Source: Stegostoma tigrinum (taxonomy: Eukaryota). Taken from it: a stretch of 64,000 bases of DNA. The stretch is taken from the NCBI RefSeq assembly GCF_030684315.1, contig NC_081379.1:39323947-39387946 (forward strand), in the 5' to 3' direction. Below are positions 1 to 64,000 of the stretch, one piece after another; the first letter of the stretch is position 1, and every line of letters starts with the position of its first letter. The notes under the pieces are model-generated. The model made no database searches. It was not told the DNA's origin and worked only from the letters and a program-made list of their open reading frames with translations. The translations under genes and the position numbers were made by a program.

Positions 1-79
1 TTCTGTTCTTTGCAGATACAAAATACATGTAAGCATGTTTCAAATCTCAGCTATTTGCTGGTTCATTTCTCAGTAATTA

Positions 80-2070
80 TAAGTCAGACTGAACCTGCAG
101 CAAGTGGTGAGGGAACCAACTCGAGGGAAAAACATACTCTACCTCATCATCAACAATCTGCCAGCTGCAGGTGCATCTGTGTATGACAGTATTGGTAAGA
201 GTGACTACCACACACACATTATGGAGATGTAGTCCTGCCTTCACATTGATAATATATTGCATCATGTTGTGTGTGGCACTATCACAGACTCCAAACAGAT
301 TCAGCAACTGAAGAGTGGGCATTTATAGCCGATCAACAGCAGTGGAATCATACTCCAGCGCAGTCTGCAACATTATGGTCCGTCAAACCCACCACTCTGC
401 CATTACAGTCAAGCCGGGGATCAACCTTGGTTCAATGAAGAGTGCAGGAGGGCGTACTAGGAGTAACACCAGGTGTGTCTGAAAATGAGGTGTCAACCTA
501 GTGAAACTATAAAATAGGACTGCATGCATGTCAAACAGCATTAGCAACAAGTGATGGAGCTAAGCAGTTCCACAACCACCAGATCCTCGTGAATGGTGGT
601 GGATATTTAAACAACTCAGTGGAGGAAGAGGCTGTACAAATATCTCCATCCTTAATGGAACAGGCCAGCACATAAGTGCAAAAGAATAAGGATGAAATAT
701 TCGCAACAATCTCCAGCCAGAAGTTCTACTTCTGTATCACAGATACCAAACTTAAGGGAATTCGATTCACTCCATGCGATATAAAGAAACAGTTGGATGC
801 ACTGGACACTGTAAAGGTTATGGGCTGTGACAGCATTCCAGCAATAGTACTGAAAACTTGTGCCCTCGAATTTGTCACACCTCCTAGCCAAGCTGTTCCA
901 ATACAGCTACAACACTGACAGCTACCCAGTAATGTAAAAGAAATTGCCTGGGTAATGTCCTATACACACAAAGCAGAACAAATTCACCTGGCCAATTACA
1001 GCCCTATCAGTCTATTCTTAATATCAGTAACATGATGGAAGGTGTCATCAACAGTGCTACCAAGCAGCACCCGCTTTGCAATGACACGCTCACTGATGCC
1101 CAGTTTGGGTTCTTCCTTGGCAATTCTTCCCTGGCCTGGGTTCAGACATGGACATCAGACCTAAATTTCATTGATAAGGTGAGTGCATTCGACTGATTGT
1201 GATACTGGTTGGAGTCGTATCTGACAAGTAGGAAAACGATTGTGGTTATTGGAAATCTATCATTTCAACTCCAGGACGACCACCTAGTGATATTCGCTTA
1301 TGAATTCACAATGTTCAGCATTATTCCTTATACTGAAGCAGTCCATGTTCCAAAGCAGCAATACCTGGACAATATCCAAGCTTGGGTTGAAAAGGGTCAA
1401 ATAACATTTGGAATGTTCAAATGCCATAACCATCTCCAGTAAGAGACAATCTAACCACTGACTCATGACATTGAGGGTGTTTCCACCACTGAACATCTGT
1501 CAACATACTGGGAGTTAACTGAACTGGACTACCATATAAATACAGTGACTACAAGAGCAAGTCGGAGGCTGGAAATGCTGCAGCAAGTATCGCATCTTTT
1601 AACTCCCTAAAGCCCACCATCTACAAAGCACAGGCCAGGAGTGTGATGGAATTCTCCACACTCGCCTGGGTGGGTGCAACACAGCACTTTGGAAGCTCGA
1701 CACCTTCCAGGACAAAGCAAGCCTGCTTTATTGGCACCACATCCACAAATATTTCACTCCTTCCCCCTCAAATCCCAGTACCAGTAGTGTGTACTATTTA
1801 TAAGATGCACTGTAAAAACTTACCAAGGCTTCATAGATACTGCCTTCCACTGCCATCTCAGAGGCTACGGGCAGATACATGAGAACACAACCATCCGCAG
1901 GTTGCGTTTACGTCCACACACCATTCTGACTTGGAATTATATCAGTTGTTATAACAGCACTATACTAAATTATCTGTACTGTACTGAAAGTTAGCTGACC
2001 ACCACCACCTCATACATTTAGAAATCAGTAGCAAATATTGGTATTACAAGTGATACTCACAACCTTGAAT
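80..2070 (+). mobile_element. Degenerate CR1/L2-group LINE (RT region and 3' end)
   Basis: Broken frames read IPAIVLKTCALEFVTP, NYSPISL, LESYLTSRKTIVVIG and LDNIQAW. Colinear with the better-preserved minus-strand copy at 49830-51900. Boundaries approximate. Confidence 0.8.
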
Positions 2071-2079
2071 TTTTTTTAG

Positions 2080-2600
2080 ATAGGGCTGTGGAAGAAAGTG
2101 AGTGGGTTTGTTTGGTGGTTAGCAAGATTAGAAGGGTGCAGGTTTTGTATATGAGGAGATCTGTTGCCAGTATTAATGAGCTTGTAGGGCAGAAATGTTG
2201 AATGGAAATGGCAACCTATGAAGGGAGCAGGAGATATGTTTCTTAGATAACAAGGTTTTGGTGGGTTGGGTGATGAGTTCAATAGTTCAGACATACCAGT
2301 TCCATGAAGGACATTGGAGTCTTTGGGTAAACGGACAACTGATTTTGAAGACAAAGATATTTTATGAAAATTTCACCTGGAGTTTGCAGTGAGGCTGAAA
2401 AGAAAGGTGTTTAAAAAAATTAAGAAGGTAGTTATTGATGGATTTCCTAGTCTCCTGAATGATGTTTGAGGAATTAGAACTCTTTGATGAAGGAAAGAGA
2501 GCACATTGAAGCCTGGTCTGACAGACAGAAACTAGGCACCAGTTATTTTCAAATTCATGTTTCTCTGGACTTAAGGGTAAAAGCAGGCCTTCAAGAAGAG
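2080..2600 (-). mobile_element. Old L2-like LINE fragment (probably continues at ~3060-3960)
   Basis: Minus frame resembles the RT N-terminal region (PSNLANHQ, similar to DP..LSNYRP). Heavily decayed. Confidence 0.4.
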
Positions 2601-2619
2601 GAGCAGGAGGATTTTCCCA

Positions 2620-3050
2620 GGGTTTAAGCTATAGGGAGAGGCTTAATAGGCCAGGGCTATTTTCCCAGAGCGTTGGAAGCTGCGGGGTGACCTTACAGAA
2701 ATTCATGAAATCATGAAGGCACAGATAGGATGAATAGCCAGGGTCATTTTCCCCAGGGTAGGGGAGTCCAAAACGAGAGGGCACAGGTTTAAGGTGAGAG
2801 GAGAAAGATTTAAAAGGGACCTAAGGGGCAACTTTTTCACACACAGGCTGCTGCGTGTATGAGCCCGAGCTGCCAGAGGAAGTGGTGGAGGCTACTTCAC
2901 TTACAACATTTAAAAGACATATAGATACATGAATAGCAAGGGTTTAGACGGATATTGGCCAAATGCTAGCAAATGAGACTAGATTAATTTAGGATGTCTG
3001 GTCAGCATGAAGGATTTGGACCAAAGGGTCTGATTCCATGCTGTACAGCT
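2620..3050 (+). mobile_element. CR1/HER1-type LINE 3' end
   Basis: Characteristic tail (agctatagggagaggcttaatagg ... aggtttaaggtgagagg ... gggtctgattccatgctg) shared with copies at 10060, 16680, 28040, 45230 and 58505. Confidence 0.8.
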
Positions 3051-4618
3051 GTATCACTATTCCTTACAGCAGTAGTTTTGATTTGGGGGTGGGGGGTCTG
3101 GACCGTTTGTATATCCAAGCTGTCATTCATTACAAATGAAAACTCATTGCAGTTAAGAATGATGTTGTGAATAGCTTGATGCATATTTTTATAGTTATTG
3201 GGAAGATGAATAGTCTAAATGATGAGCAAAATATGAAGAAGGTGGGCTTCATGACAAGAGCTTGGAGTTGGTGGCAGTGATAAGAAAAATCAAAGAAGAG
3301 ATGCCAGTTCAGGAAACTGGTAAAAGCAGCTGACTGGATCTTTTTGGTGACAGAAATCCAAGAATTGGCATTGTTGGAGGTAAAAGGATGAAGGAAGTAG
3401 CGGAAAAGAGGTTTAAGAGGATGACTTGCAGTAAGAGAAAAAGCCAGAGGTTATCTGCGCATTCCAGGGTGATCCTGGAGTAGTAAACAGTTTTAGCAGA
3501 TGATGGCATTACCTAAAGGTACTTTGTGATCCACCCAACTCCTAGTAGTGACTGGTTAAAATGGTTGACCATTATATATGTTTTATGTCCAAGGAACAGA
3601 ATTGAAGAGCCCCAGTTTCACTCTTATCAAAAGGAATGGTCAGGTATAAGTCTCATGGTTTTAATGGGGTGATGGGGGAAAACTATGGTGTCATAAGTAA
3701 ATGTAAGATGAGAGACAGTTGTATTCTACAGTCAACACTTACTAAAACTTGCTGGAGACTCTTCGAATTTATCTTATATAAATTTTATAGTCAGTGTTTA
3801 GAAGGTTGTTTCCTCATACATCTGGATTAGGTGTCAAATCAGGTCCCAGGAATAAAATGTCTAAATCACTCAGGCACCTAGGGTACTTTCTAATGAATAA
3901 AAGAGGATTGTTAACTTTGTGGGCAGTGTTTACTGTGTCGTGGTAGTAGATAACCCAGTGCCAACCATTAAATACTTAAGGTAACTGCATGTTTTCTACC
4001 TTTGTGTTGATTTTATAATTGTTCTATCAGGTCAAATCTGTTGATTTTTAACCTTGGCAGCAAGTGTCGTGGTCTCTCGCCCTTTCAATTATAATTGCTT
4101 CAATCTAGGTGGCCGAGCCACCACTTCCATCTTTGTATCTCTCCGCCTTTCTACTTTGCTTTCCTCCTTTTTCAGAAACCACCTACCTTTTTAGCCAAGT
4201 AAATATCTCCTCAGGTGGCTCAGTGACAATTTTCTTTTTAGTAGTGATCCTGAGAAGTGTTTTGGGGCATTTGAGTAGTGGGCTTCTGCTTCTGGCTTAG
4301 GGAGGAAAAGATCAGCTCAAGTTGCTAGCCCAGTTGAGTGGTGTAATTTGTGAACTTCAGCTGAAGATGACTTAAAGCTGGGATGTGGCACCTCATTCCT
4401 CGGTGTTCACAGTGCGATCATGTGAATGTTTCTCAGTGTATCTGAATTCTCTGGTACCCTGCAGAAGTCAGTATCTTCTGGATGAGAAAGAGTAACAAAA
4501 CTGTGCTGTGTTGAAGTATCTGCTATCGATGAGAAACTAGCTGTTTTAATTTCATCCTTGAACTTTTTCCCCCCACAGGATCTGATAACAGCTCTGATAC
4601 CAATCATTTCTTTTTCAG

Positions 4619-4768
4619 GGAGAAACTGCTTATATTAGAGTTCGTGCAGACAAGCCCAGAAGTTCTAGTTACGGCAGGTCAAGATCAAGGTCCCTTTCTA
4701 GAGGTCGTTATTCTCCCTATCAAAGTAGAAGCTCCCCTCGGTATTCACCGAGACCCCAATATAGATGA
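4619..4768 (+). CDS. SRSF9: SRSF9 (SRp30c) last coding exon; rest of the gene lies left of the window
   Basis: Acceptor tctttttcag, then [49 protein letters not shown] (TGA 4766-4768). Matches the end of RRM2 plus the short RS tail of SRSF9 (human GETSYIRV...SPYQSRGSP). Convergent with GATC as in human. Confidence 0.93.
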
Positions 4769-4867
4769 GGACTTCATAGTCAAAAATTTACTTTTTAATC
4801 CACATTCCATCATCGGCCGTTAGTTCCTTTTCCTTCAATTCTATATTTCGTGATATGCTTTGAATTA

Positions 4868-4972
4868 AATAAACTTGATTTTTTTCTTTTTTAATTATTG
4901 ACTTTGTTGTCTTGTTCCATGGACCTTTACTGGCTTCTTAAATAATTTAGCATACCTCTTTTATTAAATAAA
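4868..4972 (+). terminator. Candidate SRSF9 polyadenylation signals
   Basis: AATAAA at 4868-4873 and 4967-4972, each followed by T/GT-rich sequence. Confidence 0.55.
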
Positions 4973-5767
4973 ATTGTAGCCAGGGAAATGCTGTGTGTTT
5001 ATTTGTGTAGAAAGGTATTTTGTACTTTTCACTGTTCCCTGCTTCATTAATGCACACCAACTGAGTACATCTCTGGTGTTCTAATATTTGTCATTGATAA
5101 TTTGAAATATTAAGAGTTTATGAAAGAAATGAACTATGAAGAAAATGTTAAATTGGACACTAACTTAGGATTTTTCACTGAGTGCTTGCTTGTTAAGAGA
5201 TAGTGGCAGTGTCAGCCTTGGTTCAGTGATAGCTGTAGCAGAAGGCCTTCCTTAGAACAGTGTGATCACGTTAGTGGAGCAAGGAGCACCAACAGAAATG
5301 CAGTAATTTGCATGAGACTAAATAATGTTTATTCAACTGGCTTAATTTCTTATCTTGAAAGGTGGCATTTCCAAGAATGCAATATTCCCTTAATACTCCA
5401 CATGAAATATCACCCTAGATTATGCACAGATTCCTGAAGTAGGAGGCAAAACCATGAATTTCTGCTTCAAAGACGAGAATGCATATCTCAATATTCAAAT
5501 AAAATCAACATTTTTTCTATTCAATTAAATTTAAACAAAAACAACAAACCACAAGTTGATAGAGAAATAATCTACACCACTGAATTTCACTTCTTTGGCA
5601 CTACCATTTGATGTGAAAAACTGCTTCACTTGACCAATCTGGTGCATTTGAATCTTCACTGCAGCAGATGCAAGTTCCGTGATGTCAAGTTGTCTGCAAG
5701 AAAGTGGAATTCCTCACCACAAGTGTCCATTTTGAAATTGTTAATTCCAAAATTTCCTCTGTCATCA

Positions 5768-5829
5768 TCACCAGTTAGAATGCTGAATGAAGCTGTCTCT
5801 CTCTTCCTTCTTTGGCAGTGGAATATTCC
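5768..5829 (-). CDS. GATC: GATC exon 5 (last coding exon)
   Basis: Acceptor ttttttag, phase 1: (G)NIPLPKKEERDSFIQHSNW*. Continues the VAPPG-NI motif of GatC. Confidence 0.9.
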
Positions 5830-7599
5830 CTAAAAAATGAAAAGACATTTATTTATATTAGGCAAAATATATCTTAAGACAATGTAAAAAACATGATAAC
5901 TTTCTCAAAGTATCTTTGGTTGCAAGTTGCCACTTGCATCACCTTCAAGGCCCTGCCTCTCAGACCAGTACTTGGAAAGTAAAATGACATTGCAGGTGCT
6001 TAGCCCATTATTCCTAGACCATTTTGGTTCTGCCCTACATAGGGAGAAATCACAGGCAGAGCACTTAAGCAAAGGCAATCTCTTGCCAACAAATATGGAA
6101 ATTCTTACCATGAGATATTCCTGCTTTACCTTGTGTTTAGAGTGACACCTGCTGAACTTTTAACTCAGAACCTTTTCTAAACAACCTCAAACAGAATGCC
6201 ATAATTATTAAATGGCAGCCAGAATCTTCCTTCACAGAATAAGTGGTGGGAGAGACTGCCTTAAAAAGGTGATATCAATCAGGTTATGGTAATGCCTTTA
6301 AAACATTATTAGAACCAGCTTCCTAATTTTCTTCTGAAAACTTAACTTGCATTGGCTACAGATCTATAGGATCAGCAAACGTGATAAATCAACTCAGTGG
6401 ACACTCTTCATACAAACCAGTAAGAGGCAGCAGGTGGTGACATGTTCTACCATGAGGACCATCACAGCTAAGTCTGAATACATCTTCAAATGACAAACAC
6501 ATTGGTCACAGTTAAGTAATCCAAACACAGAAATACTGGCTGTTATCTTACACATCCCTGAGGAACAAACTCCGCACCTCGGCTGAGATCATCATAATCT
6601 ACAGCAGACCCATAACAGGGTTGCTCTTTGCACTTGTTTTTTGTGAACTGTTGAAATGATTTAGACAATACGAGTTCTGCTGTCAAGCGATCACAATTTT
6701 CATTATATTGAACTGAACATTACAGCAAGAATTCAACACATTTTTCCAAATGAATACTTTAATGCTAAACTGCAAATAAAGTTGAGCATTTAAAATTAAA
6801 TGCTGCCAATGAGAATACTTGGCTAGTTCTAAATCAAACTCACCCATCAACCTGGCTGTCATTTTCAGTTCAGAAAAAGTGTGACACCACACTGCATCAA
6901 ACAATTTTACAAAGAAATATATTGTTCAGACTGACTCCCAAGATTTTTTTTGGACAACTAGCTTAAACTATATAGACAGGAAAGTCTAGGTTTTGTCTAA
7001 TTCTGTGCCATGTTAATTGAACTCAAGTCACAGCAAGAGACTTACAATCAGCCTCGGTCATCCCAGGATAGGGAAAGGGGGGATCAAAAAAAACCCAGCC
7101 AGGATTTCGCCTTCATCACTATGCAAGCCTACTTTGATTTCCTGTCAAATCTAATAGTGATCAATACAGTTGTAGACAAGTGTAATGAAAAGCTCCTGCA
7201 TTTCTGTGAAGTCTGAAGTTGGATTAAAAAAAGTTCAATTTTAGAAGTCACACTGAAAACTTAACATGATTTCCCAACCCAACTTCTAAATGCTATACAT
7301 TGATTTTCTATTGAGAAAATCATAAAATGTGATACTTCCAGGCAAGAACAATTTGAATCTCATCATTTATCTCAAAGCATAGCTAGAAGTGGGAAAACAA
7401 TATTAAAAATCACTGCAAAGAAGTTAAAAGAACCATGGTTAAAGAAATACCACAGGTAATGTTGATAAATGTTTGGACTCACATCATTCTGTGATGGAAA
7501 CTGATTAACAACAGGTTGACATCAGCTTTCATTATTCACTGCAATGACAGCATTGAGGAAAGCAGTACGACTTAACCCTTCAGTTGTTAGCAGTTTTCC

Positions 7600-9560
7600 A
7601 TACAGAAAATCATCCCATCAATAGATTGCATGGTAAGTTGTCTGTCTTCATCAGGGATAGTTCAAACCATACTGAAAGGATATTTAAGGAGGAGAATCCA
7701 TGAGCTCTCCTTATAACCAACTTAGAGAAGAGTGTACTGTAGGTACTCTTGGAGACAGCCCATGAACTAAATTAGAGATCAAGACCTCAAGGATCACTAC
7801 GGCTATGAGCAAACTGGAATGGCGAGAAATAGATGATGGAAGTGAACGTGTGACCAAGTGATTGGGAAAGAAGGGTTTCATTTAAGTACTGGGACAGCAA
7901 GAAACTACTAGGCTAGGCTAAGAATTCCTAACAGAAAGGAAAAATAAAGTGGTCACTATGATGCAGTTCTAAGAAATAAATTGCAGTCACAAATTTGGAC
8001 GCTTTGACCTGGCGGCACTTACGGACATAGCTGCAAGATGGTTTGGATTGGGAACTTGTAAGTTACTGAGGCAAATGGTGGCAGAGGAGAAATAATTTTG
8101 ATGATTAAGGATGAAATCATCTCAATGATAAGAGAGCTAATAACAAAAGGTAGACAGTGGAGACTTTATGGCTAGAACAAAGAATTGAAAATGATTAAAG
8201 ATTATATGAGAACTGTTGCGGTTTCTGTAGCAGATATGAAGCTGGTATGTTGTGTAAATATAAAGATTAGACAAACGTAGTAGTGGTAGTGTTCTTAATG
8301 AGATTTTGACTTTTATAAAGATTGCCATAACAATATGATGTCGGAACTTGTCAGATAGGTGAATTTCATGAGTGTATCTGAACTTATTTAACAATATTTC
8401 CAGGAGCCAACAAGAGGAGATATCAGGTATGGTAACGTGTAATGATTTAGTTAGTGGTTTAATGGTACAAGAACACATTTATCTAACAGTAATTATAATA
8501 TGGTTGAATAAATGTGTAGTTTAAAAAGGAGAAATGCAAAACAACTACCAGCAATTCTAGATTAAGAGAAGGCTGATTTCAAAAGGATAAGCAAGACAGT
8601 GTCCACAGTAAACTGGACAAACGTATCAATGGGTATCTATCAGCAATGACAGATCTGTGGGAGGACTCCATGTTGAGGGATACACACTAAAGCTTAAAGC
8701 AGAGGTCCAATGCGGAAAGGTCACTGTGCAAGGCCTTCCAGTCATAATACACCAAGGAGTTGGAAACTCTATCAAACCGCTCGAGATGCGTGACCGATGA
8801 GTATTGTAAAATTGTATTGCAGCACCTCAGAGTGGAGTGCACTGTATGCAGCAAAGTTGAAGCCTATTGCACTTTCTGTAATTTTCAATTTGACTGTATG
8901 CCTGACGTGAAATGTATATTGCAAATTTTAAGCAGTATTGCAATTATATGGAGGCACCCAAGAGTGGAACATGTTGAATGAAGACAAGCTGAATTTTACT
9001 GCACTCTAATTTTCAAAATATTTTGTTATGTACTTTTTCAAATTTTATGAATAAAGTATATTTTTGTGGTACAGGACTAGTTTTATACACCTAAGGAGTA
9101 AGACACTGACTCATCAGGAAATACAACTGAACAATTAAAGATGTAGGGGACAACATAAAACAAAGCAAATGCATATAAAAATGCAGAGTTAAAAAAACAC
9201 ATCCTGGTGAATAGGAAATATATAAAGTACATCCCAATATAGTGTCAAAGCAGAAAAATAGGGAGTAGGACAAGGAGCTCGGAGGGGTATTAAAATTAAC
9301 ACTTCAGAATAAAGAGTAATCAGGAGGAACGTACCGATAACAGTGACACTGTCAATAGAAGTGAGGACATGGCAGACATGCTAAGTAATTATTTTGCATC
9401 TGTAGTTGAATTAGAAGAAGATATCTCAACCAAACTAATCAATGAGTCAGGGTCGGAGACCCACATAAGTGATGAGGCAAAGTAATAACAATGTGGATAA
9501 TGTGAAGAGGGATCAATCCCACCTCTGACCTTAAGATGTAGGAAAGGTCATTGATGGAAT
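7600..9560 (+). mobile_element. Highly decayed CR1-type LINE (ORF1/endonuclease region)
   Basis: Purine-rich decayed coding-like sequence with CR1-like motifs (gtcagtggtcactat-like and ctagattaagagaaggctgatttc). No intact ORF. Confidence 0.35.
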
Positions 9561-9609
9561 AGCTGAAGATGTCACAGCCCAGGAGAGAAGCCTGAGGAGC
9601 GGGGGGCTC

Positions 9610-9945
9610 TTGGGAGCAGTGGTGACGTCGCTATGCTGTTGCAGGCCCAGGTTCAAATCCCATGTACTGCAGATGTGTGTCACAACATCCTCCACAGGTT
9701 GGCTAGAAAATATCGATCACACAGATAATGGAAACGGCCTGATTTCAATCCATTTATTAAAGTTAGTACACTGACAGTTGCTAATTCAGGGATAGACGCT
9801 TTCCAACAATCCAATATTATTAAGAGGGCCCTCATGGCGCAGTGGTAATGTCCCCATCTCTGAGCCAGGAGGCCTGGGTTAAAGTCCCAGCTATTCCAGA
9901 GTTATGTAATAATGTCTCTGAACAGGTTGGATAGAAAATATCTAC
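9610..9945 (+). mobile_element. Two copies of a short tRNA-derived SINE (~9610-9715 and ~9830-9942)
   Basis: A-box-like gcagtggt and B-box-like ggttcaaatcc / ggttaaagtcc, both ending caggttggNtagaaaatatc. A third copy lies on the minus strand at ~54820-54915. Confidence 0.6.
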
Positions 9946-10059
9946 CCTGACGAACTCCTGCAGAGACATACTGGGGCTAAAATGACTGACCTGAAACAAC
10001 CTCCAACCAACTGCCTATGTGCCAGGTATGACTCCAGCCAGTGGACAGACTTCCATGAA

Positions 10060-10705
10060 GGTGTTCCGCAAGCTTGCTTTTGCCAGTCAATGCATTGACT
10101 ATAGGAGCTGGGAGGTTCTGTTGTGGCTGTACAGGACATTAGTTAGGCCATTTTCACAATACCATGTGCAACCCTGGTCTCCCTCCAATAGGAAGGATGT
10201 TGTGAAAACTGAAAGGGTTAAGAAAATATTTACAAGGATGTTGCCAGGGTTGAGGGTTTGAGCTGTAAGGAGAGGCTGAATAGGTTGGGACAATTTTCCC
10301 TGGAGCAGCAGGGGCTGAGCGGTGACCTTATAGAGGTTTATAAAATCTTCAGGGGCATGGTTAGGGTGAATAGGCACGGTCTCCTCCCCCCCCCCAGCCA
10401 GTATTGGGCTGGCATGGGAAGAGAATCCAAAAATAGAGGCCATAGGTTTAAGGTGAGAGGGAATGACTTAAAAGGGACCTACAGGGGAAACTTTTTCACA
10501 CAGAGGGTGGTGCGTGCATGGATTAAGCTGCCAGAGGAAGTGGTGGAGGCTGGTACAAATACAACATTTAAAAGGCATCTGGATGGATATATGAACAGGA
10601 AGGGTTTAGAGGGATATGGGCCAAATGCTGGCAAATGGCACTAGAAAGATATCTGGTCAGCATGGATGAGTTAAGACTGAAGGGTCTGTTTCCATGCTCT
10701 GACTA
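10060..10705 (+). mobile_element. CR1/HER1-type LINE 3' fragment nested in a minus-strand CR1/L2-group LINE (~9945-10035 and ~10710-11520)
   Basis: LYRTLVRP...WSP...RMLPGL, ERLNRLGQFSLE...GDLIEVYKI and NFFTQRVVRAW. Flanks match the WLESYLAHR family on the minus strand. Confidence 0.85.
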
Positions 10706-11225
10706 TGTCAAAAGCAACTCTCCCTCACTTCTTCTGGAGTTCAGCCTAATTTACCATGTTTGAACCAAGGCTGCAATAAGATCAGGAGCTGAGTGGCCCT
10801 GGCAGAACCCAAACTGAGCTGGTTATTATTGAACACATGCTGTCTAATGGCATCGTGAAGCCATCCCTTTACTGATAACGAACAGTGAGAAGTAGGGGTG
10901 GGAATTGAGCCAATATTTAGAGGGATATGGGCCAAATGCTGGCAAATGGCACTAGAAAGATATCTGGTCAGCATGGATGAGTTAAGACTGAAGGGTCTGT
11001 TTCCATGCTCTGACTATGTCAAAAGCAACTCTCCCTCACTTCTTCTGGAGTTCAGCCTAATTTACCATGTTTGAACCAAGGCTGCAATAAGATCAGGAGC
11101 TGAGTGGCCCTGGCAGAACCCAAACTGAGCTGGTTATTATTGAACACATGCTGTCTAATGGCATCGTGAAGCCATCCCTTTACTGATAACGAACAGTGAG
11201 AAGTAGGGGTGGGAATTGAGCCAAT
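10605..11225 (+). repeat. Direct tandem duplication of 310 bp
   Basis: 10605-10914 and 10916-11225 read identical by eye (tttagagggatatggg ... ggaattgagccaat). Confidence 0.92.
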
Positions 11226-12213
11226 TGGATTTGTCCAACTTTTTGTGGATTTGAGATACCTGGGTAATTTTCCACATTGTTGGGTAAATGCCAGGATTTT
11301 ATCTGGAACAACTTAGCAAGGGACATGGCTAACTGGGGAGCACAGGTCATCAGCACTATTGTCAGGAGGTTATTGGAGCCTCTGCAATATTCAGATCCTT
11401 CAATGGTTTCTTGGTACCTGTAAAGCGAGTCAATTTTGCTGAAGACTGGCATTGGTGATCCTGAGGAGCACAGGAAGAGGTTAAGATGAATCATCTACTC
11501 AGCACTTCTAGATGAAGGTTTAAGATTATAAAGCAAAGCGGCAGGATTAGGCCACTGAGTCTGCTTTGCCATTCAATGAGGTCACAGTTGATCTGACAAT
11601 TGTTAACTTCATTTTACCGTCTTTTCACCATAACTTGCAACTCTCTCACTGATTAAAAGTCTGTATCTCAGCCTTCAATAGACTCAACAGCCCTCTGTGG
11701 TAAAGAATTCCACAGATTCACCATTGTCTGACAGAATAAATTCCTCCTCATCTCTGTCTTAAATGGGTGCTGCTTACTCTGGTCTTAAATGCTCCCACAG
11801 GCAGGAACAAGAAAGATTCCCAGATTCAAGGGTCAAACTATGAGGAGGAGGTTCCACAAACCAAGGGTCTGATGAGTCTTCATGAGAACTGGTAACAGCG
11901 TGGAACAAGTGGTATTTATACTGCAGTCAAAAGTTGAGAGAGGTGAGTGGACAGGTGACAATGGAGCCGAGAGAGAGAGAGAGTGTCCTGAAAGAGGTGG
12001 GTAAGCAAGGAGATTATGGATTGTAGGTCAGGAAAGAGAGAAAAAAAAGTTGACTGTGATAATTAGAGCTTTGTATTAGAGCAAGTTTGCAATGTTAATT
12101 ATAGCTCTGGCATTGAGATGAAAATTGACACTGACACCTTCCAGCAATAACCGAAGAGGATGCCACCTGATGAATTTGAAAGCACCAAAGATGGTGAAGC
12201 TGGCTGAACGTAC

Positions 12214-12317
12214 CTGGAGGTGCGACAAGGTATCCCTCTACAACCTGTTTCACATTGCTCAGGATTGCATCTGCACAGTAACCTTCCGTGACCGTGTCTG
12301 CACGCAGATACAATGGC
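12214..12317 (-). CDS. GATC: GATC exon 4
   Basis: cacag|(R)PLYLRADTVTEGYCADAILSNVKQVVEGYLVAPP(G)|gtacgt. 104 nt, phases 2/1 consistent with neighbours. Confidence 0.95.
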
Positions 12318-13607
12318 CTGTGTGATAAAATAGAAATGTTTTGAGAACGGATTTGAAAGGTACTATAGCTGTAGTCCATTGATCCCTCAGATCAGTGATA
12401 AGACAACTCTACAAGAACAGAGGAACTTGGAGCAGGAGTAGATTACAGTAAATCTCCATTTGACATTAACTTAGCAACATTGGTTTTGTGTTAATGAAGC
12501 CTATAATTTCACTGAGCATCCTTATGTTTGTTTTTGCATCACGTCCTGTGTGGTCCAACTGGCACCATTCTGAAGGTGCCTCTCCCACTGATTTGCAGCA
12601 TCTGCCTGTGCTTAACGCTCCGACATGTAACGTCTCCCCTTTCTGGCCCCACCCTGAAACTGAACCTCCTGCGTCCTGACTGACCCACTCGCCACTTCAT
12701 TCTCCTGACTGTGCATTCTTGTTCAAGATCCAGGTCCAATTCCAGAGCCCCAGGAGTTATGAAAGTGTGGATCCCAATAGTGCAGAAGTCCCAAGCTGGG
12801 ACCTCTTTAATCCATGTGTTTTTATAAATTCTAGTTGAGCTCTGCTTCTCACCAGCACCCATGTCCACTGCCCTTATTGACAGTGGAAGTTCTAGAGTGC
12901 ACATGACAAGCTGAAGCTAGGGCACATTGATAAGAACGTCTGCCTGTCTGTTTCCAGCGCTCTCTTCTGTGCCACGTTTGCAGCCTCCATTGGTCCCCTG
13001 TTCAAAGGCCTTAGGGTGAGATGTCCCCCATTCCCTGCATCGATACTCCCTTTTCCATCTCAACCAATCTTGACTCTGGAAAATAAAAGCCAAATCCTGG
13101 AGGATGCTGGAAATCTGAAATAAAAACAGAAAAGGCTGGAAATTCCCAGCAGGTCTGATTACCATCTGCAAAGAGAGAAACATTTCAAGCCAATGACCTG
13201 CTTAACATTCACAGGGTTTTTTGTTATATTTTAACTATGTTTTTGTCACTGGTTGATTGTATGCATTACCCGCTGGTTTACGGACATAAAATTCAAATCA
13301 ATCTGCCTAAATTAAATGCAAAGTCTTCGGGATTAAAATATTTGTATCGACAGTCCTGGGTGCACATTCATGGTCAGCACATTGGAGCTTTTTCACGGGA
13401 AATCTTTCCAATTTAATCTTAATTGTGCAGTTTTCTGAGATAGTGAGCCTGGAATCAATGACAGACCACCTCTGGTGCTGAATTCGTTCATAAATAGTAA
13501 TGAGATACCTTGTGCTGTCCTGTACTCTCTGACGGACACAGAAGACTCTGATAGGATATATTTCTTGATTCCCAATAAGCCATTCGTCAAGTTATTGACC
13601 ACTGAGC

Positions 13608-13915
13608 ATGGTGGTTCAGTGGCTAGCACTGCTGCCTCACAGAGCCAGGGACCCAGGCTCAATTCTACTTTCGCTTGACCGTGTATGGTGTTTTGCACAT
13701 TCTCCCCTTGTCTGCATGGGTTTTCTCCAGAAGTTCCAGTTTAAAGATGTGCAGGTTAGGTGGATCGGCCATGCTAAATTGCCCATAGTGTCCAGGAATG
13801 TACAGGCTAGGTGGATTAGCCATGGGCAATGCAGGGTTACAGGGATAGGGTGAGAGGACCAATGTGGACTCGATGTGCCAAATGACCTGCTTCCACATTG
13901 TAGGGATTCTATGAT
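13608..13915 (+). mobile_element. HE1-like tRNA-derived shark SINE
   Basis: ggtggttcagtggctagcactgctgcctcacag head, ggccatgctaaattgccc body, gtagggattctatgattcta tail. Confidence 0.8.
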
Positions 13916-15409
13916 TCTAAGTTCTCTCAGTAAAGTGAAACAAAAGTGAACACTTCTCGATGACAATACTTCACAACATCCCTGCATCTCCTTCAAAACA
14001 ATTCAGAGCCAAGGCCCCTCTCTCTTTCAAAAATAACAGTTCTTCAGCACTTTGAACGACAGTATGATGAAGAGCCAAGTGAGAAAGTCAGCATTTGGAA
14101 TGCTCACATGGAGCACAGTCTCTCTCCCTCAAGCATCTCAATCCTGATTATCCCAGGCCCAAGAGATGTCAGGTTGGAACCCAAATACGCTGGAGATAAA
14201 CCAGCAAGAAAAAATTAGGCAGCTTTCCACTGCAGCCAGGAACACTCGCCCTAATGAGGCTTGGACTTTGGAAAATGAATCGGTCTCAAGCCAAAGCTAG
14301 GAGAGGTGAAGAGCTGGGTCTTAACACGCATTTAAAAAAAAACACCTCTGGGTGTTAAAGGGGTTTAGGTTGGGAAGTCTAGAACATGTGGCCCAACTGT
14401 TTAAAGGCCTAGCTATAGTGGCATCTGAGCACCAGGATCATCAGCACACAAACTGGCAATAGGGTGGGGGTGAGTGTGTGGGAGGGGTGGTTAGAGACAG
14501 CACATTAAAGGGTGCAATTTCCAAAGCAGCACTGTTCCCAAGACCTCAGAGAGTGCCATACCCACGTTTCTGACAAAGCCTGGTGTTACATCAGTGGGAG
14601 CTCAAGTTCAGTTCTGTACCCAGTCTGACTTCCCACTGCAAACAGAAGGATTGTCAATGGTATACACAGTCTTTCACATTTGCACAACTGATAATCCCAT
14701 TTTAGTTAACCTATTTCATTCTGTTACCTGACCAAAAAGGCAAATGCATCCACAATTTGTGAATTCTGTAATACAACCGTGGGGATAACTATTGCCTGCG
14801 TGTCCCCAAATTTATTAGAAGATAGAACAAGACACAACTGCACAGGATCAGTGAAACATTGCACATCAAGCTATCTACATTAGTGACATCTTTCACAAAA
14901 ACACATAGGGTTATGAATTAGTAATTTCAAAAGAGTGAAACAGGAGGAAAGTAAGAGATAATAAGAGATCATTGATATCCATGTTGCTATAAGCATGACC
15001 TCTTGAGCATTGTTGTTCTAACAGCTCCATTATTTGCGGTCGATGCCTCCAGCAGCCGAGGTCCTAATCTCTGGAATTCTGTCCATAGATCTCCCCATTA
15101 CTCTCTCTAATCTCCTTAAGATCTACCACTTTGGCCAAGATTTTGATAGTATCGCTGCAATAGATTTTCTGGTCAATAAGTTCTATACCAACAACAGTTT
15201 TCGTTTGTATAGCACTTTTAACATAGTAAAACGTAGCAATTGCTTCACAGGACCAAAACGGACACTGAACCAAAGGTTAGGTGACCAACACGAAGGAGTG
15301 TTTTAAAGGTAAAGAGATTTAAGGAGGAAATTTCATAACTTATAGCTGCTACATTTTATAGATTTATCAGCATAAAATATTTCACTTGCTTGTACAACTT
15401 TTTATAATC

Positions 15410-15710
15410 TGGTTCTGGGAGTTGGGTGTCACTAGCCAGGCCTGCATTTATTGTCCATCTCTAATTGCTCAGCGGGCAGTGAGGAGTCAACCACATTGCT
15501 GTGTATCACATGTAGGCCAGACTGGGTAAGAAGGACAGATTTCCTTCCCTAAAAAGGACATTAATGAACCAGGTGGGTTTTTAACAACAATTGACATGGT
15601 CGCCATTATTTTGATCTAATTCACCATCTGCCTTGGTGGGATTCGAACCCAGATCCCTCAACACATTGGCCTGGGATTCTGAGCGACTCACGCAGTGACC
15701 CCACCACCTC
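15410..15710 (-). mobile_element. tRNA-derived SINE (possibly SacSINE1-like)
   Basis: Core gagtcaaccacattgctgtg...cacatgtaggccagac shared with 19430-19760 and 48715-48975; tRNA-like gggattcgaaccc end. Confidence 0.6.
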
Positions 15711-15784
15711 CCCTCACAGTCTAACTCTGTTGGTCTCTTGCGTTCTCGTTAATTTACCATCAGTTAAGACAGAGATACCATTAC

Positions 15785-15945
15785 CTGTCCTCCAGCACTG
15801 AATCCATGGGCTCCACTCCCTCAGTGTCAACAGCATGCAGCTGGTTGGCAAACTGTATGGCATTTGCTAGCCTTTCTATACCCTCCTGGTTCCGAAAATC
15901 AACAAGTGCCAATCGTTCCAGGTGGTCAATCATCTCCATGGTAAC
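15785..15945 (-). CDS. GATC: GATC exon 3
   Basis: ctctag|[53 protein letters not shown](R)|gtaatg. Core of glutamyl-tRNA(Gln) amidotransferase subunit C; 161 nt. Confidence 0.96.
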
Positions 15946-16520
15946 CTAGAGTTTGTTGACATGAAAACACGTGGAGCACATTAAATCATTATAAATCTCT
16001 GCCTGGCATAGCAGGTAAATACTGTACCACAGAACCAGAGTTTATCACTGGTCTGTGCCAGGTTGAAGCAGTGGAGGTACTGTGTCCCTGGACTATGGAA
16101 GGGGAAAACTTTTGAATGTTTTCTGTATCTTTAATAAGTGACCAGTTGTATGCACCAACTTTTATATTTCCTCCCTTTCTCACCTGAAAGCACCAGTTTC
16201 CTAACTATTTCTACTGTCAACGGGTCCCTGTGTCCATTCACATCCAAGCTGCCTTCAGTGTGAAGTCTTGACTGTTTATTTAGGGTGCCTGGATTTAAAA
16301 GTTCATTTCAAGTCTGCCCACACTTTCACCGCAATTGGGGGATTGCTGGAGAGTTAAGGAATCAATGAATCTGCTTTCTCACCCAGGGATGGTGAGCAAT
16401 CCTATCGTTGCACAGACCAGGGTCAAACTCACAGCCTCCCGGATCAACGTGGCTCTCAGTTAGAGGATTAGCGACCCACAGGTATGGTTTTCCACTGTTT
16501 TCCAACAAACGCTTCCTTAC

Positions 16521-16571
16521 CTCTGGAAGCTCGCTGACCTCTGCAGGCTGCCAGGATGGAGTCTGAGGCAC
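16521..16571 (-). CDS. GATC: GATC exon 2 (51-nt mini-exon)
   Basis: ttgttcttag|VPQTPSWQPAEVSELPE|gtaagg. Phase 0/0, joining exon 1 to exon 3 in frame. Confidence 0.85.
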
Positions 16572-16679
16572 CTAAGAACAAAATCAAGAATAGAAATCTA
16601 AACCAGAGCAGATTGGTGCCAAACGTAGCTGAGTGGTCATCAATTGCCTGGCCACGGGCATGAAGACCGACCAGTTAGA

Positions 16680-17080
16680 GAAGATGGCGCCTGGTATGGA
16701 GGGAAGGTCTTACCAGGAAAGGCTGAGGGACTTGAGGCTGTTTTCGTTAGAGAGAAGAAGGTTGAGAGGTGACTTAATTGAAACATATAAAATAATCAGA
16801 GGGTTAGATAGGGTGGATAGGGAGAGCCTTTTTCCTCGGATGGTGATGGCGAGCACGAGGGGGCATAGCTTTAAATTGAGGGGTGAGGGAATGGAACGCT
16901 TTGCCTGCAACAGTAGTAGATTCGCCAACTTTAGGTACATTTAAGTCGTCATTGGATAGGCATATGGATGTACATGGAATAGCGTAGGTTAGATGGGCTT
17001 GAGATCGGTATGACAGGTCGGCACAACATCGAGGGCCGAAGGGCCTGTACTGTGCTGTAATGTTCTACGTTCTATGTTCT
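16680..17080 (+). mobile_element. Young CR1-type LINE 3' end
   Basis: MAPGMEGRSYQERLRDLRLFSLERRRLRGDLIETYKIIRGLDRVD, with a (gttctat)n tail. Confidence 0.88.
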
Positions 17081-17375
17081 ATGGCAGCAGCGCCTTTTAT
17101 CTTCAAAACAGACAAGGAAATTAGGCCATGAACAAAGTTTCAATGCAGACATTACACAGTATCTACAGATCAGGCAGAGTGCGACCCAATAATGTATCAG
17201 GGACACAGGATCAAGGGGGCTAGTGGAAAAAAAAAGTGACGGGGAAGCTTTAGCAGATGTTGAAGCAGTGATCATCGATTGATCATTCATCCAGATTCAG
17301 GGGTGGGGGGAATCCGAGTGTGATCCGGATTCAGAGGGTGATCCAGATTCATGGGGTGATCTGGATTCAGGGGAA

Positions 17376-18950
17376 GATCTGGAATGTGATCCAGGTTCAG
17401 TTGGGGAGGGAGAGAATCTGGAATGTGATCCAGGATCAGTTGGGGGGGGAATCTGGAATGTCATCCAGGATCAGTTGGGGGGGGTATCTGGAATGTGATC
17501 CAGATTCAGTTGGGGGGGAATCTGGAATGTCATCCAGGATCAGTTGGGGGGGGGTATCTGGAATGTGATCCAGGCTCAGTTGGGGGGGGAGAGAATCTGG
17601 AATGTGATTCAGGTTCAGTTGGGGGGGGGAGAATCTGGAATGTGATCCAGGTTCAGTTGGGGGGGGAGAGAATCTGGAATGTGATCCAGAATCAGTTGGG
17701 GGGGGGAGAGAATCTGGAATGTGATCCAGGATCAGTTGGGGGGGAATCTGGAATGTGATCCAGGATCAGTTGGGGGGGGGGTATCTGGAATGTGATCCAG
17801 AATCAGTTAGGGGGGAGAATCTGGAATGTGATCCAGGATCAGTTGGGGGGGGTATCTGGAATGTGATCCAGGTTCAGTTGGGGGAGAGAATCTGGAATGT
17901 GATCCAGGATCAGTTGGGGGGGGAATCTGGAATGTGATCCAGGATCAGTTGGGGGGGGGGGGAATCTGGAATGTGATCCAGGATCAGTTGGGGGGAGAAT
18001 CTGGAATGTGATCCAGGATCAGTTGGGGGGGGGTATCTGGAATGTGATCCAGGATCAGATGGGGGGGGGAGAATCTGGAATGTGATCCAGGATCAGTTGG
18101 GGCGGGGAGAGAATCTGGAATGTGATCCAGGATCAGTTGGGGGGGTATCTGGAATGTGATCCAGGTTCAGTTGGGGGGGGAGAGAATCTGGAATGTGATT
18201 CAGGTTCAGTTGGGGGGGAGAGAATCTGGAATGTGATCCAGGATCAGTTGGGGGGGAGAATCTGGAATGTGATCCAGGATCAGTTGTGGGGGGGGACAGA
18301 ATCTGGAATGTGGTCCAGGATCAGTTGGGGGGGGGGTATCTGGAATGTGATCCAGGTTCAGTTGGGGGGGAGAATCTGGAATGTGATCCAGGATCAGTTG
18401 GGGGGGAATCTGGAATGTGATCCAGGATCAGTTGGGGGGGGGTATCTGGAATGTGATCCAGGATCAGTTGGGGGGGGGGAGAATCTGGAATGTGATCCAG
18501 GATCAGTTGGGGCGGGGAGAGAATCTGGAATGTGATCCAGGATCAGTTGGGGGGGTATCTGGAATGTGATCCAGGTTCAGTTGGGGGGGGAGAGAATCTG
18601 GAATGTGATTCAGGTTCAGTTGGGGGGAGAGAATCTGGAATGTGATCCAGGATCAGTTGGGGGGGAGAATCTGGAATGTGATCCAGGATCAGTTGGGGGG
18701 GGGACAGAATCTGGAATGTGGTCCAGGATCAGTTGGGGGGGGGGGTATCTGGAATGTGATCCAGGTTCAGTTGGGGGGGAGAATCTGGAATGTGATCCAG
18801 GATCAGTTGGGGGGGAATCTGGAATGTGATCCAGGATCAGTTGGGGGGGGGAAATCTGGAATGTGATCCAGGATCAGTTGGGGGGGGGGATCTGGAATGT
18901 GATCCAGGATCAGTTGGGGGGGGGGATCTGGAATGTGATCCAGGATGTGA
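17376..18950. repeat. Minisatellite in GATC intron 1, ~36-40 bp unit, roughly 40 copies
   Basis: Unit gaatctggaatgtgatccaggatcagtt followed by a variable G run. Confidence 0.97.
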
Positions 18951-19019
18951 TCTACATTACTGGGATTATCCCGATTCCGGGAGGTTTGGGGAACCGGGAA
19001 TGTGATCCCGGTCTGGGCC

Positions 19020-19330
19020 TCTCCAGCCCCGGGGGTGGGGAGAATGTGACTGGCGGCTGGAGGCCGTCGCCCGCAGCTCCATCCCCGGGCCCTTACCTTA
19101 CTGCGGCCCGGATCCTCAGGCCTCCCGCCGCCGGGCCCGGGCGGTCTCTCACCAGCGGCAGTCCGCGGATTCTGCGGCCTCGGGCCCAGGCGCCGGGACA
19201 GCGGCACCGAGCGAGCGGCTCTCCTGGCGAAGCTCCACATCCCCCGGGGCCGAGACAGCGCTTCAGGAGCCGCCCCCCCCCTAGCGGCTGTGAGCCCGGG
19301 GACAGTGAGCGGGGCCTGGGCCTGGTCCCT
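19020..19330. promoter_or_regulatory. CpG island / GATC promoter-exon 1 region
   Basis: GC- and CpG-dense stretch in an otherwise CpG-depleted window. Confidence 0.75.
19097..19240 (-). CDS. GATC: GATC exon 1 (mitochondrial presequence-like)
   Basis: ATG at 19240: MWSFARRAARSVPLSRRLGPRPQNPRTAAGERPPGPGGGRPEDPGRSK, donor AAG|gtaagg. Arg-rich N-terminus within a CpG island. The five exons join to 522 nt (173 aa). Confidence 0.85.
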
Positions 19331-19429
19331 CACACACACAGAGTGAGTAATAACCCGCTCCAATCACACACAACCCGAATTAATCATCCATTAACCTCAG
19401 TTAGTCACCACTCATCCCCTTTTTTAAAG

Positions 19430-19760
19430 AAATCCATTCACAGGATGAGCTGGTCACTGGCCAGGGCAGCATTTACTGCCCCATCCCTAATTGCCCAGGG
19501 GGCAGTTCAGAGTCAACCACATTGCTGTGGGTCTGGAGTCACATGTAGGTCAGACCAGGTGAGGATGGCAGTCTCCTGCCCTCGGGGACATTAGTGAACC
19601 AGATGGGTTTTTCCTGACAATCGGCAACGGATTCACCGTCTCGAACTCAACTTCCACCACCTGCCGTGGCGGGGTTCGAACCCACTTCCCCGGGACATTA
19701 TCTGAGTCTCTGGGTTGACAGTCCAGTGATAATACCGTTAGTCCATTGCCTCCCCCCTAA
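19430..19760 (-). mobile_element. tRNA-derived SINE (possibly SacSINE1-like) directly upstream of GATC
   Basis: ggcagttcagagtcaaccacattgctgtgggtctggagtcacatgtagg core and ggggttcgaaccc B-box-like end. Confidence 0.65.
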
Positions 19761-19949
19761 ATCCAGATCACCCCAGAATTTGGATCACCACCGCCCCGAA
19801 TCCAGATCACCCCTTAATCCAGATGAGCGATCAATCAATGATCACTCCTTCAACATCCCCTAAAGCCTCTTGGTCACTATGCAATGCTCCACCTTTTTTT
19901 CCACCAGCCCCTTGACCCTGTATCCTTGATATTATTGAATGACAGCCTA

Positions 19950-20245
19950 TAATCCGAATCAATCATCTACATTCCGAATTGATTATATATAACCTGAATT
20001 AATAATCAATCCTCCAAATTAATAATCATCTGAACCAATAATCTATATTCCAAATTAATAATCCAAATTAATAACCCACTTATCAGAATCAATAATCAAT
20101 TACCTTAACTAATAATTCATCATCTGAATTAATAATCAGTATTCTGAATCAATGATCTGTAATCCAAATCAATTAAATATGTTTTGAATCAATAATCCAT
20201 ATTCTGAAATAGTTATCAATAATCCATAATCTGAATCAATCATCC
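19950..20245. repeat. AT-rich degenerate ~20-bp tandem repeat (second block at ~20881-21065)
   Basis: Recurrent a(t)tctgaatcaataatc motif. Confidence 0.7.
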
Positions 20246-21059
20246 TAAACTAGATATGAGTATGCAGCACTTCAAGATGGCAAAACACCAATACCAGCAG
20301 GAGATGTTTAATGGAATGAATCAGGTACAACATATGAAACAAATTGCAGACAAGCCAAACTCTTGACTATTCTGTGTAAACTACCTTGAATTAAACATGC
20401 ACTTACCGAACTATGAGAACATGACATGTGCTGTTATTGTTATTCCTCAAGCAATTCCAGAAGTGTCAACAAAAATTGATAAATTCATGAGAAACAATCC
20501 TGGATTTGGAAAGAAAAAGAAAAAGAAAAATAGGAAACTTACCTGTTCAAATATTGCAAGGAATCACTCAACCCTGAAGATGCTGTGAGTGAAGTATCTG
20601 GAGGTTCAGTAGCTGCAAAAAGGATTATGTCTTCAAGCTTTGAAGCTTGTCAAATGAAGACCTATTTCCAGCTTCCCTTCCTGTGAATCCAGACTTTCCT
20701 AATCTTCTTGATCTTGCATGGCTTTTGACATCTAAACTCTTCACCAATAGATTCATGTTGCATGTGGAGGAGGTGTTATCATAAACTACAATGGCTTGTT
20801 TACATTCTATTCTTACAGAGATCCAAATTTTCTTGACACAGAGTATGAATTGGACAAAAGCAGGAAAATTTACACAAGAAGATAATCTGAATCAATTATC
20901 TGTAATCTGAATCAATAATTTATAATCTGAATTGATAATCAATCATCCAAATCAATGCTCAATAATCCTAATCAAAGTTTTAAAATCCAAAGTAATTATC
21001 TATTATTTGAATCAATAAAGTAAATCAGTGAGCTACAAACAAATCAATAATTTATAATC

Positions 21060-22050
21060 CAAATAATGTCTGGTGATACCCAAGGATAAACCCTTAGAAA
21101 CATCCTATTTATTGTCTCCACACTGCTCTCCACGACAACAATTGATGTCACAGCATTTGTTTTCACATGGTCCCTGATACCATCCAGCTGTACCTCACAA
21201 ACATCTCTTATAACTCTTTCACTGTCGCTAAATTATCAGACAACTCATCTAAAATCAGAACTGAATGTGATTAAATATTGGAAGATTGAACTTTGTTTTC
21301 AGTCCCTACTCTAAACTCCATTCTCTAGCTCCCAGTTCCATCAAATACCCATGCAACAATCTGAGATTAAACCAACCCGCCCACAACTTTGGTGTCACAT
21401 TTGACCCAGATGACCTTCCAACCACATAGCCTCACCAGAACCAAGTCCACCTATTTCCATCTTCATAGCATTGCCAAACATTTCCTGCGTCCCAGCTTAT
21501 GAGCTGCTGGAACTCTCAATCATGTCTTTGTTACCACTGCATTTAACTATTCCAATGTGGCGGGTCTCCTACATTCTATCCTCCATAAACATGAGGTCAT
21601 CCAAACTCTACTGCCTGTGTCCTAACTCAAAACATGTCTCATTTCAATATCACTTCTGTGCTTGCTGAGCTACATGGGGTGCCAAAGTTCAAATCTTCAT
21701 TTTGAAATCTTTTCATAATGTACTGCTTCCTTAACTCTGGAATGTCATCCAGGCCCCTTCTGTCTGTGACTCTACACTCATCTAATTCGGTTGTCTTCAG
21801 GATCTTAATTTTAATCTCATGACCATTGTTAGGAGTGCCTTCAGTTACGTGGTAAGTCTAAAAAAAACTCCAGAACACCCTACCTAAACCTTTCAAATGA
21901 ACTTTCCTCCTTTAAGATACACATTGGAACCTATTTTTTTTAAGTTAACTGACCTTGTATTTCTTCATGAAGCTCAGTATTATATTTTGTTTCATAATAT
22001 TCCTGTGAAATGGGGACATTTTATTATGTTTGTTATGGTTAGCTATATGA
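21060..22050 (+). mobile_element. Old L2-like LINE 3' portion
   Basis: Decayed RT motifs (GDTQG.TL, similar to GVPQGS.LG; NFGVTFDP) and an L2-like 3' tail. Confidence 0.5.
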
Positions 22051-22369
22051 TTAAAAGTTGTTTGTTCCATGGAAGATTATCAAAGACAATTAGAATAAGA
22101 ACCCAAAAGATACAGAATGATAATTTAAGCAAGGCAATAATATAAACAATGGTTAACCAACTTTTCACATTATTAGTTAACACTCACTTTGATAAATATT
22201 ACTTTTCTATTTATTCATTCCCATCAATATCCCTTGTGTAGCTCTCATACAACCAAGTGACTTGTCAGCAAGATGGGGCACTCCTGAGCCAAGAGGGTTG
22301 GTGAGACTGGAGTCATCTGCAGGCCAGGCTGAGCCAGTTTCATTCTGCAAAGGACATTAGCCGAATACT

Positions 22370-22682
22370 TAGAATAGAATCCCTACAGTGTGGATACAGG
22401 CCATTCAGCCCATCAAGTTCACACCAAGCTTTCAAAGAGGATCCTTCTTAATCCCTGCATTTCCCATGGCTAACCCCTTAGCCTGTGCAATTTAGCATGG
22501 CCAATCCACCTAACCTGCACACCTTTAGACTGTGGGAGGAAACCGGAGCACCCAAAGGAAACCCGCACAGACACAGGGAGAATGTGCAAACTCCACACAG
22601 ACAGTTGCCCAGGGGTGGAATTGAACTCAGGTCTCTAGTGCTGTGAAGCTGCAAGTGCTAACCACTGAGCCACCGTGCCACC
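22370..22682 (-). mobile_element. HE1-like SINE
   Basis: Reverse complement of the 13608 family (caatttagcatggccaatccacctaacctgcac ... accactgagccaccgtgcc). Confidence 0.8.
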
Positions 22683-22929
22683 CAATGTGCTTTAGTGCAG
22701 AATTGACTTTATAACCAAGCCATTGTGCAAAATGTTGGCCACTGGCATGACTGCATCACTTGGATTTCAAAGTTTCCGGAAACATGACTCAGATTTTCAA
22801 ACTGCCATGAACTTGTGTTCTTTGCTCCTGTTACTGGATTCAGAACCCAATGTGTCATGGTGCACACAGCACTGTTTTTGTTGTATTTGTCGTGCAGTTC
22901 AATGAGAATGCATATTATTAATGATGCAA

Positions 22930-23306
22930 AAACTAAAAGAACCGCAGATTCAGGAAATCAGAAACAGAAACAGAAAGTGCTGGAAAACCACTTCTGAGGA
23001 AGGCTCGCTGGACCTGAAGAGTTAACTCTGACTTGTCTCCACAGATGTTGCCAGACTTGCTGAGCTTTTCCAGCAACTTCTGTTTTTGTATATGGCTGGT
23101 ATGTTGTATAAAATGGACTAACACTAATATCAGTTTTCACGGAACAAAAACAGAAGCTCTGAGGAAGGGTCACCGGACCCAAAATGTTAACGCTGATCTT
23201 TTTCTTCATAGATGCTGCCAGGCCTGCTGAACTTTTCCAGCAACTTCTGTTTTTGTTCCTGATTTACAGCATCCGCAGCCCTTTCAGTTTTTATCTAATA
23301 TCAGTT
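22930..23306. mobile_element. Two short Penelope-tail-derived inserts, the second with a 12-bp TSD
   Basis: ctgaggaaggg...gatgctgccaggcctgctgaacttttccagc. TSD ctaatatcagtt at 23124-23135 and 23295-23306. Confidence 0.7.
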
Positions 23307-23721
23307 GTCACATGCTGTAAAGACTCAGAAAGGATGGAATAACTTGTCCTTGACAGCAGTATCGCTGGCACCCACTATAACATATAGCAGTGCGTTTGTA
23401 ATTTCTGAGTCAGACAATAGTCAGTTTTAGGTAAGGCTTAGATTGAGATGCAGCAGACTGAGCAGAAACAGTAATCTAAGGGAGCTGTCTCTCAGCAGAG
23501 CAGTTTCAGAATTTGAATAACATTTCTATAAACCTTAAAATCCAAGTGCTTCACTAATGTCGTTCACAACTAGTCCAGCCTGGCGAGCAGATGACTCCAG
23601 TCCCACCAGTCTTCTTGAATCAGGAATGGCCCAACCTAATCACAGCCTAATCCATAAGGAATGATCAACTAATGAGTGTAGCAGTGAAGGGAAATCAAAT
23701 CGGTTCACATTCACCAAAGGA

Positions 23722-23945
23722 GTAGAGGCTGATGACAAGGTGTGGAGCTGGAGGAAAACGGCAGGCCAAGCAGCATCAGAGGAGCGGGAAAGCTGATGCT
23801 TCAGTTTGGGTCCCTTCTTCAGATTTCTGCTCAACTTTCCTGCTCCTTTGATGCTGCCTAGCCTGCTGTGCTCGTCCAGCTCCACACTGTGTTATCTCTG
23901 GCTCCAGCATCAGCAGTTTTTACTATCTCGAGGTAGAGGTGGATG
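23722..23945. mobile_element. Palindromic short element (Penelope-tail family)
   Basis: Arms gtgtggagctgga...gcagcatca and tgatgctgc...tccagctccacac. Imperfect TSD gtagaggNNgatg. Confidence 0.65.
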
Positions 23946-24551
23946 TTTCAGTTCAAAGCAGCATTTAAAATATGACAGCTCAACCACAGAAACAGTCCTC
24001 AGTGTTACTATTTTTCTCGTGTCTCCACAGATGCTGCCAGACCGGCTGAGTATTTACAGCACTTTTTTACTTTCGTGATAAACAATTCTTAGTCCTGCAC
24101 TAAAAATTCAGTGCCATGTATTATACATTACTGGTCCAGACAGTGAAGACTGATTTACATTAATATATATGTTATAATACCCTGAAGTCATATTTATGCA
24201 CATTTTCTTTCAACTACTGTACTTAATACTTACACTATTCAATTGTATAAACAGCATAATGTTCCCTAAGTCACATCAAACACTGCCCCATAATTATATC
24301 ATACAAGAAGATGGAACCTTAGCACAGGCTGCCTGTCTATCCTACAATCTTTAATTATCCTGACAGATTCTTTAACAAATAAATTAAGCGTATTTATTGG
24401 TGAATGTGTAGTAACAGTGAGGAAGTGAAGAGGTGGTAAAAGAGGTTCACTGGAGAGTGAATTAAAAACAAGAACACTGTCAAACCCCCTTCCTGTCCAA
24501 AGCAGGAAAAACGCCACCCAGTCCCTGTCTATAAGTATGTTTTCCCTGGGC

Positions 24552-24945
24552 TGAGGGTAGGGGGGGGCACAGTGAGGTTCACCGGAGGGAGGGGGGGAAG
24601 GGTAGAGGGGGCGCACAGTGAGGTTCACCGGAGGGAGGGGGGGGAAGGGTAGAGGGGGGGCACAGTGAGGTTCACCGGAGGGGGGGAAGGGTAGGGGGGG
24701 CACAGTGAGGTTCACCGGAGGGAGGGGGGAAGGGTAGGGGGGGTGCACAGTGAGGTGCACCAGAGGGGGGGGGGGAAGGGTAGAGGGGGGGGCACAGTGA
24801 GGTTCACTGGAGGGGGGGGGAAGGGTAGAGGGGGGGCACAGTGAGGTGCACCGGAGGGGGGTGGGGAGGGTAGGGGGGGGTGCACAGTGAGGTGCACCAG
24901 AGGGAGGGGGGGGAAGGGTAGAGGGGGGGCACAGTGAGGTGCACC
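24552..24945. repeat. G-rich minisatellite, ~36-42 bp unit, ~10 copies
   Basis: Unit gcacagtgaggttcaccggag(G-run)aagggtagaggggg. Confidence 0.95.
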
Positions 24946-25047
24946 TGGGCAGTTGGATGTGTGCACTGAGAGATTTACCCAGTGGGTGGGAGAGTGGGCC
25001 AAGTGAGATTTACCCGGGGAGGGGGCACAGTGAGATTTATCTATGTG

Positions 25048-25859
25048 GGGAGCTCAGTGTGATTTAAGAGGGGGTAGAGAGGGAGCACAGTGTGATTTAA
25101 GAGGGGGTAGAGAGGGAGCACAGTGTGATTTAAGAGGGGGTAGAGAGGGAGCACAGTGTGATTTAAGAGGGGGTAGAGAGGGAGCACAGTGAGATTTAAG
25201 AGGGGGTAGAGAGGGAGCACAGTGAGATTTAAGAGGGGGTTGAGAGGGAGCACAGTGTGATTTAAGAGGGGGTAGAGAGGGAGCACAGTGAGATTTAAGA
25301 GGGGGTAGAGAGGGAGCACAGTGAGATTTAAGAGGGGGTAGAGAGGGAGCACAGCGTGATTTAAGAGGGGATAGAGAGGGAGCTCAGTGTGATTTAAGAG
25401 GGGGTAGAGAGGGAGAACAGTGAGATTTAAGAGGGGGTAGAGAGGGAGCACAGTGTGATTTAAGAGGGGATAGAGAGGGAGCTCAGTGTGATTTAAGAGG
25501 GGGTAGAGAGGGAGCACAGTGAGATTTAAGAGGGGGTAGAGAGGGAGCACAGTGAGATTTAAGAGGGGGTAGAGAGGGAGCACAGTGAGATTTAAGAGGG
25601 GGTAGAGAGGGACCACAGTGAGATTTAAGAGGGGGTAGAGAGGGAGCACAGCGTGATTTAAGAGTGGATAGAGAGAGAGCACAGTGTGATTTAAGATGGA
25701 GTAGAGAGGGAGCACAGCATGATTTAAGAAGGGATAGAGAGGGAGCTCAGTGTGATTTAAGAGGGGGTAGAGAGGGAGCACAGTGTGATTTAAGAGGGGG
25801 TAGAGAGGGAGCACAGCGTGATTTAAGAGGGGGTAGAGAGGGAGCACAGTGAGATTTAA
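25048..25859. repeat. Minisatellite, 33-bp unit, ~24 copies
   Basis: Unit gggagcacagtg(t/a)gatttaagagggggtagaga. Gives the 11-aa periodic spurious ORF LPLYPLLNHTV. Confidence 0.97.
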
Positions 25860-26379
25860 CCCAGGCTGCACCTCCACCCTTTGAGACGACCCTGGTTAAA
25901 ATCAACAATGCTGCTCCCCACTTTTCTGTGACCAGTTCAGTCAAGCCAGTTGCCTGCCTGCCTGCCTTTTATTGAGGCTTCCCATATGGAGCAACATCAG
26001 CTCAGTTTCCCAATTGACATTCTTTAGATCAAGAAAGTCACTAAGAAATATCTTGTGACAAACCCCAGCTATTCACTTGACGAATAAGCAGCACTCCGAA
26101 AGCTATGATTTCAAATAAGCCTGTTGGATTGGTGTTGTGTGACTTCTGATTTTATTGAACAGAAGACTTTGAACTAACACTGTAAGAGTGGTCCTTGCTA
26201 ATTGGGTTTAGGATAAACCAAAGTCCCTACAAGCCAATCTGCACTGCTGTGAGCTCAGTACTTGTGGAGATGTACAGATAAGTCTGCACACTGCACAACA
26301 GTGGCTCCCCTAACTAATTTCTTCAAACTCAGCAAATAAGAAGACAGTTTCCTTATGTTGAGAATTTACAGTTCCAAAA

Positions 26380-27760
26380 TAAGACCATAAGATGTTGGAG
26401 TAGAGCTAGGCCATTCAGCCCATCAGGTCTGCTCTGCCATTCATTGATATCACGGCTGATCTGATTACCCTCAACTCCACTTTCCTGCCATTTCCCCATA
26501 ACCCTTGGTTCCATTCCTGATCAAAATCTATCTCAGTCTTGAAGTTACAAAATGACCCAGCCTTCACAACCCTCCCACAGTAAAGAATTCCACAGATTCA
26601 CTACTCTCTCATAAAAGAAATTCCTCTCACTTTGCCTTAAATGAGGGACTACTTATTCTAAAAATATGCCCTCTGATCCTAGAACCTCCCACAAGGGGTG
26701 GATCAACTTCTCAGCATCTACTTTATCAATTCCCTCTAAGAACCTTGTATCTTGAAATAAGGTCACCTGTCATTCTTCTAAATTCCAATAAATAGTAAAG
26801 ATTTAGTGATTTAGTTAAAATAGTAACTAGACCAATTCCCAGAATGAGGGGATTGTCCCACAAGGAGAAATTGAGTAGACTAAGCCTCTAAGTCCTAGAA
26901 TTTAAAAGGAAGAGAGGTGATTTCATTGAAACATTTAAAATTCTTAAGACGTTTGCGAAGGTAAATGGGACAAAATGTTCCCTGACTCAGGAAATCCAGA
27001 ACTAGGGAATCACAGACTCACAATAATGATTTAGACATTTACAAGTGAGTTGGAGAGAGTTTTATCACTGAAATGTTTGGTCATTGAATATATTCAAGAG
27101 ATGTTTTTTATTTAAAGGAATCAGGAGATTTGATATTATACAGGAAGGTAGGAGTGAATTAGAAGGTCAAAATGGCCTTGAATAGCAGAGCAGAATCGAG
27201 GGGTCTTTTTAAGCTACCTTCTTTCATAATTTATTAGGATGTGCACATAATTGGTAAGGCAAGCATTTGTTGGCCATCCCCCTAAGTAGGGGATGGTGAG
27301 CCACCTTCTCAAACAGTCCGTTTGGGGTAGATGCACCCACAATGCTGTCTGGGGAGAAATTCTACTTTTTAAAATCTGACGAGGTACGGGGATACATTTC
27401 CAGGTCTGGATAGTAAGTGGCTTCAACAGTAGCTTTGTTATAGTGGTGTTCCTATATGTCTACTTCCTTGCTTTTCTATATAGAAGTTGCATGTTTGGAA
27501 AGTATTATTATCAAAGGAGCCTTGTCAAGTTGCTGCAGTGCATCCTGTAGATAGTACACAATGCTGTCACTGCACATCAGTAATAGGATGAATGAATATT
27601 AAACTAGATATGGTGCTAATCAAGCAACCTGTTTTGTCCTGGATGGTGTGAAATTTCCTGAGTCGTGTTGGAATTGTCCTCATTCAGGCAGGTGAACAGT
27701 AATCTATCACTACTACTAATTTGTGTCGTGTAGATGTTTGACAGGCATTAGGGAATCTGG
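26380..27760. mobile_element. Cluster of LINE 3' fragments (CR1 minus ~26380-26770, CR1 plus ~26840-27200, CR1/L2-group minus ~27220-27760)
   Basis: Similarity to the other LINE tails in the window (taaagaattccacagattcac; ggatggtgagccaccttctcaaac). Confidence 0.6.
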
Positions 27761-28039
27761 GATCAGGCTGATATATTTTTCCTTAGTATCTGTATAATTT
27801 GTTAAAATGTCTTACAATCTTTTGTCTGTGAAGTGAGTTTTAATATTCAGTTGTTTGATGGAAATTAAATACTGCAAACATTTAGCTGGTAAGAATCAGC
27901 TACAAGCTTCCTTTGTCCTCTGCCCAGTAGATCATTCAGCTGTCATCCCAGGAGATATTCACCAAAGCTGCATCTGTGTAAGGAACATGGTCAAAGGGAG
28001 TCTTTGTTCATTAATTCCCTTCTAACTGTCAATAGTTGA

Positions 28040-28452
28040 ATGATTCATAGAGACTCAAGTCATAGAAACAGAGCCTTTGGTCCAACTTCTCTATGCTAAC
28101 CTGATATCCTAAATAAATTTATTCCCGTTTGGCTCCTATCCCCCTAAACTCTTCCTGTTCATGTACCCATCCAGATGGCTTTTCAATGTTGTAATTGTAC
28201 CAGCCTTCACCACTTCCTGTCAGTATACACATACCACACTCTGCGTGAAGAATTTTCCCCTTAGGTCCCTTTCATATCTTTCCCCCCCACTCACCTTTTA
28301 AACCTATGCCCTCTAGTATTGGACCCCTCTATCCTGGGAAAGTTGTCTGTTTACTCTATCCATGCCCCTCATGATTTTATAAAGCGCTACAAGGTCACCC
28401 TTCAGCCTTCGATGTTCCAGGGAACATAGCTCCAGCTTATTCAGCCTCTCTC
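28040..28452 (-). mobile_element. CR1/HER1-type LINE 3' end
   Basis: Reverse complement of the 10260-10700 tail. Confidence 0.8.
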
Positions 28453-29739
28453 TATCCTACTGAAACTGCAGTTAACAGTGAGGTGGAATAACTAGTTGAA
28501 AGATACGAAGCTACCAAAGATGTGGATTTTCACATAGCTATGCTTGGATAAAGTTAAAGCACAAGCAGCATGTTAGAATGTCTCAAAACTCAGAAGTTGA
28601 GAAATATGTGAATTTTCCAGTGAACGTATTGTCATATGTGTGCTTTTACATTTATTTGTAATTATTGTGAAGATGTCATCAATAATTTTTGAATAACTAT
28701 AAATGTGAAGCATATCTTTGCATGAATTCAACCCCCATGAGATTAAAAGCCAACATTCCTTTAACATTTTTGATTCTGTGCAGAAACTGTTTGGTTTGTG
28801 AATGAAGAACAAGTTACTTCACAGTTATGTCAAAAAAAAATTGTCATGGATTAATTGATCAATAAGTATTTGTTGATAAGTTATTTGTCATTGTGCTGTA
28901 AAGGTAGATCCGTGCTTGATAATGCAGTAAGCATAAGTAAACAATATCCTCCCTTTCATCACCCTCCACCCATTCCCACAGCACTAGCCCTTCATAGACT
29001 CTGCACTGCCTACTCACTTGCCCAGGACACCTCACCACCTGCACCAACACTATCAGCTGGGCCATCTACTTTCATTCCAGGAGAAAACAGCCCATAACAG
29101 GGGAGAAAGAGGTGGAATGGGTCCCTGATAACACGTTCGTCACCCACTACAGAGACAGAACCCTGTACCTCATAGAAGAGTGTTAGGACCCAGGAGGGGA
29201 GGACTGCCGAAAAACCCGTATCCCAACCAAGTCTCACTCTTTATTCCACTCCACAGTAACCTCGATGTAACTTCTATTCATTGTACATCGCTGCTGTCCC
29301 TTAGCTCTATCGTCTCTCTACCTTGGATCTCGTAGGTACCAGTGGGATGTTGATGGCCCCTACAAAGAAATGGCTTGCTCAGCCAGCAGCAAACCCCCAC
29401 CAGTCCAGATACTGACAGTTTCATGGGAATGTCAGATTTAGGAAATTTGGGAGGACAATCTGATGAGCACTGCCTTGTGACAACTCTGCAGCCGGCTGAA
29501 GAAGAAACTCCCCAGGTTGCTGACGTTCAGAGGGCTGCTGTACAGCTCCAGCAGAAGAAAGCTGAATCGTGTTGATGTGCACAGGTAGGTGCAGGAGCGT
29601 CAAGACAGTTACGTGGCACCCAATAACCCTCACAGCCCGGAGCTTACAGGAGTGCAGCTATGCCGTAGGGATCCAGCTGCCTCAAGCATGTTGCTGTGGG
29701 TCTGGAGTAATACGTAGGCCAGACCACAATAAGGATAGA

Positions 29740-31060
29740 AGTCATCCACAGTTACACCATTACCATCCCCTTCCTCCACTACATCGATGACTGTATTGGC
29801 CCTGCCTTGTGCTCCCATGAGGAGTTTGAACAGTTCACTCACCTCACCAACACCTTTCACACCAACCTCAAATTCATCTGGACCATCTCCAAAACCTCCT
29901 TCCCCTTCCTGGTCTTCTCTGCCTCTATCTCCGGCAACTAATTCAGCACCAACATCTATTTCAAACTCACTGACTCCCACAGCTTCCTGATGACACCTCC
30001 TCACACCCACCCTCCAGCAAGAATGCAATCCCATACTCCCAATTCTTTCTGCTTCAGCCAAATCTGCTCCTCGGATGAAGCATTCCGCTCCCCAACACTC
30101 CAGGTATCTTCCTACTTCAAGGACTGTAATTTCGCCTCTCCCATGATTCAGAATGCCTGCAACTGAATCTCCCACACTTCTGCCCTCAAACCCCTCAGCC
30201 CCCCAAAAAGAATGGATAGAGGCCTGGTCCCCAGCCAACCAACCTCTGAATCCAATGCATCATCCTCCACTTTTACCACCTATGATCGGACCCTGCCACC
30301 GGAGATATTTCCCTCCCCACCTCTACCTGCCTTCCATGGGGACCATTCTCTCCACGACCAACTCGTCCACTCCACACTCCCCACTAGCCCAGCACCTTTT
30401 CCTGCAACTGCAGGAAGTGCTACACCCGCCCCTACACCCCCATCCAAGGGGCCAAACAATCATTCCAAATTCAACAGGAATGCACCTGTACAACTTCTAA
30501 CCTGGTCTACTGCATCCGTTGCTCTCAATGTGGCCTCCCCTGCATTGGAGAGACCAAATGCAGTCTGGGTGACAGATTCGCAGAGCATCTATGCTCTGTG
30601 CGCTCCAACTGACACCACCTTCCAGTTCCCAGCCATTTCTACTCCCCTTCCCATTCCCTTGGCGACATACCCATCCTGGGCCTCCTCCAATGTCACACAA
30701 AAATTGGAGGAACAACATCACTTCAGAAGCTTACAGCCCGATGGCCTCAACACAGAATTCACCAGCGTCAAAATCTCCCCACCTGTGGCCTTATCCCATG
30801 TCCAACCCTCCCTCTCATCCTGCCTCCTTGATCTGATACAAACTATTCATCTCCTTTCTCACCTTATCTGCCCCAGCCTTCCCATTGACCAATCTCCACA
30901 TCTCCCTGCCTGCACCCACCTATCACCAACCCAAATCCCCTATTTCTGAGCTCCCTTCCCCCCCATCTCAGTCCTGGTGAAGGGTCCTGACCTGAAATGG
31001 CAACTTTCCTACTCCTCTGAAGCTGCCTGACCTGTCATGTTCCTGCAGCTCCACACTGTA
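29740..31060 (+). mobile_element. Penelope-like element remnant (RT C-terminus, GIY-YIG, 3' tail)
   Basis: YIDD-like motif (tacatcgatgac), F.PNLKFIWTIS and a CIRCSQCG zinc-knuckle/GIY-YIG region. Colinear with 38120-39440. Confidence 0.8.
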
Positions 31061-31157
31061 TTGTGTGTGAGCAGTGCAGATGGGAACTACAGTTGATCAT
31101 GTAGTTCCTTAAACCTGGTATGCCAATCAATAAGCTAGAAGTTGATTGTGACCTAGC

Positions 31158-31366
31158 TCAATGTAGCAGCAGAGATAATGGGAACTGCAGATGCTGGAGA
31201 ATCCGAGTTAACAGTGTGGAGCTGGATGAACACAGCAGGCCAAGCAGCATCTCAGGAGCACAAAAGCTGACATTTTGGGCCAAAAACATCAGCTTTCATG
31301 TTCCTAAGATGCTGTTTGGCCTGTTGTGTTCATCCAGCTCCACACTTTGTTATCAATGTAGCAGCA
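31158..31366. mobile_element. Palindromic short element with a perfect 14-bp TSD
   Basis: TSD tcaatgtagcagca at 31158-31171 and 31353-31366. Inverted arms gtgtggagctggatgaacacagcaggcc and ggcctgttgtgttcatccagctccacac. Confidence 0.8.
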
Positions 31367-31439
31367 TCCTAGCTGCTAAAACACAGATTGCCAACTTGGC
31401 CAAACAGCAAGGGATACCACGTACATCAGCCAAGTGAAA

Positions 31440-32220
31440 CTCTGAACTCACAAAACCCACACACCATACACACAGCAATCACAGCAGCCAGGTGCTATGA
31501 CATTAGCATGACGTAAAAGGCTGCAGACACACCCCCAACAACTTATCCACTAAACAAAGGGCAGCCCAGACAGAAACACAAAGAAGCGTGACAGTAGCAT
31601 GCCAACTAAATGAGTGGCTTGTTTCAAATTATTAAAACCTGAAGAGTAATACCTGAAACGTTGACTGCTCGGTTCCTTCAGATGCTGCCCGGCCTGCTGT
31701 GTTCTTCCAGCATCTGCAGTTTCTTTCCTGTCTCTATTAAGTGTATCTCCCTTAGAACTGATCAGAACTACAGAAAATTCCAGAAAACCATCTACAAGGT
31801 ATAAAAACAGAGTTCACCTGCAGACTGCTCTCGGAATCCTTTTCAGGACACCAGCACAGCAAGAGGCAGAGACCAGCTGACCGTTCACAGAGAAAGGGAG
31901 CGGGAGAGAGCAAGCGAAAGAAAGCAGCTTTGCAGACCCCGAGACAGAGCCACAGAAACAGTAACTATGTAAATTTACAAGCGACTGGGAAAATACAGTA
32001 ACCCTAAATGGCCAAATAGAATTAGGAATAATACATTTACTATTAAAAATTACAGTAAATTTGTTCCTAATAAAGTGGGAATGTTTTGCTTTGGTTCCAG
32101 CTTGTGTTTGTGTTGATTTGACTGCTTCGGTATTGTGGGATACCTAGGCAAATTCATTCATCACACACTGGTTAAAGTTGTGAGGAACCAGATGACACCT
32201 TCCCCCATATCCATTAACAG
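31440..32220 (+). mobile_element. Possible solo LTR-like sequence
   Basis: TATA-like gtataaaa at ~31799 followed by R-like sequence and AATAAA at ~32070. Termini not defined. Confidence 0.3.
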
Positions 32221-33686
32221 GCCTTCACAGAAGCAGAAAGAGGCACAGACAGATTAAATGCACAGTCAAAACGCGGGTAAAGGTGGTCGTCCAATTTAAC
32301 AAAGGGTACCATATTTTCTAGAGGATGAACAGCTAGAAACGCTGGCAATCCAAACAGAGTTCTGAAGGATCATCGTTGATCTGAAACTTCAACTATGGTT
32401 CTCTCCAGAGAAAACTGATCTGACTGCCTGAGTATTTCTAGCTAGTTTAGTTTTTATTTCAGATGTCCAGTGTATATATTATTTGTGTGGAGGTCTGAAG
32501 AGAATTGTGGCTACAGGTACATAAATCATTAAAACACCATGAACAGATTCAAAACTTCCCATGGAACCCTGGTCTTTAATATCAAACAAACTGACAGACA
32601 AGGGGATAGGGATGCTTCAACGATACAAAGTCCTGGTTGTACAACACCTGGAGTACCACAAGCCATTCCAGAAGGGTCTAGGCCCGAAACGTCAGCTTTT
32701 GTGATCCTGAGATGCTGCTTGGCCTGCTGTGTTCATCCAGCTTCACACTTCGTTATCTTGGATTCTCCAACATCTGCAGTTCCCATTATCCCTCTCCCAG
32801 ACACATCTTAGGAAGGAGCACCACAGAGGCATTACCGGAATAACCTTGGACTCCAAGGCTTAAATTCTGAGGAGATATTACACAAACTATGCTTGTGTTC
32901 CCTGAGGTTCAAAAGACTGGAGGATAATTTGATAAAGGAAATAAATAGGGTAGTGTCAACAACGGCTAAGTTGTTAGCACTTCTGTTTGTGTTCCCAGGT
33001 CCAAAGCAACCAGGGATGGTACTTCACAGCAGTAGAAGAGAAACTAAATGACAAAAGACCAAAGAACAAACCTAGGAACTTCTTCCCGGAACAATAATAA
33101 AGTTCCCTTTGCCCTCACTTTCATCATATCTACAAATGCTCATTCCCAAGATTGTTCTCTGCCATTTCTGGTGTGATGTTACACCAAATATCTTTCCCGG
33201 TCAGCATTCCAAAGGGATAGTTTTCTCCACAGCACCCTGGTCCACTCCTCCACTTCTCACAGCAGCTTGCCATGTGAGTGCAGGTACATAAAACACCTGC
33301 CGTTCACCTCCTCCCTTCTCTGCCCAAACATCCCTTCCAGGTGAAAGAGCAATTTACTCGTACTCCTTTCAATATAGTATACTGTAACCACTGCTCACAT
33401 TGTGGTCTGTTTTACATCAGAAAGGGCGATTATGATTCAAAACAGCTTGATTTGACTGGTGACCTACCAGTGCAACATTTTGCTCTCTCACGGTGCTTTG
33501 TCTGCAGCTGCGTTCCAATAAAGCTCAATGCAAACTTATTATCTTTTGAGTAGGCACTTTATAGCATATGCATGTATATAAAATCAAAATAGGTAGCTGA
33601 ACCATAAGTTGATTTTACCAATGACACAAACCTGAAGGAAATTTTTTTTAAATTGCAAGAACAGGAAAGTTTAAGATAATACATTA

Positions 33687-33750
33687 CAGTCGGTTCTGCT
33701 ATAAATGCACTACAGATCATGTTTCACTAACACAATTTGGTTTTTAATCT
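33687..33750 (+). mobile_element. Isolated Tigger/pogo-type terminal inverted repeat
   Basis: TA|CAGTCGGTTCTGCTATAAATGC is the inverted match of the element end at 37246 (reverse complement TA|CAGTCGGTTCTGTTACAATGC). Confidence 0.75.
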
Positions 33751-34658
33751 CTTGGTTCTAATTTCTTTAACAGGGCTGACATGTTAGATGGAGTAAAAAC
33801 AAAATACACAAGAATGTAACGACAAGAAGAAAAATAAACTGCTAGTTCTACAAGTGAGAGACACCCACTGGGTTTAAATCAGAGAGGGCAGGATGCAGGC
33901 TGCTGAATATCATCACATCAGGACAATTAGTGATCTGTGACAGGCAAAATTAAGTAGAATCTTTGAAGATGGAATCCAGAAAGAAACTGTCCCATTCCAG
34001 CATTCACTTCGATCAGTGTGACAGGAACACATGGACCTCAGATGCATGTTCTCATATTAAATTTAAACCATATATTTTTGATCACATTTAAGATGCAAGA
34101 TTTAAAACAAAAATATGTAAACGGCCGGCACAATTTTTAAAATCCTGTTCTGAAGATGTCCAGGTAAAGTGACATAATGCACTTGTTATACTGTGCACTT
34201 TAGTTCTGTAGCAGAATAAGTATCAGTACATAAACCCATGTATGAAGCTGCATTCGTTAATGATCTTCATCCTTAAACATATGAAGTTGCTTGATACCAG
34301 GAGTGTCCAAAGCTTTAGGTCCAAACTTAGGTCATGGCGCACACACGGTTCCTCGCTGTCCAATATAAAGGTTAAATGAATATTCCGGTTAATTGATGTT
34401 GACATTTTCATTTAGCGTTTATTGCCAAATGCACCTTTTCTAAATCTCCAAGATCATAAAATTTAAATAGTATGGAATATGCAATACTAAACTGAAACCA
34501 AGTTGATTGGACTTTGTGGGTTCAATCGCCAGAAGTTGTGGGCCATCATATGGACACTCTAGCTTTACATGGACATTCTACACTGAACGACCTTCCAAGT
34601 ATTCAGGTTTATAGCAAAAACATTGGCTGTCAAACATGAAACGGAAACAAAAACGCAC

Positions 34659-34822
34659 CAGAGACAATGACCCTGAAATCTGATCTGCGGGCAGCTGGTC
34701 CTGGTCTTCCTCTAGATCCACCGCCGACTCCGCCAACTCCTCTGCCTCTCTGGAATTCCACCCGTAAACGATAGACTCCATAATCATAACCATTTCTTCC
34801 ATAGACTGCGTCTTGTGCATCT
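34659..34822 (-). pseudogene. SRSF9: Orphan SRSF9-type exon 2 (end of RRM1, Gly linker, start of RRM2) with intact splice sites
   Basis: ttggcag|(R)[54 protein letters not shown](G)|gtgcgt. 164 nt, phases 2/1. GRNGYDYG and RRSDFRV point to SRSF9 rather than SRSF1. No exon 1 or 3 found on this strand. Identity is confident; pseudogene status is not. Confidence 0.75.
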
Positions 34823-35392
34823 CTGCCAATGCAAGGGGGGAGGAAGAAGTTAAGCCACAATTTTCCATCTATTTGGAAATTTCCTCCTATGTGTAACTCA
34901 AGGAAAGATCCAGTCAAAGTTGCCACCAACAGGATGTCTGTAATTGATCTATTTATTTCAGATGCTCCAGAGGATTCCCAGCGGAGAAGTAAACGGATGG
35001 TCCTGTTGGCTGAACAACGTCATCACAAGCTGCAAAGGTACACAGGTATATCAGCACAAAAAGAACTTTGGAGCTGAACCTAGAAAAAGAATACAATTTT
35101 TTTCAATTAAAAAAGGTTATGTTTCGAGGGTGGAGGGTCCTTCTGAACTTTATTGAACTAGGCTGATCATTTAGTACGAGTCCAACACACAGCTGAGTTT
35201 ACTACAATATTAGAATTGCACAATTTGTCTTCTGTCTCCAAAGCTTCTAACTGACTACAGTATAGAGGCTGTAAATGCACAATTCACAGACGTCATAGTG
35301 CTAAATTTTAATACTACATCCAATTAAAATTGTGACAAACATTTATTGTATATAGAGAAATTTTAAGATGTACAAATGCTGATAAAGTACTA

Positions 35393-35621
35393 CTAATAAT
35401 AGGGATAACAGCGTGAAGCTGGATGAACGTAGCAGGCCAAGCAGCATCAGAGCAGCAGGAAAGCTGACGTTTCAGGTCTGAACCCTTTTTTTGAAGAAGG
35501 GTCCAGACCCAAAGCATCAGCCTTCCTGCTCCTCTGATGCTGCCTGGCCTGCTACGTTCATCCAGCTCTACACCTTCTTATCTCAGATTCTCCAGCATCT
35601 GCAGTTCCTTCTAATTATAGG
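35393..35621. mobile_element. Palindromic short element (Penelope-tail family)
   Basis: ~85-bp inverted arms centred near 35490. Imperfect TSD ctaataatagg / ctaattatagg. Confidence 0.75.
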
Positions 35622-35623
35622 CA

Positions 35624-37246
35624 CAATCGGTTCTGCTACAACGTGATTGCTGCATTCCTGCGCAACATTGCATTACAGAAAATCGTGCTATAGCAATAAT
35701 GGAGCCTATGGGAAAAGTGGGGTTTGGCAGACCACCAAAAATAAACCAAAATCACTCAAAAGACTAACACAAAGGATAGTACAGCTTGAATAAGTGTTTT
35801 AATCATACTTAATAAATGAAATAAAAGTAAATTTAACACATTACCTTGACAACACATTAAGTTGACTTGACAGGGGAGGAGGTTTTGAGGTTGCTCTGTT
35901 GTTAATGCAGGGACTGAGGGTCATCATCGTCACCACTTTCAGGTGCAGTTGTGGTTGCAGGTTTAGGGTGAAAAATAGTTAATCCAGAAGTGGACGACTG
36001 TGGTTCATTGCTTTCCAACTGTTTCTTGGGGGTTGGCTTAGAAAAGACATTCAGTTTTTGTTGGTTTGCCCTTTCTCTCTGTTCATGAAGAAGCTTTTCA
36101 TAGGGTGCCAAATAAGACCTTATTCCACGAACTGCAACCCTGCTGCGTTCTGCATTATAATCGGTATCCTCTAAGAGTCGCAACTGTTTCTGAATTTCCC
36201 TCAGGATTGAAGACAAAACAGAAGTGGAAAGCTCTTGTGGTGCTGCATCCTGAACTACTTCAACTTCATCTCCAGCTTCCACTTCCCGCTCAGCGACAAG
36301 TTGTTGTAGATCAGCTGTAGAGAGATCTTCACAGTGGCCTTCTTCGTCAATTAATTTTACTATGGCAGGAAATGCCATTGCATGCTCCGCGTCTGCATTG
36401 GCAGCTTTGCCACATAACTTTATGTTATGAAAAGCATAGCGGTTCTTAAAACCAGCAAACCAGCCACTGCTAGCACTAAATGCAGGCACATCTGCAGGAT
36501 TTTCAGCTTTTTTTGTTAAATCTTCATAAATTGATAAGGCTTTCTCTTTTATGCTGAGAAAAGTGGTCCCAGATTGCTTTTTCATTTGATCTTCTATCCA
36601 TACACTTAGAAGGCGCTCCATCTCCTCAAGCTCCTTTGTCCGTGACCTCATAGATTTGCTAGCGCTCAGACTTGTTCCAGCAATATAACTTGCTTTGATT
36701 TTTTCGGCATTGTCTCTAATGGTGCGTAAGGTGGACTCCTTTATTCCTGTTACACGAACTATATCGCATGTTCTCTCATTACGCTCAAAACGCTTTATAA
36801 CATCTAGCTTCTCTTCCAGTGTTATAGCCTTTCTCTTACGTTCACCACCTGCAATTTTATCACCAGGACGCTTCCTGCTAACATTCTTGTCACTTTGTCC
36901 TCGCATTTTTGTGGGTAACACAGCAGAATTTGCAAAAATAAAACAAATATCACGGAGTACCGTACCCCTCACAGTAAGTGCTTCGCGCCAAAATCTGCGA
37001 AATGATCATGTGATGCTGGCGGGGAGACTCTTTTCAGCACTAACACTGCACATGCTCAGGACAAAGCTCGCAAAACAATCATGTCATGTTAACGTGACGG
37101 GAGATGTCGACGTGTATTCTGTGCACCCGATCGAATCGCTTCGTAACCAACACACATGTGCATTTTAGAAATAGCGCTCCCGTATTCTTTAGTCACATTA
37201 TAGCCAATTCGCATTGCTAGAACACGCATTGTAACAGAACCGACTG
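35624..37246 (-). mobile_element. Tigger/pogo DNA transposon, internally deleted
   Basis: TIRs caatcggttctgctacaacg (35624) and cattgtaacagaaccgactg|ta (37246) enclose a transposase-derived ORF. Confidence 0.9.
35902..36906 (-). CDS. Tigger-derived ORF, 334 aa: CENP-B-type HTH plus Tc5 HTH, DDE catalytic domain missing
   Basis: ATG at 36906 (aaaATG). RKRKAITLEEKLDVIKRFE...STLRTI, EMERLLSVWIEDQ...IKEKA and FSASSGWFAGFKNR are present. The ORF jumps from IDEEG to HCEDLSTADLQQL without the FNxDETG/DDE region. Confidence 0.7.
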   Translation of the reverse strand: MRGQSDKNVSRKRPGDKIAGGERKRKAITLEEKLDVIKRFERNERTCDIVRVTGIKESTLRTIRDNAEKIKASYIAGTSLSASKSMRSRTKELEEMERLLSVWIEDQMKKQSGTTFLSIKEKALSIYEDLTKKAENPADVPAFSASSGWFAGFKNRYAFHNIKLCGKAANADAEHAMAFPAIVKLIDEEGHCEDLSTADLQQLVAEREVEAGDEVEVVQDAAPQELSTSVLSSILREIQKQLRLLEDTDYNAERSRVAVRGIRSYLAPYEKLLHEQRERANQQKLNVFSKPTPKKQLESNEPQSSTSGLTIFHPKPATTTAPESGDDDDPQSLH

Positions 37247-37667
37247 TATAACTTTGGTATAAAATGTTACTTTGTACAGTATATATATGTAATGCACTCA
37301 GTTGCATGAGGCAAGCATCGATTTTTTGTTTACACTCAAAGCAGCATATTCACACTCAGGTTGCATCTCTACATTTATGTCAACAATGCAATCCACAAAC
37401 CTTAGAAAACTTTAAAAAGGGAAATACAAAATTAATTCAACTTCTTTGTATTGCACAAGATCACTACTGTAAATTATGACTGCTGTCATTTTTTGATATT
37501 GTCTCAACAATGGCTACAGAAATCAATATTATTCTATCAAATCCTGATCTCTGCAGCTGATATCTACATATCACTGACACTTTGTTGCAGGGAGGACATT
37601 ACTACAGTCACATGGATATGACGAGAAAAAGAAATTTAGGACGGAAGGATCCACTGCCATTGTCACA

Positions 37668-37820
<153 letters not shown>

Positions 37821-38119
37821 TCATTTGCATAGTTATTTAAAAATAAACAAAAACAGAACAAAGAAAATTTGATACTTCAGTCAGTAAATGGTTAATAATA
37901 AAACCTTGACTCTCTCTCCCACAATCTCACACCCAGTGCAATGCAGTCAGGGGTGCTAATTTTTCAAATTAAAATGTTGAAAACTTCAAATGGTTGCAAA
38001 TACCCCACGAGCGTTATTTGAAGAGTATGGGAGTTCCTCTGCCTGCCTTCAGCAGTATACAACCACAAAAATAATGAACAGATTATTTATCACATTGTTT
38101 GCAAGAACATTTACATAAA

Positions 38120-39440
38120 ATGACCAACACCTTCCACCCCAACCTTAAGTTCACCTGGACCATCTCTAACACCTCCCTCACCTTACTGGACCCCTCTGTC
38201 TCCATCTCAGGCAATCACCTGGAAACTGATATCCATTTCAAGCCCACCGACTCGCACAGCTGCCTAGAATACACCTCCTCCCACCCACCCTCCTGCAAAA
38301 ATGACATTCCCTATTCCCAATTCCTTCGCCTCCGCCGAATCTGCTCCCAGGATGAGGCACTTCACTCCCGTAAATCTCAGATGTCCTCGTTTTTTCAAGG
38401 ACCGCAACAGCCCCCCTGCAGTGGTCGATAGCGCCCTCGACCGTGTCCCTCGCATTTCCCACAACTCATCCCTCACACCCCGTCCCCGCAACAACAACCA
38501 AAACAGAATCCCCCTCGTCCTCGGGTACCACCCCACCAACCTCCGGATCTAACGCGTCATCCTCCGACACTGCCGCCATCTGCAATCCGACCCCAACCCC
38601 AAAGATATTTATCCACCCCCCATCCCTTGTCTGCCTTCCAGAGGGACCACTCTCTCTGTAACTCTCTTGTCCACTCCACACTCCCCGCCAACCCCATGAC
38701 ACCTGGCACTTTTCCCCGCAACTGCAGGAAGTGCTACACCTGACCCCACACCTCCCCCCTCACTCCCATCCCAGGCGCCAAGAAAATTTTCCACATCAAG
38801 CAGACGTACACCTGCACATATGCCAATGTGGTACACTGCATCCGCTGTTCTCATTGTGGCCTCCTCTACATTGGGGAAACCAAGCGGAGGCTTGGAGACC
38901 GCTTTGCAGAACACCTCCGCTCAGTTCGCAATAAACAGCTGCACCTCCCAGTTGCAAACCATTTCCACTCCCCCTCCCATTCTTTAGATGACATGTCCAT
39001 CATGGGCCTCCTGCAGTGCCACAACGATGCCACCCGAAGGTTGCAGGAACAGCAACTCATATTCCGCTTGGGAACCCTGCGGCCCAATGGTGTCAATGTG
39101 GATTGCACAAGCTTCAAAATCTCCCCTCCACGTACCGCATCCCAAAACTAGCCCAGCTCATCCCCACCTCCCTAACCTGTTCGTCCTCTCACCCATCCCC
39201 TCCTCCCACCTCAAGCCCCACCCCCATCTCCTACCTACTAACCTCACCCACCGCCATGACCTGTCCGTCCTCCCTGGACTGACTTAACTCCTCCCTAACC
39301 TCTCCACTTACACTCACCTTTACTGGCTCCATCCCCGCCACTTTGACTTGTCTGTCTCCTCTCCACCTATCTTCTCCTCTATCCATCTTCGATCCGCCTC
39401 ACCCTCTCTCCCTATTTATTTCAGAACCCCCTTCCCCCTC
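38120..39440 (+). mobile_element. Penelope-like element (RT C-terminus and GIY-YIG) in the TRIAP1 intron
   Basis: TNTFHPNLKFTWTIS...KPTDSHSCLEYTSSHP...IPYSQFLRLRRICS and VHCIRCSHCGLLYIGETKRRLGDRFAEHLRS. Frameshifted. Confidence 0.9.
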
Positions 39441-39470
39441 CCCTCCCCCCCCCTCTCCCCTCCCCCCCCC

Positions 39471-39984
39471 NNNNNNNNNNNNNNNNNNNNNNNNNNNNNN
39501 NNNNNNNNNNNNNNNNNNNNNNNNNNNNNNNNNNNNNNNNNNNNNNNNNNNNNNNNNNNNNNNNNNNNNNNNNNNNNNNNNNNNNNNNNNNNNNNNNNNN
39601 NNNNNNNNNNNNNNNNNNNNNNNNNNNNNNNNNNNNNNNNNNNNNNNNNNNNNNNNNNNNNNNNNNNNNNNNNNNNNNNNNNNNNNNNNNNNNNNNNNNN
39701 NNNNNNNNNNNNNNNNNNNNNNNNNNNNNNNNNNNNNNNNNNNNNNNNNNNNNNNNNNNNNNNNNNNNNNNNNNNNNNNNNNNNNNNNNNNNNNNNNNNN
39801 NNNNNNNNNNNNNNNNNNNNNNNNNNNNNNNNNNNNNNNNNNNNNNNNNNNNNNNNNNNNNNNNNNNNNNNNNNNNNNNNNNNNNNNNNNNNNNNNNNNN
39901 NNNNNNNNNNNNNNNNNNNNNNNNNNNNNNNNNNNNNNNNNNNNNNNNNNNNNNNNNNNNNNNNNNNNNNNNNNNNNNNNNNNN
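39471..39984. other. Assembly gap (514 N) flanked by C/T-only tracts
   Basis: Run of n characters; polypyrimidine at ~39430-39470 and ~39985-40095. Confidence 1.
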
Positions 39985-40098
39985 CCCCCTCTTCCCCTCT
40001 TCCTCTCTCCCTCCCTCCCCCTCTCCCCCTCTTCCTCCCTCCCCCTCTTCCTCTCTCTCCCTCCCCCTCTTCCTCTCTCTCCCCCTCTTCCTCTTTCA

Positions 40099-40284
<186 letters not shown>

Positions 40285-40290
40285 TCACAG

Positions 40291-40332
40291 CCCACGTGAC
40301 ACCTACCGCCAAAGGCGGGCGGGCTCCGCCCC
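40291..40332 (-). promoter_or_regulatory. TRIAP1 proximal promoter/5' leader motifs: E-box (GTCACGTGG) and GC boxes
   Basis: cacgtgac at 40293-40300; ggcgggcggg and ccgcccc at 40314-40332. Confidence 0.5.
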
Positions 40333-40615
40333 GCCATCATTAATACTGGCAAATGCAGTGTCGCACCTGGGAGGCGCCATCATTGATATTGGTGAACCCT
40401 GACATACTCCCGCAAGGTGTCATCATTGATACTGGCAAACTCTGCCCTCAAACCGCGAAGCGCCATCGTTCACACCGGCAAACAATCCCCATTCCACACA
40501 CAAGGGACGCTGTCATTGATATTGGCATCTAGCACCCACACCCCGGGGTGCCATTGTTGATATTGGCAAATCGCCTCACCGACACCCGGAAGACGCCATC
40601 ATTGAGACTGGCACT
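40333..40615. repeat. Seven-copy conserved 21-bp motif (GCCATCATTGATACTGGCAAA consensus) with divergent spacers
   Basis: Copies start at 40333, 40376, 40419, 40462, 40509, 40550 and 40595. Confidence 0.85.
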
Positions 40616-40900
40616 GGCCATGTGTTCTGCGATGTGTGGGATTTGGCCCGTTCTTTTCCTCTCTCTCTGCGCTGCACCAGTTTCCCACCCTCGTTTATTT
40701 TATCTGCGGCAAAGCTGTCTGTGCTGAGAGCTGGTGGGAGGAAGGCTCCGGGCTGTCAATCATGCTCAATTGCCAACCTCCCGATCACCAGGACATCTCC
40801 TTTTCCAGGAGAAATCAATGGGTTTGAAGTCAAAGAGACGCCGGATCAGCAGACCACAACTTAAGACTCCATTAAAATTTAATGCGAAAATTGAGAGCGG

Positions 40901-40909
40901 AAAAAAAAA
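40901..40909 (-). terminator. Pol III terminator (T9) of the tRNA-Lys gene
   Basis: Run of 9 A on + (T on -), 5 nt after the tRNA 3' end. Confidence 0.85.
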
Positions 40910-40914
40910 CCTAA

Positions 40915-40987
40915 CGCCCGAACAGGGACTTGAACCCTGGACCCTCAGATTAAAAGTCTGATGCTCTACCGACTGAGCTATCCGGGC
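40915..40987 (-). tRNA. tRNA-Lys, anticodon TTT (tRNA-Lys3 type)
   Basis: GCCCGGATAGCTCAGTCGGTAGAGCATCAGACTTTTAATCTGAGGGTCCAGGGTTCAAGTCCCTGTTCGGGCG. 73 nt, full cloverleaf, canonical vertebrate sequence. Confidence 0.98.
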
Positions 40988-41469
40988 CCTGAAGTCAAAT
41001 CTCACTACATTTCATTACAGCTCAGAAACTAGTCTTCTCCTGTCAAGAATATGTTTTTGTCTATTTCATTTGTTTGTCCAGTTTCCCCTCTAAGACCCCC
41101 ATGTTATAGAACAGCCTCCCTAAAAAATTTACACGTTTACTCTCCTAATTACTGTCTGGATAAGACATTCTCCTGGATTTCTTGTTGCGTATCATATTTA
41201 CAGCCTGATCTCCTGCTCATAACTTAAAGGCTCTATCCTATCTGGTGCGCGTTCAGACAAACTCTGGGTCTGGCACCAGACTATGGAGCAACTTTTTCAA
41301 AATCAAATTTAAACACAATAAACCAAAATGAATTAAATTATAGAGCAGCAGGGCACTGCAACGGATCTCAAATGTTCAAATTAAACCTGTAAAATTGAAA
41401 TTAAAATGTTATTTTGGGTGGTGAGAATGCACTCCAGCCCCAGTGATGCTCATGGTTGAGGAAGTTTTT

Positions 41470-42160
41470 CTTCATTTATTCATTTATGGGATTGTGGGTG
41501 TTTCTGACTGGCCTGCATTTATTGCCCCTCCCAAGCTGTCCTTGAGAACGTGGTATTGAGCTGCCTTCATCAACCGCTGCAATTCACCTGCTGTGGTTGA
41601 CCTGCAAAGTTTGTCAGGGAGGGAATTCCAGGATTTTGACCTAGCGACAGTGAAGTAACAGCGATATATTTCCAAGTCAGGATGGTGAGTGGCTTGGAGG
41701 GAAACTTGTATATACCTACTGCCATTGTCCTTCTAGATGGAAGTGGTGGTGGGCTTGGAAGATGCTGTCTAAGGATTTCTGGTTAATTTCTGCAGTGTAT
41801 CTTGTAGATACACACTGCTGCTACTGAGTGTTGGCGGTGGAGGGAGTCAACACTTGTGAATGTATTTCCAATCAAGTCAGCTGCTTTGTCCTGAATAATG
41901 TTAAGCTTCTTGAATGTTGTTGGGGCTGCACTCATCCAGGCAAGTGGGGAGTGTTCCATCACACTCCTGACCTGTGCCTTGTAGATAGTGGACAGGCTCT
42001 AGGGAGTCAGGAGGTGAGTTACTCGCTGCAGTATTCCTGGCGTCTGACCGGCTCTTGTAGCCACTGTGTTTATGTGGTGAGTCCAGCTGAGTTTCTACTC
42101 AATGATAATCTCCAAGATGTTGATAGTGGGGTAGTCAGTGACGGTGTCACCATTGAATGT
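41470..42160 (-). mobile_element. CR1/L2-group LINE 3' end
   Basis: Matches 49830-50530 (VARSKSWNSLP...KAAQYHVLK). Confidence 0.8.
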
Positions 42161-42977
42161 CAGTGTTCCAGCAGATGCTCTGTGTTCCCTCTCCAAGGAC
42201 AACCAGGCATTAACATCCCAGGGAAAGGATGAAAATGTCCTGACTGGATTCTGCTTAGGCCTGTTTGTGCCCCATCTCTCCCCCTGCCCGCTGCTGTCTG
42301 GTGTCTCCTCTCTTCTCCCTCCTACTCTGACAGTTTTTACTGAGGGTTTGTGTCAATTCTCAAAATGGGATGAAAGTAGGACAAAGTTTGGAAGCTCTGT
42401 CCTAAGCCATTTTGCCACCAAGTCTAGATGGCATTGTCATCGTAGGTGGTGCTTAAAGCCCTCCTTAGTATTAACCCATTCAAACCCTTACACCATATAG
42501 AACACCATGCACCAAGTCCTCCAACCTGCTTGCCACTTCTCACTCTGTCACATCATTGGGATGAACCCGGCATTTGGAGTGATTTCTTTCCAATTTGTCC
42601 ATCCCAACATTCACTTCCATTTAAAAAACTGTGTTTCTTTCTTTTTGTTGTTTGATGCTCAGTAAGCCCATAGCAATAATAGACCTGCCTCTGTCCTAAG
42701 ACAATGTGTGCTGCTGGGCAAGCGTTTGCCAATTTGTAAGCAATGTGCCTTCAAATCCAGCAATGTTTATTTCGAGAGAAGCAGCGTTAATATTTCAGAT
42801 CAGTCAACCTTCCGTCCATCAAAGGGTAGGTATCAGATAACAAACCTGTAATGTTAACCTTACACTTGTCTCTACACTGAAGCTGAGGGATTTCAGTATT
42901 TTTGGTTTGTCAATGTCATGCTTTTCATCAGTTATAGTTCACTAACCTTAACAATGCGAGGCACTCAAAATATATCC

Positions 42978-44295
42978 TGAAATAACTCCACAAAGGCTGG
43001 GTATTCTGTCACCAACTCTCCCTTTATTTACACGTGGAAAGTGCTTGACACTGGTCCGGCTCCTCCGGAACCAGCTCTCAGAGTGAGCAAAATGTCGGGC
43101 ACTCCTGTTAATATCTGTCAGCCAGGGCTCCCTGATTGGACCAGGTTAACAGCCCCAATCAGGGAACGCATACTCTACGAGGTCCACCTGTCTGTATAAT
43201 TAGTACATCCCTTCCACTCTGAGTCCAAGGACATAGTCCTACCCTTTTTTGGTAGCTCTTCCTGGGGTGTTATAGCACTGGGATAGGTTCTTCCAACTCT
43301 GTCTCTGATAATGCACTTCTTGCACCCAGCCCATCCTAGAAGAAATTCAAAGTCTTCTTTAGGCGGCAAAGACTTCAAGGTGGTGACATCCTCTGTGTCC
43401 ATCTCAGATTCTGAAGTATCTACTACACCTGATGGAGGAGATGAACCCATGGGTTCTGGAACAGTCAGAAAGGCATTCGAGGAGCCAGGCACATTTTGCT
43501 CTCGCACTATTTTACAAATTTGCAGCTTCCACACGGCCCACTTGCTTGTTTAGGACTGTCGTACCTACCTGAACTTTGCATGTCACTGGAACTGACCTCG
43601 TGTCGACAAGCCCTTACTCATGCAGGGCGATTGCCGTGGTTCCTATACCAAACTTCATCCCCTGAAGTAAAATGTCTCTCTTGCTTAGAGGAGTCTTGTA
43701 TCTGGCACCGGCGTTCCTTATGCCATTTCACTCACGCTGATTTAACCTAGTGTTGAGTCTTCTCCCCATTGGTAACTCTGCTGGAACTATCCCTGTAATT
43801 GAAAAAGGGGTGGTCCTATAATCAAATAAGAACTGAGACAGTTTGGTATTGAGAGTGAAGCAGTAGGCTGTTTCTTTAAGCCTGCCTTCAAAGTTTGGAC
43901 TGGTCTTTCTGCCAGACCATTGGACGATCAATGGTATGGAGCTGTCCTTACATGCTGAATGCCATTCAACTTTAGGAAATACTCGAACTCCCTGCTGATA
44001 AACGACGATCCGTTGTCTGGGACCAACATCTCCAGGAGCCGGCGTAATGCAAAAGATGCGCAGTTTCTGTGTTTGACGAATGAACTCTTTGCACATCCAG
44101 CCACTTGGAGTGGGCATCTGCAGTGACTAAGAACATTCAGACCGTGAGAGGACCTGCATAGTCAATGTGTAATTGAGTCCAGGCTTACCCAGCTATTCCC
44201 ACAAATGTCAGGGAGCTGCTGGCGGTAATTTTTGTCAGATTTACAGCCCCAATATCATATGAGCCCATCAGGCTGACCTCATTACAGTCACTACA
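42978..44295 (-). mobile_element. Gypsy LTR retrotransposon remnant (integrase, 3' LTR 42978-43207, short LTR-like piece ~44240-44295)
   Basis: Minus strand near 44200 reads WTQLHIDYAGP...MFLVTADAHSKWLDV (rve integrase), then FLFDYRTTPFSITGIVPAEL. A purine tract precedes a TG...CA LTR that contains AATAAA. Confidence 0.8.
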
Positions 44296-45224
44296 TATTC
44301 CATGTTATGAGACAGAACAACATACAAGTGAATTATATTTTGTTTAAAACAGTTTTTACATTGAATTTAATGGAATATGTTGGATAGAAACACCATTTTG
44401 GTAAACTAGTTATACGCTGGAAGGGAAATGAAATTTTTTTGAAAAATTAGCAGAAGCAGGATTTGAACACTGTGGTTGTGCCAGAGATCAATTTTCAGGT
44501 GTACAAGTCAGGCCAGGTTGCATCATTCCCAAGTTTTCCTGTTTTTCCCTTCTGCTATTCCACACATCATTCCGTCTACTTCATCTCAGTCTTTGAGTAT
44601 TTTGTATTGAAACAATGGCCTGTTTTTGGGAAGTCTGTGAGATGCAGCTTGACAACAGGCCATGATAAGCAGAAAGTTGTACACAAGACCATCAAATCCT
44701 GCAAACCTGTGGTTATAAATCATCACTTCGAGATGTGGCTGAAAAACATCAGGAGGAAATGGAACTTGAAGGAACGATGGCCCGATTCAATTCCCTTGGT
44801 GCAGATTCTTTGTTATAATAAAATGGGTTTCTGGCTTGTCTAAATTATAACTAAACTTGCTTTTGTGCAAGAAAAATAGCAGGGATTCATTTCAGGTGTC
44901 ATGACAACTAATGAATCTATGATTGTACTTTACTGTACAATTTCAGTTAAGCACGTTACCGTGAAATGTTCAAATTCACTTGTCTATAAAAGAAAAGAAA
45001 GCGTCACAAGTCTAGATCATTGTCTTCTTCTGAATTGGGTTTGTGTTCTGAGTCGTTTTGGCAGTTGTAATTTTACTGCTCAGTCTTTGTGAATAAAGGG
45101 ATTAACAGATAGCTTAAAAGCATTCCTGCATCCAGAATGTCTCGACACAATATTATAAAGCATTCTGTTGTAACTGCTGTAAAAAGGAATTTGATGGTTA
45201 GTTCAGTTTGTAATTTCTATATGG

Positions 45225-45800
45225 TCATAGAGTCATGGAATTGTACAGCCAGGAAACAGGCCCTTCAGTCCAACTCATTTATGCCATTCAGATATCCTAG
45301 ATTAATCTAGTCCCATTTGCCAGCATGTAGTCCATATCCCTCTAAACCCTGTCCATATACCCATCTCGATGCCTTTTAAATGTTGTAATTGTACCAGCAT
45401 CCACCACTCCCTCTGGCAACTCATTCCATACATGCAACACTCTGTGTGAAAAAGTTTTCTCTTAGGTTCCTTTTAAATCCTTGCCCTCTCATCTCAAACC
45501 CTAGTTTCGGACTCCCCCCACCCTAGGTAAAAGACCTTGCCGATTCTCCCTATCCATGCCCCTCGTGATTTTGCAAACCTCTACAAGGTCACCCCTCACC
45601 CTCTGAAACTCGAGACTGAAAGGCCCCAGCTAATTCAATCTCTCCCTATGGCTCAAACTCTTAAACCCCAGCAACATCCTCATAAATCATTTCTGCACCC
45701 TCTCAAGTTTAACAACATCTTTCCTATAGCGGGAGACTGGTATGCAGTATTCCAAAACCAGTCCAACCAATGACCTGGACAGCCGCAACATGACATCCCA
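45225..45800 (-). mobile_element. CR1/HER1-type LINE 3' end
   Basis: Reverse complement of the 10100-10700 family. Confidence 0.8.
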
Positions 45801-46839
45801 GGTGAGTCAAATCCAGAATGCAGCTGTCACTTATATTCTGAGCTATACAATAAATTTGGTTTGTGGCCATTAACAGGCCCAGGCAGTAGAGAGTGTCGTA
45901 TCTGCTGAGTGTTTGTACCTCTTCCACAGTTATGTTCTTGCCCAGGTATCCTTGGAGAGGGAACATGTGGTTTACATCAATGCCTTTGATGCCTTTAGAG
46001 AGAGGTGGGCATCTGGGGGGGATACAATGCTTTATCTCTCCCTCCCCCCCTCCCTCACCTTTGCTCCTAATAAGCTTTGTACATAAATTATTCAATTAGA
46101 AAACATGGTAACTTACTAGGGGTGGTCAACAGATGAAAAGATACCACAGGTGATTTGATGACCAGGAGAAACAGGTTCAGTTCTGTGCAAGAGAACTTCT
46201 GGATGTAAAAATAAATAAATTGTTCATGAATTCAGAAGTCAATGTGAACATCTTTACTCAAATAATAGTGAGGATATGGAACTCAATATCTAAGGGAATG
46301 TTTAAGTAAATTGATGCATTTAACAGGAAGCCAGACAAGCATTTGATCCAAAGAAAATGAAATAGAGGGTTGCAACTGTAGAGTTAGATGAGGGAATTTG
46401 GGGGGATGCTTGAGTGAGGCATAACACAGTATGGACTGGATGAGCTGAATTTCCTGGTTCTGTGTTGTTTGTCATCTGTAACCTATGGAGCGGGAGAATC
46501 TCAAAAGAGGTTGGATAATTCACAAGAAAAGACAGCTGGAAAACTAGCCAGGAGACTGTTTAAAAAGAAACAACTGATTGGATTTAACGAAAAGTGTTGT
46601 AGATTGTCTTGAACATTTGCTGAATGAATGCTGTTTTGTGTCACGAAGGTGTGATGGATATTTTTGAGTAATCAACATACTGGGTTGAAGAGGTTACTTG
46701 TTTGCGCTGTCTGAGCAACTGTATTAATGTCACTGAGGAGAACACAGGCTCTGGTTCAATGGCTCTCACTCTAACTATCCAAGCTAACTTATCAATTAAA
46801 AGCTTTGAAAATAAAACTGAACCATCGCATTGCAGCACA

Positions 46840-47005
46840 GCTAAAGATGTGCAGGCTAGGTGGATCGGCCATGCTAAATTGCCCGTAGAGTTCAGGGGTG
46901 TGTGGGTTATAGGGGGATGGGTCTGGGTGGGATGTTCCAAGGGGCGGTGTGGACTTGTTGGGCTGAAGGGCCTGTTTCCACACTGTAGGGAATCTAATCT
47001 AATCT
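46840..47005 (+). mobile_element. HE1-like SINE 3' half
   Basis: aaagatgtgcaggctaggtggatcggccatgctaaattgcc ... gtagggaatctaatctaatc. Confidence 0.75.
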
Positions 47006-47229
47006 AAAGTGGGACAAACATTAACAACTTCCAAAGCAGCCATTTAAAGTTGCTGAAGAAAGTATCTGTATTATCACAGATAAAGAAATAAAAACAATGG
47101 AGGAAAGAAAGACAAAGGAAGCCAGTGCCAACATGAGGATGAAATGTAGGGATTGGAATTTGAGGGGGAAAGGGTACAAAGAAGAAAAGGGACAAACATG
47201 AGGATGATACAAAGTACAATTCTGTTTAA

Positions 47230-48470
47230 AGCTTTTGAGAAGATTTGTAGCTCGGGTTGTGATCGAGGTTGTAGACTTGCTCGCCGAGCCGCTGTGTTTG
47301 GTTGTAGATGTTTTCTCACCCTGCTAGGTAACATCATCGGCACACCTCCGGTGAAGTGTTGGTGTTCTGTCCCGCTTGTAATTAACATGCCTCGGTTTGC
47401 TGGGGCAGTTGCTATTACTCCCGGTTCTGTTTCTCAGTGGTTTGTATATTGGGTCCAATTCACTGTGTTTGTTGATGGCGTTCTGGTAGAAATGCCAGGT
47501 CTCCAGGAATTCCCCGGCATGTCTCTGTTTGGCTCGTGCTATTACGGATGTGTTGTCCCAGTCGCATTTGTGTCCTTCTTTGTCCATGTGTAGTGAAACA
47601 AGTGAGAACTGGTCGTGTCTCTTGGTGGCTGTTTGGTGTCGTGTATCCTTACTATCAGTTTTCTTCCAGTTCGGCTTAAGTAACATTTCTCACAGGCCTT
47701 GCATGGTATTTTGTATGTTACCTTAGTTTTACTGGTTGTGGGTATGGGATCCTTTCCATTAGTCAGTAGCTGTCGCAGGGTGGTTGTCAGTTTGTGGGCT
47801 GCCCTGATACCTAGGGATCTGAGTAGTCGTGGTCATCTCTGATATATGGTAGGCTGACTGGCGTATCTGGCCGTGTTGTGTCTTCCTGATGTGGTCTGGC
47901 ACAGAGGTAATGGTGGATTGTGCTTTTTGGGTATCTATTCCTTTTAAAGACTCTGTATAAGTGCCCCCCGTTCTGCTTTGCTTGGTTCACGGTTGCTGCA
48001 GGGTATTGTGGTCCGTTTGAATAATGTCCTGATGCAGCTCTGTTTGTGTGTGTTGGGCTGGTTGCTGGTGTAATTGAGGATCTGGTCCATATGTGTGGTC
48101 TTTCTGTATACGCCAGTCTGGAGATCTCCGTTGTTTTTGTGTTTTACCATTATGTCTAGGAAGGGTGGTCAGTTCTTGTTCTCTTCTTCTTTGGTGAATT
48201 TTATCCCAGTGAGAATGTTGTTTATGTCTCAGTGGGCTTCCTCTAGTCATGTGTGTTTGATAATCACAAGGGTGTTGTCTACATATGACACAGAGTTAGG
48301 GTTGGATAGTGGGGAGCACTGTCCTTTCTAACCTTTGCATTACTGCTTCAGCTATCAGTCCTGCAGAACACCGACACTTCACTGGAGGTGTACTGACGAT
48401 GCTACCTAGCAGGGTGACAAAATGTCTGCAACTAAACACACCGGCTCAGCGAGCAAGTCTACAACCTCAT
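47230..48470 (-). mobile_element. Penelope (Poseidon-type) element remnant with an inverted terminal repeat
   Basis: VYRKTTHMDQILNYTSNQPNTHKQSCIRTLFKR (RT thumb) and HMDKEGHKCDWDNTSVIARAKQRHAGEFLETWH (GIY-YIG end). ~47265-47368 is the inverted copy of ~48364-48468. Confidence 0.85.
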
Positions 48471-48714
48471 CCAGTTATATTGTTGGCGTAAAGTGGAGTT
48501 CAAAGGGTTATGATTGCAATGGTGAGTGAAGATCTAAGTACTCCCCCAGAGATCTGAATATATTACATAAAATAGTTTATTGTAATGCCAGAGCTTTTCA
48601 AACAGGTCATGGCTTGTGTAGTGTAGAGAAGAGGTCTTCCTGCCAGATGCTTGATATATGTCTGAAGCCTCACTGTTTTTACACGCTGCTCTTGAGACAG
48701 CAAGAATCCCACCA

Positions 48715-48975
48715 TGGCTGATGGTGGAATTTGATTTCAATAAATATCTGAAATTAAAAACCTATTGATAACCGTGAATCCATTTTCAATTGTTGGAAAA
48801 GCCCATCTAGTTCACTGATGTCTTCTAGGGAAGCAAACCGACATCCTTACCTGGTCTGGCCTACATGTGACTCCAGACCCACAGCGATGTGGTTGACTCT
48901 CAACTGCCCTCTGGGTAATTCGGAATGGTCAATAAATCCAGCCTGGCCAGCAGTGGCCTCATTTCCATGAATGAA
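48715..48975 (+). mobile_element. tRNA-derived SINE (possibly SacSINE1-like)
   Basis: Reverse complement of the 19430-19760 core. Confidence 0.6.
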
Positions 48976-49079
48976 TAAAAGAAAACTGTCAACTCCCCCC
49001 ACTTCTGCCATGTAGCTTTGCAAAGCAGCAAAAGATGCAATTGTTAATGTTAAAGTTTGTTACTAATTTGCTCCCTGAT

Positions 49080-49340
49080 ACAGGACTTTGTTGTTCCACT
49101 GGCTGTTCCCAAGAACACACATCATAACAAACATCTTCAGCAACTGCTGGAGGGCCACTGACTCGCTGAAATTCACCTCTTCTGCTTCTCGAAAAGTTGT
49201 TGGTCTTCCAATACAAGGAACCGCTGATGTCAGTGCTACAGATGGGAATATGCTAAAGTTCAGGACCATGTGCTAGGGACTGCACCAAGCTTTGAGGCAG
49301 CCATGCAAGCGTTCAATGGGAAAAGGCTACAATTTGATGA
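49080..49340 (+). mobile_element. Tx1/L1-like LINE ORF2 3' fragment
   Basis: WLFPRTHIITNIFSNCWR and (LL)VFQYKE...KVQDHVLG resemble Tx1-clade C-termini. Decayed. Confidence 0.45.
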
Positions 49341-49829
49341 TTTCAATGAGCTCAGGTCTGTGTTTTGCACACCCTGCATGATCCAAGATGTGGTCTGTTT
49401 GTGGATGAGTGCAGGAATTGCCTGTGGCTGGAGCAACCCGCGTTCTGGGGTTTGGGAGTTTGCTGGAGCAGATGGAGGCACCACCTTGCATTCTCGAGAG
49501 GTTTGCGGAGAGCAGCTTTCAAGAGGTGGTCAGTCCACAGCTTAAGGAAGTGCAGACAGAGAGGGAATGGGAGATTGCCAGGTGGAAGAACAGGACCAGG
49601 CAGTTAGAGAGGGAACCCTGCAAGTATCTCACTTGAAAATTGCCTTTAGCAAGGCTTTTGATAGGGTCCCTCATGGCAGAATGATCAAGAAGGAAAGAGC
49701 CCATGGAATCCAAAACAAAATGGCACATTGGATCCAAAATGGGGCTGACAGGCAGAAAGCAGAGAGTGATTCTAGATGGTAATGGAAGCTTCTGTGACTG
49801 GAGTTATATTCCCATTGGGTTCCATTTTT

Positions 49830-51900
49830 TAAAATTTGTTTTGGGGATGTGGGTGTCACTGGCTGACCAGCATTCATTGCCCGTCCCTAGTTGCCCCTTG
49901 AGAAGGTGGTGGTGAGCTGCCTTTTTGAACCGCTGCAGTCCACCTGCTGTGGGTTGAGGCACAATGCCATTAGGGAGGGAATTCCAGGATTTTGGCCCAG
50001 CAACAGTGAAGGAACAGTGATATATTGCCAAGTCAGGATGGTGAGTGGCTTGGAGAGGTACTTGAAGGTGGTGGTGTTCCCATATATCTTCTCCCCTTGT
50101 GCGTCTATATGGAAGTGGTTGTGGGTTTGGAAGGTGTTGTCTGAGGATCTTTGGTGAATTTCTGCAGTGCATCTTGTAGATGGTTCACACTGCTGCTACT
50201 GAGCGTCGGTGGTGGAGGGAGGGGATGCTTGTGGTTGCAGTGCCAATTAAGCAGGTTGCTTTGTCCTGGATGGTGTCAAGCTTCTCAAGTGTTATTGGGG
50301 CTGCACTCATCCAGGCAAGTGGGGAGTGTTCCATCACACTCCTGACTTGTGCCTCGTCGATGGTGGACTAGGCTTTTGGGAGTCATGAGGTGAGATACTC
50401 ACTGTGGTATTCCTAGCCTCTGACCTGCTCCTATAGCCACTGTGTGTGTGTTTTGAGTCCTGTTGAGTTTCTGGTCAATGATAACCCCAATGACATTAAC
50501 AGCAAGGGATTCAGTGATGGTGACACCATTGAATGTTAAGGCGTAGAGGTTAAATTGTCTCTTATTGGTGATGGTCATAGCCTAGCGTTTGCGTGATGTG
50601 AATGTCATTTGCCACTTGTGAGCCCGAGCTTGGATATTGCCTAGATCTTGTTGCATTTGAGTATTAATTGCTTCAGCATCTGAAGAGTAGCGAATAGAGC
50701 TGAACATCATGCAGTCATCAGCGAACTTCCCCACTTCTGACCTTATGCTGGAGGGAAGGTCATTGATGAAGCAGCTGAAGATGGTTGGGCCTAGGACACT
50801 ACCCTGAGAAATTCCTGCAGAGATGTCCTGGAGCTGAGATGACTGACCTCCAACAACTACAACCATCTTCCTATGTGTCAGGTAAGACTCTAACCACTGA
50901 GAGTTTGCCCCCTGATTCCCACTGATTCCAGTTTTGCCAGGGCTCCTTGATGCCACACTCAGTCGAAAGCAGCCTTGATATCAAGGGCTGTCACTCTCAC
51001 CTTACCTCTGCAATTCAGCTCTATTGTCTATGTTTGAACCGAGGCTGTAATGAGGTCAGGAGCTGAGTGGCCCTGGAGGAACCCAAACTGGGCATCACTG
51101 AGCAAGTTATTGCTGAGCAGTTGCTGCTGGATAGCACTGTTACTGACACCTTCCATCACATTATTGATGATTGAGAGTAGTCTTGATTGGGCAGTAATTG
51201 GCCGGGTTGGATTTCTCCTGCTTTTTGTATACAGGACATACTTGGGCAATTTTCCGCATTGCTGGGAAGATACCAGTATTCTAACTGTACTGGAACAGCT
51301 TGGCTAGGGGAGCGGCATGTTCTGGAGCACAGGACTTCAGTACTATTGCTGTGATGTTGTCAGGGCCCATAGCCTTTGCAGTATCTAATGCCTCCAACCA
51401 TTTTTTTGATATCACATGGAGTGAATCGAATTGCTGAAGACTGGTATCTGTAACGCTGGGGGAAGCCAAGATGGATCATCCACTCGGCACTTCTGGCTGA
51501 AGATTGCTATGAGTGCTTCAGCCTTATCTTTCGCACTAATGTGCTGGGCTCTTCCATCATTGAGGATGGGGATATTTGTGGAGCTTCCTCCTCCAGTCAG
51601 TTGTTTAATTGTCCACCACCATTCACGACTGGATGCAGCAGAAGTGCGGAGCTTAAATCTGATCTGTTGGTTGTGGGATTGATTAGCTCTGTCTATCACT
51701 TGCTGTTTATGCTGTTTGATGTGCAAGTGGTCCTGTTTGGTAGCTTCACCAGGTTGATGCCTCATCTTCAGGCATGATGGTATTGCTCCTGGCATGCCCT
51801 CCTGCACTCTCCATTGAACCAGGGTCGATCCCCTGGCTTGATGGTAATGGTTCAGTGGGGGATATGCCGGGCCATGAGGTTACAGATTGTGCTGGAGTAC
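49830..51900 (-). mobile_element. CR1/L2-group LINE, RT domain and 3' UTR (frameshifted)
   Basis: KAMGPDNITAIVLKSCAPEHAAPLAKLFQYS, QFGFLQGHSAPDLIT, WLESYLTHRKMVVVVGGQSS...QGSVLGPTIFSCFINDL...FADD. Confidence 0.92.
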
Positions 51901-51957
51901 AGATCTACAGATCCAGTGACACTTAATGATTGGCCAGGCAACTGGAGATATAATTCA

Positions 51958-52135
51958 GAGATAATAGGAACTGCAGATGCTGGAGAATCCGAGATAACAA
52001 AGTGTGGAGCTGATTGAACACAGCAGGCCAAACAGCATCTTACAAGCAGGAAAGGTGATGTTTCGAAACGTCAGCTTTCCTGCTCCTAAGATGCTGCTTG
52101 GCCTGCTGTGTTCATCCAGCTCCACACCTTGTTAT
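51958..52135. mobile_element. Palindromic short element (Penelope-tail family)
   Basis: Same arms as the 31158-31366 copy. Confidence 0.7.
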
Positions 52136-52181
52136 ATTGGGGATGTTCCCCTGTCTCCTAATGTCATCCATTCTAAAATCA

Positions 52182-52970
52182 TCATAGAATCCCTACAGCA
52201 CGGTAGGAGGCCATTCAATCCATTCAGCCCACACTGAACCTCCAAAGTGCATCCCACCCAGATCCACCCTCTTACCATAGCCCTGTAACCTTGCATTTCC
52301 CATGGCTAACCCACCTAGCCCACATATCCCTGGACACGCAGCATCCGTGGAGAGTAAGCTAACGCTTCAAGTCAAGATGACTCTCCGTCCCATTCCTTCC
52401 TTTTTTTTATCTTAGATGGCTACATTCTCTGTCACCATGTCCTCTCTCCCCTCCCCGCACTCCAGTGGGACTGTCTGTTCTTTCCAGTCTGGCATTTAGG
52501 CACACCATTGTTCTGCCATTCTCACATTCCAATCACTTAATATGAAATATCAACATCCTTTCTCCCCCAGAACTCCACCGCCAACCACCACCACCCCCCC
52601 AGCCATTGCATAAATACTGCCCCCTCCACACTTCACATCAGCTTTGAAGAGTTATCTAGACGCGAGACATTAATTTGCTCTCTCTCTGACCCTACTGTGA
52701 CCTCCAGCAATTTTTGCTTTCATCACAGATTCCAGCATCTGCAGTAATTTGTTCCTATATCCCTGAACACTATGGGCAATTTAGCATGGCCGATCCACCT
52801 AGCCTGCACATCTTTGGACTGTGGGAGGAAACCAGAGCACCTGGAGGAAACCCACACAGACATGGGGAGAATGTGCAAACTCCACACAGACAGATGCCTG
52901 AGGGTGGAATCGAACCCTTATCCCTGTTACTGCCTCACAGCAACGCTAACCACTGAGCCACCGTGCTGCC
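52182..52970 (-). mobile_element. HE1-like SINE split by a Penelope-tail insertion (52338-52756)
   Basis: SINE halves are colinear with 22370-22682. TSD atatccctg(g/a)acac at 52324-52337 and 52757-52770. Confidence 0.78.
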
Positions 52971-55900
52971 CAAAATGTGAATACACAAATAATGATAAAA
53001 GTGACCAAACAAAAAGAGGTTAAAATGTGCAAACTGGAAGTAGAATTTGCAGGCAGGAAATGCATGTAGAAATATGGGCAAATTTGAAGTTACGTGATGG
53101 ATTACAAAATTTAAAGACCTGTTAGGAAGTAACGTTACTTCTTGTTGTTCTAGTTGTTGCGTCTGAGCTCATTTTGCAGCCGCAGATTCTGGAAGTGGAG
53201 GCCTGGAGATTGACATGTATGGACCTTCTCAGCAGCTACGCAGCCTGCCAATTTGAGGCAGCACAGTGCTCAGTCAATGGGTGCAGCGAGCTTAGAGACA
53301 GGCCATGTGAAGGTGAGGGGAGAGGGGAAAATTGGACGGAAAATTAACGATGTTTTCCAGTTCCAGTCGACAGCAGAAAGCAGCACAGTACAATCACTGG
53401 AGAATGAGATATGTGAGGAGGCCTGAGCAGGACTGGAGCAAGGAACGTTCCACATTCTCTACTGAGAGACAGGCAAATAACCAGAGCCCATGCCAGCATC
53501 AAAGGCAAATTAAAGGAGAAATTGTTCAATGAGATCCTGGGAGAGCTCAGACAGGCAAAGGAGAGTGGTGATGGATGGGAAATGTTCAGCTCCTGCTCAA
53601 AGAAGAAGCAAAGAGACTTCAGACCAATCAAAATTCATCAATTTTTCTTGAGATATACACCTTCTCCCATCTTCACCACCTTCTCAAGGGAAACCATGCG
53701 TGGGCAATAAATGCTGGCCAGCCAGCAATGTCCATGTCCCACAACTCCAACAGTGAAATTCTAATTGTATGCTGTTCCAATAAATAGAAGTCCCACTTAT
53801 ATAAGCCAAAGTAATAAGAAAAAAGTAAATTAAAACTTAAATTCTCAAAACTACAGTCAGGATGCGTCTTCCAGAATGTTCTACGCCTTTTCTGCTATTC
53901 CTCAGTCAGGAATTCTTTCTTTGTCGAAACTTTCTGTCAGCTAAGAGTGCCATGGTACCTTTTAGATGGTGCTTAATCAGAGAGCAAAGATTTCTGGGAG
54001 CCAGAGTTTTACTTTTCCAATGGCAGTTTGCTCTCACACTGCTTTTCAAAAACCCTCCTCTCATATACACTTAACGACCAGTCAATTTTCTTATAATAGG
54101 AATTGGTTGTTGGTTGTGAACACCATCAGGTTTAAATTTAGTTGGGTTTTAGAGTTTAAATTAATTGGCTGATATTCAAGCTGGATGCCTTAACATTAAA
54201 ACAAGCCTACGTTTCTAACCATATAGACAATTGATACATTTGTCTGAATTTCAGAACTGTCTGCTTGCAGACATTTTTTTACTCTCCGAGCTTAGAAAAG
54301 CACATCACATCTTAAAAGGACCAAGCACTCTTCCCCACTATCATTTTTACAAACAAATTCTAACATCCTGCCTTTTAGTTCACCAGTACTCTACCCAACT
54401 TTGCAACACCATAGCAAATTCCCTTTTTGAATTCAGGTTATAATTGTAGGCCTTGTCCACAACCCTAACCCTACCCAACCCCCCCTCCCCACAATAACCA
54501 GATCACATGGATTCATTGTCAAGGGTCCTCCTGTCTGTTTTACTTTGAATTAAGAGACGATTTAAAACAGGCTTTGTCAGAACTATTTACACTGTGGGCA
54601 TGGTGGTTACTGATGAGCCTTATCACCAGCAAACACAGAACAGAAAGGTCCTCTGGTTTAAGGAATGTTTTTCCGGTTTCTTTCAGATTTTTTTGCCATA
54701 TTTGGGACACCAGTTGAGGGCCAATGGGTCTCTTGGTGGCCCAAAGTCAGGCCTGTGGGCTGCCAGTTGGACAAGCCTGGTTTAAACCATCTAATAAAAC
54801 CTTACATTTAAAAACAGACATTTTCTAAACCAACCTGTGTAGAAATCTTATTACAAATGTCTGGAACAGGTGAGACTTGAACCCAGGTTACCTGGTCCAG
54901 AGGTAGGGACACCACATTTAATAACAATGTCCTAGGCCCAACTGTTCTTCAGCTGCTTTATCAATGATCTTCCCTCCATCAAAAAGGTCAGAAGTGGGAT
55001 GTTTGCCGATGATTGCTCAATGTTAGCACCATTCGCGACTCCTCAGACACAGAAGCAGTTTGTCTCATGTGCAGTAAGACCTGAATGACACTCAAGCTTC
55101 AGTTGATAAGTGGTAAATAAATGCTGTGTCACAGAAAGTGCCAGGCAATAACATTCTCCAAGGCAGAATACTGTGGATGCTGGGAATCTGAAGTAAACAC
55201 AGAAAATGTTGGAGACACTCAACAGATCTGGAGAAATGAAAGTGACAAGTTTAAGTTCCCGAAAAGCAAAAGAACTAACCTGAATTTCCAGGAAATAATG
55301 TAGGCTTGAGAAAGGATGTACCACCATCGCAAGCAATGCAACAGATTCACTCAGACAATTCCAGGCGTGAGGGGTTGACTTAACAAGAATGGTTAAACAG
55401 CTTAAGTCTTGTATCAGGAAGCTGAGGGCTATGAGCTGGCACAAGAAAGGAGTTGAGTCCTGGGCAGATCATCCATTATCTTGTTGAATGGCAGGGCAGG
55501 TTTGAGGGAGGACTGCCCTACTCCTGCTCTTATATTTTCTGTTATTTTTAAAAAAAATTACTTACAATTTATTTTCCCAACATAGTGGTAGCTTTGTTCT
55601 TAGATCTTATTTTGTCCACTCAAGTTACATGGAGGAATATCTATCTAAATATCAAATATTCATGCTTGTTTGACTTCTGTACAAATTGATTAAAACAGGC
55701 CTATGTAAACCTGTTAACCCTTTTGAAGACAGGATCATTTATGCATCAATCCAGGAGCAATTTCTAGGTGGGAATCATTTAATTTTGTGGGTATACTATA
55801 GAAACTTACCTACCGCTAGTTCCCCAGGCAGAAGGGTGCGCTCTAAGAGGTTTTGGAAGTTGGAATTCACTCGTGACAGTGGTGTTGAGTTACATAGCCA

Positions 55901-56209
55901 ATGATAGATAGAAATGTCCAAATGTAATTGAGAATTATCTATGCATTAATGTTGCTCTGCATGGTAGCTGAGTCATATGGTGGCTAGAAGACACTACAAA
56001 AATCAACATGGTTGACACTTTGAGCACAAGTAGGGGCTTCATCAATGTGAATGCACCAACCGTCCAATAAGTTGCTGCAATAATTCCTAGCGAGTGTCAC
56101 AGGACCTCACTTCAGTTGCTCAATTGGCCTGAATTTCTATGAAATGTTCACAATGTGGTCTCCATAAACTACTTTGTGGAACACCTATGTTCTGTCCATA
56201 TTTAAAAAA

Positions 56210-56745
56210 AGACCCTGAGCTTCCAGTTGTCTGCGACTTCAACACATCACCCTGTTCCCTGGCCAACGCCTCTTTTTTCGAGTGCAGCTCAGCGTGAGCT
56301 GGAAAATCAAAACCTCATTTTCTATTCTGGGACCCTGCAGCTTTCAAGACTCAATATTGAGAACAATAACTTTACAGCCTGAGCACCTTCTTCCATGTCC
56401 TATACCCACCCCAACACCCCAGGTCCTGTCATGACTTAGGCTGCTTTCAGCACAGCTGACCCATTTGCTCCTGGTCCTCAATATCAACTTCTCTCTTTCC
56501 CTGGCTTACTACCAACCATTCCTTTGTCTGGCTAACTTTCTTGCTCTCCTGCAGGGCTCCCGTCTCCCCGTCTGCTCACTCCTTCACCCTACGCCCTATC
56601 ATCAGCATACATATCACCTGTATTTAGCTACATCAGTTCTAAAGAAGGAACACTGAACTTGAAATGTTAACTCAGCTTTCCTTCCACAGATATGCTATTC
56701 CTTCAGCAATTTCTGGTTTTGTTTCAGACCTTCAGCACCTGCAGT
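56210..56745 (+). mobile_element. Penelope-like 3' fragment
   Basis: ELPVVCDFN...ENQNLIF..GTLQ-like GIY-YIG end and tail as in 30600-31060. Confidence 0.6.
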
Positions 56746-56939
56746 TGTATCATTCCGGATTCCTATGAGCCGAGTGAGGCTAGCAAAAATTACTCCAGAA
56801 ACAGCTTATACATTAAAAAATGTGACCGAAGGTTTAGAATTCATTTTGGAAAATTTCACCCACAAGATTATTTTATTCTAAGAACATCTTCCTAAATCAG
56901 TTCTTATTTGTATTCAGACAAGGAGAATGGCATTCGAGC

Positions 56940-57845
56940 TGGGAATTTCATTTGGGATGCTGAGGTTCTAGAACATGTTAAGATTACTAAGGTGGTGGTA
57001 GCAGAGGTTTTAGCAGGCATAAAGGTGCATAAATCTCCATAGCCTCATGAGGAGTGGCCCAAGCTGCTATGGGAGGAGATTGCTGGGGCACTGGCAGAGA
57101 TATTTAAGACCTCAGGTCACAGGTGAAGTGCGAGATGACTGCAGGATTGCTAACTTCCATCAGTCAAGAAAGGCAGCAGGGATAGGCCAGGTAATTACAG
57201 ACCAATTAGTCTGACATCAGCGTTGGAGAAATTGTTGAAGGAAATTCTGCTCGAGGGTCAGGATTAAACAACACTTAGAAAGGCAGGGATACTCAGCACA
57301 GATTTGTTACAGGACTACCGTCTGACTAACCTATTCAGGTTTTTTGGAAAAGGTAACTAATATATTGATGAGGGGAGAACAGTTGATGTTATTTACACAG
57401 ACTTCAGTAAGGCCTTTGACAAGATCCCACGTGGACAGCTGGTCCAAAAGAGCCCATGGGATCCAAGGCAAGCCGGATCTAAAACTGACTAAAGGTGGTA
57501 AAGGGTAATGATGGTGGAGGGATGTCTATGTGATTACAACCAACAGGGTACCACAGGTATTGCTGCTAGGACATTTGCTGTTTGTTACTTTATGTACATT
57601 AATGACTTCCGTGTGAATGCAGAGGTATAATTATTGAATCTGTAGACATTACACAAATTGGTGGTGCTGTTGATTGGGAGGATGGTTTTAGGGATAGAAC
57701 CAGCAGATAGAATTTTGTGCTGATGAGTGCAAGGTGATGTATTTTGGGAGATCTAATACGAGAAGGATATACACAATGAAAGGTAGGTCCCGAAGCAGTG
57801 CTGAGGAACAAAGGATCCTTGGTGTCAAGGGTCTGTTTCCATGAG
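56940..57845 (+). mobile_element. Decayed CR1 LINE RT region
   Basis: GNYRPISLTSALEKLL and VDVIYTDFSKAFDKIPRGQL motifs. Confidence 0.8.
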
Positions 57846-58504
57846 TGGTCCTCAACTGACCTGGTCTCCCATAACAGAGCTCAGTCTGGAATCTGTTCAG
57901 AGCAGGACTCAAAAGTGGACCTACCCATTGAGGAACATTGTGAACAAATTGTGCCATCCATAAAATAAACAACACCACAGGCTATGCAATTTACCTTGCA
58001 TTAAAGTATTACTTTGCTGGTAAATGTGGAAACAGACTAACACATCAAGATATATTAACTCACTTCAACTCAAATTAGATTCAACCTGGCTAACTTTTCA
58101 CTTTTTAATTGACTCATCATTGCAACCCACATAACCAGTATGTTGATAGTCTGCCAATTCAGACTGAACTGAGACAAAAGTTGGTGTATGCACAAAACTA
58201 ACTAGATAGATGTAGTAAATCTGTTCACTGTATGCAGACAGTAACAGAATTACTTTGATGTTACAGCACAGGACATTCAGCCTCATGGAAACAGACCGCT
58301 TGACACCAAGGATCCTTTGTTCTTGAGCACTGCTTCGGGACCTACCTTTCATTGTGTATATCCTTCTCTTATTAGATCTCCCAAAACGCATCACCTTGCA
58401 ATCATCAGGACAAAATTCTATCTGCTGTTACCCTAGAACCATCTTCACGATCAACATTCACAGCCCACTGTGGTTGCATCAGCTCTTAGAATCAGTTAAT
58501 TTAG

Positions 58505-58980
58505 ACCATAAGACATAGGAGTGGAAGTAAGGCCATTCGGCCCATCAAGTCCACTCCACCATTTAAATCATGGCTGATGGGCATTTCAACTCCACTTCCC
58601 TGCACTCTCCCCGTAGCCCCTGATTCCTTGCGAGGTCAAGAATTTGTCGATCTCTGCCTTGAAGGCATCCAATGTCCCGGCCGCCACTGCACTCTGCGGC
58701 AATGAATTCCACAAGCCCACCACTCTCTGGCTGATGAAATGTCGTCTCATTTCAGTTTTAAAATTTACCCCCTCTAATTTTAAGGCTGTGCCCGCGGGTC
58801 CTAGTCTCCCCGCCTAATGGAAACAACTTCCTAGCGTCCACCCCTTCTAAGCCATACGTTATCTTGTAAGTTTCTATTAGACCTCCCCTCAACCTTCTAA
58901 ACTCTAATGAGTACAATCCCAGGATCCTTAGCCGTTCATCATACGTTAAACCTACCATTCCAGGGACCATCCATGTGAAC
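58505..58980 (-). mobile_element. Young CR1 LINE 3' end
   Basis: MVPGMVGLTYDERLRILGLYSLEFRRLRGGLIETYKI...RTRGHSLKIRG. Confidence 0.88.
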
Positions 58981-59610
58981 TGAGCACCTTTCTACTCAAT
59001 CTTGCATGTTCTTCCATCCATAAAGCAGACAAATTGTCTTTAGATAACTTGATGGAATCTGCTGCCACCATAGACTTCAAGGAAAGACTTACTCGGCATC
59101 CATCATGGTCAAATGTTACTCTGCAGGAGCAGTGTGGTAACTGCAGTTTTATCATTCAGGACAGACCCATCAGCTAAGAGATGGCATGCTTTCTTGCCAC
59201 ATAAAAAGCAATAGCAGAATCATTGTCCTGCAAAATAATGAAGCCTTTTTACTTGCTTTAATGTTGCCAATCTTGATAACCTGCTATTGAGCATGAGGCG
59301 TACACGCAGAGTCCATTGTTCCCGTGAGAATTGCTGGTATAAAGCAAAGAACAGATGGTAACAAATGCCAGCTCTGAATATACTCAACAAGGCTGAGTGG
59401 AGTCCAAGCTCACAATAAGAAGTTGGGCCCTAATCTGCACTTAAATGCTAGGCTCACAAGCATTACATAAAACATTCACCCACAAGTTTAAAAGTAGATT
59501 AAAATTTCTTGTACTTTTTTTCCAGTCATTGACAAAAGCTCAACCCATCAGATCCAACAGCATTCATTTACTCCACAAAAGAAACAGTTGACAAAATTTT
59601 CCACAGTATA

Positions 59611-59616
59611 TTTATT
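59611..59616 (-). terminator. COX6A1 polyadenylation signal
   Basis: AATAAA on the minus strand, ~130 nt after the stop codon. Confidence 0.7.
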
Positions 59617-59748
59617 ATGGTGTTACCTTATTAAAAGGCAAACACATTACATAATTGTCTTTAAAATAATGCACACATTCACATGATTTTTTTTAGGCTT
59701 GACAAAATGGTTCATAAACACAAGGCCGGTCTTCTCAGCTCCAAGCTT

Positions 59749-59841
59749 TCAGTGTTCCTCTGCATCTTCCCAGCCAGTGGGCAGAGGATTGGTATGGGGA
59801 TTGTGGAAGAGAGTGTGCTTCCCATCACCCCAAGGGAATGG
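59749..59841 (-). CDS. COX6A1: COX6A1 exon 3
   Basis: catttacag|[33 protein letters not shown]6A signature. Confidence 0.96.
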
Positions 59842-60619
59842 CTGTAAATGGAATTGTAAAACAGTTTGTTAGTAAAACTATTCCAGAAGGAACAAGATGG
59901 ACAAAATCATTCAGCTTGCTTAAGATCAAAGTATCAAAATTTAAAGTTATTCAACCTATGGAGCACCTTTGGTTAAATACCTGTCAGCACATTACCCCAT
60001 AGAGTGTAATTTCCCATTTATTTCAGTATCTCACGTATAAAACTGAATACTTAAAATGGTGCCCAAGTGGAGGATGTGAACCAAAATTTAACTTCACAAT
60101 TTTAAAAGCCTGGGATCCAATGTAATGGCTCCCCCTCGCCCAACTTCAAATCAAACAAGAGAATCCAACTACACATTACATTAGACAAGAGTATTGTACA
60201 AAATGAGGGGCTGGAAAAGTCAGGTCTCTTCAAACACTATGGCCCCCAAACAGATCCAGTAAATAGTTTGCCAGTCCAGGATGTTCCCATTATCACATGC
60301 TTCATGCTTTCTGTAGATACAGCTGAGGAAGTTCATGGGGCAAGACAAGAATTACCTCATTTCATTGTTACATAGCACATCTAATCATCACATCCTTCAC
60401 TCAGGCTTGGACAATTATTCTTCAGTTTTATACAAGACACTGAAATGAAGACAGTTTCTCTATGGGTAGTGGGGTGACAGCCATTTAATCAAACATGCTC
60501 CACAGGTTGGGTAACAAATTTTGATGCTTAGGTCTTAAGGTGAATGCTTTGGTCCACACATTAACCCACCAGCCCAGGTACAACTTGCCAACTAAGCCAG
60601 AAGAGGATGAAAAATTCTA

Positions 60620-60870
60620 CTTATAAAATCATGAGGGACATAAATGAGATGAATAGCAAAAGGTCATTTCGCTGGGGTAGGGCAGTTCAAAACTAATAGG
60701 CTTAATTCTAAGGTGAGAAGAGAAAGATTTAAAAGCAACTTAAGGGTGAATTGCCTGAGGAAGTGATAGATGCAGGTATAGTGAGAACATTTAACTACAT
60801 TTGGACAGGTACTTGAATAGGGAAGGTTTAGAGGGATCCAGGTCAAATGCAGGCATGTGGAATTAATTCA
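60620..60870 (+). mobile_element. CR1-type LINE 3' fragment in COX6A1 intron 2
   Basis: tataaaatcatgaggg ... aaggtgagaagagaaagattt ... ggtttagaggga tail. Confidence 0.7.
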
Positions 60871-61496
60871 GTCTGGATCTTGACTGGTCACTGGAGTCAA
60901 AAGGACTCAATTCACTTGCTAATTTCACAATTAGAAGTACGATGATATGATTTCCTGAAACATTAATATTGGTTGAAGAGTAGATCACAATTCAACTGAC
61001 ACTGGTTAGATAAACTTCCTAGAGGTATGAACACAGGACAGGTTTGTCACTCAATTAATAGGAAACTATTCAATAATGTTGAACATAATTACCAATAATG
61101 GCATTCAAGACTATGAATTGCCAGTTTCACTTAATGACAAGTCAGGTTCCATGAACTGGTCCAAAGGAACTAGGTCAATGTTTGGGCTTTCAACAATGCA
61201 GTATTTAGGTTTCTGTGCCAGACAAAGCAAAGTCCAGAATAACAGACCCATAAGTGATATTTCCTCTAGTAACTAATAAGCACCTTGGATGTAACAAGGT
61301 GATTTACTCTATTCTCCAGTATTGCTTTGTATTTCTACACTGGATTTTCTCATAGGCATCATGTTTACAAAATTTGACTGAGTAATGCAGCTAATTTTGA
61401 TACTTTACATAAGAGAATTGTGCTTTTTTTTAAACTCCTTACAACAGCAATTTTTCCATGCTATTAACAATCCTTTATATTTGACTCAGTACTCAC

Positions 61497-61639
61497 TTTG
61501 GTCCTGATGCGGAGGTGCTCATAAGCAACAAACTCGTGTCTCTCATGGCTATGCTGCTGTGCCTTCAGGTAGCAGTTCAACATACAGACAGTTACACCAG
61601 GAATAGCAACAACAAAAGACAGAATCTTCCACATACGAG
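61497..61639 (-). CDS. COX6A1: COX6A1 exon 2 (transmembrane helix)
   Basis: ctggcag|(A)[47 protein letters not shown]|gtgagt. 143 nt. Confidence 0.97.
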
Positions 61640-61973
61640 CTGCCAGAGGGGGACAGGAAAACAAACATATGCTCAGATACAAAATACAGCCATTTACACA
61701 ATAAAGGAGCAATTCCACTACGATTTTAATCCCATTGCAAGTGAATTTCAGTCATCTAAGCTCACAACTACTGTTAGATAGTGAACACAATAAAATTACA
61801 AATAGTACCAATGTTTCTGGCAAGTGTTTATCTGAATATTAAATATTTAGAGCAGAAACAGCTTTGATGAGCAATTTACAGATAACCTCGAGAGCCGAAT
61901 ATTCAAAGAAAACAGATCGCCGTTTGGTGTCAAGGGTCATCATTCCTTGCCAGTCGTTCTCATCAAATCCAGA

Positions 61974-62098
61974 GGGAACTCGCAGGCTCTGAAGGGTCTC
62001 GGCCCGAAACTTTTGTCAGCTTTTGTGCTCCTGAGAGGCTGCTTGGCCTGCTGTGTTCATCCAGCTTCACGCTGTGTTCATCCCGGGAACTCGCAGGC
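61974..62098 (+). mobile_element. Short Penelope-tail insert with a perfect 14-bp TSD in COX6A1 intron 1
   Basis: TSD gggaactcgcaggc at 61974-61987 and 62085-62098. Insert begins tctgaagggtctcggcccgaaac. Confidence 0.8.
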
Positions 62099-62523
62099 AT
62101 TGATTCTGCCATCTCACATTAAAGGGGAAGACAAGTGAGGCCTACCCTCCGTTAATAAACGCGAGCTAACAAGTGATTGCGATAGCAAATTAAGACTATA
62201 TTATTCTAACCACAACCTTGAGCAGACAGATATAACCTTAGAGTTTTCCCTTGCATTTAAACATTAGTAATTAAACTAAATTAAGTCTGGGAAAACGCTT
62301 AGCGAGGAAATCCCCGTTTTCTTTTTCCATCCATTTGGGGCAGGCACCGTCTACATAACGGCAGCGACGTTGATATCAGTAACTGCACAAGAAACGGGGG
62401 AAGCGCTGGGACAGGGCCGCGGACCAAGGTCACAGCCGCTGTCTCCCCCTCCACCGCGGGGCAGACCGTCTGTCCAGCTTGCTCCCCGCTACAAAACCCC
62501 GCTCTGGACCAAGCTATGCTCAC

Positions 62524-62614
62524 CCCCTTGGTGCTCCTCGGACGCGGCCGCTGCAGACAACTGCCCGACACTGCTCAGGCTCCGGCGAAACATCCGACCC
62601 CAGACCGCCGCCAT
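62524..62614 (-). CDS. COX6A1: COX6A1 exon 1 (mitochondrial presequence)
   Basis: aagATGGCG start; MAAVWGRMFRRSLSSVGQLSAAAASEEHQG+G|gtgagc. 108 aa in total. The 6A1 assignment rests on synteny with TRIAP1/GATC. Confidence 0.92.
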
Positions 62615-62655
62615 CTTCAGACTGCAATGCGCATGCGCGGCACTGGCCGGAAACA
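62607..62655 (-). promoter_or_regulatory. YY1 site over the start codon, NRF1 site and ETS-like core at the COX6A1 5' end
   Basis: AAGATGGCGGC spanning the ATG, TGCGCATGCGC at 62628-62638, and ccggaa at 62647-62652. Confidence 0.75.
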
Positions 62656-62859
62656 CGCCAAGACGGTGGGTGGGGGCAAAGGTCACAACGGAGTGACGAG
62701 AAATAATTTTATCCTCAACACGACTGCAGCTGAATGCTTTCATCCGTTTTATTAAGTGTTGTAGTGGTTTCTGTTGTTTTAAAGTGTGGGTGTGTGGTGG
62801 GAATCGAGCCGGACAAAAAGGGAACCTGTCACGCGGTAGGACGCGCGTCCAAGTTTCAT

Positions 62860-63135
62860 GGGGCGGGGTGTGGAGGTGGGGGTAGACCTTATGGGCAGGG
62901 TCACACCGTTGGGCGCATGGTCAGACACTATGGGCGGGGTCAGACGGCAGGGTGAGGTACGGCAGGGGGCGGAGTCAGACTGTAGGGGCGGGGTCTTTCT
63001 TTGGGGCGTGTTCACACGTTAGGGGGCGTGGTCAGGCTGCATAGGGTGGAGTTCGCAGTTGGAGGGCGTCAGACCGTGGAGGCAGGATCAGACGTTGTTG
63101 GCGGGGGTTAGTCGGCAGGGGGCGGGGTCAGACTG
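62860..63135. promoter_or_regulatory. GC-box (Sp/KLF) array in the COX6A1 promoter
   Basis: Repeated GGGGCGGGGTCAGAC-like units at ~19-20 bp spacing. Confidence 0.65.
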
Positions 63136-63139
63136 TGCA

Positions 63140-63560
63140 TGAGGAATGTCCTGCCTCTCAATCGCAATGAATGCTCATCTTCCAACCCTTTAGGTGCCCA
63201 CCACCACACCCATCTTCCTCTCCCATCCCTCTTCCTTCTGAGACACCCTGGTCCACTTCTCAATCATGTCCAACAACACCTACCCTTCCCTTCCCTCAGT
63301 ACTTTTTCACTATCAGCAGCACTTTTTTTAATTTCCTTTCATCCCACCATCCAAGGCACCAAAACTTTCAGGTGAAACAGTAACTCAGTCATACCCCTTT
63401 CAGTTTAGTCCTGGCTGTTCACGATGTAGTCCCATTATATTTTGGAGCCCTGACATGAATTGTCATTGATGAACACCTCCATTGAGTCCCCAAGCATAAT
63501 CCTGAGTTTTCAGCCACTTCTGCTTCGAATTTTCTGCCACTCTCCAACTCTGCTTTATTT
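63140..63560 (+). mobile_element. Decayed Penelope-like fragment
   Basis: ttcaggtgaaacag and tatattttggag...gaacacctc correspond to the 38780-38960 GIY-YIG region. Confidence 0.5.
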
Positions 63561-64000
63561 GCAATAACAAGAGACTCCAAGTCTCTATAATATGGGTTTA
63601 GAATAAATATTGTTGATATATTCAGATCTCATGATGTTGACTCTGTCTGGAGGTGCCATTGATTTCTACAGTCATGTTACAGTTTATTTGGTCGAGTTTT
63701 CCTCTCATGGGCTACAGCTGCTGTTCCAGAATTTGGTCTTGCTGAGACTCTGCAGCCAAGTTTTGTTCCAGATGAGATTGATTTCATTCCTCAAACTCTT
63801 TCAAGTGGTTGAAATCTTTGAATTTACTATTTTGTTCCTCTTTAAAGGGTCTGGATTTATTGTTCTGGATTTTTCAAATTCTATCAAAATGTGTGCTTTC
63901 TGTTTGACCAGGATATTTTTTCCTTCTTAACCCACTCTCATGACTTTCAGGCCTCTCCAAATATTTATTTCTTGTTGTTTTCTTTAAAGTCCAGACACCT

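What the first reader, a model, noticed from the sequence alone, without database searches (positions are those of the whole stretch)
33685..37248. Possible exon-carrying composite Tigger transposon (Pack-TIR-like) holding an SRSF9 exon
Seen: a third Tigger TIR at 33687 (TA|CAGTCGGTTCTGCTA) faces the TIR ending at 37246 (reverse complement TA|CAGTCGGTTCTGTTA), with loose similarity over ~60 bp. Both outer ends keep the TA and the CAGT terminus, while the inner TIR at 35624 has drifted (CA|CAATCGG). The 3.56-kb interval contains the DDE-less Tigger ORF plus ~1.9 kb of mostly non-transposon DNA carrying a genomic (intron-flanked) SRSF9-type exon. Established: Tc1/mariner/pogo elements insert at TA, and DNA transposons can capture host gene fragments. 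Inference: the outer TIR pair moved or captured a piece of the neighbouring splicing-factor gene. Caveat: TA flanks every Tigger insertion, so it is weak evidence.
Basis: partly seen in the sequence, partly recalled or inferred. Interest (0 to 1): 0.8.

Follow-up and report, generated by a model that had tools for sequence, protein, structure and literature searches.

The report
Transposon-captured exon and a recruited transposase
An ancient cut-and-paste transposon in a shark genome carried off a copy of part of a neighbouring splicing-factor gene; the copy is still kept almost identical to the original and now forms the tail of an RNA from the transposon's own broken enzyme gene, which the host appears to have kept as a DNA-binding protein.

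Summary
Real, and richer than first read. 33720-35623 is a single, inverted copy of SRSF9 intron 1/exon 2/intron 2, whose parent lies 35 kb away. Homology stops just inside the 33687 TIR. At the other end, once a later repeat is removed, it runs exactly to the TA before the 35624 TIR. The parent has no Tigger end. This fits alternative transposition (a composite insertion) better than Pack-TIR gap filling; repeated mobilisation was not seen. Both outer junctions occur in two related species, so the event is old. Yet the copy's core is 99.5% identical to the parent (edges 94%), and the two collapse into one double-depth contig in a relative: gene conversion. The DDE-less Tigger ORF (334 aa) has no stop or frameshift (20 of 20 sister copies have 6 or more), and pN/pS is 0.21 in its DNA-binding half versus 0.89. 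It looks like a host-recruited gene. A transcriptome-like contig splices its 3' end into the captured segment. Translation, function, an empty ancestral site and any role for the captured exon are not shown.

The parts
33685..33686 (.). Outer left TA (target-site duplication)
33687..33710 (+). Third Tigger TIR (stub; 18 of 18 match to the core motif), probably a 5' end
   Evidence: junction single-copy in genome; spanned by contigs of organisms B and C
33720..33748 (+). Joining zone resembling both the Tigger 5' subterminal (15.5 bits; 3' profile -5.7) and SRSF9 intron 2
33720..35623 (-). Inverted copy of SRSF9 intron 1 end / exon 2 / intron 2 (parent G000:C34:39320103-39322400, 2.3 kb)
33743..33748 (-). 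ATTAAA, candidate poly(A) signal near the end of the organism A contig (33746)
   Evidence: use inferred
34054..34061 (.). 8-nt filler at a 613-bp deletion, absent from contigs of B and C; separates the unconverted left block from the converted core
34062..35335 (-). Gene-converted core: 7 substitutions and 1 indel in 1274 bp against the parent
34356..34658 (-). 303-nt GT-AG intron of the chimeric RNA; the G of its AG (34356) is a copy-specific change (parent reads AA)
34659..34822 (-). Copy of SRSF9 exon 2 (164 nt, no difference from parent); non-coding in the chimeric RNA
35080..35844 (-). 765-nt GT-AG intron joining the Tigger 3' UTR (57 nt after the stop) to the captured segment
35404..35610 (.). 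High-copy hairpin repeat inserted after the duplication; 11-bp target duplication at 35393-35403 and 35611-35621
35622..35623 (.). CA in place of the parent's TA (SRSF9 intron 1): inner junction
35624..37246 (-). Tigger (pogo) element with both ends; family consensus 2440 bp; this copy 10.4% from consensus
35902..36906 (-). 334-aa ORF, native ATG to native stop; CENP-B_N + HTH_Tnp_Tc5; in-frame 810-bp deletion of the DDE region at 36337/36338; under purifying selection
37247..37248 (.). Outer right TA
   Evidence: spanned by contigs of A, B and C
37668..37760 (-). TRIAP1 exon 2 coding part; the composite starts about 420 nt after its stop
   Evidence: read from sequence, exon name recalled; B contig breaks at this acceptor
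40117..40263 (-). TRIAP1 exon 1 (UPF0203), single copy

Best explanation
Step 1 (inferred, about 0.7): a Tigger inserted at a TA in SRSF9 intron 1. In an alternative transposition during or after replication, its 5' end and a second end (most likely the 5' end on the sister chromatid, or a nearby second copy) inserted together into a TA about 37 kb away, just behind TRIAP1, on a chromosome that had or ended with an empty SRSF9 allele. One arm (whole element plus 2.3 kb of SRSF9 flank) and the other arm (about 50 bp of element end) were broken and fused at a site of chance similarity. The result is a one-off composite insertion. Step 2 (well supported, about 0.9): the copy and parent form an inverted repeat that has been homogenised by gene conversion in more than one lineage; a later 613-bp deletion cut the left block off from conversion in this species. 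Step 3 (well supported, about 0.9): the transposase lost its catalytic core by an in-frame deletion and its two helix-turn-helix domains came under purifying selection, so the host keeps it. It most likely works as a non-cutting protein that binds the TIRs of its own family, first as a repressor of transposition and possibly later as a chromatin or transcription factor (inferred, about 0.6). Step 4 (shown at contig level in one run): the captured segment is the spliced 3' UTR and probable 3' end of that gene's RNA. Most likely it is a passenger kept because it lies in the transcription unit and is refreshed from a constrained parent.
For: Boundaries coincide with Tigger ends: left homology begins 10-33 bp after the stub; right homology reaches the TA before the inner TIR. 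Parent has no TIR or Tigger remnant. One copy of the exon region and of the left junction besides the parent. Stub side scores 15.5 bits on a 5' subterminal profile (1.6e-5 of 123,445 background sites, a set that includes this site) and -5.7 on the 3' profile; the parent site ranks 2 of 2794. Conversion: core 7/1274 versus edges 22/373 (p=1.2e-9); A copy is closer to the A parent than to B (20/1145, p=0.006) or C (21/834, p=1.5e-4) although all three share the junctions; in B DNA one 2113-nt contig at depth 20.9 (single-copy contigs 10.4-12.5) is the only long contig listed there and overlaps the copy-flank contig by 30 nt. Selection: 0 stops and 0 frameshifts versus 1-9 stops and 3-18 frameshifting indels in 20 of 20 copies (P about 1e-4); pN/pS 0.36 versus 0.81 (p=0.0013), 0.21 versus 0.89 in residues 1-165 (p=0.0005); non-ORF divergence 15.8%, within the 11.6-24% of the others; B contig across the deletion junction differs at 9/330 versus 98/1811 in three flank pieces (p=0.039). 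RNA: joints 35077/35843 and 34355/34659 with GT-AG ends, contigs with 0 differences, including the copy-specific 34053/34062 junction. The ORF is on record as a protein in NCBI, UniRef and nr.
Against: No empty site and no ancestral single-Tigger site were seen, so the order of events is untested. The parent TA shows no clean excision footprint (reads TA-TG-TC). The 5' nature of the stub is about 70-75% sure, because the same bases are 33 of 37 parent-like. The inner junction is seen only in this assembly and indirectly through one spliced contig. Two other B pieces overlapping the ORF are not below the flank rate (23/401 and 33/414, both partly UTR, possibly paralogues), and no C orthologue piece inside the ORF was listed. 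Selection in residues 166-334 is not significant (p=0.18). About 20 ATGs lie between the TRIAP1 stop and the ORF, so it needs its own start site, which is not shown. No orthologous protein was found. With 1756 or more family candidates in the genome, one chance-open copy cannot be excluded from intactness alone (expected about 0.2); the pN/pS result is the independent support.
Confidence: 0.62

Rival explanations
1. Single-copy Pack-TIR by gap filling or template switching: a Tigger already sat at this TA, broke near its left end, copied 2.3 kb of SRSF9 and returned to its own terminus. No transposase strand transfer at the inner TA.
For: Cis, single-copy, intron-rich capture with microhomology and 3' UTR chimerism is the pattern reported for animal Pack-TIRs (PMC8277862 sections 8 and 10). 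The stub-side junction has extended similarity. An untouched parent TA is expected.
Against: The return point would have to fall exactly on TA|TIR with only 2 bp of microhomology. The left piece should be the element's 3' end, but it scores as a 5' end. Reported breakpoints skew to the element interior, not to 22 bp from an end.
Confidence: 0.2
2. Two-element macro-transposon: two Tiggers flanked exon 2 on one SRSF9 allele, the outer ends jumped as a unit, then the second element was deleted down to about 50 bp.
For: Explains 5'-5' outer ends, both outer TAs and the inner TA.
Against: Needs two insertions, a jump, a deletion and loss of the donor allele. No second TA junction or other Tigger remnant survives, and no second copy of the unit exists. 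It cannot be separated from the best explanation with these data.
Confidence: 0.13
3. The core's near-identity reflects selection on the copy as a working regulatory cassette (SR-protein-controlled splicing and decay of the Tigger-derived or TRIAP1 RNA, or a decoy), not only conversion.
For: Copy retained in three species; transcribed and spliced; junctions downstream of the stop make a nonsense-mediated-decay substrate by the 50-55 nt rule (recalled); the region is conserved between species at about 2-3% against 5-8.5% in flanks.
Against: Independent selection would not make the A copy closer to the A parent than to B or C. One acceptor used is a copy-specific new mutation, and the listed B contig runs unspliced across that intron.
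Confidence: 0.15
4. The open ORF is a chance survivor or comes from a younger sub-lineage and has no host function.
For: Large family; annotation alone is no proof; no orthologous protein on record.
Against: Deletion junction is unique among 40 scored of 571 candidates; no close sister (best others 78-86%; derived non-CpG states shared 9-24 of 136); age equals the others; constraint is concentrated in the DNA-binding domains; B shares the deletion without gaps.
Confidence: 0.08
5. Assembly artefact or a Tigger-independent segmental duplication.
For: The 99.5% core could suggest collapse or polishing.
Against: Eight scattered differences in the core; RNA-like contigs of A carry copy-specific junctions with 0 differences; B and C span both outer junctions; both boundaries sit at Tigger ends.
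Confidence: 0.02

Closest known systems
Animal Pack-TIRs (Tan et al. 2021, PMC8277862; abstract, sections 8, 9, 10, 14 and passages read; supplements not seen)
   Same: Single-copy, same-chromosome capture of an exon with its introns next to a TA-flanked TIR element; transcribed as a chimera; 3' UTR use as in the GTF2H5/ERP44 example.
   Different: Filler is not inside one element; one junction is an exact TA|TIR; captured piece is about 2.3 kb against a median of 224 bp; old and shared across species; homogenised with its parent; the carrying element's ORF is under selection. 'Alternative transposition' and 'shark' occur 0 times in its main text.
Composite insertions from alternative (sister-chromatid) transposition of maize Ac/Ds (bioRxiv 10.1101/2020.01.07.897926; passages read); P-element hybrid element insertion (recalled)
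   Same: Ends from two chromatids insert at one target; broken arms fuse; insertion bordered by a full and a partial element and may carry donor flank.
   Different: pogo/Tigger with a TA target in a vertebrate germ line, fixed and ancient; probably two 5' ends rather than a 5'/3' pair; no large reciprocal duplication seen in 164 kb examined; inferred from sequence, not recovered genetically.
Domesticated pogo/Tigger genes: CENPBD1, JRK, JRKL, TIGD2/5/7, CENPB (Gao et al. 2020, PMC7386202; passages read; supplements not seen)
   Same: CENP-B_N + HTH_Tnp_Tc5; single locus; pN/pS about 0.2 in the DNA-binding part; best solved relative is CENP-B 1HLV.
   Different: That paper says the DDE domain is fully retained in all its domesticated genes and sets TIGD1-like sequences aside as pseudogene-like. 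Here DDE is deleted, TIRs and TA flanks are still readable, and the host is a shark.
Inverted repeats kept alike by gene conversion, e.g. around FLNA-EMD (inversion seen in passages of PMC3961182; long-term conversion there recalled)
   Same: Intrachromosomal inverted pair tens of kb apart with near-identity despite age.
   Different: Arms are only 1.3-2.1 kb and transposon-made; one arm is inside SRSF9, so a crossover would split that gene and only conversions should survive (inference).
Internally deleted repressor elements such as Drosophila KP (recalled)
   Same: DNA-binding domain kept, catalytic part lost.
   Different: Single fixed copy, not an amplified deletion derivative.

Membership tests
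Tigger (pogo superfamily) element | TA target duplication and short TIRs (18-23 bp in Chondrichthyes, PMC9219625 Table 1) | tested here: met
   About 22-bp TIRs; TA before the 5' end in 17 of 20 aligned copies
Tigger (pogo superfamily) element | CENP-B_N + HTH_Tnp_Tc5 + DDE_1 transposase | tested here: inconclusive
   First two met in this copy; DDE region deleted here; close homologues carry PF03184; the family consensus itself was not scanned
Pack-TIR | Internal sequence 100-5000 bp with a unique parent at 90% or more identity | tested here: met
   1904 bp between stub zone and inner TIR; one parent; 94-99.5%
Pack-TIR | Flanking pieces are the two parts of one element | tested here: not met
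   Right piece is a complete element with both ends; left piece is an extra end, probably 5'
Pack-TIR | Parent not linked to the TIR element | tested here: met
   No TIR motif or Tigger match in the 60 kb left of the window; other repeat families near the parent ends not tested
Pack-TIR | Length ratio to parent 80-120% | tested here: inconclusive
   1904/2298 = 83% with the later repeat, about 73% without
Pack-TIR (gap-filling type) | Orthologous element without filler in outgroups | tested here: inconclusive
   B and C both already carry stub, copy and right end; no older outgroup available
Multicopy Pack-TIR | Further transposed copies with distinct target sites | tested here: not met
   Single copy; the searches score only the best candidates
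Composite insertion (alternative transposition) | Outer element ends with a target duplication | tested here: met
   TA at 33685-6 and 37247-8; TA is weak evidence alone
Composite insertion (alternative transposition) | Carried DNA starts exactly at an element/host target junction | tested here: met
   Parent homology runs to the TA before the inner TIR
Composite insertion (alternative transposition) | Repair-type fusion of a full and a partial arm | tested here: met
   Stub joined through a filler and a similar stretch
Composite insertion (alternative transposition) | Progenitor allele, empty target and donor footprint | not testable with these tools
   No genome of an outgroup was available; parent reads TA-TG-TC, one change from a 2-bp footprint, uninformative alone
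End-bypass transduction | Far end is a cryptic TIR-like sequence present in the parent flank | tested here: not met
   Far end is a perfect 18-nt TIR core absent from the parent
Domesticated transposase gene | Purifying selection on an immobile single copy | tested here: met
   between-species support weak and mixed
Domesticated transposase gene | Intact orthologues across species | tested here: inconclusive
   B shares site and deletion, 330 nt without gaps; whole ORF not read in B or C; no orthologous protein
Domesticated transposase gene | Expression as protein and host function | not testable with these tools
   Spliced RNA-like contigs only

The most novel reading that the evidence does not exclude
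One alternative-transposition event built a new shark gene in a single step: a DDE-less Tigger DNA-binding protein whose 3' UTR is a copy of the SRSF9 exon 2 region, kept current by gene conversion, so that the parent gene continually rewrites the regulatory tail of the new gene and ties its splicing and decay to SR-protein control.
Probability: 0.13. Interest if true: 0.87.

Novelty: new variant of a known kind. Interest (0 to 1): 0.63.

Why it matters
It would be a fixed vertebrate example of gene-fragment capture by alternative transposition, a route worked out in maize and flies and not among the models in the animal Pack-TIR survey read here. It adds a candidate domesticated pogo gene of a type absent from the 2020 catalogue (no DDE domain, a shark). 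It also shows how conversion can make an ancient duplicate look young, which would mislead identity-based dating of Pack-TIRs, and the 613-bp deletion gives a natural test of what stops conversion. No paper on this locus came up in nine searches; the library lacks most subscription papers, and supplements were not seen.

Tried and rejected
Idea that the chimeric RNA re-uses an SRSF9 poison-exon acceptor: rejected for the acceptor at 34356, which is absent from the parent; no paper passage on a shark SRSF9 poison exon was read (listing only). Idea that the 810-bp gap is an intron: rejected, the ends are not GT-AG and the deletion is genomic. Idea that P0030 (whale shark gene model, 76%) is an orthologue: its join lies at other breakpoints, so it is not counted. 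Search for short orthologous proteins across the deletion: 5 hits among 15 candidates, none orthologous. Idea of a splice explaining the X5 gap at 36411-36630: no canonical sites fit; the tool warns that holes prove nothing. No RNA holder is listed on record; X5, X15 and X20 are RNA-like by size, joints or missing intron cover. Genome searches with GatC and COX6A profiles found nothing (the second had no control signal), so those neighbour names stay recalled guesses. Structure model from a 9-row alignment: mean pLDDT 56.7, pTM 0.25, only the first HTH confident; no fold search was run on it. Earlier scan notes: none. Runs laid: 4 of 23 listed; no DNA run of organism A was laid. Family copies aligned: 20 of the 40 scored (1756 candidates), chosen as near-full-length top hits.


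Full report
Setting. The window is G000:C34:39323947-39387946. Protein hits place it in a shark or ray: the exon peptide is 96% identical to catshark and sawfish SRSF9-type proteins. Mapping those proteins gives the intact SRSF9 gene on the + strand: exon 1 at window-relative -20339, exon 2 at -3253 to -3090, exon 3 near -1020, exon 4 at 4619-4768. TRIAP1 lies on the - strand, exon 1 at 40117-40263 (UPF0203, single copy). The finding sits about 420 nt behind the TRIAP1 stop, on the same strand.

Observation. The three TIRs are real and are the only matches to the 18-nt core in 164 kb. The element 35624-37246 belongs to a large Tigger family (85 matches from 40 scored of 1756 candidates, other copies about 80% identical). 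Twenty near-full-length copies give a 2440-bp consensus; they lie 9.7-13.8% from it and the window copy 10.4%.

What was captured. Window 34400-35100 has exactly one other match in the genome, inverted, just left of the window. The copy covers parent -1546 to -3843, 2.3 kb. On the left, homology starts at 33712-33720, just inside the TIR, and the junction is unique. On the right it seems to stop at 35403, but a 207-bp hairpin repeat sits there with an 11-bp target duplication. The second copy of that duplication matches the parent exactly and is followed by CA and the inner TIR, where the parent reads TA. So the Tigger 3' end is joined precisely to a TA of SRSF9 intron 1. The parent region has no TIR and no Tigger remnant.

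Which end is the stub? After the 22-24 bp TIR and a 10-11 bp spacer, 33720-33740 scores 15.5 bits on a profile of the family's 5' subterminal and -5.7 on the 3' profile. The matching parent site scores 3.3, rank 2 of 2794 in its region. The same bases are also 33 of 37 parent-like; of four differences from the parent, three move toward the Tigger 5' consensus (read). I take it as a 5' end fused at a site of chance similarity, about 70-75% sure.

Mechanism of origin (inferred). A full element plus donor flank beginning at a TA, fused by repair to a short second end, all between two TAs, is the anatomy of a composite insertion from alternative transposition (maize model, passages of bioRxiv 10.1101/2020.01.07.897926). 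Gap filling, the main route to single-copy animal Pack-TIRs (PMC8277862 section 8), puts filler between the two parts of one element and would need the return to land exactly on TA|TIR. End bypass needs a cryptic end in the parent, which is absent. A two-element macro-transposon gives the same product with more steps. The unit is single-copy, so no further movement is seen.

Age and conversion. Four of 23 listed runs were laid. Contigs of organisms B and C span the stub (32900-33760, 33655-34053, 33539-34053) and the right TA (37197-37832, 37147-37457, 36885-38121). Flank divergence from A is about 5.4% for B (98/1811) and 8.5% for C (105/1237). No empty site appeared among the listed joints (197 more were not shown). 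The duplication is therefore older than both splits. Yet the A core differs from the A parent at 7 of 1274 sites, against 22 of 373 at the edges (p=1.2e-9), and less than it differs from B (20/1145, p=0.006) or C (21/834, p=1.5e-4). In B DNA one 2113-nt contig at depth 20.9, about twice the single-copy 10.4-12.5, covers 33731-35206, includes about 630 bases missing from the A copy, and overlaps the copy-flank contig by 30 nt. Parent and copy are thus collapsed in B, including the left block that has drifted 5.6% from the parent in A since a 613-bp deletion isolated it. This is concerted evolution. Contig assembly can hide a few differences, so 'near-identical' is the safe wording.

The ORF. 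It runs from the native ATG (36906) to the native stop (35902), 334 aa. Its three indels against the consensus are 3, 810 and 6 bp; five of the six indels outside it are not multiples of three. It has no stop or frameshift, while 20 of 20 other copies have 1-9 stops and 3-18 frameshifting indels (some may be alignment noise; P about 1e-4). pN/pS is 0.36 against 0.81 pooled (p=0.0013), 0.21 against 0.89 in residues 1-165 (p=0.0005), and 0.48 against 0.75 in the rest (p=0.18). Non-coding parts are as decayed as in other copies. The deletion is genomic and unique. B shares it, with 9 differences and no gap in 330 nt (p=0.039 against flanks), but two other B pieces show no such reduction and C is unresolved. 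The protein is on record in NCBI, UniRef and nr as a one-member cluster; no orthologue was found. The 2020 catalogue of domesticated pogo genes states that all retain the DDE domain (PMC7386202 passages; its supplementary tables were not seen and could list shark sequences). By family knowledge, two HTH domains without a catalytic core should bind TIRs and not cut; binding was not tested.

The RNA. In run X5 (organism A, not on record as RNA) a 909-nt contig joins 36410-35843 to 35077-34824, skipping 765 nt, and a 640-nt contig joins exon 2 to 34355-33746, skipping 303 nt, both with GT-AG ends and no differences. The second crosses the copy-specific deletion junction, and its acceptor exists only in the copy: one of the seven core substitutions creates it. 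So the captured piece is spliced 3' UTR and exon 2 is non-coding here. The first junction is 57 nt after the stop, which suggests nonsense-mediated decay (rule recalled). No AATAAA or ATTAAA lies between the TRIAP1 stop and the ORF, and B contigs overlap from TRIAP1 exon 2 into the element, a weak hint of read-through. About 20 upstream ATGs argue that the ORF needs its own start site. Contigs show neither starts, strand nor level, and several stretches lack listed cover.

Verdict. Observation confirmed; interpretation partly right. It works like a Pack-TIR in outcome but fails one defining feature, and fits a composite insertion better. Each part has a precedent; the combination in a vertebrate did not come up in nine literature searches. 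New variant of a known kind; interest 0.63. The boldest reading, a regulatory tail continually rewritten by its parent gene, has about 0.13 probability.

Noticed in passing
window 19000-62900: From recalled protein starts, GATC may begin near 19.2 kb (-) and COX6A1 near 62.6 kb (-), which would put TRIAP1 in the same direction as both, unlike the recalled head-to-head TRIAP1/GATC pair in human. Profile searches did not confirm these two genes.
   Followed up: partly
window 34823-35080 and parent rel -3510 to -3254: The intron stretch before SRSF9 exon 2 is unusually conserved: catshark and smooth-hound gene models extend into it (82% over 117 aa including the exon). It may hold a splicing-control element.
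   Followed up: partly
window 36411-36630 and 34824: Run X5 has no listed cover at 36411-36630, with 29 unlaid letters on the neighbouring contig, and 87 unlaid letters after 34824 on the spliced contig. Unexplained; may be filtering.
   Followed up: partly
P0031 and P0035: Close Tigger homologues (49-51% identity) are recorded under the nematode Trichuris, and others under marsupials, lamprey and lobster: possible horizontal transfer. P0031 also lacks the DDE region.
   Followed up: no
window 10605-11215: Tandem pair of at least 300 bp, 100% identical, 311 bp apart: recent duplication or assembly slip.
   Followed up: no
window 17289-18887, 24883-25974, 19953-21018: Minisatellite arrays with units of about 36-39, 33 and 20 bp.
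   Followed up: no
window 57701-58427 and 47265-48468: Inverted arms of 129 bp (95%) and 105 bp (88%) around 469 and 994 bp: MITE-like or other TIR elements.
   Followed up: no
G000:C34:39320103-39320108: The parent site reads TA-TG-TC in copy orientation, one change from a TA-TG-TA excision footprint; needs an outgroup.
   Followed up: partly

Follow-up and report, generated by a model that had tools for sequence, protein, structure and literature searches.

An SRSF9 exon copy carried at the end of a Tigger transposon behind TRIAP1 in Stegostoma tigrinum

Domesticated pogo/Tigger DNA-binding genes include CENP-B, JRK, TIGD and CENPBD1, and a truncated transposase acting as a repressor is exemplified by Drosophila KP. 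The elements most closely related to the locus described here belong to the Pack-TIR class, which is already known and includes the co-option into a 3' UTR of an exon together with its introns. Specifically, in the portion of Tan et al. 2021 (PMC8277862) used here, the closest relatives are a piece of ERP44, an exon with introns, that was recruited into the 3' UTR of GTF2H5, and the gibbon Pack-Tigger1. That portion also gives the criteria by which Pack-TIRs are recognised, namely an insert of 100-5000 bp, at least 10 bp of element termini on each flank, a target duplication, at least 90% identity to the parent, a length 80-120% that of the parent and no TE within 100 bp. SR genes, for their part, employ unproductive splicing, according to the portion of PMC4379411 consulted.

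The window analysed here, 64,000 nucleotides of Stegostoma tigrinum (GCF_030684315.1, NC_081379.1, positions 39,323,947 to 39,387,946), supplies all coordinates below, negative values lying to its left. A preliminary description had drawn attention to an apparently orphan, inverted SRSF9 exon 2 at 34659-34822, between TRIAP1 and GATC. The reading that we favour with good confidence is that this exon copy is part of an SRSF9 fragment captured into the right end of a Tigger transposon behind TRIAP1, that it is spliced to Tigger, and that it likely forms the non-coding 3' end of TRIAP1/Tigger and is likely maintained by conversion. No published account of the TRIAP1/Tigger/SRSF9 locus was found in a limited literature collection, and the literature joining TRIAP1, SRSF9 and shark, in the portions available, amounted to a synteny list.

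The parent gene, the exon copy and the carrier transposon

When shark and ray proteins were aligned to 144 kb around the window, SRSF9 exons 1 to 4 fell at about -20339, -3253, -1022 and 4619, all on the + strand, and the gene reads as a complete four-exon, two-RRM SRSF9 orthologue with SRSF9-type sequence. The 164-nt exon 2 at 34822-34659 lies on the - strand, flanked by AG (5') and GT (3'), opposite to the last SRSF9 exon, and no SRSF9 exon 1 or 3 was found on its strand within -60 kb to +84 kb, both as the preliminary description had it. A probe of 34600-34900 had two matches genome-wide, itself and one + strand copy (G000:C34:39320615-39320915) with 301/301 identity. This second match is the true SRSF9 exon 2, situated 3.1 kb left of the window, on the side and strand where the preliminary description had expected it, and 38 kb from the copy, which is inverted relative to SRSF9. 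The exon is therefore duplicated, as had been proposed, but it is neither an orphan nor decaying, as it shows 0 differences from its parent. Nor does it deviate at conserved residues: among 8 protein matches, DAQDA and EFQR occur in 5/5 shark/ray proteins and GPAARRS in 3/5, the remaining two having GPPARRS and GPTARRS, and the residue differences are present only against mammals and coelacanth (identity, 91-96%).

The features of the parent, the captured tract and its carrier are as follows.

4619-4768, + strand: last coding exon of SRSF9, by protein alignment; exons 1-3 lie left of the window
33685-33708, - strand: third, outer Tigger TIR and TA, closing the captured piece, by TIR motif match
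33709-34053, - strand: segment B (intron 2), 305/342 identical, 89% over 33720-34053
34062-35406, - strand: segment A (intron 1 end, exon 2, intron 2 start), 1332/1352 identical, 98.5%
34659-34822, - strand: SRSF9 exon 2 copy, 164 nt, inside a likely non-coding 3' exon
35404-35610, no strand assigned: SINE-like repeat that interrupts the captured piece after 11 bp; target duplication of 11 bp (10/11 matching)
35624-37246, - strand: Tigger/pogo-type DNA transposon, with the left TIR from 37246, TA at 37248-37247 and an inner right TIR ending at 35624

The copied tract, 35621-33709, is larger than the exon alone and is embedded in the transposon. The captured piece is about 2.3 kb of SRSF9, comprising intron 1, exon 2 and intron 2 sequence, and its divergence from the parent is uneven: the core of segment A (34062-35338) has 7 substitutions in 1277 bp (99.4% identity) and the 68-bp 5' edge of that segment has 6, whereas segment B has 21 in 326 bp (core versus segment B, Fisher p 5e-10). 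Between the two segments, 613 bp of the parent are absent, a deletion that species B does not have. A probe from segment B had just 2 matches genome-wide. Within this segment, ATTAAA at 33748-33743 is likely the polyadenylation signal. A TGATGA...CTGA stretch at about 35025-34960 was considered as a snoRNA and rejected, the only Rfam match above the gathering score in 84 kb being one tRNA; within 33600-35500, Rfam gave 5 matches, all at chance level (best E 0.72).

On the - strand the order is TA, left TIR, Tigger, right TIR, SRSF9 piece, second right TIR and TA. The TIR motif matched three times in the window, against 0.00 expected and 0/100 shuffles. Measured as a Pack-TIR, the locus has a 1.9-kb non-TE insert bounded by the TIR that ends at 35624 and the one at 33708-33687, terminal repeats of about 22 bp on both sides, TA at 37248-37247 and 33686-33685, and a unique parent for both probes (98.5% for segment A and 89% for segment B); the length of the copy is about 73% of the parental stretch without the SINE and 83% with it, and near 100% in species B. 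The carrier belongs to a large, old family (1757 candidates, of which 40 were scored; about 80% identity), is 9.6% diverged from the majority of 24 siblings and has an 810-bp in-frame internal deletion.

The two bases between the inner right TIR and the SRSF9 piece are TA in the parent. The SRSF9 piece was likely copied into the right end of Tigger by template switching during repair, at TA microhomology, and a second switch, returning about 22 bp into the TIR, would have left the duplicated terminal repeat. A possible but less probable origin is transposase-driven capture: one-ended transposition, or end bypass, would have linked the right end of Tigger to a TA within SRSF9 intron 1, with later resolution of the composite or its move to the TRIAP1 site. 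The 5' junction exactly at the TIR end plus two bases, and the position of the insert at the element terminus, where gap filling typically concerns internal breaks (PMC8277862, in the portion used), would suit such a course, but no Tigger remains were found at the ends of the parental SRSF9 stretch, the copy is single, and a 2-bp TA equally fits microhomology, the median of which is 2 bp in the same portion of that paper. The choice between transposase and template switching alters the origin and leaves the present anatomy and use unchanged. Under either course the order of Tigger insertion and capture is inferred, since a Tigger-only (empty) site was seen in no species examined.

TRIAP1 (37668-40263), GATC (12313-19240) and COX6A1 (near 59817) are all on the same strand here, and GATC starts in a GC-rich region of its own near 19240. 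The SRSF9 neighbours, which we take to be DYNLL1 and GATC, were named from characteristic motifs. Human TRIAP1 is presumably head-to-head with GATC, and TRIAP1 may have been inverted in one lineage. A tRNA gene (40915-40987, - strand, Rfam 74 bits, anticodon UUU, lysine) lies 650 bp upstream of TRIAP1. In the GATC region, 10605-11225 is an exact 310-bp tandem duplication (100%), either genuine or a slip of assembly. Arrays of minisatellites whose units measure about 33-45 bp occupy 17370-18946 (GATC intron 1), 24554-24948 and 25048-25859 (intergenic), and others surround SRSF9 exon 1 (about -22600 to -17900).

Junctions in other assemblies and likely exchange with the parent gene

We compared 7 of 23 listed sequencing runs with the locus, as contig assemblies, from which strand, transcript ends and expression levels cannot be read. 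The outer junction is spanned with 0 differences by a DNA contig (X4 record 17) that comes from a different sample of the same species. In species B, in which 61 of about 960 flank bases differ from this genome, the outer junction was spanned in two studies (X7 record 25 and X11 record 6), the SINE junction by X11 record 10 and the left TIR by X7 record 31, and X11 has 631 letters between 34053 and 34062, i.e. the piece deleted here. In the X11 graph, a copy arm and a parent arm branch from each end of a single middle contig of 2117 bp; its depth of 22.1, versus 9.6-14.7 in the four arms, agrees with two copies, but the two-copy argument is based on the shape of the graph and the shared alleles, not on depth, and as contig assembly collapses single-base differences, the identity of the two copies of species B is unreadable from the middle contig. 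In species C, X17 reached the SINE junction (record 17), and the outer junction was not seen in X17. A 34-bp match in X11 record 7 (33712-33745, 4 differences) was put aside as likely due to chance.

These junctions place the capture before the split of the species, as judged by the sequences compared. The core identity of 99.4% looks recent and a run of N lies 4 kb away, as would suit a decaying sequence that arose either by neutral duplication not long ago or as an artefact of assembly; yet the flanks of the same tract are only 89% alike, the same junctions occur in species B despite its divergent flanks, and copy-specific alleles appear in independent contigs. We regard a recent or artefactual origin as highly implausible and indeed refuted, because contigs span the junctions in two species, and with it falls the earlier suggestion of a misplaced contig.

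The copy and species B differ at 86 sites, of which 40 were compared with the parent here: 24 are common to both paralogs of this genome, 16 are found in the copy only and no site shows a third state. Both arms of species B have one base and both paralogs here another at 7 sites in 35212-35332, and the species C copy agrees with species B at 6 of the 7. Over 34062-35206 the paralogs differ at 6 sites, compared with 21 between the copy and species B. Parallel mutation was rejected as unreasonable, given the 24/40 shared sites and the 7-site cluster. The paralogs of each species thus appear to share alleles absent from the other species, likely through gene conversion across the 38 kb that separate the inverted repeats. 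Such conversion would run mainly from parent to copy and would be blocked in segment B by the 613-bp deletion; of the changes in segment B, about 12 were assigned to the copy and 6 to the parent. The perfect identity of the exon does not prove that the copy is under selection, because conversion accounts for it. In addition, a captured piece can appear young (99.4%) while predating a species split, as conversion resets identity, and identity-based dating of duplications is biased by such conversion, for which the 613-bp deletion provides a natural control.

The Tigger frame and the proposed TRIAP1/Tigger transcript

The transcribed features are as follows.

34356-34658, - strand: optional intron, 303 nt, which uses the donor of the exon copy itself and an AG that arises from a copy-specific change at 34356
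35080-35844, - strand: 3'-UTR intron, 765 nt, with a GT donor from Tigger and an AG acceptor from SRSF9 intron 1
35902-36906, - strand: open 334-codon frame with CENP-B_N and HTH_Tnp_Tc5 domains
37668-37760, - strand: coding part of TRIAP1 exon 2, stop at 37670-37668, continuing into Tigger as 3' UTR
40117-40263, - strand: TRIAP1 coding exon 1

The 334-codon frame has no DDE domain match, and the two deletions within it, of 810 and 3 nt, are both in frame. It contains 0 stops, while 24/24 siblings have 1-8 over the same columns, and its nonsynonymous/synonymous ratio is 0.25-0.35 versus 0.73-0.91 pooled over these siblings, which are the best-scoring of 40 scored among 1757 candidates (Fisher p 0.0002-0.013 under four filters). 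Subfamily structure was rejected as the cause of the low ratio, which was still 0.32-0.33 after dropping changes found in at least two other copies. The frame shows signs of purifying selection and is likely, to judge from its predicted domains, a domesticated DNA-binding gene or a truncated repressor; if selected, it would be a candidate lineage-specific DNA-binding gene. About 20 ATGs precede its own ATG after the TRIAP1 stop. Both the element and its deletion junction are present in species B, where parts of the frame are covered without a gap (records 12-14), stops being unreadable. Among 28 protein matches, self excluded, there was no ortholog of >75% identity, and a limited literature collection yielded nothing on domesticated Tigger/TIGD in shark. 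Another Tigger copy (L013, G000:C2:72517648-72521540) lacks 744 bp internally, almost at the position of the deletion here, and has 321 codons free of stops.

Two runs of this species, X1 and X5, are not labelled RNA and were treated as RNA-like on the grounds that their contigs skip GT-AG introns and end at the TRIAP1 acceptor. One X1 contig (record 8) enters at the TRIAP1 exon 2 acceptor and runs unbranched into Tigger, and its 126 extra letters beyond that acceptor are likely exon 1; further X1 contigs with copy alleles cross the copy-specific deletion and reach about 33740. In RNA-like contigs from two studies, a GT-AG splice joins 35845 to 35079: a 56-nt contig of X1 and a 909-nt contig of X5 exit at 35081, with loose letters equal to 35847-35872. 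The donor at 35845 is present in the majority of the Tigger family. X5 is also spliced from 34659 to 34355, skipping 303 nt, whereas X1 retains this intron. The splice from 35845 to 35079 was seen in 2/2 runs of this species but not in the single run of species B (X15), whose contigs cross 35845 and 35081 unbroken, and in the single run of species C the break is at 35031, at a neighbouring AG, rather than at 35081; the splice may be species- or tissue-specific.

Towards GATC, 33520-33711 had no cover in 3/3 RNA-like runs examined there. X5 ends at 33746 without a loose end, and X1 and X17 run on into letters of the parent intron; the end of cover above 33712 together with ATTAAA at 33748 gives a weak hint of the 3' end. 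One transcript may run from TRIAP1 exon 1 to about 33720 and be polyadenylated at ATTAAA 33748; no single contig from TRIAP1 exon 1 to 33720 was found among the runs compared. In this arrangement Tigger contributes a donor but no acceptor of its own, and the captured piece adds the acceptor and likely the 3' end. We consider it quite probable that the TRIAP1/Tigger transcript owes its acceptor and 3' end to the captured piece, with the exon riding along, and the coding content of the exon copy is likely a passenger. The exon copy is likely non-coding here, because no ATG occurs in its frame from 35079 onward and it lies 3' of both stops. The locus would be an instance, traceable throughout, in which a DNA transposon has given a host transcript a new 3' end: the donor is the transposon's own, and the acceptor and likely the poly(A) signal come from the captured neighbour.

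Two further contigs were considered separately. X1 record 1 has copy alleles and then, past about 33740 (33720-33740), letters of parent intron 2, likely because the assembly graph took a shortcut along 35 bp common to both. A crossover between the inverted copies would leave the same pattern, but such an inversion was disfavoured, only 35 bp being shared at the switch. The 87 loose letters of X5 at 34824 are a multicopy repeat (19 matches) and were put aside as a likely chimera.

The preliminary description had offered co-option in read-through transcripts as one explanation, which is close to what we find, but the splice seen runs from 35845 to 35079 and not from TRIAP1 exon 1 to 34822. Of the junctions to look for at the exon ends, 34659 to 34355 was seen in X5 and TRIAP1 exon 1 to 34822 was not, exon 1 lying outside the compared stretches. 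A TRIAP1-GATC read-through, perhaps as a rare form, might still include the exon behind TRIAP1 exon 1 as a poison cassette, given that both genes are on the same strand and that reading on from TRIAP1 exon 1 in phase 0 gives an early stop, for which we obtained the same translation as had been reported. We consider this very unlikely, as the unbranched X1 contig enters at the TRIAP1 exon 2 acceptor, SRSF9 exon 1 is the only loose end listed upstream of 34824 (X17), and the interval towards GATC is without cover.

The SRSF9 intron 1 stretch upstream of exon 2 (L008:6400-6750; 35079-34823 in the copy) is conserved in other sharks, on the basis of the read-through N-termini of shark proteins P0003 and P0005, and contains two extra AG acceptors whose use would yield early stops; these likely represent unproductive splicing of SRSF9 in sharks. 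At 4579-4618, about 40 nt upstream of the last SRSF9 exon, there is a candidate second acceptor, and P0002 and P0003 read that exon in another frame.

These acceptors raise the question of a selected regulatory module, in which SRSF9 unproductive acceptors placed behind the TRIAP1 and Tigger stops would route mRNAs to NMD under SR-protein control. NMD is expected where an exon junction lies more than 50-55 nt behind the stop codon, and the first junction here is 57 nt beyond the stop of Tigger and 1.8 kb beyond that of TRIAP1. In SRSF9, use of the acceptors at 35079 and 35029 would yield stops at codons 106 and 66, spliced and retained forms coexist, the piece has been kept in three species, and SR genes are known for splicing of this type. 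Nevertheless, we regard such a module as doubtful: conversion explains the identity to the parent without selection, the splice was not seen in species B, the second acceptor needs a base absent from species B and C, and the use of these acceptors by SRSF9 itself is only predicted. Equally tentative, and to be given little weight, is the broader idea that a transposon transplanted an SR-protein feedback switch, bringing TRIAP1 and a catalysis-dead domesticated Tigger gene under SRSF9-type splicing/NMD control that is updated by conversion. If the splice did trigger NMD under SR-protein control, regulation by unproductive splicing would have moved between unrelated genes by transposon capture. 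The main text of PMC4379411 has no passage on SRSF9, and the portion of PMC9022966 consulted has nothing on SRSF9 poison splicing.

Comparison with known systems

The arrangement favoured here, a captured SRSF9 piece at a Tigger terminus behind TRIAP1, touches three known systems. Like the domesticated genes CENP-B, JRK, TIGD and CENPBD1 and the repressor KP, the carrier keeps CENP-B_N and HTH_Tnp_Tc5 open, with low dN/dS and the catalytic middle deleted; unlike the domesticated pogo/Tigger genes, the shark frame lies in the last TRIAP1 exon behind the upstream ATGs. As in the unproductive splicing of SR genes (Lareau and Brenner 2015, PMC4379411, in the portion consulted), there are conserved intronic acceptors beside an SR exon that lead to early stops, but here the acceptors are used in the 3' UTR of another gene.

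The closest resemblance is to the single-copy animal Pack-TIRs of Tan et al. 2021 (PMC8277862), as presented in the portion used, in which a host exon with flanking introns is carried inside a TcMariner element; the shark piece is likewise single, has its parent in cis, uses a TA target, has the orientation of the host gene and is transcribed as 3' UTR. It is, however, about 2.3 kb long and 38 kb from its parent, whereas the Pack-TIR median is 224 bp, and it lies behind a complete, duplicated TIR (three TIRs) and not at an internal break. Neither "gene conversion" nor "shark" occurs in the main text of that paper. Also unlike the Pack-TIRs described in the portion of PMC8277862 used here, the shark piece is old, common to three species and apparently homogenised with its parent, and its locus combines a splice from a transposon donor to a captured acceptor with a carrier frame showing signs of selection. 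What is new here, relative to this class, is therefore the three-TIR terminal capture, the likely long upkeep by conversion, the transposon-donor/captured-acceptor splice and the apparently selected carrier frame.

Follow-up and report, generated by a model that had tools for sequence, protein, structure and literature searches.

A tandem array of candidate YY1-THAP1-type composite sites upstream of TRIAP1 in the shark Stegostoma tigrinum

Stegostoma tigrinum carries seven related 21-mers, all in the same direction, upstream of TRIAP1, a gene of mitochondrial lipid transfer. We assign a probability of about 0.65 to the reading that these are seven tandem composite sites of the YY1-THAP1 type (for THAP1 or a close THAP paralog), which originated by an old tandem duplication and would together activate TRIAP1. 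The array is real, and it is a variant of a known promoter element. This element and homotypic clustering are both already known. What is new relative to the literature found is the repeated amplification, in a shark, of the YY1-THAP1-type unit to form periodic arrays.

The window, that is, the whole stretch of DNA that was analyzed, has a length of 64,000 nucleotides (64 kb). The features are listed in Table 1. The array is located 70-352 bp 5' of the TRIAP1 ATG in CpG-rich DNA (o/e 0.71). Its units follow each other with periods of 43, 43, 43, 47, 41 and 45 bp, leaving spacers of 22, 22, 22, 26, 20 and 24 nt. The seven 21-mers, their consensus and their periods had been described in a sequence-only reading of this DNA, and all were confirmed upon a recount of starts and spacers. 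Pairwise comparison of the 21-mers gives a mean identity of 0.76 (range 0.57-0.90). With the matrix derived from these copies, all seven score 25-32, and the next-best site in the 64 kb window scores 10.8. Each unit combines a YY1-like half with a TnnnGGCA half. TnnnGGCA is exact in four of the seven copies and TnnnGG in five. The strict YY1 core CCATnTT is found in none of the copies and the relaxed form CCATn(A/T)T in three. The variable letter of the YY1 half is A in five copies and G in two, while it is T in most copies genome-wide; because of this replacement, weaker binding of YY1 is predicted for each TRIAP1 copy. The full composite pattern (see below) is passed by unit 1 only. An ETS-type word (CCGGAAG) at 40586 directly precedes unit 7.

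Table 1. Array units, neighboring features and further loci carrying the unit. Positions refer to the window unless a contig is given.
Feature	Start of 21-mer	Position	Strand	Remarks
Unit 1	40333	40332..40353	+	YY1-like half CCATnAT and TnnnGGCA half; top match to genome-wide element
Unit 2	40376	40375..40396	+	GGCA altered; YY1-like half retained
Unit 3	40419	40418..40439	+	YY1-like half altered; TnnnGGCA retained
Unit 4	40462	40461..40482	+	core diverged furthest among units
Unit 5	40509	40508..40529	+	YY1-like half altered; TnnnGGCA retained
Unit 6	40550	40549..40570	+	TnnnGGCA retained
Unit 7	40595	40594..40615	+	YY1-like half retained; T of TnnnGGCA altered
TRIAP1 exon 1		40117..40279 (ATG 40263)	-	Pfam UPF0203, E 3e-20; same-species contig
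TRIAP1 exon 2, coding part		37668..37760	-	joined to exon 1 by same-species contig
tRNA-Lys(TTT)		40915-40987	-	300 bp upstream of array; direction as TRIAP1
COX6A1 start word		62610..62627	+	YY1-type half alone, overlapping ATG
EXOSC2 start				7 copies; identified by database match
PIGC start				4 copies; identified by database match
NELFE start				3 copies; identified by database match
KPTN start		C51, L114:4402-5141		9 copies within 720 bp, five at 40-41 bp period; identified by database match
Unnamed locus		C19		5 copies
PIGV				single copy
Mitochondrial-type alanyl-tRNA synthetase start				single copy

The same-species contig that joins exon 1 to exon 2 (from 37760) ends short of the array. 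The contigs of two other organisms from public runs cover exon 1 only and do not reach it either. The label "promoter" for the array thus refers to its position; contigs cannot map a transcription start. The stretch between the array and the gene start (40293..40331) has an E-box at 40293 as well as GC boxes at 40317 and 40326, which we take to be ordinary housekeeping-promoter words. No p53-like double half-sites with up to three mismatches were found between 37500 and 41200, and a search for TRIAP1 relatives in metagenome contigs found none.

A word overlapping the COX6A1 start had been considered a related copy. The word exists, at 62610, but it consists of a YY1-type half only, and its score with the composite matrix is -5.4. 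It is presumably a plain YY1-type word beside an NRF1-type palindrome. Several degenerate repeats containing GC boxes occur upstream of COX6A1 (62860-63130, minus strand). GATC (15739-15921 and about 19260, minus strand) shares the strand of TRIAP1, from which it is 21 kb downstream, and has its own CpG-rich start. Thus, the shark TRIAP1 does not have the head-to-head arrangement with GATC that we assume for the human genes. A lone exon with splice signals at about 34650-34822 (minus strand) presumably belongs to an SRSF9/SRSF1-like gene; short-motif searches of the window found none of its remaining exons. An open frame of 334 aa (35902-37005, minus strand), located 650 bp behind the TRIAP1 stop, is Tigger/pogo-like, having CENP-B_N and HTH_Tnp_Tc5 domains without a DDE match and a CpG o/e of about 0.6. 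Either a domesticated gene or an element with an internal deletion would fit. Ordinary minisatellites are found at 17377-18946, 24554-24945 and 25048-25859, with units of 36-37, 47 and 33 bp, respectively.

The genome was searched with a composite pattern, consisting of the YY1-like half and TnnnGGCA at the array spacing, which was built from the array and the presumed human logo. It has 61 genome matches, compared to 0 for the reversed control, 7 when the gap is one base longer and 17 when it is one base shorter. Contig C55 (1.8-10.2 Mb) contributes 22 G-rich matches, and four identical ones are unplaced, so that 35 are left upon their removal. C2H2 ORFs adjoin both of the two checked matches from this group, which are probably promoters of paralogous zinc-finger genes. 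Thirty matches were fetched, one being the TRIAP1 array. In the other 29, the positions left free in the pattern converge on the array letters (T in 25, purine in 25 and A/T in 23). The T form, which is the standard YY1 core CCATnTT, is present in 26 of them, the spacing and middle letters being identical. The copy at PIGV equals the array consensus except for a T at the seventh letter. A matrix built from the 29 matches ranks the seven array copies top in the window.

The setting is CpG-rich (o/e 0.55) for 22 of 29 composite matches vs 0 of 14 single matches of the strict array word, a contrast that is inflated, with a lenient control, since the composite pattern itself begins with CG; under a stricter cut-off (o/e 0.6, GC 0.5), 9 of 29 composite matches qualify. 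The likeness among the flanks of the matches stems from a separate repeat that excludes the motif. The strict array word has 17 matches genome-wide, namely three in the array and 14 singles without a second copy, none of them CpG-rich, and the strict pair pattern with the A variant matches at the array only. A unique cluster with a single target, as suggested by the strict word, was dropped once the composite pattern gave 61 matches. Relaxing the two-unit pattern gave no enrichment (9 matches vs 13 in the control), and the result serves as a list rather than a test. None of the ten matches to PRELI-family partner genes is close to any of the 61 composite sites. Pfam analysis of 138 and 144 frames around the matches named only the alanyl-tRNA synthetase start, PIGV and retroelements. 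ZNF143 and NFI were set aside as readers of the unit, on their consensus only.

Additional copies are found near 7 of the 29 non-array matches (Table 1). These sister clusters have the unit in common with the TRIAP1 array, but not the spacers, and in several genome matches the composite unit overlaps the ATG. In the KPTN cluster, the spacers are still similar to each other, and we read this cluster as a younger version of the architecture of the TRIAP1 array. PIGV and the alanyl-tRNA synthetase were identified by database match. Further carrier loci, presumably CIZ1, TMEM199, an RBM4/14-like gene and a PFKL-like gene, were named from N-termini only. The first intron of the PFKL-like gene (C9, L027:1501-1700) has a pair of A-variant units, inverted and separated by 200 bp, which are the nearest relatives of the TRIAP1 unit.

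The carrier genes were compared with human THAP1 ChIP data (PMC11811203, supplement 2; 4,845 rows), by a gene-name search and with a background from two of the 55 parts of the table. A peak was considered strong when both replicates reached at least 8.5. This holds for PIGV (9.8/10.1), KPTN (9.6/9.8), NELFE (9.7/9.8) and EXOSC2 (8.9/9.3). These match the validated targets PSMB5 (10.1/10.6), ECH1 (9.1/9.3) and SHLD1 (8.9/9.1) in strength (PMC11811203, accessible part). Strong peaks are thus seen for 4 of 11 carrier-gene orthologs vs 7 of 179 hand-counted rows from the two slices (Fisher p 0.002). CIZ1 has a middling peak, POLDIP2/TMEM199 and PFKL have weak ones, and the gene-name search found no row for PIGC, AARS2, RBM4/14 or MSANTD2. 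Between human COX6A1 and SRSF9, there is a weak peak (5.9/6.6), which by its position is presumably that of the TRIAP1/GATC promoter.

TxxxGGCA, which THAP1 recognizes (PMC2879526; 10.1101/2024.06.11.598406), corresponds to the right half of the unit, and the YY1 site (10.1101/2025.11.09.687492) resembles its left half. According to the accessible parts of the respective publications, human THAP1 ChIP motifs in K562 cells are gapped (UA4/UA5; PMC3431495), the first THAP1 motif discovered was YY1 plus an extension (PMC3950668), and YY1 and THAP1 co-segregate (PMC5389469). The array resembles this YY1-THAP1 composite in having a YY1-like half beside TnnnGGCA with a fixed spacing at CpG-rich gene starts; also, several shark carriers have orthologs with strong human THAP1 peaks. 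The letter-level human logo and its exact spacing are presumed, and the equality with the array spacing depends on them. Differences are the seven tandem copies at TRIAP1, a YY1 half devoid of the T of CCATnTT, a THAP half that is mostly TnnTGGCA, and the weak binding of THAP1 to the human TRIAP1 region. Because the strict YY1 core is absent from all seven copies, the array is filed as a variant rather than as a plain member of the YY1-THAP1 composite.

Together, THAP1, HCFC1 and YY1 activate SHLD1, PSMB5 and ECH1 (10.1101/2020.07.19.210773; PMC11811203 = 10.1101/2024.06.11.598406; 10.1101/2021.08.03.454996; accessible parts). These targets supply the likely mode of action, in which THAP1 binding aids YY1 and HCFC1 and a housekeeping gene is activated. 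They differ from the array in that the human promoters, as described there, have one to three THABS, and a search of the shark PSMB5 and SHLD1 regions found no composite. Promoters that carry dense homotypic clusters of one long motif are also known, namely CHD4 with ZNF410 sites and MLL with ZFP64 sites (10.1101/2020.08.31.274324, accessible part). Those clusters are genome-unique and conserved across vertebrates. In contrast, the shark unit clusters at five or more promoters and probably involves two factors. Neither the TRIAP1 array nor any tandem YY1-THAP1 array was found described in a literature search, the coverage of which left out most subscription papers.

A THAP1 ortholog is present in the genome (E 2e-26; C1, L064:9224-9295), as one of 10 THAP-domain loci. 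When base-contacting residues are taken from the human structure (PMC2879526, accessible part), three are substituted in the shark protein (Q3L, Y50N and S52N). In the human mutational scan, each of these leaves an activity of 0.35-0.47, compared to 1.73 for K24R and 0.12 for C54Y. The converse test gave 0 of 3 shark counterparts with the composite: it is absent from the start of THAP1 itself, from 30 kb including PSMB5 exon 1, and from CpG-rich DNA within the 119 kb upstream of the C-terminal exon of SHLD1, the promoter of which was not pinned down.

The spacers of the array are related to each other. It had been claimed that they share only a C-rich bias. However, their aligned identity is 0.52 vs 0.45 for shuffles, none of 500 shuffles being as high, and the first spacer is G-rich. 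The likeness is largely that of a purine-rich flank of 5-6 nt preceding each unit, and P is 0.05 once 8 nt are trimmed. Since the spacers are related beyond shuffles, the array likely originated long ago, when a stretch of roughly 43 bp was duplicated in tandem; we infer this from the residual likeness, and selection on the units is likewise our interpretation. Conservation along the repeat is 0.73 for the units vs 0.43 (ungapped) or 0.52 (gapped) for the spacers. Spacers as well conserved as the motifs upon alignment, by which the sequence-only reading would have recognized a decayed minisatellite, are thus not seen. An ordinary minisatellite was rejected, given this uneven conservation and the lack of a TRF call on the region. 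In a neutral-decay simulation (uniform decay, best 21 columns picked; n=3000), the contrast between units and spacers was reached with P 0.047 for the gapped spacer identity and in 0 of 3000 runs for the ungapped one. All length changes in the array are in the spacers. The suggested phasing of sites on one face of the helix is not significant over the seven sites (Rayleigh p 0.21-0.79 for periods 10.2-10.6). An interspersed repeat or transposon end was rejected as well, the whole stretch having a single genome match, which is itself. The array had also been called CRISPR-like but devoid of cas genes, and indeed it is no CRISPR array: the repeats are only 57-90% alike, the spacers are related, the Rfam comparison returned nothing but one tRNA, and intron-bearing vertebrate genes surround it.

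Three other explanations were weighed. One working composite may have been caught in a 43-bp tandem duplication, so that most copies are a decaying minisatellite with little function. The spacer likeness beyond shuffles, the single unit that passes the full pattern and the borderline P of 0.047 under the generous null would fit. We nevertheless regard this as improbable, because the length changes are confined to spacers, the ungapped null never reached the contrast, TRF does not call the region, and unrelated promoters repeat the layout of kept units with differing spacers. The array had also been suggested to be a boundary element, which would protect TRIAP1 from the tRNA-Lys gene upstream of it; its location, with a tRNA gene on one side and a Pol II start on the other, would fit. 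Nothing was found in support of such a Pol III/Pol II role. The unit clusters at the starts of protein-coding genes (KPTN, EXOSC2, PIGC, NELFE) and overlaps the ATG in several matches, which is promoter-like, and we give this explanation hardly any credit.

The array may also be functional but have another reader, either a THAP homodimer on a pseudo-palindrome, another THAP paralog or one long C2H2 zinc-finger protein. With the A variant, the left half of the unit reads TnnnGGC on the other strand, and THAP1 GGCA sites are often direct or inverted pairs (PMC13631171, accessible part). Strict YY1 cores are missing throughout the array, the contact residues of the shark THAP1 differ, and the genome has 10 THAP-domain loci. 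Moreover, TRIAP1 and the PFK-like intron pair, in which no copy has the T, are both at weak human THAP1 peaks. On the other hand, the T form is the standard YY1 core in 26 of 29 matches, with identical spacing and middle letters, and four orthologs have strong human THAP1 peaks. Such a reader is thus possible, yet unlikely. A homotypic binding-site cluster appears to be the best reading of the array, because the units outlast the spacers and the unit recurs genome-wide at a fixed spacing. To that extent the sequence-only reading stands. Its unidentified factor probably does not, as the unit resembles the YY1-THAP1 composite, the factors of which are known.

For the array as YY1-THAP1-type composites, the identity of the binders is proposed from the THAP1 literature and from human ChIP at orthologous genes, and activation via HCFC1 is modeled on human THAP1-YY1 targets. 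The old tandem duplication of a stretch of about 43 bp would have multiplied one composite site. THAP1 would bind to the GGCA halves, as at human targets (10.1101/2020.07.19.210773; 10.1101/2021.08.03.454996; PMC13631171; accessible parts). Bound THAP1 would then assist YY1 in binding to the weakened neighboring halves and recruit HCFC1, and several imperfect units could sum to steady transcription of TRIAP1.

It is tempting to speculate that cartilaginous fishes repeatedly amplify a YY1-THAP1 site at housekeeping promoters with a period of about 40 bp (TRIAP1, KPTN, EXOSC2, PIGC), thereby offsetting the changed base-reading residues of their THAP1, and that a one-letter change at TRIAP1 has made the YY1 half another THAP half-site, resulting in a natural THAP-dimer array. 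We consider this possible but unlikely. If true, a natural series would be available on how site number, spacing and dimerization affect gene activation by THAP1, a dystonia factor. In human, the promoters bound by THAP1 number in the thousands, yet few of them are changed by it, and the determinants of a functional site are an open question (PMC11811203, accessible part). Natural arrays in which the YY1-THAP spacing is fixed over many copies, together with a THAP1 having altered contacts, are testable substrates for this question. The array also suggests that TRIAP1 may have entered the THAP1-YY1 regulon in sharks.
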